DNA from: Patescibacteria group bacterium | GTDB lineage: Bacteria; Patescibacteriota; Microgenomatia; UBA10105; UBA927 | Length of the DNA stretch: 64,000 nt | Reading direction: 5' to 3' | Assembly (NCBI GenBank): GCA_049322955.1 | Contig: JBMOPU010000033.1 | Span: forward strand, 128,784 to 192,783 | Shown: positions 1 to 64,000 of the stretch, piece after piece | Position numbering within the stretch: position 1 is the first letter of the stretch | Layout of the letters: the number at the start of each line of letters is the position of its first letter | Notes under the pieces: model-generated | The model's input: the letters and a program-made list of their open reading frames with translations, nothing else | Told to the model about the DNA's origin: nothing | Database searches by the model: none | Position numbers and translations under genes: made by a program

Positions 1-1344
1 CGGGCAAGTAAAGACCAATTGAAACAACTGTGCGCTATCAAAGGATTGGTCGTTGATCCGTTGGGAAAGATCGTGGAGCTTCCGACCAAGAGTAACTACC
101 GCGAAGGACTTTCCATCTTCGAGTACGTTACCAGTACTCGCGGATCGCGCAAAGGTCTTACGGACTCGGCACTCAAAACCGCCGATGCCGGATACCTGAC
201 CCGACGTCTTGTCGATGTCGCTCATGATGTCATCATCAGAATGCATGATTGCGGAACCACTGAAGGATGGGCGCTTTCACGCAAAGACGGTCGCCAGATG
301 GCCTTTGCCGCACGTCTTGCAGGACGGTTCAGCGCCGAAGATGTCGTTGTTCCGGGAAGCAAGAAAGTGCTGGTCAAACAGGGCGAGGAAATCACGGAAG
401 ATATTGCCCGTCAGATCGACGAGGCAAATGTTGAAACCGTCGTCGTCCGTTCACCGATTGCCTGTACCGCAAAGATCGGTATCTGCGCAATTTGCTATGG
501 CCGCGACTATGCGACAACCAAATTAGTGGAACTCGGCACTCCCGTAGGAGTTATGGCGGCACAATCGATCGGAGAACCGGGAACGCAACTTACCATGCGA
601 GTGAGACACGCGGGAGGAATCGTCGGATTGGACGTTACGCAGGGATTGCCTCGTGTGGAAGAACTGTTCGAAGCACGAACGCCCAGAAACCTTTCGCCGG
701 TTTCGGAAATTGCCGGAAAAGCGGAAGTAACCGAAACCCCGCAAGGGTATAAGGTCAAAGTGGTGAATAACACCATGAAGCCCGTTGAAGAACGCGAATA
801 CCTTGTTCCGCTTACCAGCGAACTGAATGTAAAGACCGGAGATTTGGTGGCGGCGGGAGATCAATTGGGGAGCGGCTATCTTGATATCAAGGAAGTACTG
901 CAGGTCCGCGGACTCGCGGGGGCTCAGTATTACCTTATCAACGAGGTACAAAAAGTGTACGAATCACAGGGTATCTCGATCCACGACAAACATTTTGAGG
1001 CGATTGCCCGCAAAATGAGTGATAAAGTGCGTATCGATACTTCAGGCGACACGATGCTTCTTCCCGGAGAGCTGGTTGACAAAAACCGCTTCCGCGAAGA
1101 AAATGCACGAGTGCTTGCGGAAGGCGGCGAACCGTCAACGGCACACATTGTCGTCCTGGGTATTACGAGAGCGGCGCTCTATACCGAAAGCTGGTTGTCA
1201 GCGGCATCATTCCAGGAAACAACCAACGTGTTGACCGATGCGGCTCTTGCCACCAAAGAAGACAAGTTGTTAGGACTCAAAGAAAACGTTATAATCGGAC
1301 GACTCATTCCGGTTTCCCCGGAACGGGCGGCGATTCACGAATAA
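1..1344 (+). CDS. rpoC: DNA-directed RNA polymerase beta' subunit, C-terminal fragment. The 5' end lies outside the window.
   Basis: The translation matches the conserved RpoC C-terminal domain (…[36 protein letters not shown]…). The reading frame is open from the window edge. It is followed 4 nt later by rpsL. Confidence 0.9.
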
Positions 1345-1348
1345 TACT

Positions 1349-1786
1349 ATGCCAACAGTCAATCAATTAGTTCGCCAAGGGCGACATCATAAATCAAAAA
1401 AGGTGAAAGCCACCGCGCTTCGCAAGTTTTTTAATGCGAAAGACGGGGTGACGAAATCACTGCCGGCTCCGTTCAAGCGGGGAGTGGTGACGCTGGTCAA
1501 AACCATGACGCCGAAAAAGCCGAATTCGGCACTTCGGAAGGTAGCCCGCGTGCGGCTTTCAAACAAACAGGAAGTGACGGCATATATTCCCGGTATCGGT
1601 CATGAGTTGACCGAACACGCCATCGTGCTTGTCCGCGGCGGCCGTGTCCCTGATTTGCCAGGAGTAAAATACCATATTGTCCGAGGTAAGTTTGATACGA
1701 CCGGAGTGGTCACAAGGCGCCAAGGGCGCAGTCGATATGGAACCAAGAAAACGCAAAGCGGACCGACTCCCGCATCAGCAAACTAA
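1349..1786 (+). CDS. rpsL: 30S ribosomal protein S12
   Basis: N-terminus [12 protein letters not shown] and overall sequence are typical of S12. It sits immediately upstream of rpsG. Confidence 0.95.
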
Positions 1787-1795
1787 TCCTATCCT

Positions 1796-2272
1796 ATGAG
1801 AACAAGCAAAACATACCATAAACTTCTTCCCGCCGATCCTATGTACGGCAATCGTCTCGTGTCACGATTTGTGAATCGCGTGATGATTGACGGAAAAAAG
1901 ACCGTTGCCGAGGGCCAGGTGTATAAAGCGCTTGATCTTATTAAGGCAAAGACCAACGATGATCCCATCAAAGTGTTCGAAAACGCGATCAATAACGTCG
2001 GGCCCAAAACGGAAGTAAAAGCACGTCGTGTCGGAGGAGCAAGTTATCAGGTTCCTATGGAAGTCCGCGGTGACCGACGCGTATCGCTTGCCATCCGTTG
2101 GATTGTCGAATTTGCCAAGAAACGAAGCAATCGTGAATTCCATACGTTTGCGGAAAAACTTGCGGCGGAGATATTGGATGCCGCAAACAATGTCGGAGAA
2201 GCGATTAAGAAGCGAGATACCGTACATCGTATGGCAGATGCAAACAAGGCGTTTGCCCACTTCCGATGGTAA
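1796..2272 (+). CDS. rpsG: 30S ribosomal protein S7
   Basis: S7-like sequence (…LVSRFVNRVMIDGKKTVAEGQVY…). Canonical str-operon position. Confidence 0.95.
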   Translation: MRTSKTYHKLLPADPMYGNRLVSRFVNRVMIDGKKTVAEGQVYKALDLIKAKTNDDPIKVFENAINNVGPKTEVKARRVGGASYQVPMEVRGDRRVSLAIRWIVEFAKKRSNREFHTFAEKLAAEILDAANNVGEAIKKRDTVHRMADANKAFAHFRW

Positions 2273-2871
2273 AGGATTCCCCGATCCACGCGCATTTTCA
2301 AAAAGTTGATCCTGTGCTTTATTCCCTGTTGCCGTCACGAGTCGTTCGGCTTGCGCCGAGTAACCCCCGTGAGTACTTTGTCAGCATGTGTCGTACCATT
2401 ATCGGACAACAACTGTCCACGACGGCGGCAGATACCATCTATGCACGATTTTGCGCGCTGTTCGGAAGAAGGCGCATCAGTCCCTCGGCCGTTTTGGCGC
2501 TTCCCGATGAAACACTCCGTAAGGTGGGTATGTCGTATGCCAAAATTCGCTTTATGAAAGACTGGGCGCAACGGGTGAATTCGGGTGATATCCCGCTTCC
2601 CGCGCTTTCGGCGATGGATAACGACGGTGTTATTGCGGTACTTACCAAAACAAAAGGAATCGGGAAGTGGACCGCTGAAATGTTTCTGATGTTCACGTTA
2701 GGGAGGGAAGACGTATTTTCGTTCGGTGATCTGGGGCTCAAACGGGCAATTCAGACGGCGTATAAATTGCGTCGCGAACCGTCTCTCCGCTTCATGGAAA
2801 AACTGAGCAGGCGATGGATGCCGTACAGAACCTACGCCGCTCTTGCGTTATGGGCGTTTAAGGATCGATAA
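2266..2871 (+). CDS. HhH-GPD DNA glycosylase, AlkA-like 3-methyladenine DNA glycosylase II core domain
   Basis: Contains the HhH motif followed by the Gly/Pro-rich loop and catalytic Asp (LTKTKGIGKWTAEMFLMF…FSFGDLGLKRA), typical of the AlkA/HhH-GPD family. It overlaps the rpsG stop by 7 nt. Confidence 0.7.
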   Translation: MVKDSPIHAHFQKVDPVLYSLLPSRVVRLAPSNPREYFVSMCRTIIGQQLSTTAADTIYARFCALFGRRRISPSAVLALPDETLRKVGMSYAKIRFMKDWAQRVNSGDIPLPALSAMDNDGVIAVLTKTKGIGKWTAEMFLMFTLGREDVFSFGDLGLKRAIQTAYKLRREPSLRFMEKLSRRWMPYRTYAALALWAFKDR

Positions 2872-2882
2872 TAGAAAGAGCT

Positions 2883-3269
2883 TTGAAATTATTCATTACC
2901 CTCGTTATCCTCGGTGTTCTGGGAATAGGTATCCGATACGGATTTCTGTTGCGACAAACAGCCCGCGCCTGTAACGCCGTGTATCAGGAATCACTCGATA
3001 CCATAGCCGCACAATCGCAAACCGTGCTCGCTGACAACAAAACCTCGTGTATTAACTCATACTCACTCCTCACCGAATGGGATGCCTGTCTTACGAAGGG
3101 AAAAGATGTTGTTCCCGATACGCTTCTTCCGGTCGTCGACCCCGTCGTTTCGAATGTCATGCTGTTTTTCCGCGAAAAACGAAAGGATATGACGGTACTC
3201 AAAAAGGAACACGATGTCCGGTGCAAAGGGTACACCGAGCTCATATTTTTCCCTCCTGATGCGGAGTGA
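2883..3269 (+). CDS. hypothetical membrane-anchored protein with an N-terminal TM helix and 4 Cys
   Basis: The ORF has a hydrophobic N-terminus and lies within a + strand gene run. No recognisable domain. Confidence 0.4.
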   Translation: MKLFITLVILGVLGIGIRYGFLLRQTARACNAVYQESLDTIAAQSQTVLADNKTSCINSYSLLTEWDACLTKGKDVVPDTLLPVVDPVVSNVMLFFREKRKDMTVLKKEHDVRCKGYTELIFFPPDAE

Positions 3270-3278
3270 AACGCGTCT

Positions 3279-3902
3279 ATGCAAGGCGGCTTACACAAAA
3301 TAACCGTGCAAAAGCCAAACAGAAAACGCCTCTTTATCGCCATACCAATAGAAGGCTCATGGCAGTCGGCTCTTGCCGCATTGCAAACGAAAGCTGAAGA
3401 ATCACATGCCACAAGTGCCGTGCCTACCCATTGGACACCGCCTCATCATTTTCATATCACCGTTCGGTTTGTCGGTACTGTCGATAAACGCTATATTCCG
3501 GGGATTATTGCGGCAATTCGTGTGCTCACCGGCAGGCATCGGACATTTTTGTTACCGTTTCACGGAATCGAATATGCGACCCGAAATGAACCAAAAATGA
3601 TATGGGCACGGTTTGCCAAAACCGCATCGTTCAACGGACTGGTTCGGGAAATGACGCGTCAGATTTCCCGTTTCCTGCAAACGCGCGGGGATGTCCGGTT
3701 ACTCCGGTCCGGCCATCGTGTTATTCCCCACGTAACGCTTGCCCGCGCGAAAGGCAATTTAACTGCTACGGGAATGCGTTCTCCCGATGCGGTGCGTCAT
3801 GATCTCCTTCTTCCCGTCACGTCGCTAGTTCTGTATGAATCGGTAAGCGAGCAAGGTCATACCGACTATAAAACGCTTGCAACGTTTCAATTACCTCGCT
3901 AA
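3279..3902 (+). CDS. 2H phosphoesterase, ThpR/LigT-like RNA 2',3'-cyclic phosphodiesterase (2'-5' RNA ligase family)
   Basis: Two H-x-T-x motifs (HHFHITVRF and PHVTLARA) at the spacing characteristic of the 2H/LigT family. Confidence 0.65.
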   Translation: MQGGLHKITVQKPNRKRLFIAIPIEGSWQSALAALQTKAEESHATSAVPTHWTPPHHFHITVRFVGTVDKRYIPGIIAAIRVLTGRHRTFLLPFHGIEYATRNEPKMIWARFAKTASFNGLVREMTRQISRFLQTRGDVRLLRSGHRVIPHVTLARAKGNLTATGMRSPDAVRHDLLLPVTSLVLYESVSEQGHTDYKTLATFQLPR

Positions 3903-3919
3903 GGCGGTACTATAGAAGC

Positions 3920-5128
3920 ATGAGGATCAAATATGCATTCCTCGTAGTTCTTTTTGCCGTTATTGCGTACGGCGCATGGTTTGTGTACACCAACCTGCGC
4001 GGGAGCGGTGCGGCGTTTGGTCCGATCCCGCAATTGCCGGAACAACCCGTAGAGCCGTCGGGGACGGCTCCCGGCAATACCACCGGTCTTCCGCTCACCC
4101 TGCCGCCGGGATTTTCACTTTCGGTATATGCAAAGAATCTCGGTGCGCCGCGGGTGCTTGCAGAGGATTCGACCGGGACAATCCTTACCAGTATTCCGTC
4201 ACAGAGCAAGGTGGTGGCATTACCGGATGCCGATAGTGACGGCGTAGCGGATACCGTGATCACGGTTGTCGAGGGACTTTCCCTTCCGCACGGTATCGCG
4301 TTTCATGACACACGGCTATATGTGGCCGAAACCGACGCGGTCTCTTCATATGCCTACGATCCGACGAACAAAAAAGCGACGGATAAAAAAAAGCTTTTTG
4401 ATCTTCCCGCGGGCGGGAATCATTTCTCGCGCTCGATAGGATTCGGTCCCGACGGAAAACTTTATGTTTCCATAGGCTCCAGCTGTAACGTCTGCGTGGA
4501 AAAGGATCCCCGAAGAGGAGCGATATTTGTTGCCAATGCGGACGGTTCGGATTTTCGTAGCTTCGCCACGGGATTACGAAATACGGTGTTTTTTACTTGG
4601 CATCCTCAAACAAATGAAATGTGGGGGACGGATATGGGGAGGGATCTTTTGGGAGACAACACGCCGTTTGAAGAAGTAAATATCATTAAAAACGGCGGCT
4701 TTTACGGTTGGCCGTATTGTTACAACAATAAAACGCATGACACGACCTTCGATGCAAGTACCAAAGCCAGGGAAAAATGCGAGGCAAGTATTTCGCCGCA
4801 TATAACATTTCAGGCACACTCGGCGCCGTTGGGTTTGGCGTTTATTCCCGACGAATGGCCTGCCGATTATCGGGGTGATCTGCTCGTAGCCTATCACGGA
4901 TCCTGGAACAGGAGTATGCCGACGGGATACAAAATCGTGCGATTTGATCTCGATGAACGTCAAATCGCCAAGACAGAAACCGATTTCATTGCAGGTTGGC
5001 TTGTGGGTGACGGCGCGCTCGGCAGGCCGGCAGGGCTGTTGTTCGGGCGTGATGCGGCACTCTATATAAGTGATGACAAGTCGGGGACGATCTACCGCAT
5101 GTTCCCCCGTTCGGCGGCAGGCAATTAA
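3920..5128 (+). CDS. PQQ-dependent sugar dehydrogenase (soluble glucose/sorbosone dehydrogenase-like beta-propeller), N-terminally membrane-anchored
   Basis: Signal/TM N-terminus. Motifs PHGIAFHD…LYVAET, GPDGKLYVSIGSSCNVC and GWPYCY are typical of the sGDH/L-sorbosone dehydrogenase family. Confidence 0.65.
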   Translation: MRIKYAFLVVLFAVIAYGAWFVYTNLRGSGAAFGPIPQLPEQPVEPSGTAPGNTTGLPLTLPPGFSLSVYAKNLGAPRVLAEDSTGTILTSIPSQSKVVALPDADSDGVADTVITVVEGLSLPHGIAFHDTRLYVAETDAVSSYAYDPTNKKATDKKKLFDLPAGGNHFSRSIGFGPDGKLYVSIGSSCNVCVEKDPRRGAIFVANADGSDFRSFATGLRNTVFFTWHPQTNEMWGTDMGRDLLGDNTPFEEVNIIKNGGFYGWPYCYNNKTHDTTFDASTKAREKCEASISPHITFQAHSAPLGLAFIPDEWPADYRGDLLVAYHGSWNRSMPTGYKIVRFDLDERQIAKTETDFIAGWLVGDGALGRPAGLLFGRDAALYISDDKSGTIYRMFPRSAAGN

Positions 5129-6835
5129 TTAGCCGAAGGTGAATGCATACAGCTCTATATCCCCGTCAAGAACTTCAAGCTTGAGGATATGTTTGCCTGC
5201 GCTTGGGAGTTTAATAAGCTTATATAACCGGTCGGTGGTTATCTTAACGTTACTTTGCTCAACATCTTCGCCTTTGAACTTCTCGGGGACGGGCACACCG
5301 TCAAGGAAAACGCGGATTCCCCCTTTGGCATCCTCCTTGGGTCGCATGACGAGGAACACCTCTTTTGCCTCAAAGTGATAGGTGAGGGTGGCTCCCGTCT
5401 GCGGCATTGCCCGTTCTCCGCCGATCGTCCATTTGCCCGTGAATGCAAAGCTGTTCCTGGGAAGGATTGCGGGTGCGGAAAATTCCGTGAGAATATCCGG
5501 CCGAACCGGTTCGGGAGAAACAATTCCCGCCATCCGTTCATACCCTAAGTAGGTTTCCGGTGATCTCGTCTCCACGCGGTACGTCGGATTTTCGATCTTT
5601 TCATCAACGGTAGATCCCGCTTCTTTAAGAAGCCTTTGGATCATCTCTTCCGTTTCATCATAGTCGCCCTCACCGAAATGCGTGTAGCGGATTTTTCCGT
5701 TTTTATCGATGAGGTACTTGGCCGGCCAATAACGGTTGGCATACGCCCGCCAGGTTTTATAGTCGTTATCCTGCATGATGGGGTACGTAAGTTCAAAATC
5801 AGCGGCCGCTTTTTTCACGTTATCAAGATCTTTTTCGAACTCGAATTCAGGCGTATGTACGCCGACGATAACAAGTCCCTTGTCTTTATACTTTTCATGC
5901 CATGACCGGATGTAGGGGAGCGTACGAATGCAGTTTATGCAGGTGTACGTCCAGAAATCGACCAGCACCACTTTGCCGCGCAACTCTTGCATGGTGAGGG
6001 GCGCGGAGTTTATCCACTCACCGCCGGCAATAAATTCAGGTGCGTTGCCGTAATTATTCTCTAACAGATCGGTCATCATAGATCCTCCTTTTTGTAAGTC
6101 TGTTAACCGGTTTCGTACCAGTGCATTATCTTCAAGTTGGGTAAGCCCCGTGCCGTATGCGGGAAATTTGTCCAATATAAACGTCTGAAACGCTCGATCC
6201 CAGGAATGATAAATGGCGAATGCGGTAAGGAGCATAAGGATACCGAATGCTTTCTGAATCCGTGCGGTATTTGCCAGTAACCAAGGGTGGTTGGTAAGCA
6301 GTGACCTGCCGCCCAAGGTGATGGCAAGGAGGGGAATTGCCGTCCCTAGGGCGTATGCAAGGGTGATGATGACCGCGTTAAGCCCTACGGTGCTGGTGGC
6401 GGCAAGTGTAATGATAGATGCAAGAATAGGACCGACGCAGGGTGTCCAGAGCAATCCCAAACTCACCCCGACCAATATGCCCGAGAGATACCCGTCAGTT
6501 TGTGTTTGTTTGGGGACAAATGAGGTCACTTTTGAGAAGAATTTTTCCATTGTAATCTGGAACGCCGGGACAAGCAAACTGACGCCGAAAAAGGCGATAA
6601 CAACGACGGCAACGAGCCGCAGGGTATCAGCGGGAAGACCCGTGCTCCGTACTATCGCGGAAAGAAAAAGGGTAAAGAAGGTAAAACTTGCGACAAACCC
6701 GGTGACCACCCCCAACGGCCGGCGTTTGCCTCCCGTGATACTTCCCGAAAGGACCACCGGGAGGATAGGGAGAATACACGGGGAAAGGATGGTAATGAGT
6801 CCGCCGAGAAATGCAAAGAAAATTAGGATAATCAT
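5129..6835 (-). CDS. dipZ: DipZ-like thiol:disulfide interchange protein with a CcdA/DsbD membrane domain, a thioredoxin-like (TlpA/ResA) domain and a C-terminal domain
   Basis: N-terminal polytopic CcdA-type domain with conserved Cys (LSPCILP…WTPCVGP). Thioredoxin fold with WTYTCINC. The C-terminal beta-rich domain matches the architecture of mycobacterial DipZ. Confidence 0.8.
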   Translation of the reverse strand: MIILIFFAFLGGLITILSPCILPILPVVLSGSITGGKRRPLGVVTGFVASFTFFTLFLSAIVRSTGLPADTLRLVAVVVIAFFGVSLLVPAFQITMEKFFSKVTSFVPKQTQTDGYLSGILVGVSLGLLWTPCVGPILASIITLAATSTVGLNAVIITLAYALGTAIPLLAITLGGRSLLTNHPWLLANTARIQKAFGILMLLTAFAIYHSWDRAFQTFILDKFPAYGTGLTQLEDNALVRNRLTDLQKGGSMMTDLLENNYGNAPEFIAGGEWINSAPLTMQELRGKVVLVDFWTYTCINCIRTLPYIRSWHEKYKDKGLVIVGVHTPEFEFEKDLDNVKKAAADFELTYPIMQDNDYKTWRAYANRYWPAKYLIDKNGKIRYTHFGEGDYDETEEMIQRLLKEAGSTVDEKIENPTYRVETRSPETYLGYERMAGIVSPEPVRPDILTEFSAPAILPRNSFAFTGKWTIGGERAMPQTGATLTYHFEAKEVFLVMRPKEDAKGGIRVFLDGVPVPEKFKGEDVEQSNVKITTDRLYKLIKLPSAGKHILKLEVLDGDIELYAFTFG

Positions 6836-6837
6836 AG

Positions 6838-7302
6838 TTATTTTACCTTCGCGATAAGTTCGTTAAGATCGCCGCCATTCCACTTTGTTACCGCGTTGCC
6901 GTATGCGTCCACCTGGACAAACGTATGTTGGTAGGTCACTTCGTACTTTTTCTTCAATTCAGTAGCGGTGTCATAATCGGTTTTAAACAGAACCACACCT
7001 TCGGGGATACGTGCCGCTTCTTTCTGGAATGCCGCATCGGCGGGTCGGCAAGTAGGGCACCACTGCGCATGGAAAAAGAGTACGCGTTTTTTGTCGGCCG
7101 CCGCATCAAATGACGGTTGGGAATAGGGTACGTAGCGTCCTGTTTTTTGCGAGGTGCCTACATCTTCCCCGTCAACGACGGGAGTGAGTACCGGTACAGG
7201 TGAGTCGTGTGCGGTATCGGGTGGCGTGCGTCGGGGAACAATATAGATGCCAACAGCAACGATGCTGACAAGTGCGGCCGCGACGATTATGTAATGTTTC
7301 AT
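6838..7302 (-). CDS. membrane-anchored thioredoxin-family protein (WCPTC active site)
   Basis: TM anchor plus thioredoxin fold with WCPTC. The stop abuts the dipZ start, which suggests an operon. Confidence 0.7.
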   Translation of the reverse strand: MKHYIIVAAALVSIVAVGIYIVPRRTPPDTAHDSPVPVLTPVVDGEDVGTSQKTGRYVPYSQPSFDAAADKKRVLFFHAQWCPTCRPADAAFQKEAARIPEGVVLFKTDYDTATELKKKYEVTYQHTFVQVDAYGNAVTKWNGGDLNELIAKVK

Positions 7303-7387
7303 ACAATAAGTGTAGAGAAGTTCGCCGGGCTAATCAAATCATATGAAGGCTTGACTATAACGTTACGTTATCGTTTAGTATCACGAT

Positions 7388-8131
7388 ATGGTCTATACGG
7401 TTAAACAATTAGCAACCCTTGCGGGTATAAGCATCCGCACACTCCATTATTATGACGACATCGGTTTGCTTAAACCGTCGTTCGTGCGGCAAAACGGTTA
7501 TCGGGTCTATGAAGAAAAAGAATTGGTCAAACTACAACAAATATTGTTGTTCCGTGAGCTTGCATTTCCGCTCGAACAGATAAAGGAAATGATATATGCA
7601 AAAAAATTTGATATGAAAGCGGCGCTTCGTGATCAGCGAAAAATGCTGGTAATGAAAAAGAATCGGATAAACAAATTATTGAGCGTTGTGGATGCACAAT
7701 TGAAAGGAGGTGAGCATATGGCAAATCAGCATTCCTTCGGCGTATTTACCGATACGACCATGGAAGAATTTAAAGAGGAAGCGCGCAAGCGATGGGGGAA
7801 TACCGATGCATACAAACAATCCGCAGAGCGCACGAAACACTGGACAAAAGCAGACTATGACAGGATCGCGGAGGAGGGCACGAAATTCACCGAAGCGCTC
7901 TCAAAGCTCATGGATCGGGGAATAGCGGATGAAAAAGTCCAGCAAATGATACAGAAGCATTATGATGGCATTCAGGTATTTTATGATTGTCCTATTGAGA
8001 TGTACAGGAATTTAGGAGCAATGTATGTCGAAGATTCTCGCTTTCGCGCGTATTACGAAAAGTTCCGCAAAGGTATGGCGGAATTTATGAAAAATGCTAT
8101 CGCGTATTATTGCGATAGCCGAATGACCTAA
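7388..8131 (+). CDS. MerR-family transcriptional regulator with a TipAS-like C-terminal effector domain
   Basis: N-terminal MerR HTH (VKQLATLAGISIRTLHYYDDIGLL…) plus a C-terminal TipAS-type domain. It is divergent from the trx-dipZ pair. Confidence 0.8.
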   Translation: MVYTVKQLATLAGISIRTLHYYDDIGLLKPSFVRQNGYRVYEEKELVKLQQILLFRELAFPLEQIKEMIYAKKFDMKAALRDQRKMLVMKKNRINKLLSVVDAQLKGGEHMANQHSFGVFTDTTMEEFKEEARKRWGNTDAYKQSAERTKHWTKADYDRIAEEGTKFTEALSKLMDRGIADEKVQQMIQKHYDGIQVFYDCPIEMYRNLGAMYVEDSRFRAYYEKFRKGMAEFMKNAIAYYCDSRMT

Positions 8132-8620
8132 GCGAAATTCTCCGGGGTGATACGTACGCCCCGGAGGATTCGGGGTGATACCCGTGTGCAGATGGTATGA
8201 AAAATCTTCTCCCGGCTGTTTTCGGTTACGGCCAAAAAAATCGCATAGTATTTAAACAAGGGAAAAAATTGCAAAATATGCAAGGAAAGCGTATAGTCAA
8301 CGCGTTATGGCGGCAGGAAAAGAGGATACGACAACAATAGATGCGGGGTGTGAATTTCTTCGTGGTCGGCAAATAGCTGATGTACAGGTGGAGGTCGTAG
8401 AACCGGTGCAAAAGGGAAGTTTGGGAAGATGTTTGGGTATGTGTCCCGATTGTCCGGCGTTACCAAGCAGAACGGTGACGTTTATTTCCGTAAGCAGGTT
8501 TCCCGCGTTAGGCATAGGAAACACGATTATCAAACCGGTGACCAGTGCGGAGACGGCATAGACAACCGGCATATTTTCTAGTACAATAATCTCCATAGAA
8601 GTGTTGAAGGAAATATTGGT

Positions 8621-8643
8621 CCCGCTTCGGCGGGTTTTTTTAT
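8621..8643 (+). terminator. GC-rich hairpin (cccgc-ttcg-gcggg) followed by a T-run, ending 4 nt before the fusA ATG
   Basis: Perfect 5-bp stem with a tetraloop, followed by TTTTTTTTATT. It is read directly from the sequence. No Shine-Dalgarno sequence lies between it and fusA. Confidence 0.5.
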
Positions 8644-8647
8644 TACT

Positions 8648-10750
8648 ATGGCAAATCCACAAACAACCGTAACAGAAAATCGCGACGTTCCTCTTGATAA
8701 GGTAAGAAACATCGGTATCATCGCGCACATTGACGCAGGAAAAACCACCACTACCGAGCGCATCCTTTTTTACACCGGACGAAGTTATAAGTTGGGCGAC
8801 ATTGACGAAGGCAACACTCAAATGGACTGGATGGAACAGGAACGGGAACGCGGCATTACCATCGTGTCCGCGGCGACCACCACCTTCTGGAAAGGCTTTC
8901 GTTTCAACATCATTGATACTCCCGGACACGTTGACTTTACCGCGGAAGTCGAGCGATCGCTTCGCGTGCTTGACGGCGGCATTACCGTCCTTGATGCGGA
9001 AGAAGGCGTACAATCACAGTCTGAAACCGTATGGCATCAGGCGGACAAATACAAGGTACCTCGTATCTGTTTTGTCAACAAAATGGATAAAATCGGAGCC
9101 GATTTCCGAAACACCATAAAACAGGTCGAAGAACGACTGGGTGCGCGTACCGCCGTTATGGTCGTTCCCATCGGACGCGAAAACACTTTCCGGGGAGCCG
9201 TTGATTTGTTGACCCGCGAAGCGCATGTGTGGAATACCGATGATTTGGGAGCAAACCCCGAGACAATCGAAATTCCCGAAGAGCTGAAAGCGGAAGTGGA
9301 AGAATCACGACATGCACTCATTGAACGCGTTGCGGAAACGGATGACGCATTGCTTGAGAAATATCTCGGCGGCGAAGACATCAGCGTCGAAGAGCTCAAG
9401 GCGGCGCTTCGTCGCGCCGTCATCGCCTACAAGCTTGTTCCGGTCTATTGCGGCACGAGTTTGAGAAACAAAGGGGTGCAACCGCTTCTTGATGCCGTCG
9501 TCGATTATCTTCCTTCGCCGCTTGATCTTCCCGAAGTGGAAGGAACCAACCCCAAGACGAACGAAAAGACGACAAGAAAACGCGTGAACGAAGAAAAGTT
9601 TGCCGGTTTGGCGTTTAAAATCCAGATTGATCCGCACGTCGGAAAACTTACCTACGTCCGTATTTATTCCGGAAAACTCGAATCGGGATCCTATGTCTAT
9701 AACTCCACCAAAGGAGCAAAGGAACGCGTCGGCCGGTTACTTCTCATGCATGCAAACCAACGGGAAGAAATCCGGGAAGCATATGCGGGAGAAATTGTCG
9801 GTGTCGTCGGCTTTAAAGATACGATTACCGGAGATACCATCTGTGATGATGCCAACCAGATCGTGTTAGAGCAGATTACCTTTCCGGAACCGGTTATTTC
9901 GTTGGCTATCGAGCCCAAGACCAAAAACGATCAGGAAAAGATGGGCTATGCCTTACAACGGTTAAGCGAAGAAGACCCGACATTTAAGATCAAATCCAAT
10001 CAGGAAACGAATCAGACCATTATCTGGGGTATGGGTGAGCTTCATCTCGAAATTCTCGTTGATCGCATGAAGCGGGAGTTTAAAGTCGAGGCAAATGTGG
10101 GCGCTCCTCAGGTTGCCTACAAGGAAACCATCAAGAAAATGGCTGAAGGAGAAGGAAAGTATATCCGACAAACCGGAGGTCGCGGTCAATACGGTCATGC
10201 AATGATCCGCATTGAGCCGAAAGCACGCGGCGAAGGATTTGAATTTATCGATGCTATCAAGGGAGGCGCGGTTCCCAACGAATTTATTCCTCCGATTGAA
10301 AAGGGTATTGTGGAAGCGATGGAAAACGGCGTGTTGGCGGGATATCCGCTGGTTGATATGTCCGCAACGCTGTATGACGGAAGTTATCATGATGTCGACT
10401 CTTCGGAAATGGCCTTTAAGATCGCGGGTTCCATGGCACTGCAGGATGCGGTAAAGCACGCGGATGCGACGATTCTCGAACCGATCATGAAGGTCGAGGT
10501 GACAACCCCCGACGAATACATGGGAGATTGTATCGGTGACCTTTCCGCGCGTCGTGCGCAGATCATGGGATCCGAACAGCGGGGAACCGTGACGGTGATT
10601 CTAGCCATGGTACCGCTTGCGGAATTGTCCGGATATGCCACGGTACTTCGTTCATTATCGAAAGGAAGAGCAACCTATTATATGGAGCCTTCCCACTATG
10701 AAGAGGTTCCGAAGAATATCCAGGAAAAGATTATTGCGAAGAACGTCTAA
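8648..10750 (+). CDS. fusA: elongation factor G
   Basis: GTP-binding motifs ([14 protein letters not shown]) and full-length EF-G similarity. Confidence 0.97.
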
Positions 10751-10839
10751 GATGTGTTAAAATGTCGCAAGCGACTTAATTTTTTACGGTCGAGTATTTA
10801 TTTTTTATAAACATTATTGAGATCTTTTAAGGAGGGAAT

Positions 10840-12027
10840 ATGGCAGATGCAGCCAAATTTGTTCGAAATAAGCCACATTTGAATATCGGAACCATCGGTC
10901 ACGTTGACCATGGAAAAACAACCCTTACCTCCGCAATCACGCACGTCCTTGCCAAAAAAGGCATGGCGAAAGCGATGAAATATGAGGAAATCGATAATGC
11001 ACCGGAAGAAAAGGCACGCGGAGTCACCATTAACATCCACCACTCCGAATACGAAACCGACAAACGGCACTATGCCCACATTGACGCCCCGGGACATGCT
11101 GATTATGTCAAGAACATGATCACCGGAGCCGCCCAAATGGACGGAGCCATCCTGGTGGTATCCGCTCCGGACGGTCCGATGCCGCAAACCCGCGAGCACA
11201 TTCTGCTTGCAAACCAAGTGAACGTTCCGGCCATCATCGTCTTCATGAACAAATGCGACATGGTGCAGGACAAAGAGCTTTTGGATCTTGTGGAGATGGA
11301 AGTCCGTGAACTTCTCACCAAATACAAGTATCCCGGAGACAAAATCCCGGTTATCCGCGGCTCAGCGCTCAAAGCATTGCAGGGCGATGCCGATGCGGAA
11401 AAAGCAATTGAAGAGCTCATGAAGACCGTCGATGAATACATCCCGGATCCCGTTCGTGAACTCGAAAAACCGTTCCTTATGCCGGTAGAGGACGTCTTCT
11501 CTATCAAAGGCCGAGGAACCGTCGTAACCGGAAGAGTTACCCGAGGAAAAGTGAAAGTCGGCGACACGATTGAAATCGTCGGTATCAAACCGTCACAGTC
11601 AACCGTGGTTACCGGAGTCGAAATGTTTAGGAAATCACTCGACGAAGGACTTGCCGGCGATAACATCGGCGTATTACTCCGCGGCGTTGAAAAAGAACAG
11701 GTAGAACGAGGCCAGGTGCTTTCAGCGGCCGGCTCCGTGAAACCGCACACCGAATTTGAAGCGGAAGTGTACGTGTTGACCAAAGAAGAAGGCGGACGAC
11801 ACACACCGTTCTTCACGGGATACCGACCGCAGTTCTATATCCAGACGACCGACGTAACCGGAGAAGTTGCCCTTCCCCAGGGAGTCGAAATGGTTATGCC
11901 TGGAGATAGTACCAAGATGAATGTCAAACTTATCGTACCCGTTGCCCTTGAAGAAGGACTTCGGTTCGCTATCCGCGAGGGTGGTCATACGGTAGGAGCG
12001 GGAGTTGTTACAAAGATTATCGCTTAA
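10840..12027 (+). CDS. tuf: elongation factor Tu
   Basis: [22 protein letters not shown]. An AAGGAGGG Shine-Dalgarno sequence lies upstream. Confidence 0.97.
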
Positions 12028-12069
12028 GTTTCTTAAGGAATTAAGGCTCATTAAGCACATTAACACACA

Positions 12070-12378
12070 ATGCCAAAAGGTCGTATTCGTGTCAGATTAA
12101 AAGCATATGACAGCAGGATCGTTGATGACTGCTGTCAGAAGATACTCGATACCGCTGTAAGAACGGGTGCTCGGGTTGTGGGACCGGTTCCCCTTCCTAC
12201 CGACAAAACCCATTTTAACGTGGCGCGAGCGACATTTATCGACCGGAACAGCCGTGAGGACTTTATGATTAAAGTCCATAAGCGACTTATTGACATTGTG
12301 GAACCTACCGACAAGACCATTGATCAACTCATGCACTTGGATCTTCCGGCAGGAGTGGATATCGAGATTAAAATGTAA
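12070..12378 (+). CDS. rpsJ: 30S ribosomal protein S10
   Basis: MPKGRIRVRLKAYDSRIVD… is typical of S10. Confidence 0.95.
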   Translation: MPKGRIRVRLKAYDSRIVDDCCQKILDTAVRTGARVVGPVPLPTDKTHFNVARATFIDRNSREDFMIKVHKRLIDIVEPTDKTIDQLMHLDLPAGVDIEIKM

Positions 12379-12486
12379 TTTGAGTTTGCTGAGATACTCT
12401 GGTATACTAAGCATCTTGATATGACGCGACAAAGCGAAATATCGGAAGTGACCAAAAGTCTCGGATGAGCGTAATCCGCAAAGGGC

Positions 12487-12517
12487 GGAAAACGACCTCA
12501 ACCGAGGTCGTTTTTTT
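12487..12517 (+). terminator. intrinsic-terminator-like hairpin plus a U-run between rpsJ and rplC. It is a candidate attenuator.
   Basis: Stem gaaaacgacctc, loop aacc, then gaggtcgttttt followed by ttttg. It lies 14 nt upstream of the rplC ATG. Confidence 0.5.
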
Positions 12518-12530
12518 GTGGAATATTTAT

Positions 12531-13169
12531 ATGATAACTGCTTTACTCGGTAAAAAACTTGGACAATCGCAAGCCTTCGATGAGAACGGCAAGCGTATGC
12601 CGGTCACAAAAATTTTGGCGGGACCGAACTGGATTACCGAGGTTGAAGATAAGGAAAGCTTCAAAAGCGTTCAGCTCGGATTCGGTACCATCAAAAATCT
12701 CAGCAAGGCGGAAGCAGGACACTTAAAAAAGGCGGGGCTCGAAGACAAAAAGCTCCGCTTTTTACGTAGTTTTACGGTAGCGGAAATTGCCGAGACCGAA
12801 AAACCCGGTGCACAGGTGGCTGTTGACGCAATTTTTTCCGTCGGCGACATCATCCGCGTAACGGGGACGAGCAAGGGAAAAGGATTTGCCGGAGTGGTAA
12901 AGCGCCACAATTTTCGCGGCGGACCGCGCAGTCACGGTCAATCTGATCGAGAACGCGCACCCGGTTCCATCGGACAGACAACGACTCCGGGACGCGTGTA
13001 TAAAGGAAAGCGCATGGCGGGAAGAATGGGAAGCGATACCGTCACAATGAGAAATTTGAAAGTGGTCGCCGTTGATCCCGCAAGTCAGATTATCACGGTC
13101 AAAGGGCTGGTTCCCGGTTCGGTGAGCGGACTTGTCATCATCGCAAAAGAACCCGGTAAAAACAAATAA
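12531..13169 (+). CDS. rplC: 50S ribosomal protein L3
   Basis: The start MITALLGKKLGQSQAF is canonical for L3. The upstream in-frame ATG at 12465 would include the hairpin and was rejected. Confidence 0.9.
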   Translation: MITALLGKKLGQSQAFDENGKRMPVTKILAGPNWITEVEDKESFKSVQLGFGTIKNLSKAEAGHLKKAGLEDKKLRFLRSFTVAEIAETEKPGAQVAVDAIFSVGDIIRVTGTSKGKGFAGVVKRHNFRGGPRSHGQSDRERAPGSIGQTTTPGRVYKGKRMAGRMGSDTVTMRNLKVVAVDPASQIITVKGLVPGSVSGLVIIAKEPGKNK

Positions 13170-13171
13170 CT

Positions 13172-13876
13172 ATGGCAACGAAAACGACAAAATCAGTACG
13201 TAAAACGGTTCCTGCGGTAAAGAAAGAAGCAAAGCAGGAAGTCAAAAAAGACTCGGGTCTTTCCGTTTCCGTTGTGGATGCTTCTGGTCGCGCAAACGGC
13301 ACGGTTTCCCTTGCTCCCGAATTATTCGGCGCAAAAGTGAACAAAGAATTATTGGCGCAATCCGTCCGTGTGTATCTGGCCAACCAACGTGAAGGGGGAG
13401 CACGAAGCAAAACCCGCGGTATGGTGGAAGGATCGTCACGGAAGATTTATCGACAAAAGGGTACCGGAAAAGCACGACACGGCTCAATTCGGGCACATAT
13501 TTTCGTCGGCGGAGGGGTAGTATTTGGGCCCGTCGGTCGGGATTATCACCTTACGATGACCAAACAGATGAAACGCGGTGCATTGGTGTCCGCATTAAGT
13601 GCGAAGAAAGATGATGTTATCGTCGTTGACGGTTTGGAAGCCGTCGAAGCAAAAACGAAACAGATTGCCAAGGCGCTGACGCTCGTCGGGGCGACGGACA
13701 AAGTGTTATTGGTGCTTCCGACGGGAGCGACCGGACTTTCCCGCGCCGCGCGAAACATCGCGTCCGTGAATTTGATCGGTGCGAAGGAACTGCATCCGTA
13801 TGCACTCGTGACCCACAAAAAGATAGTTTTTACAAAGAAATCTCTGGAAGAAAGCAAAGCGCATTTTACGAAGTAA
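13172..13876 (+). CDS. rplD: 50S ribosomal protein L4
   Basis: L4-family sequence in canonical S10-operon position. Confidence 0.9.
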   Translation: MATKTTKSVRKTVPAVKKEAKQEVKKDSGLSVSVVDASGRANGTVSLAPELFGAKVNKELLAQSVRVYLANQREGGARSKTRGMVEGSSRKIYRQKGTGKARHGSIRAHIFVGGGVVFGPVGRDYHLTMTKQMKRGALVSALSAKKDDVIVVDGLEAVEAKTKQIAKALTLVGATDKVLLVLPTGATGLSRAARNIASVNLIGAKELHPYALVTHKKIVFTKKSLEESKAHFTK

Positions 13877-13877
13877 T

Positions 13878-14174
13878 ATGAAACTTATCCGACCTATTAT
13901 TACCGAAAAGTCCATGACGCTTGCCCAAAAGGGATGGTATTCTTTTATGTTGCCTGCAGGCAGTAGAAAAGAAGGGATAGCACGGGAAATCAACGATTTG
14001 TATAATGTCACGGTTCGGGAAATCCGCACGATTCGACGAAAAGGTAAGATGCAACGGACAGGAAGAAAGGCGGTACCAAAACAACGACCGGACTGGAAGA
14101 AAGCGATGGTGCGTTTGGCAAAAGGACAAAAAATAGCGATATTTGATATCGGAGATCAGTCAAAACAGGCATAA
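13878..14174 (+). CDS. rplW: 50S ribosomal protein L23
   Basis: MKLIRPIITEKSMTL… is typical of L23. Confidence 0.9.
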   Translation: MKLIRPIITEKSMTLAQKGWYSFMLPAGSRKEGIAREINDLYNVTVREIRTIRRKGKMQRTGRKAVPKQRPDWKKAMVRLAKGQKIAIFDIGDQSKQA

Positions 14175-14178
14175 TAGT

Positions 14179-14934
14179 ATGAGCAAAATAATCGTACGAT
14201 CATTGGTCACCATTCTCCCGAAAAAATCCGGGAGGGATATGTTTGGGCATGTTTCCGTACGCCATCAGGGCGGTCGGGAGAAGCGCTATTATCGGACTAT
14301 CGATTGGAAGCGGGACAAAGATAACGTACCCGCCAAAGTGCTCGACATCAGCTATGATCCGAACCGTTCTGCCGATGTTGCTCTTTTGGGCTACCAAGAC
14401 GGGGATAAACGGTATATACTAGCCCCTCTGGGTCTTAAGGTGAATGATATCGTGTTGACGGGAAGTAACATTGATGCCAAAGTCGGTAATTGTATGCCGC
14501 TTGGGAGTATGCCCGTCGGCACCATGGTGCACAATTTGGAAATCAAACCGGGAAGAGGTGCTCAAATGGTACGATCCGCGGGAAACGTGGCTACGGTTCT
14601 TGCCCGTGACGGCGCATTGGTGCAGGTGAAACTCCCCAGCGGAGAAACCCGCGTCTTTGATGCCGCGGCCAAGGCAACCGTCGGACAAGTCGGTAACATC
14701 GAATGGAAAAATCGCGTTATCGGAAAAGCGGGAAGAGCTCGACACATGGGAAAGAGACCGGAAGTTCGAGGAGTCGCCATGAATCCTCGGAGTCATCCGC
14801 ACGGAGGAGGAGAAGGACGAAGCGGCATCGGTCTTAAGTCACCCAAGAGTCCATGGGGAAAGAGAACCCTTGGAAAGCGAACGAGAAAATTACGCAAATA
14901 TAGTGACCGCTTTATTGTCGGTCGGAGGAAATAA
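14179..14934 (+). CDS. rplB: 50S ribosomal protein L2 (shortened N-terminus)
   Basis: Conserved L2 core (…[14 protein letters not shown]…, SHPHGGGEG). Start chosen at the ATG at 14179, just after the rplW stop. Confidence 0.9.
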
Positions 14935-14936
14935 CT

Positions 14937-15221
14937 ATGGCACGAAGTAGCAAAAAAGGACCGTATATTGATCCGCGAGTGCTTGCAAAAATTAACAAGC
15001 AAAAAGCGGGAGGAGATCGTGCACCGATTAAAACATGGGCGCGGGCAAGTCAGATATCTCCCGAATTTGTGGGAGTGACGTTTGCCGTCCACAACGGTCG
15101 CGTATTTACCGAAGTATTCGTTACTGAAGCGATGGTAGGACATCGGTTGGGTGAATTTGCCCCGACTCGAACGTTCCGAGGACACGGACAAGTGACGAAG
15201 CGCGTATTGGATAAGACTTAA
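14937..15221 (+). CDS. rpsS: 30S ribosomal protein S19
   Basis: [12 protein letters not shown]… is typical of S19. Confidence 0.95.
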
Positions 15222-15297
15222 TGCTATGTTCGTAACACACGTTACTTCGTCACAAAAAAACGAAGAAGCGATGGAACGAAAAACGAAATAACGAATT

Positions 15298-15642
15298 ATG
15301 GAATACACAGCAACAGCCAAATATATTCGAACGAGTCCGCGCAAATTGCGGTTGGTTGCCCGTGCGATTTCAGGGAAGAAAGTATCCGTAGCATTACAGG
15401 CATTAAGTGCGATGACAAAACATGCATCGGAGCCGATGACGAAAGTAGTCGCTTCCGCGGTGGCAAATGCCGTACAAAAGAAAGCGGCGGCGGAAAATCT
15501 TATGATTGCGACCGTTGACGTTATGGGCGCGCCGGCGCTCAAAAGATGGCATGCCGTCAGTAAAGGAAGCGCGCACGCGTTCAAAAAAAGAATGACACAT
15601 GTCAAAGTTGTACTCAAGGAAGTGGAGAAGAAAGGTAACTAA
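15298..15642 (+). CDS. rplV: 50S ribosomal protein L22
   Basis: L22-family sequence (AKYIRTSPRKLRLVA…). Confidence 0.9.
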   Translation: MEYTATAKYIRTSPRKLRLVARAISGKKVSVALQALSAMTKHASEPMTKVVASAVANAVQKKAAAENLMIATVDVMGAPALKRWHAVSKGSAHAFKKRMTHVKVVLKEVEKKGN

Positions 15643-15644
15643 TT

Positions 15645-16325
15645 ATGGGACAAAAAATTCATCCGTACGGATTTCGCTTAGGGCCCTTATATACATGGGT
15701 GTCCCGATGGTTTGCCGATGATGCGCATTATGCTGATTTACTGCTTCAGGATGTATTACTCCGCGAAGCATTGGCGAAGCGCTTAAAACCAGCGGGTCTT
15801 GCGCAAATCGAACTTGAACGATCAATCAACAAGTTGCGGGTCATTTTGCATGTTTCACGACCGGGATTGGTTATCGGCCGGGGAGGCACCGGACTTGAAG
15901 AAGTCAAAAAATTCATTGAAGCGGAAGTCATAAAAATTGCCCGGACCAGAAAACTCGGCAAGGCGGCTTTCGATAAAACAAAAACGAAGATTGAAGTAGT
16001 GGTGGAACCGGTCAAAGAACCGAATTTGAGTGCACATATTGTTGCCGTCAACATTGCCGATCAGCTGATTAAGCGGATGCCCCACAAACGCATCTGTATG
16101 CAAACGCTTGACCGTGTGATGACGAGTGGCGCTCGAGGAGTCAAAATCAAATTGGCAGGACGTATTGCAGGAGCTGAAATCTCACGTCGTGAGACCTACA
16201 AAACCGGGACGATTCCGCTCTCGACCCTCCGGGAAGAAGTGGATTATGCCGAGGTACCTGCACTGACGAAATCGGGATATGTCGGAGTGAAAGTCTGGAT
16301 TTGCAAAAAGAACAAATCGTTATAA
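15645..16325 (+). CDS. rpsC: 30S ribosomal protein S3
   Basis: MGQKIHPYGFRLG… and the KH domain of S3. Confidence 0.95.
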   Translation: MGQKIHPYGFRLGPLYTWVSRWFADDAHYADLLLQDVLLREALAKRLKPAGLAQIELERSINKLRVILHVSRPGLVIGRGGTGLEEVKKFIEAEVIKIARTRKLGKAAFDKTKTKIEVVVEPVKEPNLSAHIVAVNIADQLIKRMPHKRICMQTLDRVMTSGARGVKIKLAGRIAGAEISRRETYKTGTIPLSTLREEVDYAEVPALTKSGYVGVKVWICKKNKSL

Positions 16326-16331
16326 ACCTAT

Positions 16332-16748
16332 ATGTTAGCACCAAAACGAGCAAAACATCGAAAAGTATTCAGAGGCAAACGCCGAGGATTGGCGTTTCGG
16401 GGCTCGGTGCTTTCCTTCGGTGAATACGGTCTGAAGGCAATGGAATCCGGTTGGGTTTCAAGTCGGCAAATCGAAGCATCACGACGGGCACTCACGCACC
16501 ATATCCGCCGGGGCGGTCGTGTTTGGATCAGAATATTCCCTGACAAACCGATTACCAAGAAACCGCCGGAGACCCGTATGGGAAGCGGTAAGGGAGATGT
16601 TGCGGAATATGTGTGTGTCGTTAAACCGGGAAGAGTCTTGTTTGAAATGTCGGGAGTTGACGCAACACTTGCCGCGGAAGCCATGCGGCTTGCCGGTATC
16701 AAATTGCCGATCAAATCAAAGTTCATTATGAAGGAGAAGACGGTATGA
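16332..16748 (+). CDS. rplP: 50S ribosomal protein L16
   Basis: [11 protein letters not shown]… is typical of L16. Confidence 0.95.
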
Positions 16749-16954
16749 AAAAACGGGATCGCGATGAGATGCATGGCATGAAGCCTGAGGAATTGGTAAA
16801 AAAAGCGATCGAGCTCAAAAAGCAGATTGCCTCAGAGCGCCTTGCGATGCAGACAAAAGAGGTGAAAAATAGGAGAGCGGCCAAGGAATTACGGAAAAAA
16901 CGGGCGGTCGCATTAACGATAGCTCGCCAGAAAATGCTCGCGCAAGGAAAGTAG
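16745..16954 (+). CDS. rpmC: 50S ribosomal protein L29
   Basis: Small basic helical protein in the canonical position between rplP and rpsQ. The start overlaps the rplP stop. Confidence 0.85.
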
Positions 16955-16959
16955 GTATT

Positions 16960-17202
16960 ATGAAAAAACGAAAAGAATTTATCGGTACCGTGATATCAAC
17001 CAAAATGAAAAATACGATTGTCGTGGAAGTCGAGCGCATGACGCGTCATCCGCTTTACCGAAAGACAATGAAAAGCACCAAACACTTTGTCGCTCACATT
17101 GAAAATGCGGTCGTCGAAGTCGGTGACTATGTGAAGATTGCGGAAACAAAACCGATCAGTAAAACAAAACATTTTCTTTTTATTGAAAAAGTATCGAAAT
17201 AA
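16960..17202 (+). CDS. rpsQ: 30S ribosomal protein S17
   Basis: S17 OB-fold sequence (GTVISTKMKNTIVVEVER…). Confidence 0.9.
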   Translation: MKKRKEFIGTVISTKMKNTIVVEVERMTRHPLYRKTMKSTKHFVAHIENAVVEVGDYVKIAETKPISKTKHFLFIEKVSK

Positions 17203-17211
17203 TATTTACCT

Positions 17212-17580
17212 ATGATTCAACGACGTACCAATTTGACCGTAGCCGACAATTCTGGAGTACAGAAGATGGTGGTTATCCACATATACGGCGCCGGGCAAAA
17301 AACAACGGCGACATTGGGCGATGTGGTGCAATGTGTCGTAAAACAGGCTGATCCGTTGGGAATTGTCAAAGATGACGAATTGGTGCATGTGGTGATCGTC
17401 CGTGTGCGGAAAGAATACCATCGTGCGGACGGTTCATATATTCGATTTGACGATAATGCGGGTGTGGTTATCGATGATGCGGAGAATCCGAGAGGAACCC
17501 GTGTGTTCGGACCGATCGCACGCGAGGTGAAGGAAAAAGGATTTGATAAAATTGCCAGTTTGGCGGTAGAGGTTTATTAA
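17212..17580 (+). CDS. rplN: 50S ribosomal protein L14
   Basis: MIQRRTNLTVADNSG… is typical of L14. Confidence 0.95.
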   Translation: MIQRRTNLTVADNSGVQKMVVIHIYGAGQKTTATLGDVVQCVVKQADPLGIVKDDELVHVVIVRVRKEYHRADGSYIRFDDNAGVVIDDAENPRGTRVFGPIAREVKEKGFDKIASLAVEVY

Positions 17581-17581
17581 T

Positions 17582-17887
17582 ATGAAATACAAAAAAGGCG
17601 ATACCATTGTCGTGACGGTCGGGCGTGATAAGGGGCACAAAGGAAAAATTGATAAGGTGCTTCCCGCGGAATCGAAAGTCGTCGTTTCGGGAGTCAACAT
17701 GTCCAAAAGACACATGAAACGAAGAGATGAAAAGAATCCCGGAGGGATTATTGATATCGTCAAACCTATTGATGTTGCAAAAGTGGCGATCGTCTGTCCT
17801 TCATGCAACAAGCCGACACGGGTAGGCTACATTGTAGCCAAAAATGAAAAGGTCCGGGTATGCAGAAAGTGCGGAAAGAAAATATAA
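17582..17887 (+). CDS. rplX: 50S ribosomal protein L24 carrying a C-terminal CxxC…CxxC (zinc-ribbon-like) motif
   Basis: N-terminal KOW motif (KKGDTIVVTVGRDKGHKGKI). The C-terminus reads VCPSCNKPTRVGYIVAKNEKVRVCRKCGKKI. Confidence 0.85.
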   Translation: MKYKKGDTIVVTVGRDKGHKGKIDKVLPAESKVVVSGVNMSKRHMKRRDEKNPGGIIDIVKPIDVAKVAIVCPSCNKPTRVGYIVAKNEKVRVCRKCGKKI

Positions 17888-17889
17888 TT

Positions 17890-18438
17890 ATGAACACGCT
17901 TATTGAAACATACAAAAAGGAAATCGTACCCCAGCTCATGACCGAGCTTGGTATCACCAACAAAATGGCGGTGCCGAAGCTCGTCAAGATTGTGGTTAAC
18001 TGCGGTATCGGAGCAGAAGCACAGAAAGACAAGAAGATTATCGAGAAGGTAACGGAACAGCTCGGTATCATTACCGGACAAAAGCCGCATATCACTCGTG
18101 CCAAACAGGCAATTTCATCCTTTAAGCTCCGCGCAGGTGATCCTGTCGGATTACGGGTAACGTTGCGCGGTATGCGTATGTATGATTTCATTTTGCGTCT
18201 TACCGTTGTTGCACTTCCCCGTGTCCGTGATTTCCGGGGAATTCCCAACAAGGGATTTGACGGCAGAGGAAATTATACGTTGGGACTTTCCGAGCAAACA
18301 CTGTTTCCCGAACTTGATTACGGACTGATCGATCGGGTGCGCGGTTTCGAAATTACATTTGTTACAAACGCAAAAAATGATAAAGGGGGAAAGACACTCC
18401 TTAAGGCATTAGGCATGCCGTTTGCAAAGGAGAAATAA
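17890..18438 (+). CDS. rplE: 50S ribosomal protein L5
   Basis: L5-family sequence. Start taken at the ATG at 17890, immediately after the rplX stop. Confidence 0.9.
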   Translation: MNTLIETYKKEIVPQLMTELGITNKMAVPKLVKIVVNCGIGAEAQKDKKIIEKVTEQLGIITGQKPHITRAKQAISSFKLRAGDPVGLRVTLRGMRMYDFILRLTVVALPRVRDFRGIPNKGFDGRGNYTLGLSEQTLFPELDYGLIDRVRGFEITFVTNAKNDKGGKTLLKALGMPFAKEK

Positions 18439-18441
18439 TAT

Positions 18442-18627
18442 ATGGCAAAAACATCAGATGTCGTCAAATTTGAACATAAGCAGAAATTTAGTGTCCGGCA
18501 CCGAAACCGCTGTGTCCTTTGCGGCAGGTCACGTGCATATATGCGCAAGTTTAAATTGTGCCGCATCTGTTTCCGGAAACTCGCACACAAAGGCGAATTG
18601 CCGGGAGTAGTGAAGGCGTCTTGGTAA
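18442..18627 (+). CDS. rpsN: 30S ribosomal protein S14 type Z (zinc-binding, 61 aa)
   Basis: 61 aa with CVLCGRS…CRIC and the characteristic C-terminal W. Confidence 0.9.
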
Positions 18628-18639
18628 AGGAGTAATTTT

Positions 18640-19035
18640 ATGATGATAAGCGACCCAGTCGGAGACATGTTGACCCGCATCAGAAATGCGGCTCTTGCCC
18701 ACAAGAAAAATGTGGAGCTTCCTTCGAGCAAGCTCAAGGTTGCCGTGGCAAAATTGCTGGTAAAAGAAGGATATCTTAGCTCGGCCGAGGAAGAAGTGAA
18801 CGAACACGGTCACGTGTTAAAGCTTGCGCTTACCTACGAAGGTAAGGAGCCGTTGCTTACGGGTATCAAACGGATAAGTAAGCCGGGTCTTCGCTGGTAC
18901 ATCAACAAGAAAAAGATCCCTATGGTTATGGGGGGTGCTGGTATTGCCATCTTATCGACGCCGCAGGGGATCATGAGCGGCAAAGATGCCAAGACCAAAG
19001 GAGTCGGCGGAGAATTATTGTGTGAAGTTTGGTAA
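18640..19035 (+). CDS. rpsH: 30S ribosomal protein S8
   Basis: MISDPVGDMLTRIRNA… is typical of S8. Confidence 0.95.
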   Translation: MMISDPVGDMLTRIRNAALAHKKNVELPSSKLKVAVAKLLVKEGYLSSAEEEVNEHGHVLKLALTYEGKEPLLTGIKRISKPGLRWYINKKKIPMVMGGAGIAILSTPQGIMSGKDAKTKGVGGELLCEVW

Positions 19036-19045
19036 GGAGCTACGT

Positions 19046-19606
19046 ATGTCACGAATAGGAAATTTACCGGTTGCAGTACCAAAAGATGTTACCATCATCA
19101 TGGCAAGTGACGCCGTAACGGTCAAAGGACCAAAAGGCGAGCTTATCGTGCCTGTCCAGAGCGGCATCGCCGTTTCCCAGGAGGGAGAAAATCTTATTGC
19201 CAAAAAGACCCGGAATGACAAAAGTACCCGGGCCGCGCACGGCACTGTCGTTGCGTTACTCAAAAACGCCATTATCGGGGTGACCAAAGGGTGGACAAAA
19301 CAGCTGGAGTTAACCGGTGTCGGATATCGATCGGCGTTAAGCGGAGCGAACCTGACGTTGAATGTCGGATTCTCCCATCCGGTGACGGTTGCTCCTCCAA
19401 GCGGCATTACCTTTGCCGTCACGGACGGAAAGATCGTGGTAAGCGGTATTGATAAATATCTGGTGGGACAAACGGCCGCAACCATTCGCGGTGTCAAACC
19501 GCCTGAGCCGTACAAAGGCAAAGGCATCAAATATACCGGTGAACATATCCGTAAAAAGGCTGGTAAATCTGCAAAAGCAGTAGGAGGGGCTCCGGGAGCC
19601 AAATAA
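19046..19606 (+). CDS. rplF: 50S ribosomal protein L6
   Basis: MSRIGNLPVAVPKDV… An AAGGAG Shine-Dalgarno sequence lies at 19034-19039. Confidence 0.9.
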   Translation: MSRIGNLPVAVPKDVTIIMASDAVTVKGPKGELIVPVQSGIAVSQEGENLIAKKTRNDKSTRAAHGTVVALLKNAIIGVTKGWTKQLELTGVGYRSALSGANLTLNVGFSHPVTVAPPSGITFAVTDGKIVVSGIDKYLVGQTAATIRGVKPPEPYKGKGIKYTGEHIRKKAGKSAKAVGGAPGAK

Positions 19607-19609
19607 TCT

Positions 19610-19939
19610 ATGAAAACGAAGAAACAGATGCGATTGAAACGAAAATTGACTATCCGACGACGATTGAGCGGTACGCAAAGCCGTCCGAGAATGTCGATTT
19701 TCCGTTCAAATACCCGACTTTCGGCACAACTCATTGATGATGAAAAGGCGGTAACTGTCGTCTCAAGCTGGGTTAAGGGTAAAAATATCGCCGCGGCGGT
19801 AAAACTGGGAGAGACGATGGTTTCCCTTACAAAAGCAAAGAAAATCACCTCCATTGTTTTTGATCGATCGGGGTATCGGTATCACGGGGCGATCAAGGCA
19901 TTTGCGGAAACCCTGCGGAGCGGAGGATTAGTTTTCTAA
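19610..19939 (+). CDS. rplR: 50S ribosomal protein L18
   Basis: L18-family sequence in spc-operon position. Confidence 0.9.
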   Translation: MKTKKQMRLKRKLTIRRRLSGTQSRPRMSIFRSNTRLSAQLIDDEKAVTVVSSWVKGKNIAAAVKLGETMVSLTKAKKITSIVFDRSGYRYHGAIKAFAETLRSGGLVF

Positions 19940-19952
19940 AAAGGAGCATATT

Positions 19953-20429
19953 ATGATGAACACGCGAAGACAAGAAAACAGACCGCCGAGTGAATTCGAT
20001 GAGAAAGTCGTTCAGGTCAATCGGGTATCGAAGAAGACCAAAGGCGGCAACAAGATCGGGTTTTCCGTACTCGTCGTCGTCGGTGACAAAAAAGGACGGG
20101 TCGGTGCCGGGTTAGGCGGCGCCCCTGATGTTTCCGCCGCAGTCAAAAAAGCGGTGATTTATGCAAGAAAGCATTTGGTGACGGTGCCGATGAATAAATC
20201 AACGATACCGCACGTGGTTTTTGTGAAACTCGGAGCGGCGAAGATCATGTTGAAGCCAGCTCCTGCGGGAACCGGCGTTATCGCGGGAGGACCCGTTCGT
20301 GCGGTGGTTGAGGCCGCCGGTATCCGGGATATCGTCTCAAAGATTCTGGGAACCAGTAACAAAGCATCCAACGTCTATGCTACGATAGAAGCTCTGAAAC
20401 AATTAAAGGCGATAAAAGCCGCAAAATAA
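19953..20429 (+). CDS. rpsE: 30S ribosomal protein S5
   Basis: S5 dsRBD and C-terminal domain (…VVVVGDKKGRVGAGLG…). Confidence 0.9.
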   Translation: MMNTRRQENRPPSEFDEKVVQVNRVSKKTKGGNKIGFSVLVVVGDKKGRVGAGLGGAPDVSAAVKKAVIYARKHLVTVPMNKSTIPHVVFVKLGAAKIMLKPAPAGTGVIAGGPVRAVVEAAGIRDIVSKILGTSNKASNVYATIEALKQLKAIKAAK

Positions 20430-20433
20430 TTCT

Positions 20434-20859
20434 ATGATACACACAATGCCAACTACCGTTGATCGTTCACACAAGCGCCTCGGACGGGGTCACGGATCAG
20501 GCCGAGGAAAGACGTCCGGGCGAGGAACAAAAGGGCAGAAGGCCCGGGGTACGATTCCTCCGCATTTTGAAGGAGGTCAGCTTTCCGTGATGAAGCGGTT
20601 GCCGTATCTTCGCGGAAAACAGAGAAACAAATCGCATCACGAAAAACCCGCGCGCGTACAAGTACAGCAACTTGCCGTTCTCTCCGCAGGATCAAAAGTG
20701 ACGCTTGAATTGTTGAAAAAGCATGACTTGGTTCCCGCCGATGCCTATGCGGCAAAGATACTCGGGAACGGAAAACTCGACGTTGCATTGACCGTTCAGG
20801 TTGCCTGTTCTCAGGGAGCTAAAACGATCATAGAAAAAGCCGGCGGAACGGTTGCGTAA
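20434..20859 (+). CDS. rplO: 50S ribosomal protein L15. It follows rpsE directly with no rpmD/L30 gene.
   Basis: L15-family Gly/Arg-rich N-terminus ([15 protein letters not shown]). Confidence 0.9.
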
Positions 20860-20900
20860 TACGGGCCTTGCGTTTTCCTGATCTCAGGAATACAAATGGT

Positions 20901-22190
20901 ATGAATTCACTTTTGACTGCGCTTGTTAATAGTTGGAAGTCACCTGAACTGCGAAGGAAAATACTTCTCACCGCACTGATTTTTGTCATATTCCGAATAT
21001 TTGCCCATACTCCGATTCCCGGTATTGATCGGGATAAGCTGGCGCTTCTCTTTTCCCAGAATCAATTTTTGGGGCTTTTGGATATATTTTCTGGAGGAAC
21101 GCTTGTTAATTTTTCGATTCTTGCCTTGGGACTTAATCCGTATATCAATGCTTCCATCGTATTACAGCTTCTGACGATTGTATTTCCGAAACTTGAAGCA
21201 CTCCAAAAGGAAGGCGAATACGGCCGGGAAAAAATCAACCAATATACCCGTTTTCTTGCCGTTCCTCTTGCCGCCATGCAGGCGGTGGGTATGTACGTGT
21301 TATTGCGAAACCAGGGGATTGTCGGCGTTCTCGATCCGTTAACGCTTATCTCCATCGTGCTCACCATGACCGCAGGTACGTTGTTTGTGATGTGGCTCGG
21401 CGAACTCATCACCGAGTACGGGGTGGGTAACGGAATATCGCTTCTTATTTTTGCCGGTATCGTGGGAAGGCTTCCCGTGGTGCTATTCCAAACGGCAAGC
21501 ACGTTCCAACCGGAACAGCTCATGAATATGGTGATATTCGGCGTGGTTGCGCTGGTCGTGATTGCGGGAACCGTATTTATGAATGAGGCGGTGCGTCGTA
21601 TTCCCGTGCATTATGCGCGACGAATCCGCGGCAACCGCATGTACGGAGGCAATACCTCATACCTTCCGCTTCGTGTTAACCAGGCCGGCGTTATTCCCAT
21701 TATCTTTGCGGTCTCGTTAGTGCTTATCCCGTCGCTTTTGGGGGGATTCATGCAACAGCTTAGGAATCCGACGCTTGCCGGTATCGGAAGATTTTTCACG
21801 ACGGCATTTAATCCCGACGGCATTTCCTATAACGTGATTTACTTTTTCCTGGTGCTCGGTTTTACGTATTTTTATACCGCAATTACCTTTAATCCCACAA
21901 AGATAGCCGGAGAAATTCAAAAATACGGCGGCTTTATCCCCGGCATCAGACCGGGAACACCGACGGCAAATTATTTAAACTATATTCTGACAAGAATAAC
22001 GCTTGCGGGCGCATTGTTTTTAGGCGTCTTGGCGGTATTTCCTTCCATAGCACGAAGTATTTCGGGGTTGTCAACGTTACTTGTCGGAGGCACGGGGGTA
22101 TTAATCGTTGTCTCCGTCGTATTGGAAACCGTGAAGGCACTCGAAGCGCAACTTGTCATGCGCAACTATGAGGGTTTCATGGATAAATAG
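20901..22190 (+). CDS. secY: preprotein translocase subunit SecY
   Basis: Ten-TM SecY family. Start chosen at the ATG at 20901. The upstream track start at 20868 is a TTG codon. Confidence 0.9.
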
Positions 22191-22288
22191 TCTTTTTGTC
22201 ATTCCGGGCGTGATCCGGAATCTCTCAGGTGAGCCGGATGGATCCTGAAACAAGTTCAGGATGACAAAAGAAAGGAATTACAGTAATT

Positions 22289-22834
22289 ATGAAAGTGATA
22301 CTTATCGGTATTCAGGGGTCGGGAAAATCGACACAAGGAAATATTTTAAGCGAGAAATTACACGTGCCGTATTTATCGAGCGGACACATCTTCCGCCAGA
22401 TGTCGCAGGAAAAAACGGCATGGGGAAGATACGTCAAGGAGACACTCAATGCGGGCTTTCTTATCCCGGACGAAAAAGCGATCCCCATCATCGAAGAATA
22501 TCTGGCAAAACCCGAATATAAAAACGGGTATATTCTTGACGGGTTTCCCCGAACCACAAAACAGGCGGAAGACTTTACCAACGGGGTTGATAAGGTCATT
22601 TATCTTAAAGTATCCGATAAGGAAGCGTTATGGCGATTAAGCGGTCGGATTGAAGAAGGAGTACGAGAAGATAACACGCTTCAGGCGATCAGAAACCGTA
22701 TTCAGCTTTTTCATGACGTGACGGAGCCGGTGCTCCATTACTACCGTGATCACGGAAGACTTCTTGAGGTTGATGGCGAGCAATCCATCGAAGAAGTCAC
22801 CTCTAAAATTCTCTCAGGTCTGGGGGTGTCGTGA
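22289..22834 (+). CDS. adk: adenylate kinase (short form, no zinc lid)
   Basis: P-loop GIQGSGKSTQ, NMP-binding and the characteristic fold. Canonical position after secY. Confidence 0.9.
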   Translation: MKVILIGIQGSGKSTQGNILSEKLHVPYLSSGHIFRQMSQEKTAWGRYVKETLNAGFLIPDEKAIPIIEEYLAKPEYKNGYILDGFPRTTKQAEDFTNGVDKVIYLKVSDKEALWRLSGRIEEGVREDNTLQAIRNRIQLFHDVTEPVLHYYRDHGRLLEVDGEQSIEEVTSKILSGLGVS

Positions 22835-23382
22835 AAAAAAACACGTATGTCGCAATCGTGGGGCTTCCCGGTTCCGGGAAGACCGTTGCCGCCCAATTTT
22901 TCCGACTTCGCGGTTTTTCCGTTCTTCGTTTCGGTGATGTCACCGACTCGGGGCTTGCCGAGTTAGGTCTGCCGCTCACCGAAGCCAATGAACGCAAATA
23001 CCGTGAGGAAATACGCGCAAAATTGGGTATGGGTGCGATGGCAATAAAGATCGAACCGCGTATCAGGGAAGCGGAAAAAACTTCGTCCCGTATAGCACTC
23101 GACGGCATGCGGAGTTTTGAAGAATACGTATATCTTAAGGAAAAATTTCCCGGTCTTGTCGTGTTATCGGTGTATGCCTCACCCGCTATCCGCTACGCAC
23201 GGCTTGCCGCACGGAAGGAACGACCGCTTACGCCGACAGAATCACAATCAAGAGATTACGCGGAAATAGAAAATTTACACTCGGGTGGTCCGATTGCCAT
23301 GGCGGATTATGTCATAAAAAATGAAAGTACCCCTGAAGCATTTGAGGCATCTCTTACCGAATTTTTAGCGACACTCTCATGA
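22831..23382 (+). CDS. archaeal-type UPF0200-family P-loop nucleotide kinase (dephospho-CoA-kinase-like/adenylate-kinase-like)
   Basis: Walker A GLPGSGKT, and the blocks ALDGMRSFEE, RYARLAARKER and ADYVIKN match the UPF0200 pattern. Confidence 0.6.
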   Translation: MKKNTYVAIVGLPGSGKTVAAQFFRLRGFSVLRFGDVTDSGLAELGLPLTEANERKYREEIRAKLGMGAMAIKIEPRIREAEKTSSRIALDGMRSFEEYVYLKEKFPGLVVLSVYASPAIRYARLAARKERPLTPTESQSRDYAEIENLHSGGPIAMADYVIKNESTPEAFEASLTEFLATLS

Positions 23383-24152
23383 AATCGGAAAACACCAACC
23401 AAAAAATAACGGCAATGCGGGAAGGGGGCGCGGTGCTCGGCGCCATATTGGATGAACTTCTCGACATCGCGGCTCCGGGAATTGCACTCCTGGAACTTGA
23501 ACAAATCGCACAAAAAAGGATAAAGGCCGCGGGCATGAAACCGTCGTTTTCCACCGTGGCGGATTATCAATGGGCGACCTGCCTGTGTGTGAATGATGTC
23601 ATCGTGCACGGTATTCCCACAAACTATGTGCTTACCGAAGGAGATCTGTTAACGATAGACATAGGTCTAATCAATCGCGGCTATCACACGGATACCGCCT
23701 GGTCAAAAGTTATCGGAGGTCCGGGATACCGGGTAAAACCCGACGTAGAGAAATTTTTGGCTACCGGAAAGGAAGCGCTCCAAAAGGCGATTGGTGAGGC
23801 ACGGCACGGAAATCATGTCGGCCATATATCGAAAATGTTACAGACGATCGTAGAAGGTGCGGGATACGGTATCGTTCGGCCGCTCGTCGGACACGGAGTA
23901 GGGAAAACGCTTCATGAAGAACCGCAAATACCGGGGTTTCTGAAAGGCGCGATAGAAAAAACGCCGAAATTGATAAGCGGCATGACCGTGGCTATTGAAG
24001 TTATCTATACCATGGGAAATCCCACCGTTTATTATCACGAAGACGGTTGGTCGATTGCCACGCGCGACCACTCGCTTTCGGCGGTCTTTGAACAAACCAT
24101 TGCCATAACCGAGAATGAGCCGACTATTCTGACACCCCCGCATGCGGTATGA
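23379..24152 (+). CDS. map: methionine aminopeptidase type I
   Basis: Pita-bread fold with metal ligands (D…D…H…E…E). Canonical position. Confidence 0.9.
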   Translation: MKSENTNQKITAMREGGAVLGAILDELLDIAAPGIALLELEQIAQKRIKAAGMKPSFSTVADYQWATCLCVNDVIVHGIPTNYVLTEGDLLTIDIGLINRGYHTDTAWSKVIGGPGYRVKPDVEKFLATGKEALQKAIGEARHGNHVGHISKMLQTIVEGAGYGIVRPLVGHGVGKTLHEEPQIPGFLKGAIEKTPKLISGMTVAIEVIYTMGNPTVYYHEDGWSIATRDHSLSAVFEQTIAITENEPTILTPPHAV

Positions 24153-24200
24153 TGCGCATCACTTGACGCAACCTTCATTGCGTATTACGCTTGGTGCAGA

Positions 24201-26204
24201 ATGAAGAAACTTCTTTTGTTTGTCGCATTGCTTCTTATCGTCGTTTCCGGGTATCGCTACACGCAGGGAAAAACAGGATCCGCAGGATCACCAAAGGTGA
24301 AGTTGTATTGGTTTATTCCTGACGGGATGCGTGCAGAACCGGATCTGTTTAATATTTACGCATGGGCAAAGGAAGGGAAGCTCCCCAATATCAAGAGACT
24401 CATGGATCGGGGCACCTACGGGTACTCATATCCTAATTTCCCCAGTCATACTCCGACGAATTTTGCGACGCTTTTAACGGGATCCATGCCGGAGGTCCAT
24501 GGGGTCGATGACGGTCCGATGCGGGAAGTAGGCAAACCGCTGGACGCCGTGGCGGTTCCCGGATTCCGATCGACCGCAAAAAAAGTCGCTCCGATTTGGA
24601 AAACCCTTGAAGAAGCGGGAATGAAGGTTGCCGTCCTATCTGTTCCCGGGAGTACCCCTCCCGAGATTCAAAAAGGAGTGGTCATTCGCGGCCGTTGGGG
24701 AGGATGGGGGGCGGATTTTGCGTCGTTGAACTTTGAAACGCTCGGCGATCTTACCCAACGAAAAAAACAGGGAAGGGCAACCAAGTTGTTCTTTTTCGGA
24801 CCCCAGCTTACCCAGTATATCGATAGTGTTGCACCCACCGGGTGGGAAAATCCGCCGATGAGTTTTTCTGATGCATCTGAAGTCACGCTTACCGGTTGGG
24901 GAACGCCGGTGTATGCCTATATCTATGACAGTACCAATGACGGCAAGAAAAACCCGGATCATGTACTCTTTTCGCTCGATAAAAAAACACCCCTCGGTGA
25001 TATCACTCCCGGTAGTTGGACCGACTGGCATCCGATCACCCTTACCTGGAAAACGGCGGATGCCGCAGTACCCGTCGCTTCGCATGTAAAAGCGGGTGTC
25101 ATAAAGCTGGGAGATAACGGTTTCTTCCGGATGCGGCTTTTGTATGACGCCTTAAACAAGAATATTACGTTCCCGGAAACCGCCGCTGACGTACTGCAAA
25201 AATCCGTGGGTCCCATGACCGATTTTGCAGACAATTTCCCTGCCCAGCTTATTTACTATCCGGAAGATAAGAAAGCGTTTATGGATGAGGCAAAATTATC
25301 CTTTGATTGGCATACCAAAGCGGTGGGAACGATGGTGAAAAACTTCACCCCCGATGTCGTTATTCATGATATCTACACGCCAAACCAAATGCTTACGAGT
25401 AAGTGGTGGATGGGCGGCATTGATCCCAAGAGCGCAACGTACAATACGATGGCTTCCGCGGATCGGGAAAAGCTTTGGCGTGAGGTGCAGGATATGTATG
25501 TGAATCTCGACACGATGGTCGGTGAAATTCTCAAGGTAGCCGATGCCAACACCTACATCGTGGTGAGTAGTGATCACGGTGCTGTTCCGCTTGATAGAAG
25601 CGTGAATCTTAACAATGTGTTTGCGAAGAAAGGGTGGTTGAAGTTTGCGATCGATCCCAAGACCGGGGAGCCGATTATTGATTGGGAGAAATCAACGGTA
25701 ATGTACCTCAAAATGGCACATGTCTACGTCAATCCAAACGGACTTGCCGGCAAATATACCCGGGCAAGCGGTCCCGCCTATGACGCATTGCGAAACGAGG
25801 TTATCGAAACGCTGAACAATCTTGCCGATGAAAACGGAACAAAGCCCGTCGTTGATATCGTCAAATGGGAAGATGCAAAGGCATATATGCAACTTGATCC
25901 CGATAGGATCGGAGATCTTGTCGTCGCCAATGCTCCCGGCTACGGATGGAATGAGGAAATGACCGCCGATCTTGCCTTCTTCTCTGTTCCCTCTGTCGCG
26001 GGATACAAACAGGCGATCAAAGCAATAGATGTTCCCGGTATGTGGACGCCGTTTATTATGGCGGGTCCGGGTATAAAGAAAAATAATTTTTTGGGGGACA
26101 AGCCGTTCTCGCTTATCCAACAATACCCCACCATCATGAAAGCGCTGGGAGTTGAGATACCGACGTTTGTTCAGGGGAAGCCGCTTGAAATATTCGGCAG
26201 ATAA
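24201..26204 (+). CDS. alkaline-phosphatase-superfamily nucleotide pyrophosphatase/phosphodiesterase (NPP/type I phosphodiesterase)-like ecto-enzyme with an N-terminal anchor
   Basis: FIPDGMRAE, a Thr-nucleophile block SHTPTNFATLLTGSMPEVHG and the SSDHG metal motif, all typical of the NPP family. 667 aa with a long C-terminal extension. Confidence 0.7.
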   Translation: MKKLLLFVALLLIVVSGYRYTQGKTGSAGSPKVKLYWFIPDGMRAEPDLFNIYAWAKEGKLPNIKRLMDRGTYGYSYPNFPSHTPTNFATLLTGSMPEVHGVDDGPMREVGKPLDAVAVPGFRSTAKKVAPIWKTLEEAGMKVAVLSVPGSTPPEIQKGVVIRGRWGGWGADFASLNFETLGDLTQRKKQGRATKLFFFGPQLTQYIDSVAPTGWENPPMSFSDASEVTLTGWGTPVYAYIYDSTNDGKKNPDHVLFSLDKKTPLGDITPGSWTDWHPITLTWKTADAAVPVASHVKAGVIKLGDNGFFRMRLLYDALNKNITFPETAADVLQKSVGPMTDFADNFPAQLIYYPEDKKAFMDEAKLSFDWHTKAVGTMVKNFTPDVVIHDIYTPNQMLTSKWWMGGIDPKSATYNTMASADREKLWREVQDMYVNLDTMVGEILKVADANTYIVVSSDHGAVPLDRSVNLNNVFAKKGWLKFAIDPKTGEPIIDWEKSTVMYLKMAHVYVNPNGLAGKYTRASGPAYDALRNEVIETLNNLADENGTKPVVDIVKWEDAKAYMQLDPDRIGDLVVANAPGYGWNEEMTADLAFFSVPSVAGYKQAIKAIDVPGMWTPFIMAGPGIKKNNFLGDKPFSLIQQYPTIMKALGVEIPTFVQGKPLEIFGR

Positions 26205-26212
26205 CGAATCGG

Positions 26213-26797
26213 TTATTCATTGCAGGAAAGGGCGTTTATCCTATCCGTGAATTCTTTTTCATGGGAAGTGAATTCCTGCGTTTCCGCAATGAGCTCGAGT
26301 TTGATGAGGAGTGATGATTTCGGACAATACAAAAAACCCATAATCCCCCTATACACCGCCTGATCCTGTGAACAGGAGCCGAATGTCAGACGATTGTTTA
26401 AAAAACCCGTAAAGTAACGGATCCCGTTTGCTTCCGTATAGCGAGGGATATACCGGTCGTCGCAAACGATCGCATCGGAGATTTCCCCGGGGTAAGGAGC
26501 CGGGGCCTTTTCAAAAAGAGCTTTCATGCGCGAGACGGCACCGTCAAGTTCCTGATCCGCTTGTTGTTTCAGCGTTTTTTTTGCTTCAATGCGAAGAAGG
26601 GAAGATGGTGACTCATAGAGCGCGCGATAGGTGTCAGCGGTATCAGCATACTCTTCTTTCAGATGAAATATCGTTCGGTTTGGTATGGTGATGCAAGTGA
26701 GATTTTCACATAGTGATACGGGAGAAATAAATCTGTCGCGGGCAAAAATTGCGAGAGCACCTGCGAGCAAAATATACATGATGACGCGAGTAGTCAT
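26213..26797 (-). CDS. hypothetical protein with an N-terminal TM anchor
   Basis: Open frame with a hydrophobic N-terminus. It is the only minus-strand gene inside the AP-enzyme insertion. No recognisable domain. Confidence 0.4.
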   Translation of the reverse strand: MTTRVIMYILLAGALAIFARDRFISPVSLCENLTCITIPNRTIFHLKEEYADTADTYRALYESPSSLLRIEAKKTLKQQADQELDGAVSRMKALFEKAPAPYPGEISDAIVCDDRYIPRYTEANGIRYFTGFLNNRLTFGSCSQDQAVYRGIMGFLYCPKSSLLIKLELIAETQEFTSHEKEFTDRINALSCNE

Positions 26798-26848
26798 AGG
26801 CGAGTATATATACTATAGTTGACTGTAGCACATTTTTGATTCGTCGCA

Positions 26849-28219
26849 ATGAAATCGTTAGCACTTTCGGTTCGTTTTTTGTACGGTATTCTCGGAGGAG
26901 TCTTTATCCTTTGTTCATTATTGCTTTTTTCTTTTTTTCGCCGCGATGATTCCTCGTTATCCTGTAAAGATTGCAATATCATATTTATTGAAATAGACCC
27001 GCTTCGTGCAGATGCCCTTAAAAGCACCGGAGGAATGAGAGAAGCACCGACGCTTGACGCATTGGCCAAGCGGGGGTATACGTTCACAAATGCCGTTGCC
27101 GCATCGTCCTGGACGTTGCCGTCTGCAATGAGTCTGATGACGGGTGTGTATCCATCACGGCACGGCATCATTAACAAAGAACTTTTGCGTGATTCCCCGA
27201 ATAAGGAAATTATTCCGGCATCACTGCAAGTAACGGCTCCGCATATTACTCCCTTGGTGACACTATTTCGTTCGCACGGATACGCAACCGGCGGTTTTGC
27301 CGGAGGAGCGGCGCTTGATCCCTCCTACGGATTTGCCGACGGCTTTGACGTGTATGAGAGCCCGGGAGATTTTGAGGATATAGCAAGCTCGTCGGCAAAA
27401 GCGATCGACTTTATACGGAAGAATAAAAATAAAAAAATCTTTGTGTTTCTTCACGGATTTGATGTGCACGGGCAATATATGCCCCCGCAAGGGTTGGATA
27501 AGCGGTTTGTTTCTTCTTCCTATAAGGGATCATTGATCGGAAATACGGTTGAACAAAAAGAACTCCGGGAGCAGGGGGTACGTCAGGGGTCAGTCTACAT
27601 CACCGATGATGATGCCATGTTTCTCCGGGCTATTTATGACGAAAAAGTTTCGCTTATGGATGCACGAATCGGGGAATTTCTCGCGGCGTACCATGCATTG
27701 GGATTGGAACAAAAAACCGTTATCGTTTTCAGTTCCCATCATGGAGAAGAATTTTATGAGCATGGGCGAATTGATCACGGTATGACGCTGTATGACGAGG
27801 TCCTCCGGGTACCGCTTATCGTCGTGCTTCCCGGTGGAGCAAAAGGAAAACGCATTGATCGTCAGGTAAGAAATGTTGATATCCTTCCCACTATTCTTGA
27901 TATTGTCGGTATACCAATACCCGCACGCATGGCGGAGTTGATCGACGGAGTAAGCGTGGTTCCTCTTATGCGGGGGAAAGAGTTGAAACTTGATGCCATT
28001 TCGGAAACAAGCTATCGATATGCGACGTTTCAGACTTCACTGAGGGGTGAAAACGGCTGGAAAATTATCTATGACAGGGAACAACAAGTAAAAAAGCTCT
28101 ATCATTACGCGGTCGACCCGGGAGAAGTCAACGACCGGTACGGTCAAAATGAGCCGGCTGAACAATCGTTAGTCAACAGGATACTGCAACACATAAACGG
28201 TGTCGCCGTCAAGCGATGA
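26849..28219 (+). CDS. sulfatase-like alkaline-phosphatase-superfamily hydrolase/transferase, membrane-anchored. Thr replaces the formylglycine Cys/Ser.
   Basis: Sulfatase-fold blocks (IFIEIDPLRADAL; FLHGFDVHGQY; SSHHGEEFYEHG). The signature reads SWTLPSAMSLMTG, with T at the C/S position and A at the R position. Confidence 0.7.
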   Translation: MKSLALSVRFLYGILGGVFILCSLLLFSFFRRDDSSLSCKDCNIIFIEIDPLRADALKSTGGMREAPTLDALAKRGYTFTNAVAASSWTLPSAMSLMTGVYPSRHGIINKELLRDSPNKEIIPASLQVTAPHITPLVTLFRSHGYATGGFAGGAALDPSYGFADGFDVYESPGDFEDIASSSAKAIDFIRKNKNKKIFVFLHGFDVHGQYMPPQGLDKRFVSSSYKGSLIGNTVEQKELREQGVRQGSVYITDDDAMFLRAIYDEKVSLMDARIGEFLAAYHALGLEQKTVIVFSSHHGEEFYEHGRIDHGMTLYDEVLRVPLIVVLPGGAKGKRIDRQVRNVDILPTILDIVGIPIPARMAELIDGVSVVPLMRGKELKLDAISETSYRYATFQTSLRGENGWKIIYDREQQVKKLYHYAVDPGEVNDRYGQNEPAEQSLVNRILQHINGVAVKR

Positions 28220-29840
28220 TATGAAGAACTTCAGACCTTTCCTAGTTATGCTCTTGGGAATCTCGGGAGTTGCCGTTCTGTTGTATGGACGGCAAATTAC
28301 CGAAAGTGTACGCAAAACGTCACTCCTCAACCGTACCATACGACACGCGCTGACGAAGAAACCTCCTTGTCCTGAGTGCAATATTTTGCTGATAAATTTG
28401 GATACCCTGCGTCCGTCCGAGATGCCCTGTTACGGATATTTCCGTGATACGTCTCCCAATTTATGCGCGTATGCGGCGAGTAATCAACGTTTCACTAACT
28501 TTTACACTCAAACCTCCTTTACTCTGGATAGCCATATGTCTATTTTTACCGGCCTATATCCTTCCACGCACCATATGGTTGAAGCGCTCAAGGATTTTTT
28601 GAATCCCGCTATACCGACGCTCGCGAAAACTTTGAAAGACAACGGATATCACACGGTGTGGGCGGGAGTAACCGATGACGTGAACCTTCCGCTTGACCGT
28701 GGTATGGGTACGGGATTTGATGAATTTTATACCTTGGACGGCAAAGAACCGGATTGGGTGAGCAAATACGTAAAACTGCTCCCGAAATTTTTGGAAGATA
28801 AGCCGACGTTTATGTTTCTTCATTCTTACGGAGTGCATTCACCGTATTTGGTAGGAAAGGGGCCGTACCGTTTTCTGACCCGCGTCAAACCGTCCGTTCC
28901 GCTGACGGAAGACGAATTTCAAGCAAAGTCACGCGGATTTTTTGAATTCGTTCTCGCCGAATTTACCGATCGGTTACGCGCAAGCAACACGAAAGAAAGT
29001 AAGGAGCGAAACGGAGCGATCGTACGAGAACTTTCCCGGGCGATACGCGCCAATGATCTGGATAAGGCGGAACAAATCACCTGGGAGTTCCCCGGATACG
29101 AAAGCTATAGCCTCTACATGAGCTGGTACTACCGACAGTTGTCGGAAGTGGGCACCGCCGTCGATGCCGCAACGATTGATTATTTAAAAACGCTGTACGA
29201 TGAACGAATTTATCAGGTGGATCAACAGCTTATGCCTCTTCTCGCCTTTCTTAATCGTCCCGAGGTAAAGAAAAAAACCATCGTTATATTCCTTTCCGAT
29301 AACGGTGAAGAATTTATGGAACACGGATTTTTGGATCACGGATGGAATATCTACAACACGGCGACGCATGCGCCTCTCATTCTTGCCGTTCCGGGGATGA
29401 AGAACGGTGTGCACCATGATTTAGTGCAGGCAATTGATATTATGCCGACGCTTTTGGATTTAGTCGGCATTCCCGCTCAAGGACCGATGGAGGGAATGAG
29501 CATTCTTCCGTTACTGGAAGGTCGGGGATTATCGTATATCGGTGAACGATATCTCATCGGCCAGTATAGCGGGGGTGATATTGTCTCGATACGAAATAAT
29601 CGCTGGAAGATGTACAAAAATACGAGACCTCGTGCTTATGTCGAGCTGTTCGATTTACTGAAAGATCCATTGGAGCAGAATAATGTCTTAGGTGAGCATT
29701 TGGACATAGCGGGGCGTCTGGATGAGGTCCTGACACGTCAATTGAATGCATCGCCCAAATATGCACCAGTTACGGGGGATTTCCCCAGTTGGCTGGATGA
29801 GGAAAAGCGAAATAGCCTCAAAAATGCGGGGTATTTTTAG
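28200..29840 (+). CDS. second sulfatase-like alkaline-phosphatase-superfamily protein (paralog of the preceding gene). Thr is at the nucleophile position.
   Basis: [12 protein letters not shown]; signature [14 protein letters not shown]; [11 protein letters not shown]; [17 protein letters not shown]. It overlaps the upstream paralog by 20 nt. Confidence 0.7.
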
Positions 29841-29855
29841 GCACCAGCAGGCGTG

Positions 29856-29884
29856 TTGACCAATCGGCGATTATAGGGTACAAT
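29856..29884 (+). promoter_or_regulatory. sigma70-like promoter (TTGACC -17- TACAAT) upstream of infA. An 8-bp perfect hairpin follows at 29901-29923.
   Basis: -35 TTGACC at 29856-61. A 17-nt spacer. -10 TACAAT at 29879-84. The hairpin is ttccctct-ctaacta-agagggaa, followed by GTTTGTTGTT. Confidence 0.35.
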
Positions 29885-29938
29885 AAGAGTCTTCAACAAA
29901 TTCCCTCTCTAACTAAGAGGGAAGTTTGTTGTTATAAT

Positions 29939-30157
29939 ATGGCGCATCAGGGGAATATAGAGATAGACGGGGAAGTGGTAGAATGTCTGCCGAATACATT
30001 GTTCCGAGTTAAACTCGCCAATGGCCATATCGTGTTGTGTCATCTTTCGGGGAAAATGCGATTGCATTTCATCCGCATTATGCCGGGTGACCGGGTAAAG
30101 TTGGAGATGACACCGTACGATCCGGCAAAGGGAAGAATTACCTATCGGTTGAAGTAA
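29939..30157 (+). CDS. infA: translation initiation factor IF-1
   Basis: S1-like OB fold (…[31 protein letters not shown]…). Confidence 0.95.
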
Positions 30158-30164
30158 CGATTGT

Positions 30165-30278
30165 ATGAAAGTTCGAGCAAGTATTAAACCAATGTGTAGA
30201 AAATGTAAAATCGTCCGCAGACGAGGACGGGTTTATATCATTTGCGAGAACCCGAAACATAAACAGCGACAAGGATAA
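30165..30278 (+). CDS. rpmJ: 50S ribosomal protein L36 (37 aa, zinc-ribbon form). It is not in the ORF track because it is under 60 aa.
   Basis: Translated by hand as [37 protein letters not shown]. It sits between infA and rpsM as expected. Confidence 0.85.
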
Positions 30279-30286
30279 AAACAACT

Positions 30287-30694
30287 ATGGCACGTATCTC
30301 AGGAGTAGATTTACCGAACGACAAACGTCTTGATATTGCGCTTACCTATCTGTATGGGGTAGGCAGGTCAAACGTAAAACTTATCCTCCAAAAAGCCGAA
30401 CTTGATCCCACTCGACGATTCAAAACATTAACCGACGACGAAGTCAGCAAACTTACCAAAATCATCGAAAAAGAAACGATGGTCGAAGGAGATCTGCGTC
30501 GCGCGGTCGGCGATAATGTAAAGCGACTTATCGAGATCAAATCATATCGCGGTATCCGACACGCACGAAGACTTCCTTCCCGCGGACAGCGGACACGAAC
30601 AAACGCCCGCACCAAGCGCGGAAAGCGTATGACGGTGGGAGCGCTTAAGAAAGAAGATCGCGCAAAGACGGAAACAGCCGCGGCGGCAAAATAA
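30287..30694 (+). CDS. rpsM: 30S ribosomal protein S13
   Basis: MARISGVDLPNDKR… is typical of S13. Confidence 0.95.
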   Translation: MARISGVDLPNDKRLDIALTYLYGVGRSNVKLILQKAELDPTRRFKTLTDDEVSKLTKIIEKETMVEGDLRRAVGDNVKRLIEIKSYRGIRHARRLPSRGQRTRTNARTKRGKRMTVGALKKEDRAKTETAAAAK

Positions 30695-30697
30695 CCT

Positions 30698-31069
30698 ATG
30701 GCAACCAAATCAACCAAAACCATTCCGACAAAAGGCCGTGTCTATATTACGGCCACCTTCAACAATACGTTGGTGACGTTAACCGATGAACACGGCAATG
30801 CATTGTTCTGGGGTTCGTCAGGACTCGTAGGATTTAAGGGTGCAAGACGGGCAACGCCATATGCGGCAACGACCGCTGTGGAAGGAGTTGCCAGAAAAGC
30901 ACTTGATGCGGGTCTGCGCGAGGTTGAAGTGTATATCAAAGGGCCGGGAGCCGGTCGTGATGCGGCACTTCGCGCGTTAAAAGCAGTCGGATTGGGTATT
31001 ACGCTTATTGCCGATGTGACGCCCATCCCCCATAACGGGGTCAGACCGAAGAAAAAGCGGAGAGTATAA
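30698..31069 (+). CDS. rpsK: 30S ribosomal protein S11
   Basis: S11-family sequence (…[22 protein letters not shown]…). Confidence 0.95.
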
Positions 31070-31072
31070 CCT

Positions 31073-31693
31073 ATGGCAAAATATAACGGACCAAAAAACA
31101 GACTCGCACGAAAAGAAGGCATTGATTTGGGCCTTAAGACCGTCGGTACCAAAGCCCATGCCGGTTTACAACGCAGACTGAATGTTCCTCCGGGACAACA
31201 CGGTCAGAAAATGCGAAGGAAAGTATCTGGCTATGGAGTCCAGCTTCGTGAGAAACAGAAAATGAAGCGCCTGTACGGTGTTTTGGAACGCCAATTCAGA
31301 AAGTATTTTGCCATGGCAAGAAAGTGGCGGGGAAATACCGGTGACATGCTCGTCCAATTTTTGGAGCGCAGACTTGATAACACCGTGTATCGTTTGGGAC
31401 TTGCTCCCACGAGAACGAGTGCAAGACAATTTGTTTCCCACGGTCATATTATGGTCAACGGGGCACGGGTCAATATTCCGTCCTATCTTGTTGCCGCCGA
31501 TGCCGTCATTACCGTTAAGCCGAAAGCGGCGGAAATTCCGGTGATTAAAAAGATGCTCGAAGACAAAACCTTTACGCCTCCCGCATGGTTGGAGCGCAAA
31601 GGCGGGGCCGGAAAAGTAGTCCGTTTGCCGGAACGGGATGATGTGAAAGAAGATATTAATACACAATTAGTTATCGAGTATTATTCTCGTTAA
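31073..31693 (+). CDS. rpsD: 30S ribosomal protein S4
   Basis: S4 N-terminal and S4 RNA-binding domain. Confidence 0.95.
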   Translation: MAKYNGPKNRLARKEGIDLGLKTVGTKAHAGLQRRLNVPPGQHGQKMRRKVSGYGVQLREKQKMKRLYGVLERQFRKYFAMARKWRGNTGDMLVQFLERRLDNTVYRLGLAPTRTSARQFVSHGHIMVNGARVNIPSYLVAADAVITVKPKAAEIPVIKKMLEDKTFTPPAWLERKGGAGKVVRLPERDDVKEDINTQLVIEYYSR

Positions 31694-31764
31694 GGAGGCA
31701 GGGTCTAGGCTGTTGAGTTTATTTGGGGAAGTAAGCTCAAAGCATTATGCCCTAAGCACGAATT

Positions 31765-32685
31765 ATGATAGATCCGAATTTTGCAATAAAGACTGAGGTG
31801 GACAAACCCGGATACGGGATGTTTGTCATGGAACCTTTGGAACAGGGATATGGACACACGCTCGGCAACAGTCTTCGCCGGGTGCTTTTGACTTCTCTTC
31901 CCGGTGCATCCATAACGTCTATAAAAATCGGCGGTGTGGCGCATCAATTCTCGACGCTTGCAGGGCTTAAAGAAGACATTGTAGAACTTATTTTGAATCT
32001 TAAGAAGGTTCGTATCGCCGTTGCCACCGGAGAAAGTGCCGTGATCAAACTTTCCAAAAAAGGAGCGGGCACGGTTACCGCCGGTGATTTTGAAGTTCCC
32101 GCGGGAGTCACCATTGTGAATCCTGATCTTGTCATTGCAAACCTTACCGACAAAAAGGCGGAGCTTGATCTTGAAGCGACGGTTGAAACCGGATACGGCT
32201 ATGTTCAGGCGGATGAACGCCATGTTGATGAAGTAGGACGTATTCCCATGGATTCATTGTTTAGCCCGGTTGTTCGCGTCAATTATCGTGTTGACGCCAC
32301 CCGTGTGGGTCGCATGACGAACCTTGATAAGCTTGTTATGGAAATCTGGACCGATGAAACAATCAGTCCGCTTGCCGCATTGAAGAGTGCCGCAAAAGTG
32401 CTTGTCTCTTATTTCATGCAGGTTTATGAACCGAAAGCAAAGCTTTCTGACGAAGCGGTTGCGGTGGCTCCGTCTGTCTCCGATGAAGTGCTCAAAATGC
32501 GCATCGAAGAACTTGATATTCCGACCCGCATCGTCAATGCACTTGCGCGGGGAAGCATCGAAACCATCGGTCAGTTGTTGGGGACCCCCCGCACCGAGCT
32601 GATGAAGATCAAAAATCTCGGAGCAAAGTCCCTTTCTATCGTGGAAGACAAGCTTCGTGAAAAGGGAGTGGCAATTTCTGTCTAA
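31765..32685 (+). CDS. rpoA: DNA-directed RNA polymerase alpha subunit
   Basis: Alpha N-terminal domain and C-terminal domain (…ELDIPTRIVNALARGSIETIGQL…). Confidence 0.95.
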   Translation: MIDPNFAIKTEVDKPGYGMFVMEPLEQGYGHTLGNSLRRVLLTSLPGASITSIKIGGVAHQFSTLAGLKEDIVELILNLKKVRIAVATGESAVIKLSKKGAGTVTAGDFEVPAGVTIVNPDLVIANLTDKKAELDLEATVETGYGYVQADERHVDEVGRIPMDSLFSPVVRVNYRVDATRVGRMTNLDKLVMEIWTDETISPLAALKSAAKVLVSYFMQVYEPKAKLSDEAVAVAPSVSDEVLKMRIEELDIPTRIVNALARGSIETIGQLLGTPRTELMKIKNLGAKSLSIVEDKLREKGVAISV

Positions 32686-32690
32686 TACTT

Positions 32691-33182
32691 ATGAAGCACG
32701 GGTATTTTGGTCGCAAACTGGGAAGGAATAAAGATGAACGGCGTCGTCTGTTCATGATACTGACAAGATCCCTCATCGGATCGGGTCGGGTTCGTACCAC
32801 GATTGCGAAAGCAAAAGCAATTCAGCCGATGGTTGAAAAGCTTATTACCAAAGCAAAGTCAGGTGAATCCGGAGCGCTTCGTAAAGCATCTATGGTGCTT
32901 GCCGATGACGGTTCTTACAAGAAACTGCTTGAGATGGCAAAGGAACGATTCACCAAACGCACAAGCGGCTTCACAAGAATCGTAAAACTCGGAACCCGAC
33001 GGGGTGATGCGTCGGAAATGGTATATCTTGAGTTTGTCGATAGCGCGCCCGTCAAGGAACAACCGAAGAAAACGGCAAAAAAGGGTGAAAAAGAAGTACA
33101 GGAAGCGGAAGTGGTAACGGAAGAACCGAAAGCTCCCGTCAAAAAAGCGAAAGCCGAAAAAAAAGTAAAAGCGGATAAATAA
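32691..33182 (+). CDS. rplQ: 50S ribosomal protein L17 with a Lys/Glu-rich C-terminal tail of about 45 aa
   Basis: L17 core plus a KKTAKKGEKE…KKAKAEKKVKADK tail. Confidence 0.9.
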   Translation: MKHGYFGRKLGRNKDERRRLFMILTRSLIGSGRVRTTIAKAKAIQPMVEKLITKAKSGESGALRKASMVLADDGSYKKLLEMAKERFTKRTSGFTRIVKLGTRRGDASEMVYLEFVDSAPVKEQPKKTAKKGEKEVQEAEVVTEEPKAPVKKAKAEKKVKADK

Positions 33183-33183
33183 T

Positions 33184-33603
33184 ATGAACACTACCAAAGC
33201 GACCAAAGCAAGCAAGATTAACAGAGTTTGGCACCTTATTGATGCAAAGGATAAGGTTTTGGGACGCGTTGCTGTTGAAATTGCCGCGAAATTAATCGGT
33301 AAATCCAAGCCGTATTTTGTTCGCAACTTGGACTGCGGAGACTTTGTGGTCGTTATCAATGCAAAAGAAGTAAAAGTAACGGGTCATAAGGAAAAAGAAA
33401 AGCTTTACACCCGTTACTCAGGATTCCCGGGCGGCCTGAAGACCAAAGCGTTGTGGCAGATGCGGGATGAAAAGCCGACGGAAATTATCCGCCGTGCGGT
33501 AATGGGTATGCTTCCCAAAAACAAGTTGAGAAACCGTATGATTACGAGACTCCACATTTCGGCTGATGCAACACATAACTTTGCCAGTAAATTTAATCAA
33601 TAA
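33184..33603 (+). CDS. rplM: 50S ribosomal protein L13
   Basis: L13-family sequence (…RVWHLIDAKDKVLGRVA…). Confidence 0.95.
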   Translation: MNTTKATKASKINRVWHLIDAKDKVLGRVAVEIAAKLIGKSKPYFVRNLDCGDFVVVINAKEVKVTGHKEKEKLYTRYSGFPGGLKTKALWQMRDEKPTEIIRRAVMGMLPKNKLRNRMITRLHISADATHNFASKFNQ

Positions 33604-33608
33604 TCATT

Positions 33609-34067
33609 ATGGAAGAAGATACAAACCAAACAAAAACAACGTATTATGAAGCCGTAGGTCGCAGAAAGAATGCAACCGCACGGGTGAGACTGTATGTCGT
33701 CAAAGATGAGTCGGTGGTTATCAATGGGACGACGGTTGCCAAGGGCGACATGATTGTCAACGGCAGACCCGCCGAAGCGTATTTTCCCGGTGAAATCGAC
33801 AAGAAAGTATATCTTGAGCCGTTTAGAACCACCAACACGATCGGTAGATTTGCGGTGAGTGTCCATACGGTCGGTGGCGGGCTTGCGGGACAACTCGGTG
33901 CGACGTTACAGGGAATTTCCCGTGCACTTGAAAAGACGGATAAAGAGAAGTTCCGTCCGATCCTGAAGAAACGCGGCTTCATGACGCGTGATTCCAGAAA
34001 GAAACAACGCATCAAGGCAGGATTTGCTCACAAAGCGCGTGCTCGCAAGCAATCTCCGAAGCGATAA
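33609..34067 (+). CDS. rpsI: 30S ribosomal protein S9
   Basis: S9-family sequence ending in …KARARKQSPKR. Confidence 0.95.
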   Translation: MEEDTNQTKTTYYEAVGRRKNATARVRLYVVKDESVVINGTTVAKGDMIVNGRPAEAYFPGEIDKKVYLEPFRTTNTIGRFAVSVHTVGGGLAGQLGATLQGISRALEKTDKEKFRPILKKRGFMTRDSRKKQRIKAGFAHKARARKQSPKR

Positions 34068-34074
34068 GGTGGTC

Positions 34075-34154
34075 TCGGGACGGAAACGAGTTTCCTTCCC
34101 GATGTGGCGACAGGCAATGCCTGCGGAAAACCGCATCTGCTCTTCTTTCCTTTT
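34075..34154 (+). other. structured element copy A. It has a bulged hairpin with a C/U mismatch (34075-34102), a second hairpin (34111-34123) and a pyrimidine tract CTGCTCTTCTTTCC (34137-34154). It is a candidate terminator module or small RNA.
   Basis: Read directly: tcggga-c-ggaaa-cgag-tttcc-t-tcccga, then caggc-aat-gcctg, then ctgctcttctttcc. It is homologous to the copy at 40947-41025, with compensatory changes between copies. Confidence 0.45.
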
Positions 34155-34216
34155 ATAGCGCGGATATCCTATTGGTCGGGAAGTAGTACTGCTCTTTTTC
34201 CCTCAGCATGAACGTA

Positions 34217-34810
34217 CTATTTTTTGGCGCGTTCAAGGAAGTCGTTCAGAAGCGTTTGTTGTTCGTTGTCCGTAAGCGGAGTCGGAGTATTGTCATATAC
34301 CCGTTGTTTGGTGATTTCCCATAACAATATCGCCGTGGCGACCGATACATTGAGACTCTGCACAAATCCGCGCATAGGAATTTTGAGCACGGTATCGGCA
34401 CTCTTACGCATGACATCTGAGACCCCGGCATGTTCGTTGCCGACGATAACGGCAAGCGGTGTTTTGGGATCGTGATACCGTTCCAATGAAACGGCACCCT
34501 CGGTAAGTGCGGAAACAACGATACGATATTTTGCTTTTTTCAACGCTTCAATACATGCCTGTGCGGATGAAAACACCGTAAAATCCAACCATTTATTCGC
34601 GCTTGAACTCGTTGCCTTTCCGATGCGTTTGGGATTATACGGCGTCTCTTTTTCGAAAATAAACCACACCTGTTGGATACCCATTGCCTCGCATGTACGC
34701 AGTATCGCCGCCGCATTATGCGGATCATGAATATCTTCAAGTACCACGACCACCCCAGCCTGTCGGCTCCGTACCACGTCCGTAATCCTTTGTAATCGTC
34801 GTTGTTCCAT
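34217..34810 (-). CDS. SpoU/TrmH-family (SPOUT) RNA 2'-O-methyltransferase
   Basis: SPOUT motifs (…AVIVGNEHAGVS…, …QSLNVSVATAILLWE…). Start taken at MEQRRLQRI. The track start at 34849 is an alternative. Confidence 0.7.
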   Translation of the reverse strand: MEQRRLQRITDVVRSRQAGVVVVLEDIHDPHNAAAILRTCEAMGIQQVWFIFEKETPYNPKRIGKATSSSANKWLDFTVFSSAQACIEALKKAKYRIVVSALTEGAVSLERYHDPKTPLAVIVGNEHAGVSDVMRKSADTVLKIPMRGFVQSLNVSVATAILLWEITKQRVYDNTPTPLTDNEQQTLLNDFLERAKK

Positions 34811-34923
34811 AATGGGAATAAAAAGCTGAGGGCAATCCCACAACAACAATGAGGGTATAAGTGTTTGAATGCGAAGTCAAGCGAATGGCGTATCGTATGA
34901 AAGATGCCGTACTATAGAGGTAT

Positions 34924-36366
34924 ATGCGACAACGTACGAAAATCATAGCCGTCGCGTTAAGAATCGGCTTACTTTTTCTCAGCATCGCGGTAACGATAGT
35001 GGTGTGTGAATCCGTATTGCGAGGAGCTTCGGTCATTGCGGGTGCAAAGATTACATCGCGTATCCATACCGATACCGCCGACTTTGTTATCCTCACGCTG
35101 GGCGAGTCAACAACGCAGGATACCACCGGGCATACCTGGCCGCTCCTCCTCGAAAAACGACTTTCTCAGGCATATCCGAACCGTTCCATACGGGTTATCA
35201 ATAAAGCTATCCCCGGAACAAATACGAGTGTATTAGTGGGGAACCTTCCCGCACAGATTACCGAGTACCAGCCGGATGTGATTGTGAGCATGATGGGCAT
35301 AAACGATCAGTATGAGGCGACATTTCCGGCAAGTGTGTATATCCCCGATAAGGATACTACCCCGTGGCTGACCGTAAAGTTTTTTCGTATGACGGTACGA
35401 TATCTTTCCCTGCTGATTGCTGAAGCCCGTGACTTTTATCACTCACCCGATCCGTACGTGTTAAGTCAAAAAGCCGATATGTATCGGATAAACGGCGAGT
35501 ACGAACGTGCGGAACGGTATCTCCGACGATCGATTACTCTTGAGCCAGATAATCCCGAGCATTTGATGCTTTTGGCGATTCTCTATAGGGATATGTCCCG
35601 CAACCGTGAAGCCGAATATACGTTACTTACCGCAAAGCTAATCGCCCCGACTGCAGACGGCGTCTATGTCGAGCTTGGCAACTTCTATCGGGATAATGGA
35701 AACCATATGCTCGCTGAGGAGATGTACAAAACGGCATTGCTTCTTAATCCGCAAAACGGACTTGCCTATGATGCGTATGGGATGCTTGCTTCGTGGTATC
35801 AGGGGGATATGGCGAAAGCGAGGGAGTTATATGAGCAGGGAATCAGGTATTATCCGACCATGATTTCTCCGTATTTTGAACTGGCGGATATATATATTGC
35901 GGAGAATAATATCGGGAAAGCGAAGGCATTATACGAAAAAGTGCTTTCAGTTGAACCGAATAGCACACTGGCAAAACGCGGCCTTGCGAGGGTAGAAGGT
36001 GAGGTAATGGGCGACAGTAGCACAAACGAACAATCGCCCGGATCGCTGTTTTCCCCTATGACCGTCAAAAATTATGGAAAACTACTTGCGATCGCGAGTG
36101 CCCGACGCATTCCCGTAATTGCGGTACAGTATCCGTTACAATCGGCAGAAGAACTGCGGTCGGTGATTACGGGCTTAGCGGATTCTTTCAGTGAGGTGAC
36201 GGTAGTAGGAAATGAGGAAAACTTTCGGGATTTTTTGCAAAGGGGCTCGTATGATGATCTTTTTTCCGATCATTTCGGCGGCAATTTCGGTCACACGACC
36301 GAAAGAGGAAGCGAGCTTATCGCCGCCGGCGTTGCGCGTACGATAGAGACGATACTCAAGAGATAA
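34924..36366 (+). CDS. membrane-anchored SGNH/GDSL-family hydrolase with a TPR-repeat insertion of about 200 aa between catalytic blocks III and V
   Basis: Block I ILTLGESTT (Ser nucleophile). Block III MMGINDQ. Block V DHFGGNFGHTTERG (Asp/His). TPR repeats lie between them (…YRDNGNHMLAEEMYKTALLLNPQNGLAYDAYG…). Confidence 0.6.
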   Translation: MRQRTKIIAVALRIGLLFLSIAVTIVVCESVLRGASVIAGAKITSRIHTDTADFVILTLGESTTQDTTGHTWPLLLEKRLSQAYPNRSIRVINKAIPGTNTSVLVGNLPAQITEYQPDVIVSMMGINDQYEATFPASVYIPDKDTTPWLTVKFFRMTVRYLSLLIAEARDFYHSPDPYVLSQKADMYRINGEYERAERYLRRSITLEPDNPEHLMLLAILYRDMSRNREAEYTLLTAKLIAPTADGVYVELGNFYRDNGNHMLAEEMYKTALLLNPQNGLAYDAYGMLASWYQGDMAKARELYEQGIRYYPTMISPYFELADIYIAENNIGKAKALYEKVLSVEPNSTLAKRGLARVEGEVMGDSSTNEQSPGSLFSPMTVKNYGKLLAIASARRIPVIAVQYPLQSAEELRSVITGLADSFSEVTVVGNEENFRDFLQRGSYDDLFSDHFGGNFGHTTERGSELIAAGVARTIETILKR

Positions 36367-36425
36367 CAGCGCACGATCCCGCTAAGCGGGACGAACATTC
36401 GACTCCACCATGGACTTTATGCTTG

Positions 36426-36498
36426 TCGGGGCGACACGATTTGAACGTGCGACCACACGACCCCCAGCCGTGTGCTCTACCAACTGAGCTACGCCCCG
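36426..36498 (-). tRNA. tRNA-Pro (anticodon GGG)
   Basis: Hand-folded cloverleaf. Acceptor is C1-G72 with A73. D-arm is GCTC/GAGC. Anticodon stem is CACGG/TCGTG with loop CTGGGGG. T-arm is GCACG-TTCAAAT-CGTGT. The 3' CCA is not encoded. Confidence 0.85.
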
Positions 36499-36516
36499 TC
36501 TTCGTAATTCGGACCT

Positions 36517-36564
36517 CATTCACTTTGGGACGAAACCTACGGTTTCTTCCCAACGATCTTCCCT
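36517..36564. repeat. direct repeat copy 1 (48 nt) in the tRNA-Pro/recA divergent intergenic region. It contains the bulged hairpin 36525-36553.
   Basis: cattcactttgggacgaaacctacggtttcttcccaacgatcttccct. It is identical to copy 2. Confidence 0.85.
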
Positions 36565-36595
36565 TAATAGGAAAGATTATGGAAGAGATAACCTC

Positions 36596-36643
36596 CATTC
36601 ACTTTGGGACGAAACCTACGGTTTCTTCCCAACGATCTTCCCT
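36596..36643. repeat. direct repeat copy 2 (48 nt, period 79 nt). It contains the bulged hairpin 36604-36632.
   Basis: 48/48 identical to copy 1. The flanking (t)aatagga is also shared. Confidence 0.85.
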
Positions 36644-36832
36644 AATAGGAGTCGCGAACTATTCAGCTTCCTATCCCACGTTCGCGACAGATACATTATA
36701 ACCAGTCTTTATGTGGACTGTTCCAATATATCTTTATCGATCCTTGTATTCTATCATTTATTGTGTAAAAATGGGAAAGATCCTGCAAATACCGCAGGTC
36801 TGCCCCAATATTATTTCCCACAGGAGGTACGT

Positions 36833-37867
36833 ATGGCACAGGACCAAAAACTTCAGGCGATTCGTCTTGCGATGGAGACTATCGAAAAACAATACGGCAA
36901 AGGATCCATCATGAAGCTCGGCGACAAAAACAATGTCAAAGACGCCATTGATGTAGTTCCCACGGGAATCTTACCGCTTGATCTCGCCCTCGGAGTGGGC
37001 GGCGTGCCAAAGGGAAGAATCGTCGAAATTTACGGACCCGAAGCATCGGGCAAAACGACCGTATGTCTTTCCATCATTGCCGAAGCACAGAAGGCGGGGG
37101 GAGTGGCGGCGTTTATTGATGCCGAACATGCACTTGATCCCCAGTGGGCGGAAGTGTTGGGCGTGAAACTCGACAACCTGCTTATTTCTCAACCCGATAC
37201 CGGAGAACAGGCGCTTGAGATTGCCGAGACGCTTATCCGAAGCGGCGGTATTGACGTTATCGTCATTGACTCGGTGGCGGCGTTGGTGCCGCGTGCCGAA
37301 ATAGAAGGTGAAATGGGTGACAGTATGATGGGAGTGCATGCCCGCCTTATGTCACAAGCCTTACGAAAACTCACGGCAGTCATCGCAAAATCAAAGACGA
37401 TCGTTATATTTACCAATCAGCTCCGTCAGAAAATCGGTGTCATGTTCGGTAACCCCGAAACGACGACCGGAGGGATGGCGCTCAAGTTTTATGCCAGTAT
37501 CCGCATGGACAGCAGAAAGATCGAAACGATCAAAGACGGCGATAAAGTCATCGGAAGCAGGCATCGGGTACGGATTGTCAAAAATAAGGTTTCTCCGCCG
37601 TTTAGACTTGCCGAGTATGACGTCATGCATGACGGAATCTCCCGTGAAGGAGCAATCCTTGATGTCGGCGTAGAGCAGGGGGTTATCAGCAAATCGGGCG
37701 CGTTTCTCAAGTACGGCACCCAAATGCTCGGTCAGGGAAAGGAAGCGGCAAAACTATTCCTCAAGGAAAATCCCAAAGTATTTAAAGAGATTTCCGAAGC
37801 GATCTGGAAAGCGGTGAAGTCCGGCCACGCACAAGCCAAGGTTGCCGTCACCGAAGACGAAGAATAA
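36833..37867 (+). CDS. recA: recombinase RecA
   Basis: Walker [10 protein letters not shown] and L1/L2 loops. AGGAGG Shine-Dalgarno sequence at 36823-28. The track ORF start at 36713 was rejected. Confidence 0.95.
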
Positions 37868-37904
37868 CACGCCATCTGTCGATAGCGTACATTCCGCACA
37901 CGCC

Positions 37905-38663
37905 TTATTTTTTCTTAAATCCTTCGAGTGCATGAAGGATTTCAAGAGGAACCGTAAAGACCACCGTGTTCGATTGGTCGGACGAGATATCATTGATCGA
38001 ATTTAACGTCCGCAGATGCAGTGCTCCCGGTGTTTCTCCCATGGTTTTGGCGGCAATGGCGAGATTCTTTGATGCAATGACTTCTCCTTCAGAGTTGATG
38101 ATGGTGGCACGTTTTTCCCGTTCCGCTTCCGCTTGCTTGGCCATGGTACGTACCATGGATTCGGGAAGCTTGATATCTTTTAGTTCCACGCTTGAAACAT
38201 CCAGTCCCCAAAGTCCCGCGGATTTTTCGACGATATCGCGGATTTTGACCGCGAGATCATGACGCTGGGTGAGCAACTGGTCGAGTGTCACCTCTCCTAT
38301 GACGTTTCGCATGGTCGTTTGCGCAAGTTGGGAAACCGCCCAATAAAAATTCTCGACTTCGAGGATGGCTTTTTTTGCATCCACGATTTTGTAGTAAATA
38401 ACCGCGGTAATTTTAGTGCTGACGTTATCCTTGGTGATCACTTCCTGATCCGGTTCTTCGACCACTTTGGTACGGACGTCAACTTTTTGCCAGGTCTGAA
38501 AAATCGGAAGTACGATCCGCCAACCCGGCTCAAGGACTCCGGAAAACCGCCCGATGGTAAATTGGATACCCCGTTCGTACTCGTTAATTTGCTTGAGGGA
38601 AGAAAGAATCAGTACCGCTATGGCGATAAACACCGGGGTTAACCCCGCAAAAAGTAATTCCAT
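37905..38663 (-). CDS. SPFH/band-7 (stomatin/prohibitin-like) membrane protein
   Basis: N-terminal TM plus SPFH domain (…ITKDNVSTKITAVIYYKIVDAKKAILEVEN…). Start at 38663, which has a GGAGG Shine-Dalgarno sequence. Confidence 0.8.
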   Translation of the reverse strand: MELLFAGLTPVFIAIAVLILSSLKQINEYERGIQFTIGRFSGVLEPGWRIVLPIFQTWQKVDVRTKVVEEPDQEVITKDNVSTKITAVIYYKIVDAKKAILEVENFYWAVSQLAQTTMRNVIGEVTLDQLLTQRHDLAVKIRDIVEKSAGLWGLDVSSVELKDIKLPESMVRTMAKQAEAEREKRATIINSEGEVIASKNLAIAAKTMGETPGALHLRTLNSINDISSDQSNTVVFTVPLEILHALEGFKKK

Positions 38664-38719
38664 AAATACCTCCGTTAGGTGTAGTATATACGCGAGCTCT
38701 CCTGCGGGCAAGCATACCT

Positions 38720-39211
38720 ATGGACCTGTCAGAAAGTACCGTTTATGAACGACTGATGAACGCCGCTATCCGGTACATATCGTTTCGTCTGCGCAGTGAA
38801 AAAGAAATACGGGATTTTATCCGGCAAAAACTCATCAAAAGCCACACGACCGCGCCCGAGGTGGAAGCTCGGGTACTGCATCGACTCGGTGAACTGGACT
38901 ATGTGAACGATGAGAAATTCTGTGAGTGGTGGCTGAGCCAGCGGCAAGGCAGTAAGCCCAAGGGTATCCGGTTGATTCGTGCCGAGTTGGCACAGAAGGG
39001 GATCGCACGTGCGCTTATCGATAAAGCGGTGAGTCAGTCGGCATCCGATGAACGTACGCTCGCATACCGAGCCATAAATAAGAAACGCGAAATTTGGCGT
39101 CAATTGCCTCTCCTTGCCCGAAAAAAGAAGCTGGGAGACTATCTGTTACGCCGCGGTTTTTCCTCGGATGTCGTCCGGGGTGTCGTTGACGATGTAGTGG
39201 AAAACGTGTAA
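38720..39211 (+). CDS. recX: RecA regulator RecX
   Basis: RecX three-repeat helical protein (…YVNDEKFCEWWLSQR…). It is separated from recA by the antisense SPFH gene. Confidence 0.8.
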   Translation: MDLSESTVYERLMNAAIRYISFRLRSEKEIRDFIRQKLIKSHTTAPEVEARVLHRLGELDYVNDEKFCEWWLSQRQGSKPKGIRLIRAELAQKGIARALIDKAVSQSASDERTLAYRAINKKREIWRQLPLLARKKKLGDYLLRRGFSSDVVRGVVDDVVENV

Positions 39212-39386
39212 AATACATGACAGTAGGCCAGCAAATTGTTCTGGCATAGGTAAAGATATAAAAAACAACAGATTGACTTGTAGGATTATGAGATTGCATC
39301 ACACCACGTGTTCTCCTACATACCGCACTTCTTAAGCCGCGGATTTTTTTGTTGCTTTTTTGTCTTCACCTTGAGAAAGGATTCTT

Positions 39387-40940
39387 ATGTTTGACGTACT
39401 TAAAACGTTATCCGGGTTAGTAAAACCCAAAAGTAGTACGAGTGGTTCCATGAAAGCGCCCGTCATTGTCCCCGTGACACAGACTCCGCCCGAACCGGTA
39501 CTCTCCGCCAAAAAAAGCAAGAAAGGCGCACAGCCGCAAGTGCCCGCGGTGGATATTGAAGCCATCAAAAAGATGGCGGAAGCACAAGCCCGGGAAATTA
39601 TCCTTGAAGCGAAAGATGAATCGCTCCGGATTCGCCGTGAAGCGGAATCCGAGATCAGACGACTTGAAGGGAGCGTCCGTGACCGGGAAATTGCCGCCGA
39701 TCGTAAGGATGCAAGTCTCATTGATCGTGAGAAACGTATTCTCGAGGCGGAAGCATCCATGCTAAAGATAAAAGCGGATATTGAAAAGACCCGCCAGGAA
39801 ACGATCACAAAACTTGAAAAAACAGCACACCTCACCCGTGATGAAGCAAAGGAACTTATCCTGAGCGAACTTCGCGGAGAGCTTGATCAGGATATCGCCA
39901 GAGAGATCAAAGAAGCGGAGGCAAAAGCAAAAGAAGAAGCGGAGGTCAAAGCCCGCGAAATATTGGTTGACGCCATGAAACACGGAGCAACCGATTATGT
40001 TCCCGAATATACGGTATCAGTTATTAAAGTAGCCGATGAGGAAGTAAAAGGAAGAATTATCGGCAAAGAGGGACGAAATATCCGTGCGTTTGAAACCGCA
40101 ACGGGGGTTGATGTGGACCTTGATGAAGAAGGAGTGATACGACTTTCGAGTTTTGATCCCGTGCGTAGGGAAATCGCCCGAGTTACTCTTGAGCGTCTGC
40201 TTCGTGACGGAAGGGTACAGCCAGGCCGTATCGAGGAGCTCATCGAACAGGTAAAGAAAGAAACAGAACGGATTATGTTCGAGGAAGGACAGAAGCTTTG
40301 TCATTCAGTGGGTGTCTATAACCTTCCGCCGCCACTTATTGCCATGCTCGGTCGGTTCAAGTACCGCTATTCCTTCGGGCAAAATATGATTGCCCATACC
40401 ATGGAAGAAACCAAAATCGGTATAGCGATTGCCCAGGAAATCGGCGCCGATGTCAATGTGGTTCGTCTCGGTTGTCTCTTGCACGACATAGGCAAGATTG
40501 TTGCCGATAAAGAGGGAAACCATATCGAGTTGGGTGTCGAACTGTGTAAAAAATACGGATTACCGCAGAAAGTGATAGATTGTGTGGCGCAACATCACGA
40601 GGATACGCCATTTACCAGCGTTGAATCCATGCTTGTCTACATTGCCGATGCGATTTCAGGAAGCAGACCGGGCGCACGGTACGAAAATTATGACGAGTAT
40701 GTCAAACGCCTGAAGGATCTTGAGGAAATTGCCAAATCCCATAAAGGGGTAACCGCAAGCTTTGCATTCCAGGCAGGTCGCGAAATACGGGTCATTGTCG
40801 ATCCCGGAACGGTCAGTGATGCCACCACCGTGGTTATGGCAAAAGAGATCCGTGACGAGATAGCGAAAAAAGTTATCGTACCCGGAAGCGTGAAGGTTAC
40901 GGTAATCCGTGAGCTTCGTGCGGTGGAAACGGTGAAATAA
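39387..40940 (+). CDS. rny: ribonuclease Y (N-terminal TM/coiled-coil, KH and HD domains)
   Basis: KH (…IGKEGRNIRAFE…) and HD (…LLHDIGK…) domains with a long coiled-coil N-terminus. Confidence 0.9.
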   Translation: MFDVLKTLSGLVKPKSSTSGSMKAPVIVPVTQTPPEPVLSAKKSKKGAQPQVPAVDIEAIKKMAEAQAREIILEAKDESLRIRREAESEIRRLEGSVRDREIAADRKDASLIDREKRILEAEASMLKIKADIEKTRQETITKLEKTAHLTRDEAKELILSELRGELDQDIAREIKEAEAKAKEEAEVKAREILVDAMKHGATDYVPEYTVSVIKVADEEVKGRIIGKEGRNIRAFETATGVDVDLDEEGVIRLSSFDPVRREIARVTLERLLRDGRVQPGRIEELIEQVKKETERIMFEEGQKLCHSVGVYNLPPPLIAMLGRFKYRYSFGQNMIAHTMEETKIGIAIAQEIGADVNVVRLGCLLHDIGKIVADKEGNHIELGVELCKKYGLPQKVIDCVAQHHEDTPFTSVESMLVYIADAISGSRPGARYENYDEYVKRLKDLEEIAKSHKGVTASFAFQAGREIRVIVDPGTVSDATTVVMAKEIRDEIAKKVIVPGSVKVTVIRELRAVETVK

Positions 40941-40946
40941 ACATAT

Positions 40947-41025
40947 TCGAGACAAAACCTACGGTTTTTTCTCGACGCGGAGCGGGCATAGCCCGCGTAA
41001 CGCTGCCGCTGCTCTTTTTCCCTCA
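40947..41025 (+). other. structured element copy B. It has a bulged hairpin with a C/U mismatch (40947-40975), a second hairpin (40982-40996) and a pyrimidine tract CTGCTCTTTTTCCCTCA (41009-41025).
   Basis: tcgaga-c-aaaacc-tac-ggtttt-t-tctcga, then gcgggc-ata-gcccgc. Compensatory substitutions relative to copy A preserve both helices. Confidence 0.45.
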
Positions 41026-41232
41026 ATACGCAAGCAAGAAAAATATTTATTTTCTTTATTGGATTGTCGGGACAATCCAAAATGTTTATGTGTTGCGATT
41101 TAGATTGTTATACTGCGATGTACTAAATGATAGGTTGACAGGACGCGCTGTATCTTTTACATTGCCTCGTAGAGATTGTTGCAACAATCCCTTAATAAAA
41201 ATTTCTTGTCCTAACCCTCTGCCCAAAAGGAG

Positions 41233-41517
41233 GTGAATTTCTCCATGACCAAAGCAGATCTCGTTGATGTCGTTGCAAAAAAAGCAAATCTGACCGCAAA
41301 AGCCGCACGCGAAGCAGTCGGCGCCGTATTCGGAGCCGTTACTGATGCATTGAAAAAAGGCGACAAGGTTGTCGTCACCGGTTTCGGTACCTTTATGGTA
41401 CGATCCCGCAAAGCACGCACTGGCCGCAACCCGCAGACCGGGGTGGCGATCAATATTGCCGCACGAAAAACTCCTGGTTTCACCGCCGGGAAGGCACTCA
41501 AAAAAGTCGTTCGTTAA
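41233..41517 (+). CDS. hup: DNA-binding protein HU
   Basis: MTKADLVDVVAKKANLTAKAAREAV… is typical of HU/IHF. AAGGAGG Shine-Dalgarno sequence. Confidence 0.9.
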   Translation: MNFSMTKADLVDVVAKKANLTAKAAREAVGAVFGAVTDALKKGDKVVVTGFGTFMVRSRKARTGRNPQTGVAINIAARKTPGFTAGKALKKVVR

Positions 41518-41546
41518 CAGTTTTACTTTTTTTGAAAGAGGCTCGC

Positions 41547-41600
41547 TTTGTTTTTACAGGCGAGTCTCTTTTTTTGCGCAAGAGACTTGCAGAGTACAAC
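41547..41600 (+). terminator. hairpin (agaggctcgc…gcgagtctct) plus a T7 run after hup
   Basis: An imperfect 10-bp inverted repeat followed by TTTTTTT. Read directly. Confidence 0.4.
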
Positions 41601-41623
41601 GTAAGTTACTATACTTATTTCAT

Positions 41624-42472
41624 ATGCCACCAAAAGGTAAACGCAAACGAGCATCACTGAAGCTTGATACGGAAAGCGGACAGATACAGGAGAGTGATTT
41701 TTCCGCGTCCGATTCTTCAGAACAAAAAGAGCCAGCGGTTCGACAGGTTGTTGAAGTTGTTGAAGAAAATTCCATCCCCGAAGCCATAGAGACCATCAAA
41801 AAAGATGCCGAAGAAATCGCCGAGGCGGTATCGGATATAGAAGAAGAAGTCTCCGAAGAAGTAAAAGAAAAAGAAACCGAGGAAGCCGCGGCGGAAATGT
41901 CTCAAACTTCCATGGCACATGAAGAAACCGCAAGTACCCACAAAGGGGGAGTGGAATCGTTATTTGTGAAATCCGAACCGGGAATCAGCCCGGAAATCAC
42001 CGTTGTCGGGAAACGCGGCACTCCTCTCGGCGTGTGGGTTGGTGCAATGCTTGGTGTTGCGCTTGCCATTGGTGTATCGTTGGTGCTTTTGGTAAAAGGT
42101 CCGCCGACGTTTTCATTTATGAAGCCGACGCCCACGCCGACGCCCATGCCTACCGTCGCTCCGACACCGAGTCCCGTATCCGTCAATAAGTCTGATATCA
42201 AAATCGCCGTATTAAACGGCGGAGGTACTCCGGGAGCGGGAAGCAAAATGAAAACATTTCTTGAAGGAAAAGGCTACACCGTGGTAAGTGTCGGCAACGC
42301 GAAGGAATATACCTATACGCAAACGGAAGTCCAGACCAAATCGGGTAAAGACGAGTATGCAACACTCATCACCGATGATCTCAAGGCAGATTATGTCGTA
42401 GGCTCCTCGTCCGCCGTCGTTGAAGAAAGCGCGGCCTATGATGTGCAGGTCGTCGTCGGGAAAGAGGAATAA
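41624..42472 (+). CDS. membrane protein with an acidic N-terminal region, one TM helix, a Pro/Thr linker and a C-terminal LytR_C-like domain
   Basis: Start at MPPKGKRKR. The track ORF start at 41369 overlaps hup and was rejected. The C-terminus (IKIAVLNGGGTPGAGSKMKTFLEGKGYTVVSVGNA…) resembles the LytR/CpsA/Psr C-terminal domain. Confidence 0.55.
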   Translation: MPPKGKRKRASLKLDTESGQIQESDFSASDSSEQKEPAVRQVVEVVEENSIPEAIETIKKDAEEIAEAVSDIEEEVSEEVKEKETEEAAAEMSQTSMAHEETASTHKGGVESLFVKSEPGISPEITVVGKRGTPLGVWVGAMLGVALAIGVSLVLLVKGPPTFSFMKPTPTPTPMPTVAPTPSPVSVNKSDIKIAVLNGGGTPGAGSKMKTFLEGKGYTVVSVGNAKEYTYTQTEVQTKSGKDEYATLITDDLKADYVVGSSSAVVEESAAYDVQVVVGKEE

Positions 42473-42497
42473 CGCTCCTTCTTGCCTTGCTATCCCC

Positions 42498-43247
42498 ATG
42501 AAGTACAAAGCAATATTTCTTGATGTTGACGGTACCACCGTACGGCACGGTATCGATAACCTTCCCTCGCCTCGTGTCACTCAGGCGGTTACTGCCGCAA
42601 TGGAACGGGGTGTTGTGGTGGGACTCGCAACTTCTCGCCCTCCGCGGTCGGTAATTCGAGTCATCGAACATTTGCAATTGAACGGACATTCCGTGCTCTC
42701 CAGCGGTTCAGAGATATACGATCCAAAGAAAAAGGAAGTTGTTATACGAAAAGCATTTCCCATCACCGCGATCCCACATATTCTCAATGCGGCAAACAGG
42801 CATCATGCATCAGTTCGCATATATGACGGGAAAGAAGAGTTTGTTTATACGGGAGGAGCGGTGCCGGAACAGGTATTGGGAATGTACTTTCCTGAGGTAA
42901 CGCCTGCGACACTGCAGGATCTGTCAAAGGAACTATCAACGGTGGAAGGTATTTCCCTCCACCGCATGGAAGCATGGAATAACGGTTTTGAATGTTTAGA
43001 TATCGTTCGCTCGGATACTTCCAAATTACATGGGGTCGTTGAAGTGCTCCGATTATCGGGAATACCGGTATCTGAGGTAATTGGCATTGGGGATGGGTAC
43101 AACGATTTTCCCTTACTGCTTGCCTGCGGATTGAAAATTGCCATGGGCAACGCCGTCCCTGAACTTAAGGCGATTGCCGATTTTGTGGCGCCTTCCGTGG
43201 ATGAAGACGGGGTAGCAATGGTTATCGAAAAGTTTCTCCTCAGCTGA
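42498..43247 (+). CDS. Cof-type HAD-IIB family phosphatase
   Basis: FLDVDGT motif and C-terminal GDGYND. Start at MKYKAIFLDVDGTTV. Confidence 0.75.
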   Translation: MKYKAIFLDVDGTTVRHGIDNLPSPRVTQAVTAAMERGVVVGLATSRPPRSVIRVIEHLQLNGHSVLSSGSEIYDPKKKEVVIRKAFPITAIPHILNAANRHHASVRIYDGKEEFVYTGGAVPEQVLGMYFPEVTPATLQDLSKELSTVEGISLHRMEAWNNGFECLDIVRSDTSKLHGVVEVLRLSGIPVSEVIGIGDGYNDFPLLLACGLKIAMGNAVPELKAIADFVAPSVDEDGVAMVIEKFLLS

Positions 43248-43294
43248 CCCCCGTACTCCTCGAAAAAGCGATTTGATGGTAAAATATACCTCGC

Positions 43295-44518
43295 ATGAAA
43301 TACTACATTAAAACCTTCGGCTGTGCCGCCAACGAAGCGGATTCAGAGCGTGTTGCGGCCTTTTATGAAGCCCGGGGGTATTCGCGTGCCCGATCAATGA
43401 AAACCGCAGATGATGTGGTGATCAACACCTGTATGATCAGGGCATCCGCCGAACATCGTGTCTACGGATTAGTGCACAACCTCACCCAGGAAAAGAAAAA
43501 AGGGAGGAAAGTGAAAATTGTTGTTACCGGGTGCATGGTCGGTATGGCGGCACGAGAAAAAACCGGACGGATGCTTTCCGTACTTGCCAAAAAAATGCCC
43601 GGGGTCGATGAATTTCTGCCCATTGAAGAAGTAGGGTTTGATTTTGCGCCACTCCGAAATGATCCGCATCATGCGCTGGTTCCCATCACCAACGGATGCA
43701 ATAATTTTTGCACCTTCTGCGTCGTTCCATTTACCAGAGGACGGGAGATCAGCAGGCCGATGCGCGATATCATATGCGAGATTGAAGAATTGGCAAAAAG
43801 GGGTGTAGCACATGTCACCCTTGTCGGGCAGAACGTCAACTCCTACGGCGCGGATTTGCTTTTGGGAGCGGATAACGTTCAGACCATGAGGGATCTTCCC
43901 GACAAAAAATACTTTCGTGATGAGACTATTGCCGAACAAACGAATAAAATCTTTACGGTGGACGGCAAAAAAGTAAAACCCACGTATGTGAAACATTTGG
44001 GTCGCTTACGGATTCCGACGCTTTTTCCAGAGTTGCTTCGAAAGATATGTGCCATAGACGGCATAGAGCTTATCGACTTTATTTCCAGCAATCCGTGGGA
44101 TTTTTCTGAAGATTTGATAGATGTAATCGCAAAAAATCCGAAAATATCACGGCGACTCCATCTCCCGGTGCAGGCGGGGGACAACGAGGTACTCCGGAAG
44201 ATGAACCGATGGTACACACGCGAAGAATACCTGTCGCTCGTAGAAAAACTCAAAATGCATATCCCCGGAGTTACCATCAGCACCGATATTATCGTGGGAT
44301 TTCCGGGAGAAACGGAAGATCAATTTAATAATACCGTTGATTTGGCGAAACATGTGGGATTTAGTAAGGCGTATGTGGCGATTTATTCCGACCGTCCGAT
44401 GACGGCGGCCCATAAAGTTCTGTCGGATGATGTACCATATAAAGAAAAGAAACGGCGATGGCGGGTGCTTGAAGAACTCATCAATATCACTAACTTACGT
44501 GCGGGCACCTATCAATGA
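43295..44518 (+). CDS. miaB: MiaB-family radical-SAM methylthiotransferase lacking the C-terminal TRAM domain
   Basis: MTTase N-domain Cys triad plus the radical SAM motif CNNFCTFC. The protein ends about 45 aa after the radical-SAM core. It overlaps the miaA start. Confidence 0.7.
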   Translation: MKYYIKTFGCAANEADSERVAAFYEARGYSRARSMKTADDVVINTCMIRASAEHRVYGLVHNLTQEKKKGRKVKIVVTGCMVGMAAREKTGRMLSVLAKKMPGVDEFLPIEEVGFDFAPLRNDPHHALVPITNGCNNFCTFCVVPFTRGREISRPMRDIICEIEELAKRGVAHVTLVGQNVNSYGADLLLGADNVQTMRDLPDKKYFRDETIAEQTNKIFTVDGKKVKPTYVKHLGRLRIPTLFPELLRKICAIDGIELIDFISSNPWDFSEDLIDVIAKNPKISRRLHLPVQAGDNEVLRKMNRWYTREEYLSLVEKLKMHIPGVTISTDIIVGFPGETEDQFNNTVDLAKHVGFSKAYVAIYSDRPMTAAHKVLSDDVPYKEKKRRWRVLEELINITNLRAGTYQ

Positions 44519-45477
44519 GAGCACTTGTTGTCGCCGGAACAACGGCAACCGGAAAAACTGCATTAGCACTGAGTCTCGCCAAACGTTTTCACGGCGAACT
44601 GGTGAGTGCCGATTCGCGACAAATATATCAGGGATTGCGGGTGCTTTCCGGACAGGATGTCCCGCCGGGTGTCCGGCCTGTTTTTTGTAAAGAAGTCATT
44701 CATAAATCACATCGATACCCGCTTGTTACCTATGCAATCGAAGGGATTCCCGTGTGGTTGTATGATGCCCTTACTCCTTCGCAACCGTGCAATATCTCGC
44801 TCTATCGTGCTCTCGCTCTTGAGGCCATACGAGATATTTCCGCCCGAGGGAAACTTCCGATTATCGTCGGCGGCGCGGGATTATATATTGATGCGATTTT
44901 TTTGCCCCCCGAAACGATCGATATCCCCGTCAATGCGGCGCTTCGCCACCGGCTCACGCTGGTTCCCGTTCCTTTGCTTCAAAAACAATTACAGGACATT
45001 GATGCCGCAAAGTACGGACGCATGAATAATTCGGACAGAAATAATCCCCGTCGCTTGGTACGGGCTCTTGAGGTGGCGGTATGGCAACAGCGCCATCCCC
45101 ATGTCAAACCGAGCGGACAGGAATCGGTCGAAGGATTATGGATAGGTCTCACCAGGGATTCTGATGAACTTTCGTCACGTATCGCATCGAGAGTGGACAA
45201 ACGTTGGCATGGAGCGATTGAAGAGGTAAAGCGCATACGTGCTCTTGCATCTTTCGCGGTGCGCACGTCGCTGGGGGTAGCGGAAATTACCGCCTATCTT
45301 GACGGCGCGCTTTCAGAACGGGAAGCGAAGGAGCAATGGACGAGGAACGAACATGCATACGCGCTACGGCAACTGCGGTGGTTTAAAAAACGGCAATATA
45401 TATATTGGTACAATGCGGCAAGCGAGGATACTCAGCGACTAGTGGTGGAGAGGGTGAGCGGATGGTATACTAAATAA
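44515..45477 (+). CDS. miaA: tRNA dimethylallyltransferase
   Basis: P-loop GTTATGKT and the IPT fold. Confidence 0.85.
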   Translation: MRALVVAGTTATGKTALALSLAKRFHGELVSADSRQIYQGLRVLSGQDVPPGVRPVFCKEVIHKSHRYPLVTYAIEGIPVWLYDALTPSQPCNISLYRALALEAIRDISARGKLPIIVGGAGLYIDAIFLPPETIDIPVNAALRHRLTLVPVPLLQKQLQDIDAAKYGRMNNSDRNNPRRLVRALEVAVWQQRHPHVKPSGQESVEGLWIGLTRDSDELSSRIASRVDKRWHGAIEEVKRIRALASFAVRTSLGVAEITAYLDGALSEREAKEQWTRNEHAYALRQLRWFKKRQYIYWYNAASEDTQRLVVERVSGWYTK

Positions 45478-45480
45478 ACT

Positions 45481-46464
45481 ATGCCGACAAAGATCGAAAT
45501 ATCCCATCGAACCATTATTTTTACCCTGATCCTGTTGGGAAGTCTTTGGTTTATCCTGCAGATAAGGGATATACTCTTTTTACTCTTTATTTCGTTTATC
45601 CTCATGTCGGCGCTTCGACCCCTTGTGGACGGACTGGAGCGGATGCGCATTCCGCGGGTCGTTTCCATTCTGTCTCTTTACGGACTTATTTTCGGCGGCC
45701 TAGGTGCGTGGGTGGCAAGCATGATTCCCTCGCTTGTCAGCCAATCGGGAAAACTGTTTGCTCAGCTACCGGAGTTTCTTTCCCGGGCATTCCCATACAT
45801 ATCATCGGATATTCAATCACTGATGCAACAGGTGGCTCCCGTTGGAGAAAATCTGCTTCGGGTAACCGTCGGGGTGTTTTCAAATTTGATTTCGATGTTC
45901 ACCGTCATGACTTTTACGTTCTATTTTTTGCTGGAACGACGGCATCTTCGTGATATGTTGGCAACACTGCTTGGTGACGCTACGGGAGAACGGGTATTTG
46001 GCGTTCTTATCCAAATTGAAAAACGGTTAGGTGCCTGGGTGCTCGGCGAATTGTGCCTTATGGGTATCGTGGGGATATTGGTGTATGCGGGATTGTTTTT
46101 CCTGCGCGTTGAATTTGCGCTTCCGCTTGCCATATTGGCAGGAATTTTGGAAATTGTGCCTACCATCGGTCCCACCGTATCGGCAATACCCGCTGTTCTG
46201 GTCGCGTTCGGGAGTTCTCCGCTCTTAGCGATCTCGGTCGTTGCTCTCTACATCATTGTCCAACAGATTGAAAACAATTTGCTTGTGCCGCTGGTTATGC
46301 GAAAGAGCGTAGGATTATCTCCCGTCCTGACCATTCTTGCGCTTATGATCGGAGGACGGTTTGGCGGAGTTACGGGTGCGATCCTTGCAGTGCCGGTACT
46401 GTTGGCCATACAGGAAATCGTTAATTCATTCCCCGTAGGAAACCAAAAGCCAAAGAAAGAATAA
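45481..46464 (+). CDS. AI-2E family (PerM/UPF0118) transporter
   Basis: Eight TM helices in the AI-2E family pattern. Confidence 0.75.
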   Translation: MPTKIEISHRTIIFTLILLGSLWFILQIRDILFLLFISFILMSALRPLVDGLERMRIPRVVSILSLYGLIFGGLGAWVASMIPSLVSQSGKLFAQLPEFLSRAFPYISSDIQSLMQQVAPVGENLLRVTVGVFSNLISMFTVMTFTFYFLLERRHLRDMLATLLGDATGERVFGVLIQIEKRLGAWVLGELCLMGIVGILVYAGLFFLRVEFALPLAILAGILEIVPTIGPTVSAIPAVLVAFGSSPLLAISVVALYIIVQQIENNLLVPLVMRKSVGLSPVLTILALMIGGRFGGVTGAILAVPVLLAIQEIVNSFPVGNQKPKKE

Positions 46465-46487
46465 CTCGGCATCTTCCCGGATTTTTT

Positions 46488-46670
46488 ACGCACCTTGGGA
46501 TCCTCGGGCTACACGCGCACTCCGCGCAGTTCACAAAAAACCCATATTTCTATGGGTTTTCTTGGTGCACCTTGGAATCCTTGGGGCTACTCCCGTGTTC
46601 TCCCTCGGTATAAACAAAAACTCATGTTTAATCATGAGTTTTTGTTTGCACCTCAGGATCCTCGTAAGCC
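46488..46670. repeat. degenerate tandem array of about 2.5 copies with an ~80-nt period. Each unit has a 24-nt motif GCACCTYRGRATCCTYG…GCYAC (46488, 46566, 46647). A palindromic terminator-like hairpin follows the first two motifs (46535-46560, 46616-46643).
   Basis: Read directly from the sequence. The array lies inside a 616-nt non-coding gap (46465-47080). Confidence 0.6.
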
Positions 46671-47080
46671 AGATTCTGTTTTGAGACACTCATTTCTCTG
46701 TGCCCGTACTCTTTGGTCCTCCCGAATGCGTGGTAGTAACGGACCGGTCGCCGGTTGCAGCGGGTGGGATTGCCAACGTTTCACCCATCTTCCGAGCCGA
46801 GTTTCGGCTGGCGGCTGATGATCGTCTCTGTGGCTCTCTCAACCTGTCGATTCAGATATCGTTCCTTATCTCTTTCGAAATAAAGACACCCGATCTTTCG
46901 ACGCTCCGCTTACACGGAGTCCCCTGCATTCTGCTGTCTGGACTTTCCTCCCGCCCTCACTGCCCAAAGGGCTGAGAGGCGAGCGAGTGTCCGGGTTCCC
47001 AAGGTACAGCTTATAGTATATATCATATGTGTAAGATATTCCACTGAAACGGCCGGGGATTCGGGGTATGGTGAGAAGTA

Positions 47081-48610
47081 ATGCTTGCCAAAATCCTGTC
47101 CGGAGCAGTGGTCGGATTAACGCCGGTTCCCATTACCGTTGAGGTTGATATTTCATCAAATAGTCTCCCTTCATTTACGATTGTCGGCCTTCCCGACAAA
47201 GCGGTTGAGGAAAGCAAAGAGCGGGTGCGCGCGGCTATACGAAACAGCGGCGCTTCATTTCCCGATCATCGGGTGACGGTTAATCTTGCGCCCGCTGATC
47301 TCCCCAAAGCCGGTCCCGCCTATGATCTCCCGATTGCCGTGGGTATTCTTATCGCCTCGGGGCAGTTACCGCCGCTTACGAAAGAAGCACTTTTCTTAGG
47401 CGAATTGTCACTGGACGGCACCCTCCGACACACGAATGCGGTGCTCCCCATCACGATGATGCTCAAGGGGAACAAAACAACAAATACCTGTTATGTGCCG
47501 CTTATTGATGCCAAAGAAGCCGCCGTGACCGGCGGCATCGTCGTGTATCCCGTGCCATCCCTTATCGGGTTGTTTCACCATCTTACCGGTACAACGAAAA
47601 TTATTCCCCAAACGCATACGGATATTTCATTGTCCGCCTCGCCGTCCGCGTTTGCGTTCGATTTTTCCGACGTGGCAGGACAGGAACAGGTAAAGCGGGC
47701 GCTCGAAATCGCGGCGGCGGGAGCGCATAACGTATTCATGCAGGGACCGCCCGGAGCGGGAAAAACAATGCTTGCCAGGTGTTTGCCTTCGATCCTTCCC
47801 CCCATGACGGAGGAAGAGGCACTTGAGGTAACGAAGATATACTCCATTACCGGCAACTTGCCTCCGGGAGAATCACTTGTTACCTTTCGTCCGTTTCGTT
47901 CACCGCACCACACGACCTCGCGAGCGGGATTAATCGGCGGAGGTGCAAAACTTATCCCGGGTGAAATATCTCTTGCGCATCGGGGCGTACTTTTTATTGA
48001 CGAGTTGCCGGAGTGTCCCCGACATGTCCTTGAGGCATTACGTCAGCCAATTGAAGACGGTGTCGTCACCATTTCCCGTGCGGCGGGATCCGTACAGTAT
48101 CCGGCAAAATTTATGTTTGTCGCGGCGGCAAATCCGTGTCCTTGCGGCAACTTTCGTTCGGTGACACGCGAGTGTACCTGTTTGCCTGCGGCAGTGCTTC
48201 GGTACCAAAAGCGTATCTCAGGGCCACTTATGGATAGAATTGATATGCACGTTCATGTGCCGACCGTCGCCACTGAAAAACTTATCGGCGGGGGGAATGC
48301 CGAATCTTCGTATATCGTCCGCAGACGTGTGCAACGGGCAAGGGCACGACAGTGGGAACGATTGCGAAAGCTTGGGGTATCCGCCAACGCCGAAATGACG
48401 ACAAAACAAGTAAAGGAATATTGTCCGTTAACCCCTGATGTCCGTGAATTTATGCGCCACGCGGTATCCCGTTTCTCTCTTTCCGCGCGAAGCTATTACC
48501 GGGTCATTAAGGTTGCTCAAACCATTACCGATCTTTGCGGCGGCAATACTATCACACTCCCACATGTTGCCGAAGCACTGCAATACCGGGCAAAAGACGC
48601 ATCGGTATAG
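47081..48610 (+). CDS. YifB/ComM-family Mg-chelatase-like AAA+ ATPase
   Basis: N-terminal Lon-like domain, AAA+ Walker A GPPGAGKTMLA and C-terminal domain, typical of YifB. Confidence 0.85.
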   Translation: MLAKILSGAVVGLTPVPITVEVDISSNSLPSFTIVGLPDKAVEESKERVRAAIRNSGASFPDHRVTVNLAPADLPKAGPAYDLPIAVGILIASGQLPPLTKEALFLGELSLDGTLRHTNAVLPITMMLKGNKTTNTCYVPLIDAKEAAVTGGIVVYPVPSLIGLFHHLTGTTKIIPQTHTDISLSASPSAFAFDFSDVAGQEQVKRALEIAAAGAHNVFMQGPPGAGKTMLARCLPSILPPMTEEEALEVTKIYSITGNLPPGESLVTFRPFRSPHHTTSRAGLIGGGAKLIPGEISLAHRGVLFIDELPECPRHVLEALRQPIEDGVVTISRAAGSVQYPAKFMFVAAANPCPCGNFRSVTRECTCLPAAVLRYQKRISGPLMDRIDMHVHVPTVATEKLIGGGNAESSYIVRRRVQRARARQWERLRKLGVSANAEMTTKQVKEYCPLTPDVREFMRHAVSRFSLSARSYYRVIKVAQTITDLCGGNTITLPHVAEALQYRAKDASV

Positions 48611-48615
48611 CTTTT

Positions 48616-49773
48616 CTATGAGCGGTGTAACTGCTGTATGCCGAAGCCGATACCCAACATGACAAACGGTACGATGGGCAAATAGTAACGGGGTTCGTTG
48701 AATACGCAATATGAAAGTACGCTTGCCGTAACCACCGCTCCGGATGCAAGAAATAACAGTTGTTTTTGCGAAACGGTGCGATAACGGGCATTCCATAGAA
48801 AAATAATCAGGCTGAGTATCGCCGCTCCCGTAAGCCACATAGGAAAAACATGATGAACGAGTGAAGCTATACGGGACTGCGGGCTCAGGAGTACATGTGC
48901 CGGATTCACCCGGGAAAAATAGGCGACATGCTCGTCGGTGATGAGCACTCTGTCCCTGAATTGTGCCAACGGGCCATACTCGGGGTAAAAAAAGAAATTC
49001 GGATGGAGGATGAGAAATACCAGCAAACACGAGAATACCGTCACGCCGAGTGCCGCACCGTATTTCCGATACGGAAAACCCGACTTTTTATTGAGCGCGT
49101 ATGCCATGAGGAAGGCGATGATCGGGAGAAAAAGTAATCCGTTTATTTTGGTGCTGACGAGCATACCCAACGCAATGCCGATCGCCGCAAAATTTCCCCA
49201 TGATCTTCGATGCCAAAAAAGTGACAACAGCAGAATCATTTGCCACAACAGAAGAATTCCGTCGGAGAACGCATGGGTGGCGACATGGGTGACGATGGGA
49301 TGCATGCCGAAGAGTATTGTGGCAAGTGCCGCGGAAAGCGCCGGGAGACCGATAAGGATCCCTAACGGATAGAGGAGGGAAATAGCCAACGCGGTTATCA
49401 CAGCGGAAATAATCCGTGCATGAATAACCAGGGAGAAAGCCGCGTGATCAATCGGAAACGGCATCGGTTCGAATGATATCCATCGGTAATAGGTCTGAGG
49501 AGCCGTTCCCGTTATCCGTACGTCGCGATGTCCGAACAGCAGTAGCCCTACTCCATACACATATTTGGCGCCGTTAAAGTTGGTAAATCCGTAATTTTCC
49601 CGCCACAGCGGATTTTTTGTGTCCCGGTTTTGTAACAGGTGCACCGTGTTCGCCGTGCTTATCCAATACATTTCATCGGTGAAAAAAGCGACCGTATTTC
49701 TATAAATCGGGATTAGGTAAATCACCAATGCAACACCAAACAACAAAAATGTAATCGCGAGGTGTTTGTGCAT
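48616..49773 (-). CDS. polytopic membrane protein, putative GT-C glycosyltransferase (GT39/GT83 ArnT/PMT-like)
   Basis: About 11 TM helices. A DE-x-Y motif (TDEMYW) lies in the first periplasmic loop, as in ArnT/PMT enzymes. Confidence 0.5.
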   Translation of the reverse strand: MHKHLAITFLLFGVALVIYLIPIYRNTVAFFTDEMYWISTANTVHLLQNRDTKNPLWRENYGFTNFNGAKYVYGVGLLLFGHRDVRITGTAPQTYYRWISFEPMPFPIDHAAFSLVIHARIISAVITALAISLLYPLGILIGLPALSAALATILFGMHPIVTHVATHAFSDGILLLWQMILLLSLFWHRRSWGNFAAIGIALGMLVSTKINGLLFLPIIAFLMAYALNKKSGFPYRKYGAALGVTVFSCLLVFLILHPNFFFYPEYGPLAQFRDRVLITDEHVAYFSRVNPAHVLLSPQSRIASLVHHVFPMWLTGAAILSLIIFLWNARYRTVSQKQLLFLASGAVVTASVLSYCVFNEPRYYLPIVPFVMLGIGFGIQQLHRS

Positions 49774-49953
49774 ACACTCATACTAGCACGGATCCCATCA
49801 AAACCCCCCGCCGGTGGCGGGGGGAAGTTGATAAAACGTCTTACGGCTGGCTCCGAAACGCAAAAACAAATGCTTTTGCGGCTTCGGAGCAATATGAACG
49901 TTCATTGACCGGAAGACCGATCACCGTGGTTCGGTCTTCACCAGAAAAGGACA

Positions 49954-50094
49954 TTAGCCACCGATCTTGTACATACCGGTTCCACACACGGGGCATTTTC
50001 CTTTCATTGCCGGCTTACCATTTTTCATGGTAACTTTGACGGCTTTGTCATCTTCGCGCTTCGCGCGACATTTTACGCAATACATTTGTGCCAT
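49954..50094 (-). CDS. small zinc-ribbon protein (46 aa, CxxC…CxxC, DUF5679-like). It is absent from the ORF track.
   Basis: Hand translation gives MAQMYCVKCRAKREDDKAVKVTMKNGKPAMKGKCPVCGTGMYKIGG. An AAGGAGGTG Shine-Dalgarno sequence lies 9 nt upstream. Confidence 0.6.
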   Translation of the reverse strand: MAQMYCVKCRAKREDDKAVKVTMKNGKPAMKGKCPVCGTGMYKIGG

Positions 50095-50126
50095 AGTTTT
50101 TTTCACCTCCTTTCCAAAAAAGATAG

Positions 50127-50435
50127 TTATCTAGGCAGCCACGATGTGAGCAGGAATTCGCACACGAGAATAGCAACGGTGATCAATACCGTCTTTACAA
50201 GAGCTTTCTTTATTAGACTATAATTCGCTTCCGTCGCTACGGAAGTCCGCGAGGATGCTTTTCCGGTCGAAAGGGAGAACGAAAAAGACGAATTTGCCGG
50301 GGTAAGAGGCACGGCGGTTGCCGGCGCATGCGTTGCTATCGGAGCCAAATGCGACCTTCGCGCACTCGCGAGCAGTTTTTCCTTTTTGGTTTTTTTAGGC
50401 ATACAGAATGAAGCTCGTGGGCATGAGCGTAGCAT
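50127..50435 (-). CDS. hypothetical small tail-anchored membrane protein (low complexity)
   Basis: Open frame with a C-terminal TM helix, directly upstream of the zinc-ribbon gene. Weak support. Confidence 0.25.
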   Translation of the reverse strand: MLRSCPRASFCMPKKTKKEKLLASARRSHLAPIATHAPATAVPLTPANSSFSFSLSTGKASSRTSVATEANYSLIKKALVKTVLITVAILVCEFLLTSWLPR

Positions 50436-50548
50436 AGGCCAGATTCGGTTGTCAACTTCGTTAGCCTCATCCGACGCACAAAAAGAGAAAATGAGTGCGG
50501 CAAACGATTGACAACGATGAAATGGGAATCGTAATATGATGAATACGA

Positions 50549-51034
50549 ATGGTGTTCAATAGCGCATTACTCATCGGAGGGATAGGAGTCGGCTTTGCCC
50601 TGTGGTTGGGAATCATTTCATTTTTGCTAATTCGGATGATTTCGCATTATAATAAGTTGACCGTCGGAGGGACAAAAACGGGACTTTTCGACGCACTTGA
50701 GGGAATATTCCGATCGATACATAACTTGCAGGGAAGAGTCGGAATATTGGAAGATCGGACAAACTCGATTGCGGTTGATGGTGAATTTCATGTACAACGG
50801 ATCGGTATCGTCCGGTTTAATCCTTTTGCGGACACGGGAGGCGCGCAGAGTTTTTCCATAGCCCTTCTTGATGCGCAGGGAAGCGGTGTCGTCATGACAT
50901 CACTGTATGCTCGGGCAGGGAACAGGTGGTATGTCAAGGAAGTAGTGCGGGGCAAAGGAAAAGAGCTTGCCCTGTCAAAGGAAGAAGAATCGGTCATCGA
51001 AAAAGCAAAACAGATAGGAGACAAAGCTGTATGA
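50549..51034 (+). CDS. DUF4446-family protein (N-terminal TM)
   Basis: RFNPFADTGGAQSFSIALLDAQGSGVV…RWYVKEV matches the DUF4446 pattern. Confidence 0.6.
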   Translation: MVFNSALLIGGIGVGFALWLGIISFLLIRMISHYNKLTVGGTKTGLFDALEGIFRSIHNLQGRVGILEDRTNSIAVDGEFHVQRIGIVRFNPFADTGGAQSFSIALLDAQGSGVVMTSLYARAGNRWYVKEVVRGKGKELALSKEEESVIEKAKQIGDKAV

Positions 51035-52209
51035 ATAAACAAAAATTTGCGGTAACGATGCTTATCGGTTTGGTTTTATATCTTATTGCCACGGGATTAT
51101 CGTTTGCCGGCTTTTCCATGCTCAATAAATCATCGGGTAGCGCACCAACGACGAAAAACACCGGAAACGGGGCACAAGAACATTTTGCTGTTGATCCGTC
51201 CGCACCGAAAACCGCGGCATGCCCGATTAACGGCATGTTTTACACGGAGCAGGAAAAAGCCATCTGGGAGACAAGACGGCCGTTGGCGGTCATGATCGAA
51301 AATCATGCGGATAGCCGTCCGCAATCGGGCCTTTCAAGCGCCGATGTCGTGTATGAATCGGTTGTTGAGGGCGGAATTACCCGATTTATGGGTGTTTTCT
51401 ACTGCGGTATTGCCGCAAAGTCCGTTAATCTTGCCCCCGTGAGGAGCGCGCGTGAACACTACCTGGGATGGGTGCAGGAATATGATGCGCTCTATAACCA
51501 TGTGGGAGGAGCCGGTCTTTGTAATGATCCGACCGTCGATGAACGGGCAAAGGCGCTCTGCCACATCCAGCAATATAAGATCAAAGATATGGATCAGTTC
51601 GGTATTTCATTTCCTACCTGTTACCGCAATTATGACCGGTTGGATCATGAAGTGGCGACGGAACATACGATGGTGTGTGTGACGGATAAATTGCTCTCCC
51701 TTGCCAAGCAAAAAGGCTGGACGAATGTTGATGCGGCGGGTGTTTCATGGGACAAAAATTTTCAGCCCTGGAAGTTTAAAAATGACGCCAAAGAAAACGA
51801 GCGCGGAACCGCAACAAGTATCAGTTTCTCCGCATGGAAGGGGTATGAGCGTGATTACGGCGTCAAATGGGATTATGACAAAGTGGCAAATGTCTATAAG
51901 CGTACCAACGGGGGGGCGCCCCATATGGATCTGGAAACCAAACAACAGCTGACGGCAAAAGCGGTGGCAATCCTGTTCGCGAAGGAAACCGGTCCCGTTG
52001 ACTCGCACGGGCATCTTCTGTATGCCAATTTAGGAAGCGGTGAAGGCATTGTGTTTCAGGACGGTAAAGCGACAAAAGCGGTATGGAAGAAAGAAACACG
52101 TACGGCACGGACAAAGTTCTATGACGCATCGACCAATAAGGAGATAGAATTCACACGCGGACAAATATGGATCGAGATGTTGCCCACGGGAACACCGGTT
52201 ACGTACTAA
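51031..52209 (+). CDS. DUF3048 (YerB-like) secreted/lipoprotein-like protein
   Basis: PLAVMIENHADSRPQSGLSSADVVYESVVEGGITRFMGVF matches the DUF3048 core. Start at MNKQKF, with an AGGAG Shine-Dalgarno sequence. Confidence 0.65.
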   Translation: MNKQKFAVTMLIGLVLYLIATGLSFAGFSMLNKSSGSAPTTKNTGNGAQEHFAVDPSAPKTAACPINGMFYTEQEKAIWETRRPLAVMIENHADSRPQSGLSSADVVYESVVEGGITRFMGVFYCGIAAKSVNLAPVRSAREHYLGWVQEYDALYNHVGGAGLCNDPTVDERAKALCHIQQYKIKDMDQFGISFPTCYRNYDRLDHEVATEHTMVCVTDKLLSLAKQKGWTNVDAAGVSWDKNFQPWKFKNDAKENERGTATSISFSAWKGYERDYGVKWDYDKVANVYKRTNGGAPHMDLETKQQLTAKAVAILFAKETGPVDSHGHLLYANLGSGEGIVFQDGKATKAVWKKETRTARTKFYDASTNKEIEFTRGQIWIEMLPTGTPVTY

Positions 52210-52249
52210 ACCTCTGCCCAGTCCCGCCGAGGCGGGAGAAGGAGGATGT

Positions 52250-52831
52250 ATGCTTCTTGAAGATCTGATTATTTCTCGGGTTCGAGTAAAGATGTTGTCG
52301 TTATTTCTGAATAATCCGGCAACCATTTATCATGTTCGTGAAATCGTACGGCAAGTCGGAGAAGAAATAAATGCCGTCCGTCGGGAACTCGCTCACCTTG
52401 AAAAAGCGGGGATGCTTGCCAAAGAACAACGGGCAAACCGTCTCTTCTACCGTTTCCGGAAAGATTATCCGTTGTATTTTGAACTCATGGAGCTTATCGG
52501 CAAAACGACCGGGCTCGGTTGGGATATCGTCAAAAACAGAACGAAGCTCGGCAAAATTAAATATGCCATGCTTTCAGGGAGGTTTCTTCGCGGGCTTCCC
52601 CATACGAGTAGCAGTGATGTGGATCTTTTGATTGTCGGTTCCGTCGTTCTGCCTGAACTTGCAAGCTATGTGAAGGCGGAAGAGGTGAAAAAAGAACGCG
52701 AGCTCAATTATACCGTTATGTCCGAAGAGGAATTTACTTTTCGAAAAAGAAGACGGGATCCGTTTGTCCTTGAAATTCTCGGAGGGTCGCGGGTACTTCT
52801 TATCGGCGATGAGGAAGAATTGGTAAATTAA
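52250..52831 (+). CDS. winged-helix transcriptional regulator fused to a minimal nucleotidyltransferase (MNT) domain
   Basis: N-terminal wHTH (…YHVREIVRQVGEEINAVRRELAHLEKAGML…). The C-terminus has G-x(n)-SSSDVDLLIVG, an NTase signature. Confidence 0.5.
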   Translation: MLLEDLIISRVRVKMLSLFLNNPATIYHVREIVRQVGEEINAVRRELAHLEKAGMLAKEQRANRLFYRFRKDYPLYFELMELIGKTTGLGWDIVKNRTKLGKIKYAMLSGRFLRGLPHTSSSDVDLLIVGSVVLPELASYVKAEEVKKERELNYTVMSEEEFTFRKRRRDPFVLEILGGSRVLLIGDEEELVN

Positions 52832-52921
52832 CGCTATCTTGTCATTCTGAACTTGCATCAGCATCCGGGAATTATTTTGATTGATGCCGGATCAAGCCAG
52901 GCATGACATAATAATACAATT

Positions 52922-54280
52922 ATGTTTCGCAATCCACGAAAGGTGTTCTTTCTTCTCTTTGTTTTGACCATGCTTCTTGTCGTGGTTGATCTTCCGGAAA
53001 ACTATCGGGTGAAATTTAATTTCCTCGGTATCTCGGTCGATCGCATCATCAATCCTCCCACGATCAGACTTTTCGGTTGGGTGAAGCCAATCCGGACTTC
53101 CTTGGGACTCGATCTTGCAGGCGGCAGTCACGTGGTGCTTGAAGCGGACATGAAGGATATTGCCGCAGGGGACCGTGCCCAGGCTATAGAATCCGCTAAG
53201 GAAGTTATTGATCGCAGGGTGAACTTTTTCGGGGTTTCCGAGCCCGTCGTTCAAACCGCGATATCGGAAAATTCCTATCGAATTATCGTCGAACTTCCCG
53301 GAGTCAATGATGTCGACCAGGCAATTGATCTTATCGGGCAGACAGCGCTTTTGGATTTCCGTGAATTTACCGACGCCGGTGAAGCGAGCGCCGGCGCATT
53401 CGTTATCCCGATGCTTGAAAACACCAAGTCGGTGGGACTCACCGGTAAGGACTTGGCACGGGCAAGCATGCAATACAGTCCGCAAACGGGGCAACCCGAA
53501 GTGCAATTGGAGTTTAATGCTGAGGGAGCAAAAAAATTTGCCGACGCAACGACCCGACTGGTGGGGAAGCCGATTGCGATTTTTTTGGATGCCATACCGC
53601 TGACATCCCCGACAGTGCAAACGGCAATTACCGACGGGAGAGCCGTGATTACGGGAAGTTTTGATCGGGACACCGCAAAAACACTTGCGCTTCAGCTCAA
53701 CGCGGGAGCGCTTCCCGTACCGGTACATCCGGTTGAACAACGGACGGTGGAAGCAACCCTAGGTGCTGAATCCGTGGCAAAGAGTATCACCGCGGGCGTT
53801 ATCGGTCTGGGATTTGTGGCGCTGTTTATGGTGCTCCAGTATGGCAGGCTCGGGCTTATTGCCGATGCCGCGCTTATACTGTACGGGTTATTATCGTTCG
53901 GCGTGTTCCGGCTCTTCGGTATCACCCTCACGCTTCCGGGTATTGCGGGATTCTTACTTTCGATCGGTATGGCGGTTGACAGTAATATCCTTATTTTCGA
54001 GCGGTATAAGGAAGAACTTCAATCAGGAAAACCGTGGGGAATTGCCATGGAACAGGCATTCGGGAAGGCGTGGGATAGTATCCGGGATGCGAATTTTACG
54101 ACCATTATCACTTCACTTATTCTCTATAATCCTGCGAATTCGAGTCTCTTGCCTTCAAACGGCCTTGTTCGCGGGTTTGCGGCGACACTTCTCATCGGCG
54201 TGCTCATGAGCTTATTTACGGGCATCGTCGCCACGCGAACCTATATCCGCGTGTTCTATAAGGAGAAAAAATCACTATGA
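52922..54280 (+). CDS. secD: protein translocase subunit SecD
   Basis: SecD periplasmic domain and the C-terminal six-TM RND-like domain. Confidence 0.9.
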   Translation: MFRNPRKVFFLLFVLTMLLVVVDLPENYRVKFNFLGISVDRIINPPTIRLFGWVKPIRTSLGLDLAGGSHVVLEADMKDIAAGDRAQAIESAKEVIDRRVNFFGVSEPVVQTAISENSYRIIVELPGVNDVDQAIDLIGQTALLDFREFTDAGEASAGAFVIPMLENTKSVGLTGKDLARASMQYSPQTGQPEVQLEFNAEGAKKFADATTRLVGKPIAIFLDAIPLTSPTVQTAITDGRAVITGSFDRDTAKTLALQLNAGALPVPVHPVEQRTVEATLGAESVAKSITAGVIGLGFVALFMVLQYGRLGLIADAALILYGLLSFGVFRLFGITLTLPGIAGFLLSIGMAVDSNILIFERYKEELQSGKPWGIAMEQAFGKAWDSIRDANFTTIITSLILYNPANSSLLPSNGLVRGFAATLLIGVLMSLFTGIVATRTYIRVFYKEKKSL

Positions 54281-55155
54281 TACGGTTCAGTAAATATCTT
54301 TGGCTGTACGCTCTCATTTCGTTGACGGTATTGGTGCCCGGCATATATTCCCTTGTCCGCTACGGGTTCCGCCAGTCGATCGATTTTGCGGGGGGAACAT
54401 TGGTCGAATATCGGACAAGTAAGCCGGTATCCGTCGACATCGTGGAGCGGGCGGCCCGTGATGCTTCAATTGATCTCGTGAGTGTCCAGCAATCCCGTGA
54501 CTCGTCGATTCTTACCCGCATGAAACAGGAGCCGAAAGAACGGATCAGTACACTCACACAGCGCATTGAAGAACTCGCATCGGTAAGTGCGGTTATCCTC
54601 CGCAATGAAACCGTCGGTCCGACACTCGGTGCGGAACTTCTTCGGAAAGCGCTTTTTGCCGCACTCCTTGCCATCTCGGCCATCCTTCTCTATGTTGCCT
54701 GGGCGTTTAAAAATATCCGTTTCGGGGTCGCGGCGGTCATTGCGCTTATGCACGATCTCCTGGTGGTGTTGGGGATGTTTTCATTGTTCGGGTACTACCT
54801 CGGTATTGAAGTGGACACGTTGTTCGTCACCGCATTTTTGACGACGATGAGTTTTTCCGTTCACGATACCATCGTGGTGTTTGACCGAATCCGTGAGTAT
54901 ATACGACGGGATAGAAACCGACCCTTTGACGAAATTGCCGATATGGCGCTTACGGAAACCATGAATCGGTCGCTTACTAATTCATTTACGATCATTTTCA
55001 TGTTGGTTGCGCTCATTCTTATGGGAGGGGAGACCATCAAATGGTTTGTCATGGCCCTTCTCATCGGTACCGTGTCGGGAACCTATTCGTCACCGTTTGT
55101 GGCAACCCCGATCCTCATTCTCTGGCATAAATGGGATAAACAAAAGCGAAGTTAG
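54277..55155 (+). CDS. secF: protein translocase subunit SecF
   Basis: SecF family. Overlaps secD by 4 nt. Confidence 0.9.
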   Translation: MIRFSKYLWLYALISLTVLVPGIYSLVRYGFRQSIDFAGGTLVEYRTSKPVSVDIVERAARDASIDLVSVQQSRDSSILTRMKQEPKERISTLTQRIEELASVSAVILRNETVGPTLGAELLRKALFAALLAISAILLYVAWAFKNIRFGVAAVIALMHDLLVVLGMFSLFGYYLGIEVDTLFVTAFLTTMSFSVHDTIVVFDRIREYIRRDRNRPFDEIADMALTETMNRSLTNSFTIIFMLVALILMGGETIKWFVMALLIGTVSGTYSSPFVATPILILWHKWDKQKRS

Positions 55156-55166
55156 AATCCCGTTGG

Positions 55167-56537
55167 TCAATGGACAAAAGTCGTTTTGAGATCCGACATT
55201 TTGGCGAGTAACTGTGCCCTTTCATTGGGAAGCGTTCCGTTTTCCACTTCGGCAAAAAGCGCATCCAGTACCTTGCCGATAACGGGCCCGGGAGTGACGG
55301 CAAAAATCTTCATGACATCATGTCCGTTCACCTGTAAATCTGCAACGGTGAAAGGCTGTTTTTGCACTTCTGCAAGCCTTTTTTTATAGAGTTCGAGACG
55401 CCATGACGTTTCTGTGGCTCCTCCGCCAAGTCGATCGCCGATACGAAGAGCAAGCATATGATCGAGATTTTCTTTGCCGACGCGGCGGATAAATCGACGA
55501 AGGGCGCTGTCCGTTTGGCGTTCATCCACGCTGAATTGGTGCCATCGCACCAAAATATAGAGGAGCTCAGCCTGTTTTCGGGAGAGGCGAAGCCGATTGG
55601 CGACCTGTTTTGCTATACGCGAGCCGACCACTTCATGGTTGTAGAAGGTGATAACGCCCGTCTCATCTTTGCGAAATGTCGGCGGCTTTCCCAAATCGTG
55701 GATAAGGGTGGCAAGACGGACGATGGGATCGGTTGACGGACAAAATTTCATCGCCATGACTGAATGAGTCCCCACATCGTAGATATGATGCCGCTTCGGG
55801 CTTTTTTGCGGGGTTGCAAATGCCGTTTCAAGCTCGGGAAGAATGTAATGGAGAAGTCCGATGTTTTTAAGCACCAACACCGCATCGGCGGCATGGGGAG
55901 ATGTTAAAATTTTAAGAAACTCATCGCGGATGCGTTCAGCGGAAATTTTCGTGATAAGCGATGCATGTTCCGATATGGCGGCCGCGGATTGTTCTTCGAC
56001 GGCAAATCCGAATCGTGCGGCGAACCGTACGGCACGAAGCATCCGTAACGAATCTTCACGGAATCTGTCGGAAGGCAAACCCACGGTGCGAATCAATTTT
56101 GCCGCAATATCCGTTTGTCCGTCATACGGGTCAATAAGTGCGTTGCCGTCAAACGCGATGGCGTTCATCGTAAAATCGCGTCGTGATAAATCCTCAAGGA
56201 GTGTTTTGCCCCAGGTAATTTTATCGGGATGACGGTGATCGCCATACCCTTCTTCACTCCGATAGGTGGTTACCTCATAAATATCGATGACGGCAGACTC
56301 CGGTTGCTCAGGGTGCTCGCGCAGTTTAATGCCGACCGTGCCGAATTGGTTGTCGTAAAAGCTGTCGGGAAAAAGAGCAAGAATTTCCTCGGGTGTTGCG
56401 TTCGTCGTAAAATCCCAGCCGTGGGTTTCGCTCCCCATGAGCAAATCACGTACGGATCCTCCCACTGCGTAACACTCAAAACCGGCCTTCCGAAAGGTAT
56501 CGATAATGGTTTGTGCGGATTGAGGTAGGCTAATCAT
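55167..56537 (-). CDS. cca: CCA tRNA nucleotidyltransferase (class II polymerase-beta head plus HD domain)
   Basis: GGSVRDLLMG…DFTTN NTase head and an HD motif (HHIYDVGTHS…LIHDLGKP). Start at 56537. The alternative at 56573 would overlap recJ. Confidence 0.85.
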   Translation of the reverse strand: MISLPQSAQTIIDTFRKAGFECYAVGGSVRDLLMGSETHGWDFTTNATPEEILALFPDSFYDNQFGTVGIKLREHPEQPESAVIDIYEVTTYRSEEGYGDHRHPDKITWGKTLLEDLSRRDFTMNAIAFDGNALIDPYDGQTDIAAKLIRTVGLPSDRFREDSLRMLRAVRFAARFGFAVEEQSAAAISEHASLITKISAERIRDEFLKILTSPHAADAVLVLKNIGLLHYILPELETAFATPQKSPKRHHIYDVGTHSVMAMKFCPSTDPIVRLATLIHDLGKPPTFRKDETGVITFYNHEVVGSRIAKQVANRLRLSRKQAELLYILVRWHQFSVDERQTDSALRRFIRRVGKENLDHMLALRIGDRLGGGATETSWRLELYKKRLAEVQKQPFTVADLQVNGHDVMKIFAVTPGPVIGKVLDALFAEVENGTLPNERAQLLAKMSDLKTTFVH

Positions 56538-56555
56538 ACTGGTATTATACCTAGA

Positions 56556-58235
56556 ATGAGCAGGAAGTGGCATATTATCCGTGAATTTGATGGTTCCGAC
56601 GACAAAATGAGCCCGGCTTCACTGATAGCGGATATTTTGGGAGATCGGGGTATTGCAACCGCCGGGGAGCGAAAAAATTTTTTGCATCCGAAAGATCCCG
56701 CAACGCTCACTGCCGATGACGTCGGTATTGCTCCCGATGCCCTTACCGCGGCACTTACAAGGATCATCAAAGCCATAGATGCAAGAGAATCCGTTGTGGT
56801 CTATGCCGATTATGATGCCGACGGAATAACGGCGGGAGCGGTTCTTTGGGAAACACTATGGAAATTGGGTGCCCGTGCGATGCCCTATATTCCTCATAGG
56901 GTGGAGGAAGGATACGGTCTTTCGGTAAAAGGGATTGATGCGGTGATGGATGAGTACGACCCCTCGCTTATTATCACGGTGGATCACGGTATTACCGCAC
57001 GAGAACAGGTGGAATACGCCAAAAAACGGGGCATCGAAGTGATCGTGACGGATCACCATGTGAAGCCCGAGAAATTACCGCTTTGTACGATCGTGCACAC
57101 CACAGCGCTTTCCGGTTCGGGGGTATCGTGGTTTGTTGCAAAAGAATTGCTCAAGCACTATCACAAGGATGATCCGGAGCTTATTGCACTTCCCGCCATA
57201 GGAACGATTGCCGATCTTTTGCCGCTTATCGGTATCAATCGGGCGATCGTTAAAGCGGGACTCTCCGTTATGCGTACGACAAAACGTATCGGGCTTGATG
57301 CGCTGATCACTGAATCCGGGATAGAAAAGTCCACGCTTTCCACCTACTCGATATCTCACATGATAGCCCCCCGCTTAAATGCGATGGGGAGACTGGAACA
57401 TGCATTGGATGCGCTTCGACTCCTTTGTACGAGGGATCCGGATAAGGCAATCATGCTTGCTCAAAAACTGGGGCTCACCAACAAAGAGCGGCAAAAACTC
57501 ACGGAAGATACCGTAACTCACGCCAGGGAGCTTTTTCTCCGATCAGTAGCCTCCGATCCGTCGGAAAGCAGGCTTATTTTTCTTGCGCATGAATCCTACA
57601 ACCCGGGAGTTATCGGTCTTGTTGCAGGAAGGCTGGTCGAAGCATACTATCGACCCGCCGTTATCCTTGCTATGGGTGACGGGTTTGCCAAAGCCTCCGC
57701 CCGCTCGATTAAGGGGTTTAATATTGTCGAAGCGATCAGAAGATGTTCTGATTTGCTGGTGGATGTCGGCGGGCATCCGATGGCGGCGGGATTTACCGTG
57801 GAAACGAAAAATATCGAAGCATTGCGGGATCGGCTAACGGCACTGGCTACGGATCAATTATCGCCGGAAACCCTGCTCCGCACGCTTACCATAGATGCCG
57901 TCCTTCCGCTGGGGTGGGTGACCGGCGCATTATGGAAGGAAATTCAGGTTTTGGCCCCGTTCGGCTTCGGCAACTATGAGCCGGTGTTTGCGTCAAGAAA
58001 CGTGATAATCAACGATAGTAGGATTATCGGGGCAACCAAAAAGCATATCAAGCTTTCTCTCACGGAAAAAAAGACAAGAAACGTATTTGAAGCAGTGGGA
58101 TTTAATATGGCCGATGAGTTCGGGGGTATCCCGAAAGGAACGGTTGCCGATGTTGCCTACTCGATCGATATGAACGAGTGGAACGGAAAAAGAACGCTCC
58201 AGCTGAAGCTAAAAGACATCATCATTTCCCCATAA
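56556..58235 (+). CDS. recJ: single-stranded-DNA-specific exonuclease RecJ
   Basis: DHH motifs (VYADYDADGITAG; TVDHGI; VTDHH) and DHHA1. An alternative start is at 56607. Confidence 0.85.
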   Translation: MSRKWHIIREFDGSDDKMSPASLIADILGDRGIATAGERKNFLHPKDPATLTADDVGIAPDALTAALTRIIKAIDARESVVVYADYDADGITAGAVLWETLWKLGARAMPYIPHRVEEGYGLSVKGIDAVMDEYDPSLIITVDHGITAREQVEYAKKRGIEVIVTDHHVKPEKLPLCTIVHTTALSGSGVSWFVAKELLKHYHKDDPELIALPAIGTIADLLPLIGINRAIVKAGLSVMRTTKRIGLDALITESGIEKSTLSTYSISHMIAPRLNAMGRLEHALDALRLLCTRDPDKAIMLAQKLGLTNKERQKLTEDTVTHARELFLRSVASDPSESRLIFLAHESYNPGVIGLVAGRLVEAYYRPAVILAMGDGFAKASARSIKGFNIVEAIRRCSDLLVDVGGHPMAAGFTVETKNIEALRDRLTALATDQLSPETLLRTLTIDAVLPLGWVTGALWKEIQVLAPFGFGNYEPVFASRNVIINDSRIIGATKKHIKLSLTEKKTRNVFEAVGFNMADEFGGIPKGTVADVAYSIDMNEWNGKRTLQLKLKDIIISP

Positions 58236-58932
58236 AAAATCCCCGCGTTCGGATCGGCGCTATTGCCGGTGAACACGGGGATTTGTGTTGTTGTTCGTTT
58301 CCCATAAACGCTTTGATTGAAAAAGTAATTATGTTGTGTGTCACTCCTTCAGAAAAAGCGTTTATGAGACAAAATGTCGGGGGAGTATAAAAAATAAAAT
58401 ACGCAAACCAGTATGCGCAGTGTATGTTCAATAGCCCCCCCGAAGAATAAGAAGACCTCGACCCGAGGTTGAGGTCTTCTTATCCGTATTCGGTTGTAGG
58501 TCGGGTTGTAGTCACCCGGCGTGGTGGGAGTGGTCAGGGTGTCCTTTGCGGCACCATGAACACAGTCCGTCCTTTGCACCGAGTGTCGGCGCGCCGCATT
58601 TTCTCCCTTTCAGGAAGCCGCGACTTTTGTGAAATTTTCCGTTCTTACATTTGCAGGTCTGTTGCGTATGGGTAAGCTTCTCTTTACCTGCCTGTGGCTC
58701 CGGTGTTTGTGCCGGGGTTGGGTGCGTTTTTTGTCTCATACGGTCCTCTTTAGTCATAAAAATTTGGCGGATGGGTGGGTATTACGGTTTGTATCTCTTT
58801 CTTTTCGTACTCCTCTGTTTGGTTGGGATTTTATTTTTTTATTGCCCCCGATTTTTGAACAACGGAAAAGACGGAACGGACAGTATTTCCGTCTTTGCCA
58901 TCGCTCAAAAGATGTTAAGGTGCCTCACAACA

Positions 58933-59109
58933 CTACTGCGTTGCTTCTTTTTCGTCTCGTGCCGTACCGAGTTCTTCCGCCATGGGAAATACGACCGTTA
59001 CCGTCGTTTCCTTATCGGTTACCACCGCAATTTTCCAGACAGACGACCGTCGTTCCGGCTCATCGGGTTGCATTGCTCTTTCATTTGCTTTTTCCATAGT
59101 TTTTGGCAT
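58933..59109 (-). CDS. hypothetical small protein (58 aa)
   Basis: Hand-translated as MPKTMEKANERAMQPDEPERRSSVWKIAVVTDKETTVTVVFPMAEELGTARDEKEATQ. It has a strong AAGGAGGG Shine-Dalgarno sequence. A 9-bp hairpin follows at about 58868-58900. Confidence 0.35.
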   Translation of the reverse strand: MPKTMEKANERAMQPDEPERRSSVWKIAVVTDKETTVTVVFPMAEELGTARDEKEATQ

Positions 59110-59275
59110 TAAAAAACCCTCCTTTTTTGGGGAGGGTCCGTGTTATGCGAATTTTTTTATTGTGTTTATGCGCGCATCACACGACCCTCTCCGACGATTC
59201 GGAGGGTAATAAGGGTCATAAAAAGATGCGCAGATTTCTGCATAAGAGCTCCATTATATAAAGAGGATCATTATC

Positions 59276-59304
59276 TTGTCAACCGTACTTTCGCGGCATA
59301 TAAT
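59276..59304 (+). promoter_or_regulatory. sigma70-type promoter TTGTCA -17- TATAAT driving the aspS leader
   Basis: -35 TTGTCA at 59276-81. A 17-nt spacer. -10 TATAAT at 59299-304. Confidence 0.5.
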
Positions 59305-59309
59305 ACGAA

Positions 59310-59465
59310 AAGCAGGCGCTGATGGTCTGACACACCGGAGCTTTTCGGGGTAATAACCGAGACGGGTACGCCCGTTACAGCAATAAAGAGAAAAAAATAA
59401 GGTGGTACCGCGAATTACCCGTTCGCCCTTATCCTAGTAAGGAGAACGGGTTTATTTGTGGCATA
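59310..59465 (+). promoter_or_regulatory. T-box riboswitch-like leader of aspS. It has the conserved T-box sequence AAGGUGGUACCGCG (59399-59412) and a terminator hairpin (59417-59452) plus a U-run.
   Basis: ataaGGTGGTACCGCGaatt matches the T-box consensus (AGGGUGGNACCGCG). It is followed by acccgttc…gaacgggt TTATTTG. GAC triplets occur upstream. Confidence 0.55.
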
Positions 59466-59476
59466 ATGGAGGATGT

Positions 59477-61360
59477 ATGCGGACACTCGCAATTGAAACG
59501 ACGGCAAAAGTCGGTGAAACAGTTACTCTTCAGGGATGGGTGCTTGCCCGTCGTGATCACGGCAAGATCATGTTTTTGGATCTTCGCGACCGATCGGGGG
59601 TGGTGCAGATGGTCGGCACGAAAACCCTGGGTGATGCGCGTGCTGAAGATGTGATCGAAGTCACCGGATTGGTGAAACAGCGCCCCGATTCTATGGTGAA
59701 CGCCAAGATTCCCACGGGAACCGTCGAATTGGAGATCCAAAGCCTTACCGTGCTTACCCACGCCCATGAAATGCCGTTTCCCATCGATACCGATGGGTAT
59801 GAGGTGAATGAGGAAATACGCACCAAGTATCGGTATCTTGATCTTCGTCGACCCCGGATGGCACACAATATCCGAATGCGCAGTAAGGTAGTAGGGTTTA
59901 TCCGAAACTTTCTGTATGAACGGGATTTCGTGGAGATAGAAACCCCGATTTTAACCAAAACAACTCCCGAAGGTGCTCGGGACTTCCTGGTGCCGTCACG
60001 ATTACAACCGGGAAAATTTTACGCTTTACCGCAATCACCACAGCAATACAAACAAATGCTTATGGTAGCCGGCATGGAACGGTACTTTCAAATCGCCCGT
60101 TGTTTCCGCGATGAAGATCCCCGCAGGGATCGCGCGTACGGAGAATTTACCCAGCTCGACATGGAACTTTCCTTTGTCACGCAAAATGACATCCTTGAAC
60201 TTATTGAGGAGATGTTCACGAAACTCGTCACGACGATGTTCCCGGAAAAACACATCAGCGTTTCCCCTTGGCCGCGGCTTTCACATAAGGAAGTCATGGA
60301 TAAGTATGGTACCGACAAACCGGACTTACGCAAGGATAAAAACGATCCGAATGAACTCGCATTTTCATGGACGATTGATTTCCCATTGTTTAATGAACAA
60401 AAAGAGGATGACTTTTTTTACGGTTCCGGCAAAGCGAAATTTGCTCCCAGCCACCATATGTTCACCGCTCCTCATCCTGACGATATTCCTCTTTTGGATA
60501 CCGATCCCATGAGGGTTCGCGGACTACAGCATGATCTTGTATTAAACGGGTTTGAGGTCGGAGGTGGCAGTATCCGTATTCATCAGGCGGAGGTGCAGGC
60601 CAAGGTTTTTGACCTCATCGGTTTTACGGAGGCGCAAAAACAGGAGTTTTCCCATATGCTTACGGCATTCACATATGGTGTTCCGCCGCACGGAGGGATT
60701 GCTCCCGGTATAGATCGGTTTTTAATGACGATTCTTGGCGAACCGAGTGTGCGTGAAGTCATGGCGTTTCCCACGTCGGCTTCTGGTACGACCAGCGTTA
60801 TGGATGCGCCGAGTCTTGCTACTCCTGAACAGCTCAGCGAGCTTTCGATCGCCGTTTTGAAAAATGAGGTGCAGAAGCCGGCAAGTGGGGAAGCGGTATA
60901 TGAAAAAATCATCGAAGGATTGAATCAAAAAAAGTTTTCATTTGAGCCGTACGAGCATGTTGCGGTCAAAACGTCGGAAGAAGCCGCAAAGGTTCGCAAC
61001 ACGCCGCTTCGCGAAGGAGCCAAAGCACTGCTTTTGTATGCGGATGACAAACCCGTCATGGTGGTTGTGGCAGGCGACAGAAAACTCGATATGAAGGCCT
61101 TCAAAGCACTCTATCACGTTCGCGATCTTCGCATGGCGACACCGAAGGAAGTTGAAGAAGTAACCGGAGTTACGATCGGCGCGGTACCTCCGTTTGGGCA
61201 TCTTTTCGGCATAGCGCTGTATATGGATGCGGCGATAAAAACCAATACGCATGTGTCCTTTAACGCGGGACTTCATACCAAATCCGTTCGTATGAAGGAA
61301 ACCGATTACGAGAAGTTTGCAAGTCCCACGATCGGTGAGTTTTCCAAAGAAGCGGTATGA
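59477..61360 (+). CDS. aspS: aspartyl-tRNA synthetase lacking the bacterial GAD insertion domain, fused to a C-terminal YbaK/ProX-type aminoacyl-tRNA deacylase domain of about 165 aa
   Basis: Anticodon-binding OB fold. Class II motifs (FRDEDPRRDR; GGGSIRIH; GIDRFLM). There is no GAD domain between GTDKPDLR and WTIDFPLF. The C-terminal 165 aa align with YbaK (KKFSFEPYEH…; VTGVTIGAVPPFG). Confidence 0.9.
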   Translation: MRTLAIETTAKVGETVTLQGWVLARRDHGKIMFLDLRDRSGVVQMVGTKTLGDARAEDVIEVTGLVKQRPDSMVNAKIPTGTVELEIQSLTVLTHAHEMPFPIDTDGYEVNEEIRTKYRYLDLRRPRMAHNIRMRSKVVGFIRNFLYERDFVEIETPILTKTTPEGARDFLVPSRLQPGKFYALPQSPQQYKQMLMVAGMERYFQIARCFRDEDPRRDRAYGEFTQLDMELSFVTQNDILELIEEMFTKLVTTMFPEKHISVSPWPRLSHKEVMDKYGTDKPDLRKDKNDPNELAFSWTIDFPLFNEQKEDDFFYGSGKAKFAPSHHMFTAPHPDDIPLLDTDPMRVRGLQHDLVLNGFEVGGGSIRIHQAEVQAKVFDLIGFTEAQKQEFSHMLTAFTYGVPPHGGIAPGIDRFLMTILGEPSVREVMAFPTSASGTTSVMDAPSLATPEQLSELSIAVLKNEVQKPASGEAVYEKIIEGLNQKKFSFEPYEHVAVKTSEEAAKVRNTPLREGAKALLLYADDKPVMVVVAGDRKLDMKAFKALYHVRDLRMATPKEVEEVTGVTIGAVPPFGHLFGIALYMDAAIKTNTHVSFNAGLHTKSVRMKETDYEKFASPTIGEFSKEAV

Positions 61361-62331
61361 AACGTCTTACCCTGCCTAACATACGCAATCTCTGGGTGAT
61401 AAGACACGGGGATAAAATCCTGTTTTTAACGGTGTGTGTCATCTTCTTTGTTTTCGTGCCGACGCCAAAAATGTATGGGAAGCTCGTTTCACAGGAAGGA
61501 CCGTTGAAGCGTCTCATACCCTTTCCGACACCGACGCCAGCGCCGTACCCTATCAATAAAACCGGTGTGTATCCGGGGTATGAGATTACGGCTCAGGGTG
61601 TTATCGTTCACGATCTCGACAGCGGTGTAACGCTGTACGGCAGAAACACCCAAGAACTCCTGGCACCGGCATCCACAACAAAGATCATGACCGCGCTTAT
61701 TGCCATTGAACACTATGATTTGGATGAAGTGGTCACGGTGAAAACCGTTGCAAATTCCGGAGCAGTCATGGGGCTTGTTCCTGGAGAGCAGATTACGGTG
61801 GAAAATCTCTTGTACGGCGCCCTCATACAATCAGGCAACGATGCGGCATGGGCACTTGCCGAGCATTTTGACGGGGGAGTCGAGAAATTTGTCGAAGCGA
61901 TGAATGAAAAAGCCGCCGCTTTACATCTGACGCATACGCACTTTACCAACCCAGTAGGCTACGATGATCCGAATCATAAAATGTCGGCAAGTGATCTGGC
62001 GCGACTTTCCGCATATGCGTTAACCGATAAAACAATTGCCAAGATTGTCGCCATACCGCAAATAACCATTTCCGATGTTACCCACACCCGATTTCATCCG
62101 CTGACAAACGTCAACGCGCTTTTGGGAAAGATCCCGGGGGTGGCGGGTATCAAAACGGGCTGGACGGAAGAGGCGGGGGAGAATCTTGTCACTCTGGTCA
62201 CGCGTGACAATCGGCGCATCATCATGGTTGTGCTAAAAAGTCTCAATCGCTTCGGGGATACCGAACAACTCATTAACTGGGTTTTTTCAAACTACGAGTG
62301 GCGGGTATATCAGCCGCCTTCGGAAAATTAA
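61357..62331 (+). CDS. D-alanyl-D-alanine carboxypeptidase (S11 peptidase, PBP5/6-like)
   Basis: SxxK motif ASTTK, SGN (QSGND) and KTG (IKTGWT). Confidence 0.8.
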   Translation: MKRLTLPNIRNLWVIRHGDKILFLTVCVIFFVFVPTPKMYGKLVSQEGPLKRLIPFPTPTPAPYPINKTGVYPGYEITAQGVIVHDLDSGVTLYGRNTQELLAPASTTKIMTALIAIEHYDLDEVVTVKTVANSGAVMGLVPGEQITVENLLYGALIQSGNDAAWALAEHFDGGVEKFVEAMNEKAAALHLTHTHFTNPVGYDDPNHKMSASDLARLSAYALTDKTIAKIVAIPQITISDVTHTRFHPLTNVNALLGKIPGVAGIKTGWTEEAGENLVTLVTRDNRRIIMVVLKSLNRFGDTEQLINWVFSNYEWRVYQPPSEN

Positions 62332-62336
62332 CTTCC

Positions 62337-63395
62337 TTATTGTTCGATGAACTCCGGGCTTACCGCCGGTACGTAGGCCATGAATCCGTCATCTCCTTCA
62401 AACACAAATACGGGTTGGAGATAGGTTTGCGGGATCGTCGGATCGTAATACGCAAGGTAAATATTACGTACCGTAATAAGCGGTGTCTTCGGATATTTCA
62501 GGACATACCCGCCTCCCTGCTGAAGTTCCTGCCATGCTTGAGCGCTGGATTTCAATGCATAGGTCGCTACCGTTTGGTAATCAATCGGCCAGTATGCATA
62601 GGTAAAGCTTATGATGCGTTTTTTGGCATTTCCCGAGCCCGATAATACGATTGATATCGGTCCGTCAGATGTTCCAGTGACGATCGGGGTTGCGGCAATT
62701 TTCGGCCTGAAAAAGTCAACTTTCACCGCATCCGCTTGAGACTGACTTGAAACGGGAATGAGACTGCTTTCGGAGACACGGTAGTAGGTGACGCGTACCT
62801 CGCCGCCGGTCAGATCCTCAGGGTAGAGATTATACGTCTGCAATAAATTTCTCGCTTCCGCTTTTGCCTCCTGGATGGAGGGAACCTTACTGTTTAAGAA
62901 TAACCCGGTGTCCCGCTGAAAATCGTACTGGATGACAAAATTCGTCGTCACGATGTCATACCATAAGTGTCTCAGCTGGGTGGTTGCGTCATCGAAGCGG
63001 TAAATATTTTTATTGGCGGCATCAGGAATCGGAGTAGTGGCAAACCCAAGACGCTTCGCAAACGCCTGAGCCGTCGACAGTGCCAGGAGGTTTGATCCTT
63101 TTTTCGGCATGAAGTACACGTTAGCCGAGGGGGAGGCCGCAGGCACGGATCCTTCGATTGTCTGAAGCTGAAAAATAAGTTGTCCCGTGGGGGACGCTTC
63201 CGTCAGCGGAAACGTTAACGCGGGCAGATTACCGAATGCATGATTGGGTGGCGGTGCCTGAGGGGGAAAGATCGTGAGATAGACATTGACGACGACTCCC
63301 CAAAAGATACGGAGCAGAATATAGCCGATGACGGCAATAATGCTCCAGTTTATGGTCCTTCTTGTGTAAAAAGCGGTTTCGGTAAGCGAACTCAT
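62337..63395 (-). CDS. hypothetical membrane-anchored/secreted protein
   Basis: N-terminal TM, a Pro-rich segment, no recognisable domain. A long clean frame. Confidence 0.5.
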   Translation of the reverse strand: MSSLTETAFYTRRTINWSIIAVIGYILLRIFWGVVVNVYLTIFPPQAPPPNHAFGNLPALTFPLTEASPTGQLIFQLQTIEGSVPAASPSANVYFMPKKGSNLLALSTAQAFAKRLGFATTPIPDAANKNIYRFDDATTQLRHLWYDIVTTNFVIQYDFQRDTGLFLNSKVPSIQEAKAEARNLLQTYNLYPEDLTGGEVRVTYYRVSESSLIPVSSQSQADAVKVDFFRPKIAATPIVTGTSDGPISIVLSGSGNAKKRIISFTYAYWPIDYQTVATYALKSSAQAWQELQQGGGYVLKYPKTPLITVRNIYLAYYDPTIPQTYLQPVFVFEGDDGFMAYVPAVSPEFIEQ

Positions 63396-63469
63396 AGGCA
63401 GTATGGTATCACGACGGCAGAATCCCCACTACATTGAGTATATGGATATGACTTGATAGAATCAATCGT

Positions 63470-64000
63470 ATGACGACACGAACACGCATCGCACCTTCAC
63501 CGACCGGTCAGGATCTCCACATCGGGAATGCCTACACCGCGCTTATTAACTATGTCGTGGCCGCCAAGGCGGACGGGCAGTTTATTATCCGAATCGAAGA
63601 TACCGATAGGACAAGATTGGTGGAAGGATCCGAAGGACGTATACTTTCGTCGCTTGATTGGCTCGAGATTCCGCACGCGGAGGGTCCCGATATCGGCGGT
63701 CCTCACAGTCCGTACCGGCAGTCTGAACGTCTCCCTACGTACAAAAAATATGCGGAGGATCTCATTGAAGCAGGGCATGCCTATTATTGCTTCTGCACTT
63801 CAGAGAGACTGGAAGAGATGCGCAAAAGCCAGGAAGCAAACCATAAACCGCCTATGTATGACGGCTTGTGTAAAAAAATCAGTCTTACCGAGGCAAGAAA
63901 GCGTGTGGCCGAAGGGGAAAAACACGTGATCCGAATGAATGTTCCCGAAACAGGGACAACGGTATTTACCGATCTTATTCGAGGAGAAGTTGCTTTTGAG
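63470..64000 (+). CDS. gltX: glutamyl-tRNA synthetase, N-terminal fragment. It continues beyond the window.
   Basis: Hand translation MTTRTRIAPSPTGQDLHIGNAYTAL… contains the HIGH motif. The frame is open to the window edge, so it is absent from the complete-ORF track. Confidence 0.9.
   Translation, partial: MTTRTRIAPSPTGQDLHIGNAYTALINYVVAAKADGQFIIRIEDTDRTRLVEGSEGRILSSLDWLEIPHAEGPDIGGPHSPYRQSERLPTYKKYAEDLIEAGHAYYCFCTSERLEEMRKSQEANHKPPMYDGLCKKISLTEARKRVAEGEKHVIRMNVPETGTTVFTDLIRGEVAFE

Follow-up and report, generated by a model that had tools for sequence, protein, structure and literature searches.

A recently duplicated hairpin module between tRNA-Pro and recA belongs to a widespread, apparently unannotated family of CPR bacteria

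The window analysed in this work, a stretch of 64,000 nucleotides from a Patescibacteria group bacterium (contig JBMOPU010000033.1), contains a divergent intergenic region flanked by a minus-strand tRNA-Pro(GGG) gene and by recA on the plus strand (Table 1), as an earlier sequence-only reading of this DNA had described. That reading had also reported a perfect 48-nt tandem repeat with a period of 79 nt in the same spacer, and a repeat search of the window recovered exactly this arrangement, with two direct copies identical at 48/48 positions and 79 nt apart from start to start. The similarity between the copies extends to about 55 nt with one indel and includes the segment (T)AATAGGA, the extended repeat ending at 36650. 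Each copy contains a hairpin of about 12-13 bp, made up of 6 bp, a C x T mismatch (C x U in RNA), 6 further bp and a loop of 3 nt; it had been described as bulged, and while the hairpin itself stands, its irregularity is the mismatch and not a bulge. The 29-nt hairpin core, TTGGGACGAAACCTACGGTTTCTTCCCAA, has 2 exact occurrences versus 0 expected from 100 shuffles. The proposal of a hairpin family was also confirmed, since four members occur in the window, each on the plus strand, at 34075, 36525, 36604 and 40947. Three stem positions differ on both arms among these four members, and such paired changes show that it is the pairing, rather than the sequence, that has been kept. The spacer between the hairpin base and the tRNA is also found, with the same 26 nt, in three related loci (L073, L036 and L009). 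Two smaller hairpins were recognized between the copies. On the minus strand, H3 is fully paired, with one G.U pair where the plus strand is mismatched (C x A), and Ha forms a G.U pair in place of the A x C of the plus strand. A plasmid search with the repeat region returned tRNA matches only.

Table 1. Features of the tRNA-Pro/recA region and further hairpin-family members (positions are those of the window).
Feature	Positions	Strand	Basis or remark
V2 forward member, 8 nt past the stop of ORF 33609-34067	34075..34205	+	ortholog in L073
tRNA-Pro(GGG), 5' end towards the repeat	36425..36498	-	ARAGORN; Rfam tRNA match, 61.4 bits
Spacer, 26 nt, hairpin base to tRNA +1; AGTGAATGAGGTCCGAATTACGAAGA on the minus strand	36499..36524	-	kept in relatives
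Repeat copy 1, 48 nt; hairpin H1 36525-36553 and tail GATCTTCCC	36517..36564	.	covariance model R1, 53.9 bits
Small hairpin H3 (ATCTTCCCT / AGGAAAGAT)	36556..36577	-	read from sequence; in minimum-free-energy fold
Small hairpin Ha (ATGGAGG..CTTCCAT on the minus strand)	36579..36598	-	in minimum-free-energy fold
Repeat copy 2, 48 nt; hairpin H1 36604-36632 and tail GATCTTCCC	36596..36643	.	covariance model R1, 53.9 bits
Stem 2 hairpin (GTCGCGAAC ... GTTCGCGAC)	36651..36688	-	promoter-proximal hairpin typical of single V1 modules 5' of other tRNAs
TATAAT, putative -10-like box, 6 nt upstream of stem 2	36695..36700	-	read from sequence; same arrangement in V1 modules elsewhere
Putative recA promoter-like site TTGTAT, 16 nt, TAAAAA, back-to-back with the minus-strand promoter-like site	36744..36771	+	conserved in L001, L073 and L123
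Promoter-like site TTCCCA, 18 nt, TG-n-TAGAAT, aimed at the repeat and tRNA-Pro	36748..36777	-	conserved in L001 and L073
recA, ATG at 36833	36833..37867	+	Pfam RecA_N/RecA_C on identical protein
V2 forward member, 7 nt past the rny stop codon	40947..41025	+	orthologs in L045, L113 and L073

The number of copies differs among relatives of this locus. An independent assembly that encodes an identical RecA (L001; 99.19% identity over 4.4 kb) has two copies, differing at 3/48 positions, a metagenome contig (L123; 97% identity over 6.9 kb) has one, and a syntenic MAG contig (L073; 83-85% identity) has at least three, its array being partly masked. As the array is also present in close relatives that were assembled independently, an assembly artefact is an unlikely source of the repeat. 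The perfect identity of the copies had been ascribed either to recent duplication or to strong constraint. Because copy number varies among relatives (one, two and at least three copies at 97, 99 and 84% identity), this identity points to recent duplication or homogenisation and not to constraint, and the divergence of the L001 copies agrees with the former. When the window is compared with L001, 8 of 36 differences fall inside the repeat region of about 145 nt, a divergence about 7-fold higher than that of the flanks. The recA promoter-like region and the 5' UTR, downstream of 36738, are conserved in L001, L123 and L073; the segment with stem 2 and TATAAT (36651-36700) is present in the window and in L001 only and is missing from L123 and L073. 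Several loci of the family have 2-4 units in tandem, and all array copies are direct (window, L036, L073 and L095).

These observations bear on the proposal that recA is controlled by the repeat, acting as a duplicated operator or as a cis-regulatory RNA element. What speaks for this role is confined to the position of the repeat between tRNA-Pro and recA and to its palindromic shape. Against it, a distance of 94 nt separates the end of the repeat (36650) from the downstream recA -35-like box (36744), the repeat neither overlaps nor abuts the recA core promoter, and the copies vary in number while the recA promoter and 5' UTR are conserved. Moreover, the same hairpin is found at no fewer than 115 unrelated loci without a link to recA, and the compensatory changes seen within one genome keep the pairing and not the sequence. 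The one SOS consensus tried, GAAC-N4-GTTC, had no match with up to 1 mismatch within 36400-36900, and its count over the whole window was below chance. The sequence-only reading had itself suggested comparing orthologous recA upstream regions and had counted a variable copy number against its idea; the variation described above thus weakens the operator by that standard, and we regard control of recA by the repeat as highly improbable.

The other option raised for the repeat, a link to the tRNA gene, fared better, since the copies are oriented as leader members of the family usually are and are placed between promoter-like sites of the minus strand and tRNA-Pro. One of these sites (36777-36748) overlaps the recA promoter-like site back-to-back, and the other is the TATAAT box upstream of stem 2. 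Minus-strand RNA from 36499 to 36745 has a predicted folding energy of -94.5 kcal/mol (z -7.2) versus -73.9 kcal/mol (z -5.4) for the plus strand. Considering the minus-strand promoter-like sites, the stronger fold of this strand and the G.U pairs that form on it only, both copies would belong to a leader, about 190-240 nt long, that precedes tRNA-Pro and is most likely transcribed from promoter(s) near 36700 and/or 36750. Which of them actually serves tRNA-Pro is uncertain, given the loss of the stem-2/TATAAT segment in L073 and L123. RNase P removes the leader at the 5' end of tRNAs, and the tRNA-Pro leader, folded into hairpins, would presumably be removed in this way. The transcription strand, the 5' ends, the processing and the function that we propose for the module are all deduced from sequence.

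A scan with the pattern GRGASRAAACCNNNGGTTTYTTCYC, using one genome per species, found at least 115 loci versus about 2 that we estimate to be expected by chance. Among the matches listed, nearly all belong to Saccharibacteria/Saccharimonadales, Gottesman-, Levy- and Roizmanbacteria, Peribacteria/Peregrinibacteria and unnamed Patescibacteria. Several of the listed MAGs are titled 'uncultured Gammaproteobacteria' and are 77-85% identical to the window or to Gottesmanbacteria MAGs. Genomes of the Gottesmanbacteria type are nearest to the window, which most likely stems from this CPR lineage. The core consensus is GRGAC-RAAACC / GGTTTY-T-TCYC; the loop has 3 nt, one mismatch in the stem is conserved, and the pyrimidine tail that comes next is a copy of one of the two arms. 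In an alignment of 105 copies, 98.2% of the cells are paired and four pairs covary (AU/UA/GC/CG), a covariation that 0/500 shuffles could match. G.U pairs are nearly absent from the hairpin (3/416 variable cells), which would also fit a structure at the DNA level or the use of both strands. Independent copies outside the scan seeds were found with the covariance model R1, and they lie in the same genomic contexts. Rfam 15 gave only tRNA at the gathering threshold and, on 36350-36850, also only tRNA at E<=10; on five related loci, no family besides tRNA was found at E<=1. A hammerhead or another known self-cleaving ribozyme was rejected, as no CUGANGA core was seen by eye and no Rfam match was found at E<=10.

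Two variants of the module can be distinguished. In V1, the Microgenomates variant, to which both repeat copies belong, AACGATYTTCCCT comes after the hairpin, and in single copies this is extended by another hairpin (stem 2) and an ATTATA box. V2 consists of the hairpin, ATCG, a variable GC-rich hairpin and CTGCTCTTTTTCC(C)T, and the window members at 40947 and 34075 are of this type. The former has its hairpin at 40947-40975, the GC hairpin at 40978-41008 and the tail CTGCTCTTTTTCCCTCA at 41009-41025, and looks like the terminator of rny; the latter has the hairpin at 34075-34102, the GC hairpin at about 34107-34134 and pyrimidine tails at 34135-34150 and 34189-34205 (CTGCTCTTTTTCCCTCA). Both repeat copies belong to the family by their score of 53.9 bits with R1, by their reverse orientation upstream of tRNA-Pro and by the tail GATCTTCCC, which matches the G-C pair at position 6. 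The module was not found described in a literature search by topic and by sequence strings, in a library whose incompleteness leaves room for a prior publication, and the family is apparently undescribed so far. By itself, the repeat is thus an ordinary recent duplication, and it is its parent family that is widespread, structured and apparently unannotated.

Among the matches listed, the family members follow one rule of orientation, by which the GRGAC arm always faces the gene. For 54/124 of the listed elements this gene is an opposite-strand tRNA, with its 5' end mostly 3-7 nt from the hairpin base, a spacing that amounts to 26-27 nt in the lineage of the present tRNA-Pro. Two elements (L002 and L020) sit 7 nt past the 3' end of a same-strand tRNA, and neither of the other two possible arrangements of element and tRNA occurs among these 124 elements. 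About 20 of the listed elements lie 5-30 nt past the stop codon of a same-strand ORF; the genes concerned are ordinary ones, among them rny, era, ftsI, S1 and one that is sortase-like. In forward members a GC hairpin with a CUGCUCUUUUUCC tail is often present, the member past rny (40947) being an example. Further elements are found directly 5' of 23S or 5S and inside 23S insertions, here just before the 23S sequence resumes, all of them antisense to the GRGAC-first orientation in which the element is written, and a few are located 19-70 nt 5' of the start codons of ftsX, ssb, clpC and rpoD. When reverse-oriented elements are read along the stable RNA, clear -35/-10 boxes precede them; in V2 the distance from these boxes to AGGGAAAAAGAGCAG is 20-38 nt and in V1 that to stem 2 is 3-20 nt, suggesting that these elements are transcribed as leader. 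Forward copies that lie 5' of a tRNA keep a distance of at least 66 nt, which places them beyond the tRNA's own promoter.

The forward, terminator-type orientation of the two copies on the plus strand raises the alternative that they act there as a terminator or insulator, blocking read-through from the gene at 34924-36366 into the recA promoter. Forward members elsewhere do come after stop codons, and between the end of this plus-strand gene and the repeat there is only the antisense tRNA. However, V1 has neither a GC-rich stem nor a U-run (its tail is AACGAUCUUCCCU), and the V1 arrays after era and ftsI (L018 and L095) are followed by a separate terminator, so they are probably non-terminating. 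In addition, L073 has at least three copies yet no upstream plus-strand gene, and for 41 tRNA-adjacent elements the gene on the far side of the tRNA was convergent 20 times and co-oriented 21 times. Insulation of recA by the copies is therefore unlikely in our view. The same counts, which show no enrichment, led to the rejection of reverse copies as terminators of a convergent neighbour past the tRNA. Leader-trailer pairing, in which a reverse copy at the 5' end of a transcript would pair with a forward copy at its 3' end as in rRNA processing stems, was also rejected, since the duplex energies of the hairpin leaders with the 120 nt past 40 tRNAs were no better than those of shuffles (mean z -0.35) and no inverted copies flank the genes. 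A general strand test by fold energy and G.U counts on 55 elements favoured neither strand.

The element is not a general requirement of tRNA expression, as it accompanies only about 7 of about 80 further tRNAs (first or solo) of these loci, and it could be a tolerated insertion. Those tRNAs that have no element show a promoter 15-25 nt upstream, and the element resembles an insert of ~90 nt in what is otherwise a short leader. A second alternative can be built on this, in which the element is a tolerated or selfish palindrome, similar to MITE, REP or BOX, that multiplies or spreads and survives only where it is harmless (removable tRNA and rRNA leaders in the non-terminating orientation, rRNA insertion sites and gene 3' ends), in which case the repeat copies would be functionless. 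Besides the low share of tRNAs with the element (about 10%), the polymorphism in presence and copy number between genomes of 97-99% identity, the several copies inside 23S genes, the raised divergence of the repeat region and the tandem arrays would all agree with it. Nevertheless, the hairpin sequence is near-invariant over CPR lineages at the class and phylum levels, unlike REP, BOX and Correia, and orthologous copies are kept between genomes of about 77-85% identity, changing by compensatory substitutions. Moreover, the matches listed (at least 115 loci) showed neither a transposase nor a RAYT gene and had no flanking copies in inverted orientation, and the covariation of stem and tail described below indicates selection on structure. 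We consider a functionless palindrome rather unlikely, if less so than the insulator.

Taken together, our findings suggest that the repeat probably arose by a recent tandem duplication, or recombinational gain, of a module of about 79 nt that belongs to a family of CPR/Patescibacteria, that would act as an RNA-level element at the edges of genes and that does not regulate recA. Members of this family are located where transcription units begin or end, and it is the GRGAC arm that adjoins the gene. In forward orientation they lie directly past stop codons and tRNA 3' ends, where the longer variant (hairpin, GC hairpin, CUGCUCUUUUU) resembles an intrinsic terminator; in reverse orientation they lie between a sigma-70-type promoter and the 5' end of a tRNA, 23S, 5S or a few mRNAs, and would be transcribed in the leader. 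The module is probably a gene-proximal RNA element of structure, processing or stability with two alternative pairings, and its copy number is probably itself free of selection.

The tail of the module follows the stem in a different way in each variant. In V1, it is a copy of the final 7 nt of the 3' arm and changes together with pair 6 in 33/33 cases: an A-T pair goes with the tail GATTTTCC (21/21), a G-C pair with GATCTTCC (11/11), and the single A x C case has a C in the tail. As a copy of the 3' arm, the V1 tail could substitute for this arm in pairing with the 5' arm, and on the minus strand the purine copy AGGGAAGA could likewise substitute for the 5' arm, so that two alternative folds would be available. 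The V2 tail is instead the mirror image of the 3' arm, which equals the 5' arm once G is replaced by C and A by U. The canonical 5' arm GAGACAAAACC is accompanied by the tail CTCTTTTTCC, and the arm GAGACAAACC by CTCTTTTCC in six copies, at least five of them in loci that also hold canonical copies. The same correspondence is seen for GAGACGAAACC and CTCTTCTTCC (L006, L044 and L055), GAGAGAAAAC and CTCTCTTTC (L018), GAGGAACAACC and CTCCTTTTCC (L029), GGGAC... and CCCTTTTTCC (Peribacteria), and GAGAGAC... and CTCTCTTTTT (L010). In a permutation test on 43 distinct stem/tail combinations, which are phylogenetically non-independent and have a low-complexity tail, the mirror relation scored 7.26 for a stem with its own tail versus 6.82 +/- 0.09 for permuted ones, with 0/5000 permutations as high, and the direct-copy relation scored 6.74 versus 6.51 +/- 0.09 (p 0.009). 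When tested for a mirror-image tail, V2 modules, including that at 40947, show it, and both repeat copies show the direct copy instead.

Neither Watson-Crick pairing nor slippage can give rise to a mirror relation, and it is the relation that a parallel pyrimidine third strand (U.A-U and C+.G-C) would need. If termination falls in the U-run, the last ~8 nt of a V2 transcript would be the mirror-image segment (CUCUUUUU), and these nucleotides could lie as a parallel third strand in the major groove of the A-U-rich hairpin. We therefore put forward, as a tentative idea that is less probable than not, that the family is an undescribed CPR RNA module in which the V2 3' end would serve as a triple-helix cap and the V1 tail as a two-state switch of the tRNA leader, with the conserved mismatch and the orientation serving one mechanism of processing or stability for the ends of tRNA, rRNA and mRNA.

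Most CPR bacteria are uncultured and, to our knowledge, the signals that govern their transcription, its termination and the processing of their RNA are essentially undescribed. An element family that is conserved near base for base over very distant CPR lineages, absent from Rfam and strictly oriented at the ends of transcription units is of interest in this context, and a module common to tRNA, rRNA and mRNA boundaries would offer a handle on CPR transcription and processing and would aid genome annotation. If the mirror covariation does reflect a triple helix, it would represent, as far as we know, a new mode of protection for bacterial RNA 3' ends. At the same time, a false lead on the regulation of recA is removed for organisms that have no obvious SOS control.

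Comparison with known systems helps to place the module. Tandem hairpin-like units in CPR genomes recall CRISPR and TIGR arrays, the latter of which have repeats of 8-12 nt and spacers of 9 nt (PMC12045711). Such an array was rejected here, since the segments between the repeats are themselves repeated (L073 and L095) and do not represent unique spacers, and the TIGR geometry differs; no cas or tas gene adjoins the repeat, whose neighbours are tRNA-Pro and recA. BoxB-boxA arrangements of the rrn and lambda nut type are antitermination sites. BoxB, boxA and boxC occur in pre-rRNA (PMC10250234). The module shares with them a hairpin followed by a motif with the boxA core GCUCUUU (in the V2 tail) and the association with rRNA and tRNA, but among the matches listed this motif is antisense in all tRNA-, 23S- and 5S-adjacent cases, and the repeat copies have CGAUCUUCCCU instead. 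With the motif on the wrong strand relative to rRNA and tRNA, a boxA/nut site was also rejected.

Intervening sequences (IVS) are found in bacterial 23S rRNA, and rRNA insertions have been reported for CPR bacteria. The reverse-oriented element resembles them in forming the 3' end of insertions in 23S genes of Saccharibacteria, right after which the mature 23S resumes; it differs in that the module also precedes tRNAs and follows ORFs. With intrinsic terminators, the forward V2 members (as that at 40947-41025) share a GC hairpin followed by CUGCUCUUUUU just past stop codons, and both the 40947 and the 34075 members have the GC hairpin and CUCUUUUU in this position. Unlike them, V2 has an extra hairpin of conserved sequence before the GC hairpin, its tail is a fixed motif and not a plain U-run, and the same module serves reversed inside leaders. 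The two repeat copies depart still further from a terminator, having an A/U-rich mismatched stem and the tail AACGAUCUUCCCU, antisense to the tRNA.

Triple-helix elements at RNA 3' ends consist of an ENE and an A-rich tract, as in MALAT1 and PAN RNA. The V2 tail mirrors the pyrimidine arm of its hairpin, as U.A-U and C+.G-C triples need, and a triple helix of this kind would likewise sequester the 3' end. In V2, however, it is the tail that would be the Hoogsteen strand, on an A-U-rich hairpin, in a bacterial element located beside a terminator and on the ground of sequence covariation only; the repeat copies, for their part, show the direct-copy relation and not the mirror.

REP/BIME, the pneumococcal BOX and the Neisseria Correia elements are short imperfect intergenic palindromes, often at gene ends, that form variable tandem clusters, are transcribed together with adjacent genes and have a conserved stem mismatch. 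The module is also an imperfect extragenic palindrome with variable tandem units and a conserved mismatch, and it would likewise be transcribed with its neighbours. REP elements can have a cognate RAYT (TnpA-REP) gene with copies on both sides; no inverted pair was found around any ORF among the matches listed (at least 115 loci), and the module is common to CPR classes. Its tandem copies are all direct and not alternating as in BIME, and its core is shared by distant CPR lineages instead of being restricted to one species or genus. Finally, the orientation of the module is strictly tied to the neighbouring gene, and its tail covaries with its stem.

Between the window and L001, a genome 99.2% identical to it, 8 of the 36 differences fall within the repeat region that separates tRNA-Pro(GGG) from recA (window 36497-36640, L001 97-240), a density about 7-fold higher than in the flanks. 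This clustering points to relaxed constraint on the region, to hypermutability, or to other copies having acted as donors in gene conversion. The back-to-back pair of promoter-like sites (Table) is kept in L001 and also in L073, a contig about 84% identical to the window; its overlapping, opposed arrangement has the appearance of a compact bidirectional promoter region. Tandem arrays of V1, the short variant of the hairpin-plus-tail element found in both repeat copies, are not specific to the tRNA-Pro locus, since forward arrays of 2-3 units also occur in the era and ftsI 3' UTRs of related genomes, with a separate terminator downstream.

The window shares its TPR/SGNH-like gene with L123, to which it is 97% identical, but the syntenic L073 lacks the gene, a comparison that marks an indel of about 1.6 kb adjoining tRNA-Pro. 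The non-coding block beyond the rny terminator, which also holds a TTGACA/TACATT promoter-like site, is kept in L045, L113 and L073, from genomes 77-83% identical.

Coordinates of the features described (empty cells, none given)
Feature	Sequence	Position	Orientation or detail
recA promoter-like site and opposing promoter-like site (TTCCCA / TGaTAGAAT), from sequence	window	36744-36777	+/-, overlapping back-to-back
TPR/SGNH-like gene, upstream of tRNA-Pro	window	34924-36366	480 aa; within indel 34766-36373
Non-coding block 3' of rny terminator	window	41040-41170	
Hairpin TTGGATTGTCGGGACAATCCAA in this block	window	41059-41080	
V1 array	L018	2295-2520	forward
V1 array	L095	5076-5330	forward
V1 array	L105	7641-7760	forward
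23S insertion with element	L025	5050-5215	
23S insertion with element	L082	3787-4476	three copies
23S insertion with element	L017, L038, L046, L069		

In Saccharibacteria, the reverse-oriented element constitutes the 3' end of insertions in 23S rRNA genes, and the 23S sequence resumes 2-4 nt past the hairpin. Because the L025 insertion carries a degenerate forward copy in its 5' part, it could fold as one long stem. Saccharibacteria tRNA promoters also show a conserved tACCCCTGTT after the -10 box, at the transcript start (L003, L011, L030, L037, L047, L074), and this motif is found both with and without the element, the element-free tRNAs being those of L015, L020 and L050.

Several of the MAG records are titled 'uncultured Gammaproteobacteria bacterium' (L004, L007-L009, L023, L034, L044, L051, L053, L055, L057, L073, L077, L084, L088, L090, L094, L095, L106). 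The DNA of the four compared by BLAST (L073, L095, L009 and L090) resembles the window or Gottesmanbacteria MAGs, and the remaining records share with these four the CPR-type element and its tRNA contexts; these titles are probably wrong.

Outside CPR, a closely similar hairpin (GAGACGAAACC NNN GGTTTCTTCCC), with a tract of the CCCCTTCTTCCC type after it, occurs in GC-rich sequences, namely the IMG/VR contigs L117-L121, two of which (L120 and L121) have the upstream motif GCGATTCTCCCACTGAGA in common, and the Terriglobia MAG L115.

Follow-up and report, generated by a model that had tools for sequence, protein, structure and literature searches.

The window, that is, the whole 64-kb stretch of DNA analysed here, contains a gap of 616 nt between the gene of an AI-2E family transporter (PF01594; positions 45481–46464, plus strand) and comM/yifB, the gene of a Mg-chelatase-like AAA+ protein (47081–48610, plus strand). 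The comM protein places the host among Candidatus Gottesmanbacteria (CPR/Patescibacteria), with 89% identity to the best reference genome. A gap of identical length is present in six independent metagenome assemblies, with 0 to 6 differences, and an assembly artefact is therefore excluded. Open reading frames overlapping the gap reach up to 107 aa and use TTG or GTG starts, and a Pfam search with five of them (E ≤ 0.1) gave no match. This agrees with a description of the locus made from its sequence without any searches (the sequence-only reading below), in which no credible ORF had been found between the two genes. The same description called the last ~400 nt of the gap GC-rich, which holds only marginally: the stretch from 46650 to 47020 has a GC fraction of 0.51–0.56, compared with 0.46 in the repeat array that accompanies it and 0.49–0.59 in the flanking genes.

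The 3′ two-thirds of the gap hold, on the minus strand, rnpB, which encodes an RNase P RNA of bacterial class A; the transporter gene is thus convergent with it, and comM is divergent from it. RNase P RNA is an essential ribozyme, and the RNA encoded in the window is predicted, from its sequence, to cleave the 5′ leaders of pre-tRNAs together with RnpA. A sensitive Rfam scan of the gap matches the model RF00010 from 47002 to 46649, over positions 1–367 of the 367 in the model, with a score of 68.5 bits and an E-value of 1.5e-20 (1.1e-18 when the whole window is searched); all other families in that scan are matched at chance level only (E > 0.02). The gathering threshold of RF00010 is 100 bits, and the window rnpB falls short of it. 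When Rfam is run at the gathering threshold, no rnpB is reported, and the sole match is a tRNA. An Rfam scan had been proposed along with the sequence-only reading; it does find a known RNA, but only below the gathering threshold. RNase P RNAs of CPR bacteria score under the Rfam cut-offs and are often without P13, P14 and P18 (Lui et al. 2021, PMC8172020), and the low score obtained here is in line with this known limitation for CPR sequences (PMC8172020). The rnpB genes of the Gottesmanbacteria type score 62–73 bits against RF00010, whereas two alignable homologues from more distant relatives, L044 (112.5 bits) and L024 (105.3 bits), lie above the 100-bit cut-off. Annotation at the gathering threshold thus misses an essential ribozyme gene in a CPR genome, and its recognition both explains an apparently empty 616-nt gap and removes the spurious ORFs.

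The gene, a reduced CPR form of class A RNase P RNA, occupies 46648–47007 on the minus strand, as given by the Rfam match, by covariation and, for its ends, by the pairing of P1, which places the first nucleotide of the RNA at G47007 and its last, the final base of P1, at C46648. The 5′ strand of P1, GUACCUUGGGAACCCGG (46991–47007, minus strand), pairs with 46648–46663, and P1 covaries among relatives, in columns 2–16 and 380–395 of the alignment. Its partner, GAGGAUCCUGAGGUGC (46648–46663, minus strand), is the genuine 3′ strand of P1 and hence the 3′ end of rnpB, on the evidence of the Rfam match, a motif scan and covariation. Both strands of P4 can be read on the minus strand, with GAGGAAAGUCC at 46950–46940 and ACAGAAUCUGGCUUAC at 46679–46664. 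The former, the universally conserved 5′ strand (46940–46950), is recognised by direct reading and agrees with the model consensus, and the latter, the 3′ strand (46664–46679), is placed by the model alignment. The sequences that define P4 universally, GAGGAAAGUCC on its 5′ side and ACAGAAnCnGGCUUA on its 3′ side, are thus both found, and both are invariant in 13 relatives. Furthermore, in an alignment of 13 rnpB sequences from the clade, 42 of the 98 pairs predicted by RNAalifold show compensatory double changes. Covariation among these 13 relatives backs P1, P2, P3 and the hairpins after P4, and also helices of the P8, P9 and P15 type. The suggestion that the gap might encode one or more structured small RNAs is therefore upheld for a single structured RNA, which is a known gene, lies on the minus strand and takes up the 3′ two-thirds of the gap.

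In the alignment to RF00010, two segments of the model, 43 nt and 24 nt long, shrink to 2 nt and 0 nt, and 49 nt are inserted beyond P9 relative to the model. We read the absent segments as P13/P14 and P18, by comparison with the E. coli structure and not from the output of a tool. The window RNA resembles the CPR form of class A RNase P RNA in its full model span, its conserved P4, its score below the cut-off and the absence of the segments assigned to P13/P14 and P18; nothing essential is different, the window RNA being known here from sequence and covariation. Peculiar to the window rnpB are a P3 that is longer than in relatives and two extra hairpins after P9. A putative −10 box of the rnpB promoter, TATACT (47015–47020, minus strand), lies 7 nt upstream of G47007. 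Ahead of rnpB, relatives retain the succession of TATACT or TATAAT, a further 6–8 nt and the G belonging to the P1 5′ strand, and we infer from this succession that the rnpB promoter probably lies at the TATACT box. A consensus promoter scan of 46300–47200, which is uninformative here, returned none.

Downstream of rnpB, on the side of the transporter gene, lies a degenerate array. The sequence-only reading had pointed to three copies of a motif at a period of 77–81 nt, and this is borne out: the 16-nt core GAGGATCCYRAGGTGC (minus strand) is found, with up to 2 mismatches, at 46490–46505, 46567–46582 and 46648–46663, with start-to-start spacings of 77 and 81 nt. These are the only 3 matches in 64 kb, all of them in the gap; 0.09 would be expected, and 3 matches were reached in 0 of 100 shuffles. 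A dispersed or mobile repeat was rejected, given that a search for the 16-nt core in the rest of the 64-kb window, outside the gap, gave no match. With Tandem Repeats Finder, the gap yields no array, and the whole window yields periods of 12–15 nt only; the array escapes detection because the units are too degenerate (76–80% identity over 25 nt). Since what had been counted as the third copy is the 3′ strand of P1, it is the end of rnpB itself, and the other two copies are duplicates of that end. All motif copies are thus homologous to the 3′ end of rnpB, and the proposal of a decayed repeat array turns out to be correct, the repeated motif being the P1 3′ strand of rnpB.

Read on the minus strand, the order of elements is rnpB, a hairpin (T1), unit B (spacer and motif copy 2), a second hairpin (T2), unit A (spacer and motif copy 3) and a tail without a hairpin, which abuts the stop codon of the transporter gene. 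Unit B (46567–46611, minus strand) consists of the spacer UUUAUACCGAGGGAGAACACGGGAGUAGCCCC and of copy 2, AAGGAUUCCAAGGUGC (46567–46582), and has homologues in the relatives L007 (twice), L008, L096 and L114. Unit A (46490–46534, minus strand), delimited by the motif scan and by comparison with relatives, consists of the spacer GUGAACUGCGCGGAGUGCGCGUGUAGCCC and of copy 3, GAGGAUCCCAAGGUGC (46490–46505). Its decayed tail, GUAAAAAAUCCGGGAAGAUGCCGAG (46465–46489, minus strand), has a folding z-score of +0.7, and at the matching position L007 carries an intact hairpin, AAAAAUCCCAC...GUGGGAUUUUU.

T1 (46612–46647, both strands) is a symmetric succession of A-tract, hairpin and U-tract, AAACAAAAACUCAUG-6 nt-CAUGAGUUUUUGUUU, with core arms at 46616–46626 and 46633–46643 that can be extended to 46612–46647. 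T2 (46535–46562, both strands) is the hairpin AAAACCCAUA-4 nt-UAUGGGUUUU followed by a U-tract, with arms at 46537–46546 and 46551–46560. Both are palindromic hairpins that had been quoted from the sequence, and both are present and form stable RNA folds on either strand: T1 folds with −23.4 kcal/mol (z −6.5) on the minus strand and −23.9 kcal/mol (z −7.1) on the plus strand, and T2 with −17.6 kcal/mol (z −3.6) and −13.9 kcal/mol (z −2.0), respectively. The U-tracts after the hairpins read UUUUUGUUU or UUUUUUG. A simple consensus terminator scan of 46300–47200 returned none, probably because the A/U-rich stems absorb the U-tract.

The hairpins belong to the minus-strand reading, on which they follow a motif copy at a distance of 4–6 nt, as against ~25 nt on the plus strand. 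Given that each hairpin stands 4–6 nt after a motif copy, the array is made of reiterated cassettes of 'rnpB 3′ end + terminator'. The T1 module, placed after rnpB or after an extra copy, is also found in L007, L008, L096 and L114, and the T2 module in L007 and L104. T1 is likely to be the intrinsic terminator of rnpB, usable in both directions, and T2 is likely to serve as a back-up terminator for rnpB read-through and as the first terminator met by the convergent transcript of the AI-2E transporter gene. Together they would form a two-way terminator stack. A bidirectional stack of this kind had been considered in the sequence-only reading, and it is plausible insofar as the hairpins are flanked by A-tracts and U-tracts and are stable on both strands; it is not required, however, since several relatives have one hairpin, or none that is recognisable, between rnpB and the transporter gene. 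In their A-tract/hairpin/U-tract design, their position between convergent transcription units and their stability on both strands, T1 and T2 are like the bidirectional intrinsic terminators known from between convergent genes. They differ in being stacked, with a copy of the upstream gene's 3′ end linked to each of them; their function in the window is a predicted one.

These features also bear on the notion that the first 200 nt of the gap could hold a small RNA of their own, or several, encoded on either strand and unrelated to rnpB, or else that the gap hides a frameshifted protein gene. Hairpins that are stable on both strands are what such an RNA might show, and ORFs of 91–107 aa can indeed be drawn across the gap. 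We nevertheless regard both versions as very improbable, for Rfam gives only chance-level matches (E > 0.02), the units share homology with the rnpB 3′ end, and they are fast-evolving and missing in close relatives. A protein-coding gap was rejected, as the ORFs are without a Pfam match and run antisense to, or inside, an RNA gene that covaries.

The recurrence of the array was assessed in 32 rnpB loci from Microgenomates, each of which was scanned downstream for its own 'GCTTAC + P1-3′' sequence. A second copy is found in 11 of the 32 loci, where 15–20 of 22 positions match, compared with ~12 in shuffles (p ≤ 0.007); L008 (p = 0.027) and L053 (recognised by eye, with a 1-nt indel) raise the total to ~13. 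The second copy lies 68–102 nt downstream (in the window and in L007, the best-matching copy is ~160 nt away) and is usually followed by a hairpin and U-tract of its own, different from the first. P1 sequences vary between lineages, and each extra copy matches the P1 of its own genome. Furthermore, the arrays stay with rnpB irrespective of which gene lies downstream, as L029, L033 and L042 show. More than half of the rnpB loci examined, close relatives included, have no extra copy. About 10 matches from a pattern scan of metagenomes (L088, L092, L099, L101–L103, L107, L110 and L112) fall in coding regions and were discarded as chance. As for the gene order around rnpB, comM adjoins it in ~35 of 80 related loci.

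Within the Gottesmanbacteria clade, the number and the order of the units vary. A single unit is present in L009, L089, L091, L094 and L105, two in L008, three in the window, L096, L104 and L114, and four in L007. L007 contains a near-identical duplication of ~160 nt that spans units B and A, and L096 has the modules of the window in circularly permuted order. Each of the motif variants ...CCUGAGGUGC, ...CCCAAGGUGC and ...CCCGAAGUGC is the authentic end of rnpB in some genomes but an additional copy in others; T1, T2 and T2′, the types of terminator, show similar recombination among relatives.

Mobile elements duplicate the 3′ ends of tRNA and tmRNA genes at their integration (att) sites, and the array shares with the borders of such sites a short 3′ segment of a stable-RNA gene that is present twice and in direct orientation. 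It could accordingly be asked whether the 3′-end copies are scars of site-specific integration by a mobile element that has since been lost. What is duplicated here, the 3′-terminal ~16–22 nt of a stable-RNA gene, is the segment that this origin would predict by analogy with tRNA att sites, and in L029 the second unit (copy and terminator) is almost the same as the genuine 3′ end and terminator of L044. However, unlike att borders, the window copies stand ~80 nt apart with no element between them and no integrase, and they behave as a tandem array. Over many lineages the copies are 68–102 nt apart (~160 nt for the outermost ones), with a similar period; neither an integrase nor cargo lies between or beside them, the neighbours being the transporter gene and comM; unit number changes by single units, and the ~160-nt block of L007 is freshly duplicated, as in a tandem array; and the motif is absent elsewhere in the 64 kb. 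An integration scar is hence hardly credible as the origin of the copies, and tandem duplication of the 3′ end and terminator of rnpB is preferred.

An arrangement of the same kind exists in E. coli. Repeats of 113 bp were reportedly described in the 3′ flank of E. coli rnpB by Reed and Altman in 1983; to our knowledge, these repeats, although long known, have never been explained. In a check of the sequence of an E. coli O157 strain, we found that the last ~50 nt of rnpB and the terminator recur once more with a period of 113 bp, that a segment of 82 nt is 91% identical, and that a segment of 22 nt is present three times. E. coli K-12 has three full units and a diverged fourth, compared with two units in the O157 strain. 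In E. coli, the name rnpB T1 is in use for the terminator (PMC3643576).

The window and E. coli are alike in that the unit begins within the 3′ end of rnpB and comprises the P1 3′ strand, a terminator and a short spacer, that the units stand head to tail directly downstream of the gene, that the copies contain no P4 core, and that the number of units varies. They differ in period (77–81 nt in the window, 113 nt in E. coli) and in divergence: in the window, 14–16 of the 16 core positions are retained with little else shared between units, whereas the E. coli units are 89–100% identical over ~80–197 nt. In the window, two types of unit, A and B, alternate and carry different terminators. Moreover, hairpins are present in the first and second units of the window (z −6.5 and −3.6) and not in the third (z +0.7), while all full E. 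coli units have one. When the 113-bp unit of E. coli and the window units were read directly against each other, no alignable similarity was seen beyond the conserved GGCUUA. To judge from these sequences, the resemblance is one of architecture, and an independent origin of the CPR and the E. coli repeats is likely. In a search of the literature, no description of rnpB 3′ repeats was found for CPR or for other phyla outside E. coli. The window thus adds to known kinds of locus an easily missed rnpB of the CPR type and a decayed counterpart of the E. coli repeats. A structural match to the E. coli repeats is in this way known from very distant bacteria with reduced genomes, where units come and go, change their order and undergo conversion over short spans of time.

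Copies made only of a 3′ end could alternatively be the remains of whole copies of rnpB, that is, 'mini-rnpB' pseudogenes left by an old tandem duplication, deleted internally and retaining both strands of P1. Of the 16 second units folded, 5 (L007, L034, L042, L044 and L056) do adopt a P1-like fold with a small hairpin (z ≤ −2). In the window, unit B contains UACC-GA-GGGA, against UACC-UU-GGGA in the genuine 5′ strand (p = 0.043 in a local alignment), and the E. coli unit has CTATAC...GAAAGC where the promoter and +1 region has CTATAC...GAAGC. Most units, however, fold no better than shuffled sequence, and the similarity of the spacer to the promoter and the 5′ end of the gene is non-significant in 12 of 13 genomes. 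As a general claim, this origin was rejected on the local alignments of the spacers, whose p values range from 0.04 to 1.0 and combine to 0.44, with or without the promoter-proximal sequence; for the window array, we consider it quite unlikely.

The best explanation of the locus, to which we assign a probability of roughly 85%, is rnpB on the minus strand followed by tandem-duplicated cassettes of its 3′ end and terminator. Transcription of rnpB would probably start at about G47007, downstream of the TATACT box, and the RNA would end at C46648. T1 follows directly after the gene and is followed in turn by two modules of ~80 nt, each with a degenerate version of the last 16 nt of rnpB; the first module has kept a terminator, T2, and the second has lost its own. 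On this explanation the modules are tandem duplicates of the cassette 'rnpB 3′ end + terminator', and their short repeats would allow units to arise and reshuffle through gene conversion, slippage during replication and unequal recombination. Such events would account for the presence of 1 to 4 units, for their differing orders, and for the fact that any motif variant can be the one attached to the body of the gene. T1 and T2 would stop the transcription of rnpB, its read-through, and the convergent transcript of the AI-2E transporter gene, in a genome that is very compact. The extra P1-3′ strands would be by-products of duplication that gene conversion keeps similar, and not separate functional RNAs. 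The array is, then, most likely a recombination-prone stack of 3′-end and terminator modules.

Two features remain as a puzzle, namely the recurrence of the architecture and the preferential upkeep of the copy of 16–22 nt. As to the former, either the end of a heavily transcribed, terminator-bearing gene is intrinsically prone to duplication, or stacked terminators bring a modest selective benefit where genes converge within ~200 nt. As to the latter, the identity between units within a genome is 0.75 for the P1-3′ copy versus 0.57 for the next 36 nt, with a shuffle null of 0.46 (Wilcoxon p = 0.0035). Since the copy is better conserved than the 36 nt next to it, some force keeps it like the genuine end; and since plain neutral decay following a single duplication does not predict a difference of this kind, that force should be gene conversion over the ~22-nt homology, or selection. 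The arrays offer a tractable comparative data set in which gene conversion can be weighed against selection on very short repeats.

Selection could act on the extra P1-3′ strands as RNA. Kept complementary to the 5′ end of rnpB, they would capture or mark transcripts in which T1 has been passed, either by pairing with the P1 5′ strand in place of the genuine 3′ strand or by directing such transcripts to processing or decay. The better conservation of the motif between units, relative to the adjacent terminator, would fit such a role. In L036 and L037, the extra copy tracks the covarying P1 of its own genome even though T1 and T2 are dissimilar. Every variant of the motif can still pair with the 5′ strand, copy 3 of the window even surpassing the genuine 3′ end in this. 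Both CPR lineages and E. coli show the arrangement. Finally, E. coli rnpB has a 3′-extended precursor that requires processing by RNase E (PMC10126417). If selection of this kind were real, repeats of P1-3′ and terminator would not be junk but a module of RNase P RNA biogenesis that is under selection across phyla, and this would account both for the architecture shared by E. coli and CPR bacteria and for the conservation of the motif beyond that of the neighbouring terminators.

We nonetheless hold selection of the copies as RNA to be unlikely. Differences between the extra copies and the genuine P1 3′ strand preserve pairing with the 5′ strand in 26 of 62 cases, against 21.5 expected under a transition-weighted null, which is no excess (p = 0.14); the excess that appears over a uniform null (p = 0.0008) is due to transition bias and shared ancestry. 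Moreover, an extra copy is missing from more than half of the rnpB loci examined, including those of close relatives. The analysis gave nothing that positively points to a role of the extra copies as RNA.

The six strains allow the tandem array to be compared with the gene it derives from. Among them, rnpB has 0 variable sites in 354 nt, and the array has 5 in 184 nt, compared with 0.38% in the rest of the locus (Fisher p = 0.001). The array is therefore the fastest-evolving part of the locus, which speaks against its selection as RNA, and it behaves as a tandem array that recombines readily and whose sequence is weakly constrained. Strains L001 and L004 carry two adjacent substitutions, TG to CA, at 46496–46497, and as a result copy 3 reads ...CCUGAGG..., which is identical to copy 1. 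The change goes towards weaker pairs with the 5′ strand, contrary to what selection for pairing would favour. It is a signature of gene conversion, and an event of this kind at the level of strains is a sufficient non-selective explanation for the likeness of the extra copies to the genuine 3′ end of rnpB.

The RNase P RNA gene (rnpB) lies on the minus strand within a gene order that reads, across window positions 43295-49773 and in six further loci (L001-L006), as a miaB-like radical SAM enzyme, miaA (IPPT), an AI-2E transporter, rnpB, comM and a PMT-family glycosyltransferase, the last on the minus strand. Proximity of rnpB to comM is conserved in about 35 of 80 Microgenomates loci, and rnpB is found beside comM in either orientation.

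Additional units made of a P1-3' copy and a terminator also occur downstream of rnpB elsewhere. At L029, a locus from another genome, a second unit (TAATCTTCAGAGTATTTGGACAAACCCCACCGCAAGGTGG...) is located ~95-150 nt downstream of the gene. It differs from the genuine rnpB end of L029 itself; at another locus, L044, the genuine 3' end and terminator of rnpB have almost the same sequence as this unit. Judging from these sequences, a new gene end seems to have pushed the older rnpB end downstream at L029. In E. coli, the number of 113-bp units in the rnpB 3' array depends on the strain: K-12 (L116, 300-1000) has three full units and a diverged fourth, whereas an O157 strain (L087) has two. For the close relatives L089, L091, L094 and L105, no recognisable hairpin terminator was found in the rnpB 3' flank. 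In these four loci, the convergent gene for the AI-2E transporter ends directly against the rnpB 3' end.

Only two stable-RNA genes were detected in the window, namely rnpB and a tRNA-Pro(GGG) gene at 36425-36498 on the minus strand. Upstream of the latter, in its putative leader, two perfect 48-nt direct repeats (36517-36564 and 36596-36643) are set at a period of 79 nt, and a repeat search (seed 11) returned no other direct repeat of sizeable length at short range anywhere in the 64 kb. Therefore, the duplications of ~80-nt period at rnpB and in the tRNA-Pro leader both adjoin the window's only two detected stable-RNA genes. The putative leader (192 nt) has a predicted fold of -72.1 kcal/mol, with a z of -4.75. 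Each repeat is a hairpin by itself, UUGGGAAGAAACC-GUA-GGUUUCGUCCCAA, and a TGGTTATAAT box lies upstream of the pair. The tRNA-Pro gene lacks an encoded 3' CCA; its acceptor 3' strand, CGCCCCG, and its discriminator base, A, run on into CAAGC.

Elsewhere in the window, a candidate T-box leader at 59310-59433 on the plus strand covers the full model, scoring 54.2 bits (E 4.8e-9) against a gathering score of 93, which it does not reach.

The rnpB body itself varies among the clade relatives (alignment A1). Some of them (L009, L104 and L108; columns 330-360) have, after the P2 3' strand and before the P4 ACAGAA, an extra hairpin of 20-45 nt that is missing from the window, L007 and L096. P3 is lengthened by ~19 nt in the window rnpB alone, and the L108 RNA scores highest with the archaeal RNase P model.

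Follow-up and report, generated by a model that had tools for sequence, protein, structure and literature searches.

What would an aspartyl-tRNA synthetase (AspRS), which we know as one of the synthetases counted as needing no editing, do with an aminoacyl-tRNA deacylase attached to its own polypeptide? The question is raised by one gene in the 64,000-nucleotide stretch of Patescibacteria DNA analysed here (the window). A single open frame (59456..61360, + strand, as are all features located below) contains the aspS-edit ORF (59477..61360), whose ATG at 59477 follows a Shine–Dalgarno sequence GGAGG (59468-59472) and which encodes 627 aa plus stop. Its product begins with an anticodon domain of the OB type, continues with a class II core devoid of the GAD insertion and ends in a domain of the INS/YbaK superfamily. 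A preliminary description of this DNA had read it as a 627-aa AspRS, with OB domain and class II core, carrying an extra C-terminal domain, and the Pfam matches found within this one ORF bear out that reading. Our preferred answer, in which we place about even confidence, is that the gene may encode a bifunctional enzyme joining a secondarily GAD-less bacterial AspRS to a competent INS deacylase dedicated to AspRS products.

The OB-fold anticodon-binding domain (59522..59755, residues 16-93; Pfam PF01336 tRNA_anti-codon, E=6e-12) has the mycobacterial Asp/Asn enzymes 4RMF and 5W25 as top PDB matches. It is followed by the class II (IIb) catalytic core (59807..60775, residues 111-433; Pfam PF00152 tRNA-synt_2, E=1e-109), whose match covers profile positions 1-306 of 308 and in which the QSPQ, FRDED and GGG/R motifs are invariant among fusions. 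Both models of bacterial-type aspartate--tRNA ligase are passed (NF001750, 598 bits for a cut-off of 443; TIGR00459, 536.6 bits for a cut-off of 373.85), whereas the archaeal-type model reaches 227 bits; by these profile comparisons, the window AspRS is phylogenetically bacterial-type. Its body stops at residue ~461, equivalent to position 578/580 of Thermus thermophilus AspRS (1EFW), and a short linker (60860..60886, residues 462-470) leads to the first helix of the editing domain. The linker is the minimum of column conservation in the protein (0.58), pLDDT in the full-length model falls below 50 at residues 460-466, and no internal Met or start codon was found in residues 462-470.

Before any function is considered, the fusion itself has to be trusted. 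Both genes exist naturally as split forms a few nucleotides apart (loci L009 and L014), and a single-base error could mimic their fusion, so that two genes might have been merged in the window by a frameshift, by loss of a stop codon or by chimeric assembly. The preliminary description had itself named a frameshift or an assembly join among the findings that would overturn its reading. However, an unbroken frame with conserved linker length is found in >110 Microgenomates protein clusters sharing 63-100% identity (NCBI, JGI, ENA and Logan assemblies), and the frame is also unbroken in the independent assemblies L002-L005, including contigs of 1.2 Mb. The recurrence of the same frame in all of these rules out a frameshift or an assembly join as the origin of the fusion, and we assign a practically negligible probability to an artefact.

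As the preliminary description had stated, the GAD insertion is missing, and a two-stretch alignment to 1EFW agrees: query residue 285 pairs with 294 and query residue 295 with 419, residues 295-418 of 1EFW being skipped. The scar of the deletion (60329..60361, residues 285-295, RKDKNDPNELA) replaces ~124 residues of bacterial AspRS by ~9. A two-stretch alignment to NF001750 also marks the deletion, and the window protein has no Pfam match to PF02938 (GAD). Relatives (L014, L015 and P0140) retain GAD, and in this comparison of sequences its absence from the window AspRS is a derived, secondary loss. The additional claim that such absence is typical of non-discriminating AspRSs found no support, the length of the solved bacterial Asp/Asn enzymes 4RMF, 5W25 and 4WJ3 (599-616 aa) including GAD. 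Since the editing module is fused or adjacent to GAD-containing AspRSs too, GAD loss and fusion are independent events.

The C-terminal extension (60887..61357, residues 471-627) is a predicted aminoacyl-tRNA editing domain of the INS/YbaK superfamily. Residues 494-614 match Pfam PF04073 tRNA_edit over its full length (E=1e-30; 106.8 bits for a cut-off of 25.5; profile positions 1-123 of 123). The AF2 model of the domain alone has a pLDDT of 93.6, and 37 of the 37 significant Foldseek matches in the PDB are INS-superfamily proteins, with TM values of 0.76-0.89 to free-standing homologues. Pfam search and structure prediction thus return this superfamily only, as expected from the initial proposal of homology to YbaK/ProX deacylases, and the motifs on which that proposal was built are found at residues 485-494 (KKFSFEPYEH), 515-524 (AKALLLYADD), 568-574 (GAVPPFG) and 595-598 (FNAG). 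The label "YbaK-type" proved too specific. YbaK proper, the Cys-tRNA-Pro deacylase, is excluded by both equivalog models, which score below cut-off (TIGR00011, 52.7-56.5 bits vs 153.25; NF007951, 18.5-22.2 bits vs 243). Membership in ProXp-ala, the Ala-tRNA-Pro deacylase, was also rejected: single-sequence search gave no match to 5VXB or 1VJF at E≤1, profile search ranked ProXp-ala among the weakest superfamily matches (1e-8), and Foldseek placed it lowest (1VJF, 5e-8; 9BU5, 8e-5). The nearest solved relative in the PDB profile search is the uncharacterised Legionella protein lpg1207 (3OP6, 3e-30), far ahead of the second-best match, 2CX5 (4e-16), which represents the Abu/Ala deacylase ProXp-x in PMC11295145 and is equidistant with YbaK (7e-16). 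The wider superfamily clade to which the domain belongs counts 795 representatives at E≤1e-10.

The predicted catalytic residue Lys516 (61022-61024) aligns with the lysine of "KTL" in 1DBU and 2DXA, the conserved INS-superfamily lysine being K46 in YbaK and K279 in Escherichia coli ProRS. Together with the GxxxP loop (G568-A-V-P-P-F-G574, 61178-61198), it does not vary among 77 fused and 104 free forms; K516, G568, P572 and G598 are all invariant in the 77 fusions and also in divergent ones (32-47% identity). With a column conservation of 0.715, the same as that of the anticodon-binding domain, the editing domain is shown to be under purifying selection at the protein level. The invariant catalytic residues and the conservation of the domain count in favour of a deacylase dedicated to AspRS. 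So does part of the subfamily signature (H494, T499, S500, R507, D584, F595-N-A-G598 and S603), since S500, R507, D584 and S603 are common to fused and aspS-adjacent free forms and missing from 3OP6.

The pairing of the two genes, fused or adjacent, recurs across CPR bacteria and DPANN archaea. Fusions to a GAD-less bacterial-type AspRS account for >110 protein clusters from independent Microgenomates assemblies, and fusions to a GAD-containing bacterial-type AspRS for >100 clusters from Woesearchaeota/Nanoarchaeota. Free-standing copies lie directly 3' of a GAD-less aspS in L009 (gap 4995 to 5001, in three assemblies), of a GAD-containing aspS in L014 and L015, and of an archaeal-type AspRS gene in one archaeon (L017; NF003483, 494 bits). 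This linkage across three AspRS forms speaks for the AspRS-dedicated deacylase; the archaeal-type adjacency, as a single locus, weighs against it, a metagenome scan that started from P0154, a free-standing archaeal protein, having found no relatives that would make L017 more than a singleton. Four of the five informative free-standing homologues sampled adjoin aspS, for a chance expectation of ~0.2% for one given gene in a ~1000-gene genome, and a species-genome scan with a single edit-domain sequence yielded six loci. Split versions keep the same synteny whether aspS is GAD-less or GAD-containing. The fusion derives from a conserved aspS–deacylase operon. When 144 edit domains were placed in a neighbour-joining tree, the fused ones were spread over several groups, at a resolution too low for counting fusion events. 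Part of the operon membership may come from common ancestry or horizontal transfer instead of independent recruitment. Finally, the editing domain has been cleanly lost from L001, a close relative, and is dispensable in at least this one lineage.

How the gene is expressed bears on the choice of partner. Directly 5' of the leader lies a promoter-like site (59276..59304; TTGTCA, 17 nt, TATAAT; 11/12 matches), a consensus match only, in a region that holds 2 such sites vs 1.8 expected in shuffled sequence. The leader (59310..59459) is a minimal T-box with conserved elements that matches Rfam RF00230 at 54.2 bits (E=1e-10 to 2e-11), below the gathering threshold (93); Stem I has 9 nt in place of ~80 model positions, and the fold has a z of -2.65. 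The elements of a T-box were all located 5' of the synthetase gene, from the K-turn and the specifier with its purine to the UGGN and the terminator/antiterminator. The K-turn (GCGCUGAUGG/CCGGAGC, 59316-59341) precedes an ultrashort Stem I with the 7-nt loop CUGACAC (59327-59333), which presents the specifier GAC (59329-59331), for Asp, with a purine next. A hairpin (59362-59375), the T-box sequence AAGGUGGUACCGCG (59399-59412), and a terminator composed of CCCGUUC/GAACGGG plus UUUAUUUGU (59418-59459) follow, and UGGC/UGGU pairs or wobbles with G73. L001, L002, L003, L005 and L009 all keep the GAC+A specifier, T-box sequence and U-run, and the stem that carries the specifier shows compensatory changes among them. 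An Asp (GAC) T-box leader is found 5' of aspS in six loci, split operon included. The deacylase would thereby be co-induced with aspS by uncharged tRNA-Asp even where the genes are separate, which favours its dedication to AspRS. L001 retains the T-box after losing the editing domain; the T-box therefore belongs to aspS and not specifically to the deacylase, and both features of this locus count against dedication.

In the 58236-59110 portion of the recJ–aspS gap, conserved in the nearest relative only, no convincing ORF or RNA was found. On the 3' side, a S11 D-Ala-D-Ala carboxypeptidase-like gene (61357..62331), whose NCBIfam and Pfam matches are all under equivalog cut-offs, overlaps the stop of aspS-edit over 4 nt (ATGA). 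This gene is also found at L001, L009 and L014, and on the upstream side in L002; in CPR it is a conserved neighbour of the module, by genomic association only. Some database proteins (P0129 and P0160) have an edit domain joined to Peptidase_S11.

The preliminary description had offered two functions: proofreading of tRNA-Asp/Asn, or a Cys/Ala-tRNA deacylase recruited to a non-discriminating AspRS that feeds GatCAB. Either may hold. In the RRD-x-G motif of the anticodon domain, His as opposed to Leu is the rule that separates non-discriminating from discriminating AspRSs, a contrast visible in 4RMF and 5W25 versus 1EFW and 6HHV. The window AspRS has a His28 in its RRDHG motif; this marker was discarded as uninformative, His being found alike in fused, split, domain-lost and unfused-plus-asnS genes. 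No asnS, gatA or gatB is present within the 64-kb window. In Woesearchaeota, gatC-gatA-gatB is 4.5-5 kb away from the fused genes of two lineages that have diverged to 57% identity, and asnS does not appear within ±10 kb, whereas an unfused archaeal relative has asnS directly 3', a contrast that is drawn between a few loci viewed over ±10 kb each. It counts for the AspRS-dedicated deacylase, and the link to AspRS, with that to gatCAB in archaea, gains support.

The same proximity to gatCAB may be read in another way. Instead of hydrolysing an ester bond, the domain could mainly hold, protect or hand the 3' end of Asp-tRNA-Asn (or tRNA-Asp) to GatCAB as a built-in transamidosome adaptor, or boost tRNA binding after GAD loss. 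Transamidosomes have been described as editing-like channelling assemblies (PMC3367201), appended domains such as the C-terminal domain of plant ProXp-ala can raise tRNA binding, and fusion and GAD loss coincide in the window. However, the catalytic lysine and GxxxP loop are invariant in fused and free forms, which argues for retained hydrolysis; the module accompanies GAD-containing AspRSs too and is therefore not a replacement of GAD; and it is a separate small protein in several lineages. We consider a mainly non-hydrolytic role very unlikely.

A hydrolase need not act on its carrier's products, and errors of ProRS have to be weighed as its target, since the characterised INS-superfamily members act on these, ProXp-ST excepted (PMC11295145), which weighs against dedication to AspRS. 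On that view, the domain would edit in trans, either generally or for ProRS, in the manner of ProXp-x/ProX (Ala-, Abu- or Cys-tRNA-Pro), and would offset the lack of INS in the ProRS of these reduced genomes; AspRS, with which it is co-expressed or to which it is tethered, would only be a stable, abundant dimeric carrier whose products are not substrates. The proS of the fusion-bearing locus L002 does encode such an enzyme, a bacterial-type protein of 380 aa whose two-stretch match to a 559-position model reveals the missing INS; moreover, the 120 closest Microgenomates ProRS homologues (120/120) have 383-437 aa and are without PF04073. The window tRNA-Pro carries C1:G72 and A73, elements that are read by bacterial ProRS and ProXp-ala (PMC10164551). 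By profile, the closest characterised relative of the domain is T. thermophilus ProX (2CX5/2Z0K), a ProXp-x in PMC11295145, and INS-like factors are anchored elsewhere by the plant C-terminal domain or, for Trypanosoma brucei MCP3, within an AspRS-containing synthetase complex. Other observations weigh against this role. In the loci examined, the module is never beside or fused to proS, which in L002 is ~3 kb off on the opposite strand, and its partner is AspRS in bacterial GAD-containing, bacterial GAD-less and archaeal-type forms. The T-box that governs its expression has an Asp specifier, not a Pro one. AspRS grips tRNA-Asp by the anticodon, so that tethering would be of no help for capturing tRNA-Pro, and ProXp-ala is among the superfamily members that the domain resembles least (1e-8). 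A ProRS-directed function is plausible and the main rival reading, but we consider it rather unlikely.

The recurrent pairing suggests instead a dedicated proofreading partner for an enzyme thought not to need proofreading, with the caveat that we know of no synthetase-specific editing need for AspRS, which itself counts against this dedicated deacylase. In the mechanism that we propose, the two genes of a conserved aspS–deacylase operon would have been joined into the fusion. AspRS would charge tRNA-Asp, and probably tRNA-Asn too; class II enzymes typically release their product fast, and the tethered domain would then capture the 3' end of an aberrant aminoacyl-tRNA, a task presumably performed in split lineages by the co-translated free-standing protein. 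The ester bond would be hydrolysed with the help of Lys516 and the GxxxP oxyanion loop. Uncharged tRNA-Asp would switch on the unit through the T-box, at just the times of Asp shortage, when the risk of mischarging is highest. The architecture, the purifying selection, the retained catalytic motifs, the series from operon to fusion and the Asp T-box are shown here; that the domain hydrolyses, that it acts on what AspRS makes, and which aminoacyl group it would remove are inferred. Candidate substrates are Asp on tRNA-Asn escaping GatCAB, Asn on tRNA-Asp, D-Asp or an Asp analogue.

A more specific proposal, which we regard as unlikely, is that this would be the first AspRS-dedicated proofreading and would guard the indirect Asn pathway by hydrolysis. 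The cross-matched species of the Asp/Asn 2×2 matrix would be cleared, either Asp-tRNA-Asn missed by GatCAB or Asn-tRNA-Asp from sloppy amidation, the substrate being recognised via the polar pocket of the subfamily (S500, R507 and D584) and the first base pair of the acceptor stem. If true, CPR/DPANN cells would have solved an Asx-fidelity problem that others handle only by EF-Tu discrimination and channelling.

Whichever reading is right, an AspRS-linked deacylase across two reduced-genome radiations implies either an unrecognised fidelity problem at Asp/Asn codons or an unexpected arrangement of ProRS proofreading. Its fused, naturally split and naturally deleted forms make a defined protein set for direct assays and give functional access to a large clade of the INS superfamily that is as yet uncharacterised. 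The system is also a compact case of operon-to-fusion evolution that points to gene sharing between CPR and DPANN, and its minimal Asp T-box would document, for CPR bacteria, gene regulation by tRNA sensing with a Stem I that is unusually small.

No prior description of an AspRS–INS fusion was found in the literature searched, an earlier mention being possible in the ProXp-7/8/9 review or the ProXp-x paper. According to a 2024 review, superfamily members besides INS are single-domain, and the current catalogue of INS-type factors holds ProRS-inserted or single-domain forms (PMC11295145), in line with the preliminary description, in which such domains otherwise occurred free-standing or within ProRS. 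As in bacterial ProRS-INS, and as in Plasmodium and Trypanosoma, where ProXp-ala is fused to ProRS, a class II synthetase here carries an INS-superfamily domain with the lysine and GxxxP. Class II editing probably proceeds by re-capture after release (PMC11286415), and this is expected here as in the ProRS systems. In contrast to these, the partner is AspRS (class IIb), the domain is C-terminal via a short linker rather than N-terminal or inserted between motifs 2 and 3, and its clade within the superfamily is another one. It shares with free-standing INS-superfamily proteins the fold (TM 0.76-0.89), the size (~155 aa) and the catalytic motifs, and is itself free-standing in several CPR/DPANN lineages, but it scores below the YbaK equivalog cut-offs, has its own signature (S500, R507, D584 and S603) and is genomically tied to aspS.

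The leader has its own counterpart. In T-boxes with an ultrashort Stem I, of the actinobacterial ileS type, a small loop at the tip of the reduced stem presents the specifier, the T-box sequence is conserved and a synthetase gene is controlled. The window leader resembles them in its reduced Stem I, small-loop specifier, T-box sequence and position before a synthetase gene, and differs in its Asp (GAC) specifier, its CPR host, its terminator-like platform with U-run and its sub-threshold Rfam score.

Two further comparisons concern the handling of Asx-tRNA. The Asn-transamidosome (ND-AspRS·tRNA-Asn·GatCAB) deals with the problem of keeping Asp-tRNA-Asn from translation, and the fused archaeal genes lie near gatCAB; however, it corrects by amidation and channelling, not by hydrolysis, and is not known to have a deacylase component. 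The AspRS–GatC fusion (NF009460) is likewise a bacterial-type AspRS with a C-terminal module of the Asx-tRNA pathway. Although its appended GatC is an amidotransferase scaffold rather than a hydrolase, and the window protein is not a member of this family (409 bits for a cut-off of 1379), it provides a precedent for the covalent wiring of AspRS to a protein that handles its products.

The aspS-edit gene is read in a single frame (ORF 59456..61360, forward strand), with a GGAGG ribosome-binding site at 59468-59472 ahead of the ATG at 59477. In its 627-aa product, Pfam recognizes tRNA_anti-codon (PF01336) at residues 16-93, tRNA-synt_2 (PF00152, E=1e-109) at residues 111-433 and tRNA_edit (PF04073, E=1e-30, whole 123-position profile covered) at residues 494-614. 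The synthetase is of bacterial type (NCBIfam NF001750, 598 bits versus a cut-off of 443), matching in two stretches because the GAD insertion is missing. Indeed, in the alignment with T. thermophilus AspRS, query positions 285 and 295 correspond to residues 294 and 419, the ∼124 residues of GAD being replaced by ∼9, and the AspRS body stops at query ∼461, where the C-terminus usually lies. Pfam, NCBIfam and alignment thus recover every feature of the architecture initially described, i.e. an OB-fold domain and a class II core without GAD followed by a deacylase-type tail.

The preliminary description had considered that a frameshift or an assembly join could have created the fusion, and had raised the question of its spread. 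A search for homologues yielded over 110 distinct 90%-identity clusters, which are 63-100% identical at full length and all carry PF01336, PF00152 and PF04073. Their assemblies are from NCBI, JGI, ENA and Logan, some contigs exceed 1 Mb, and the clusters that are named belong to Gottesmanbacteria, Woesebacteria or Patescibacteria. In addition, tblastn found one unbroken frame at four independent loci (L002-L005). The fusion is therefore lineage-wide and not an artefact, an explanation whose probability we consider practically negligible. Across 108 fusions, column conservation of the editing domain (0.715) equals that of the anticodon-binding domain and is lowest in the linker (0.58). The closest relative of the window gene (L003, contig CAYUZE010000004.1, 92% protein identity) was deposited as 'uncultured Gammaproteobacteria bacterium', almost certainly a wrong taxonomic label for a Patescibacteria bin.

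Concerning the tail, first called YbaK-type, its PF04073 match places it in the INS/YbaK superfamily, but by sequence criteria it is not YbaK itself (TIGR00011, 52.7 bits versus a cut-off of 153; NF007951, 18.5 versus 243). A profile built from 14 divergent fused domains matched in the PDB Legionella lpg1207 of unknown function (3OP6, 3e-30), T. thermophilus ProX (2CX5, 4e-16), which represents ProXp-x (PMC11295145), YbaK (1DBU and 2DXA, about 1e-15), APE2540 (1WDV, 5e-14), ProRS-INS (1e-12) and ProXp-ala (1e-8). The structure prediction agrees with this placement: the AlphaFold model of the domain alone has a pLDDT of 93.6, and all 37 significant Foldseek matches are INS-superfamily structures, with TM values of 0.76-0.89 for free-standing homologues. 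In 77 fusions, among fusions that are mutually only 32-47% identical, and in 104 free-standing relatives, the catalytic lysine K516 and the G568-x-x-x-P572 loop never vary; that the domain would serve as a non-hydrolytic adaptor appears improbable. The clade is further marked by H494, T499-S500, R507, D584, F-N-A-G598 and S603, with S500, R507, D584 and S603 missing from 3OP6. Provided that the alignment to E. coli ProRS-INS is free of indels, S500, A503 and R507, on one helix face, presumably occupy INS pocket positions, which would imply a larger and polar pocket compared with the Ala-specific one of INS.

An exhaustive search with the editing domain only (1.84 billion representatives, E≤1e-10) yielded 795 proteins. 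Among the best 150, the majority are free-standing (∼155 aa, 35-48% identity) and 14 are AspRS fusions or fragments of them, among them P0140 (744 aa), which unites OB, catalytic, GAD and tRNA_edit domains. The same clade also includes a protein with three tandem edit domains and a fusion of an edit domain with a BON domain (P0123, 448 aa; P0126, 491 aa; P0262, 405 aa). Four of the five informative free-standing homologues sampled lie beside aspS, the exception being L016; L018 was left out since its contig is too short to judge.

These gene neighbourhoods form an evolutionary series from separate genes to fusion. In L014 and L015, aspS contains GAD, and a separate 156-aa edit gene begins no more than 4 nt behind it or overlaps it. 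In the WWE3 bacterium locus L009, a GAD-less aspS (471 aa) and a 157-aa edit gene are separated by a short gap (4995 to 5001), a split arrangement seen in three independent assemblies, and the Peptidase_S11 gene of the window comes next. Both genes are fused in the window and its relatives, and the edit domain has been lost from L001 (AspRS 86% identical, same synteny), with no remnant within ±6 kb. The domain is thus an independent protein in some lineages, and GAD loss and fusion are separate events. L001 also bears, exactly at the aspS start codon (∼5850-6003), an insert of ∼148 nt with the inverted repeat ACCGGG…CCCGGT on its flanks and the ATG duplicated on both sides, which may be a miniature mobile element. 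The Peptidase_S11 gene (D-Ala-D-Ala carboxypeptidase-like) lies 3' of the edit module in several CPR lineages (window 61357-62331, forward strand, overlapping aspS-edit by 4 nt; L009 5520-6482; L014 2457-3395) and shares a single ORF with the edit domain in the database proteins P0129 and P0160; this association may be functional or merely reflect synteny and gene-calling.

The GAD-containing fusion is widespread in DPANN archaea, with more than 100 clusters (51-100% identity to P0140) named Candidatus Woesearchaeota or Nanoarchaeota; the genes around it are archaeal and include a TFIIB-type zinc ribbon, a replication factor C-like gene and Translin. That Woesearchaeota have an AspRS of bacterial type suggests gene transfer between DPANN and CPR-like bacteria. 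In another archaeon (L017), Translin is followed by an archaeal-type AspRS (NF003483, 494 bits, cut-off 353) and, 2 nt later, a free-standing edit gene. Fused or adjacent, the deacylase is therefore linked to three AspRS forms: GAD-less bacterial, GAD-containing bacterial and archaeal. The Translin–aspS locus is itself conserved in DPANN (L012 5001-8145, L019 8001-18235, L021 10001-21203, L017 2159-4462); its AspRS is either bacterial with GAD or archaeal, and the partner is a fused edit domain, a free edit gene or asnS.

Directly 5' of aspS-edit, the forward strand carries a minimal T-box leader (59310-59433), which Rfam scores at 54.2 bits (E=1e-10), short of its gathering score of 93; a near-consensus promoter (59276-59304) precedes it. 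It comprises a K-turn, an ultrashort Stem I whose 7-nt loop CUGACAC presents the specifier GAC (Asp) and a conserved purine, the T-box sequence AAGGUGGUACCGCG, whose bulge UGGC would complement a G73 discriminator, and a terminator hairpin with U-run immediately ahead of the ribosome-binding site, the leader region ending at 59459. The same design with GAC specifier is found in L001 (∼5525-5700), L002 (∼9830-9990), L003 (2439-2562), L005 (∼2440-2600) and the split operon of L009 (∼3420-3570), with compensatory changes in the specifier stem (GGU/ACC, GGC/GCC, GGUCUG/CAGGCC). AspRS and deacylase are thus predicted to be induced together by uncharged tRNA-Asp, and since the leader is kept in L001, where the deacylase is lost, the T-box belongs to aspS itself. 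Scoring under the Rfam threshold, such minimal Asp T-boxes would escape standard annotation in CPR bacteria. Upstream, the ∼0.9 kb between recJ and the promoter (58236-59110) is conserved in L003 only and contains no convincing ORF or RNA family; terminator-like hairpins number eight in 58200-59500 versus 1.7 expected.

Regarding function, the genes of the window (rpoC, fusA, tuf, secY, recA, rny, miaB, secD, cca, recJ) are those of a typical Patescibacteria core region, and its 64 kb contain no proS, asnS or gatCAB. Fused genes of two Woesearchaeota lineages, which share only 57% identity, are located 4.5-5 kb upstream of gatC-gatA-gatB, and no asnS is in view at these loci; an unfused relative has a genuine asnS (NF003037, 506 bits) directly downstream. 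Archaeal GatCAB is restricted to making Asn-tRNA-Asn, according to PMC3367201, which cites Sheppard et al. 2008. Together, these gene contexts suggest non-discriminating fused enzymes and an association of the edit module with the indirect Asn pathway. The His/Leu site as marker of non-discrimination was uninformative, being His in every AspRS class compared. Alternatively, the domain could compensate in trans for a ProRS devoid of cis-editing of Ala-tRNA-Pro, since the ProRS of the Microgenomates relative L002 (14861-16003, reverse strand) and all 120 of its closest homologues (P0396-P0515, Microgenomates; bacterial-type, ∼415 aa) lack INS and the window tRNA-Pro has the bacterial identity set C1:G72/A73. 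However, the genomic partner at the loci examined is AspRS and never ProRS (the L016 copy is not beside aspS), and expression is predicted to respond to tRNA-Asp; we rank this possibility second and hold it as rather doubtful. A deacylase dedicated to AspRS comes first, with evenly balanced confidence, because of its partner, the three AspRS types, the two domains of life and the regulation via tRNA-Asp.

To conclude, no AspRS–INS fusion or aspS–deacylase operon is described in the literature searched, a passing mention in the review defining ProXp-7/8/9 being possible, and the fusion proteins stand in public databases merely as aspartate--tRNA ligase. ProXp-7/8/9 are given in PMC11295145 as three clusters whose function is unknown. 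Their operon, phyletic and regulatory context makes the fusion directly testable. An AspRS–GatC fusion family exists (NF009460), but the window protein is no member. Covalent INS-type editing domains are already known from bacterial ProRS and, as N-terminal ProXp-ala, from protozoan ProRS, as outlined in PMC11295145 and PMC11286415. Whereas the partner is ProRS in both cases, here it is AspRS, and what is new is the attachment of a known domain to a synthetase on which it was not expected.
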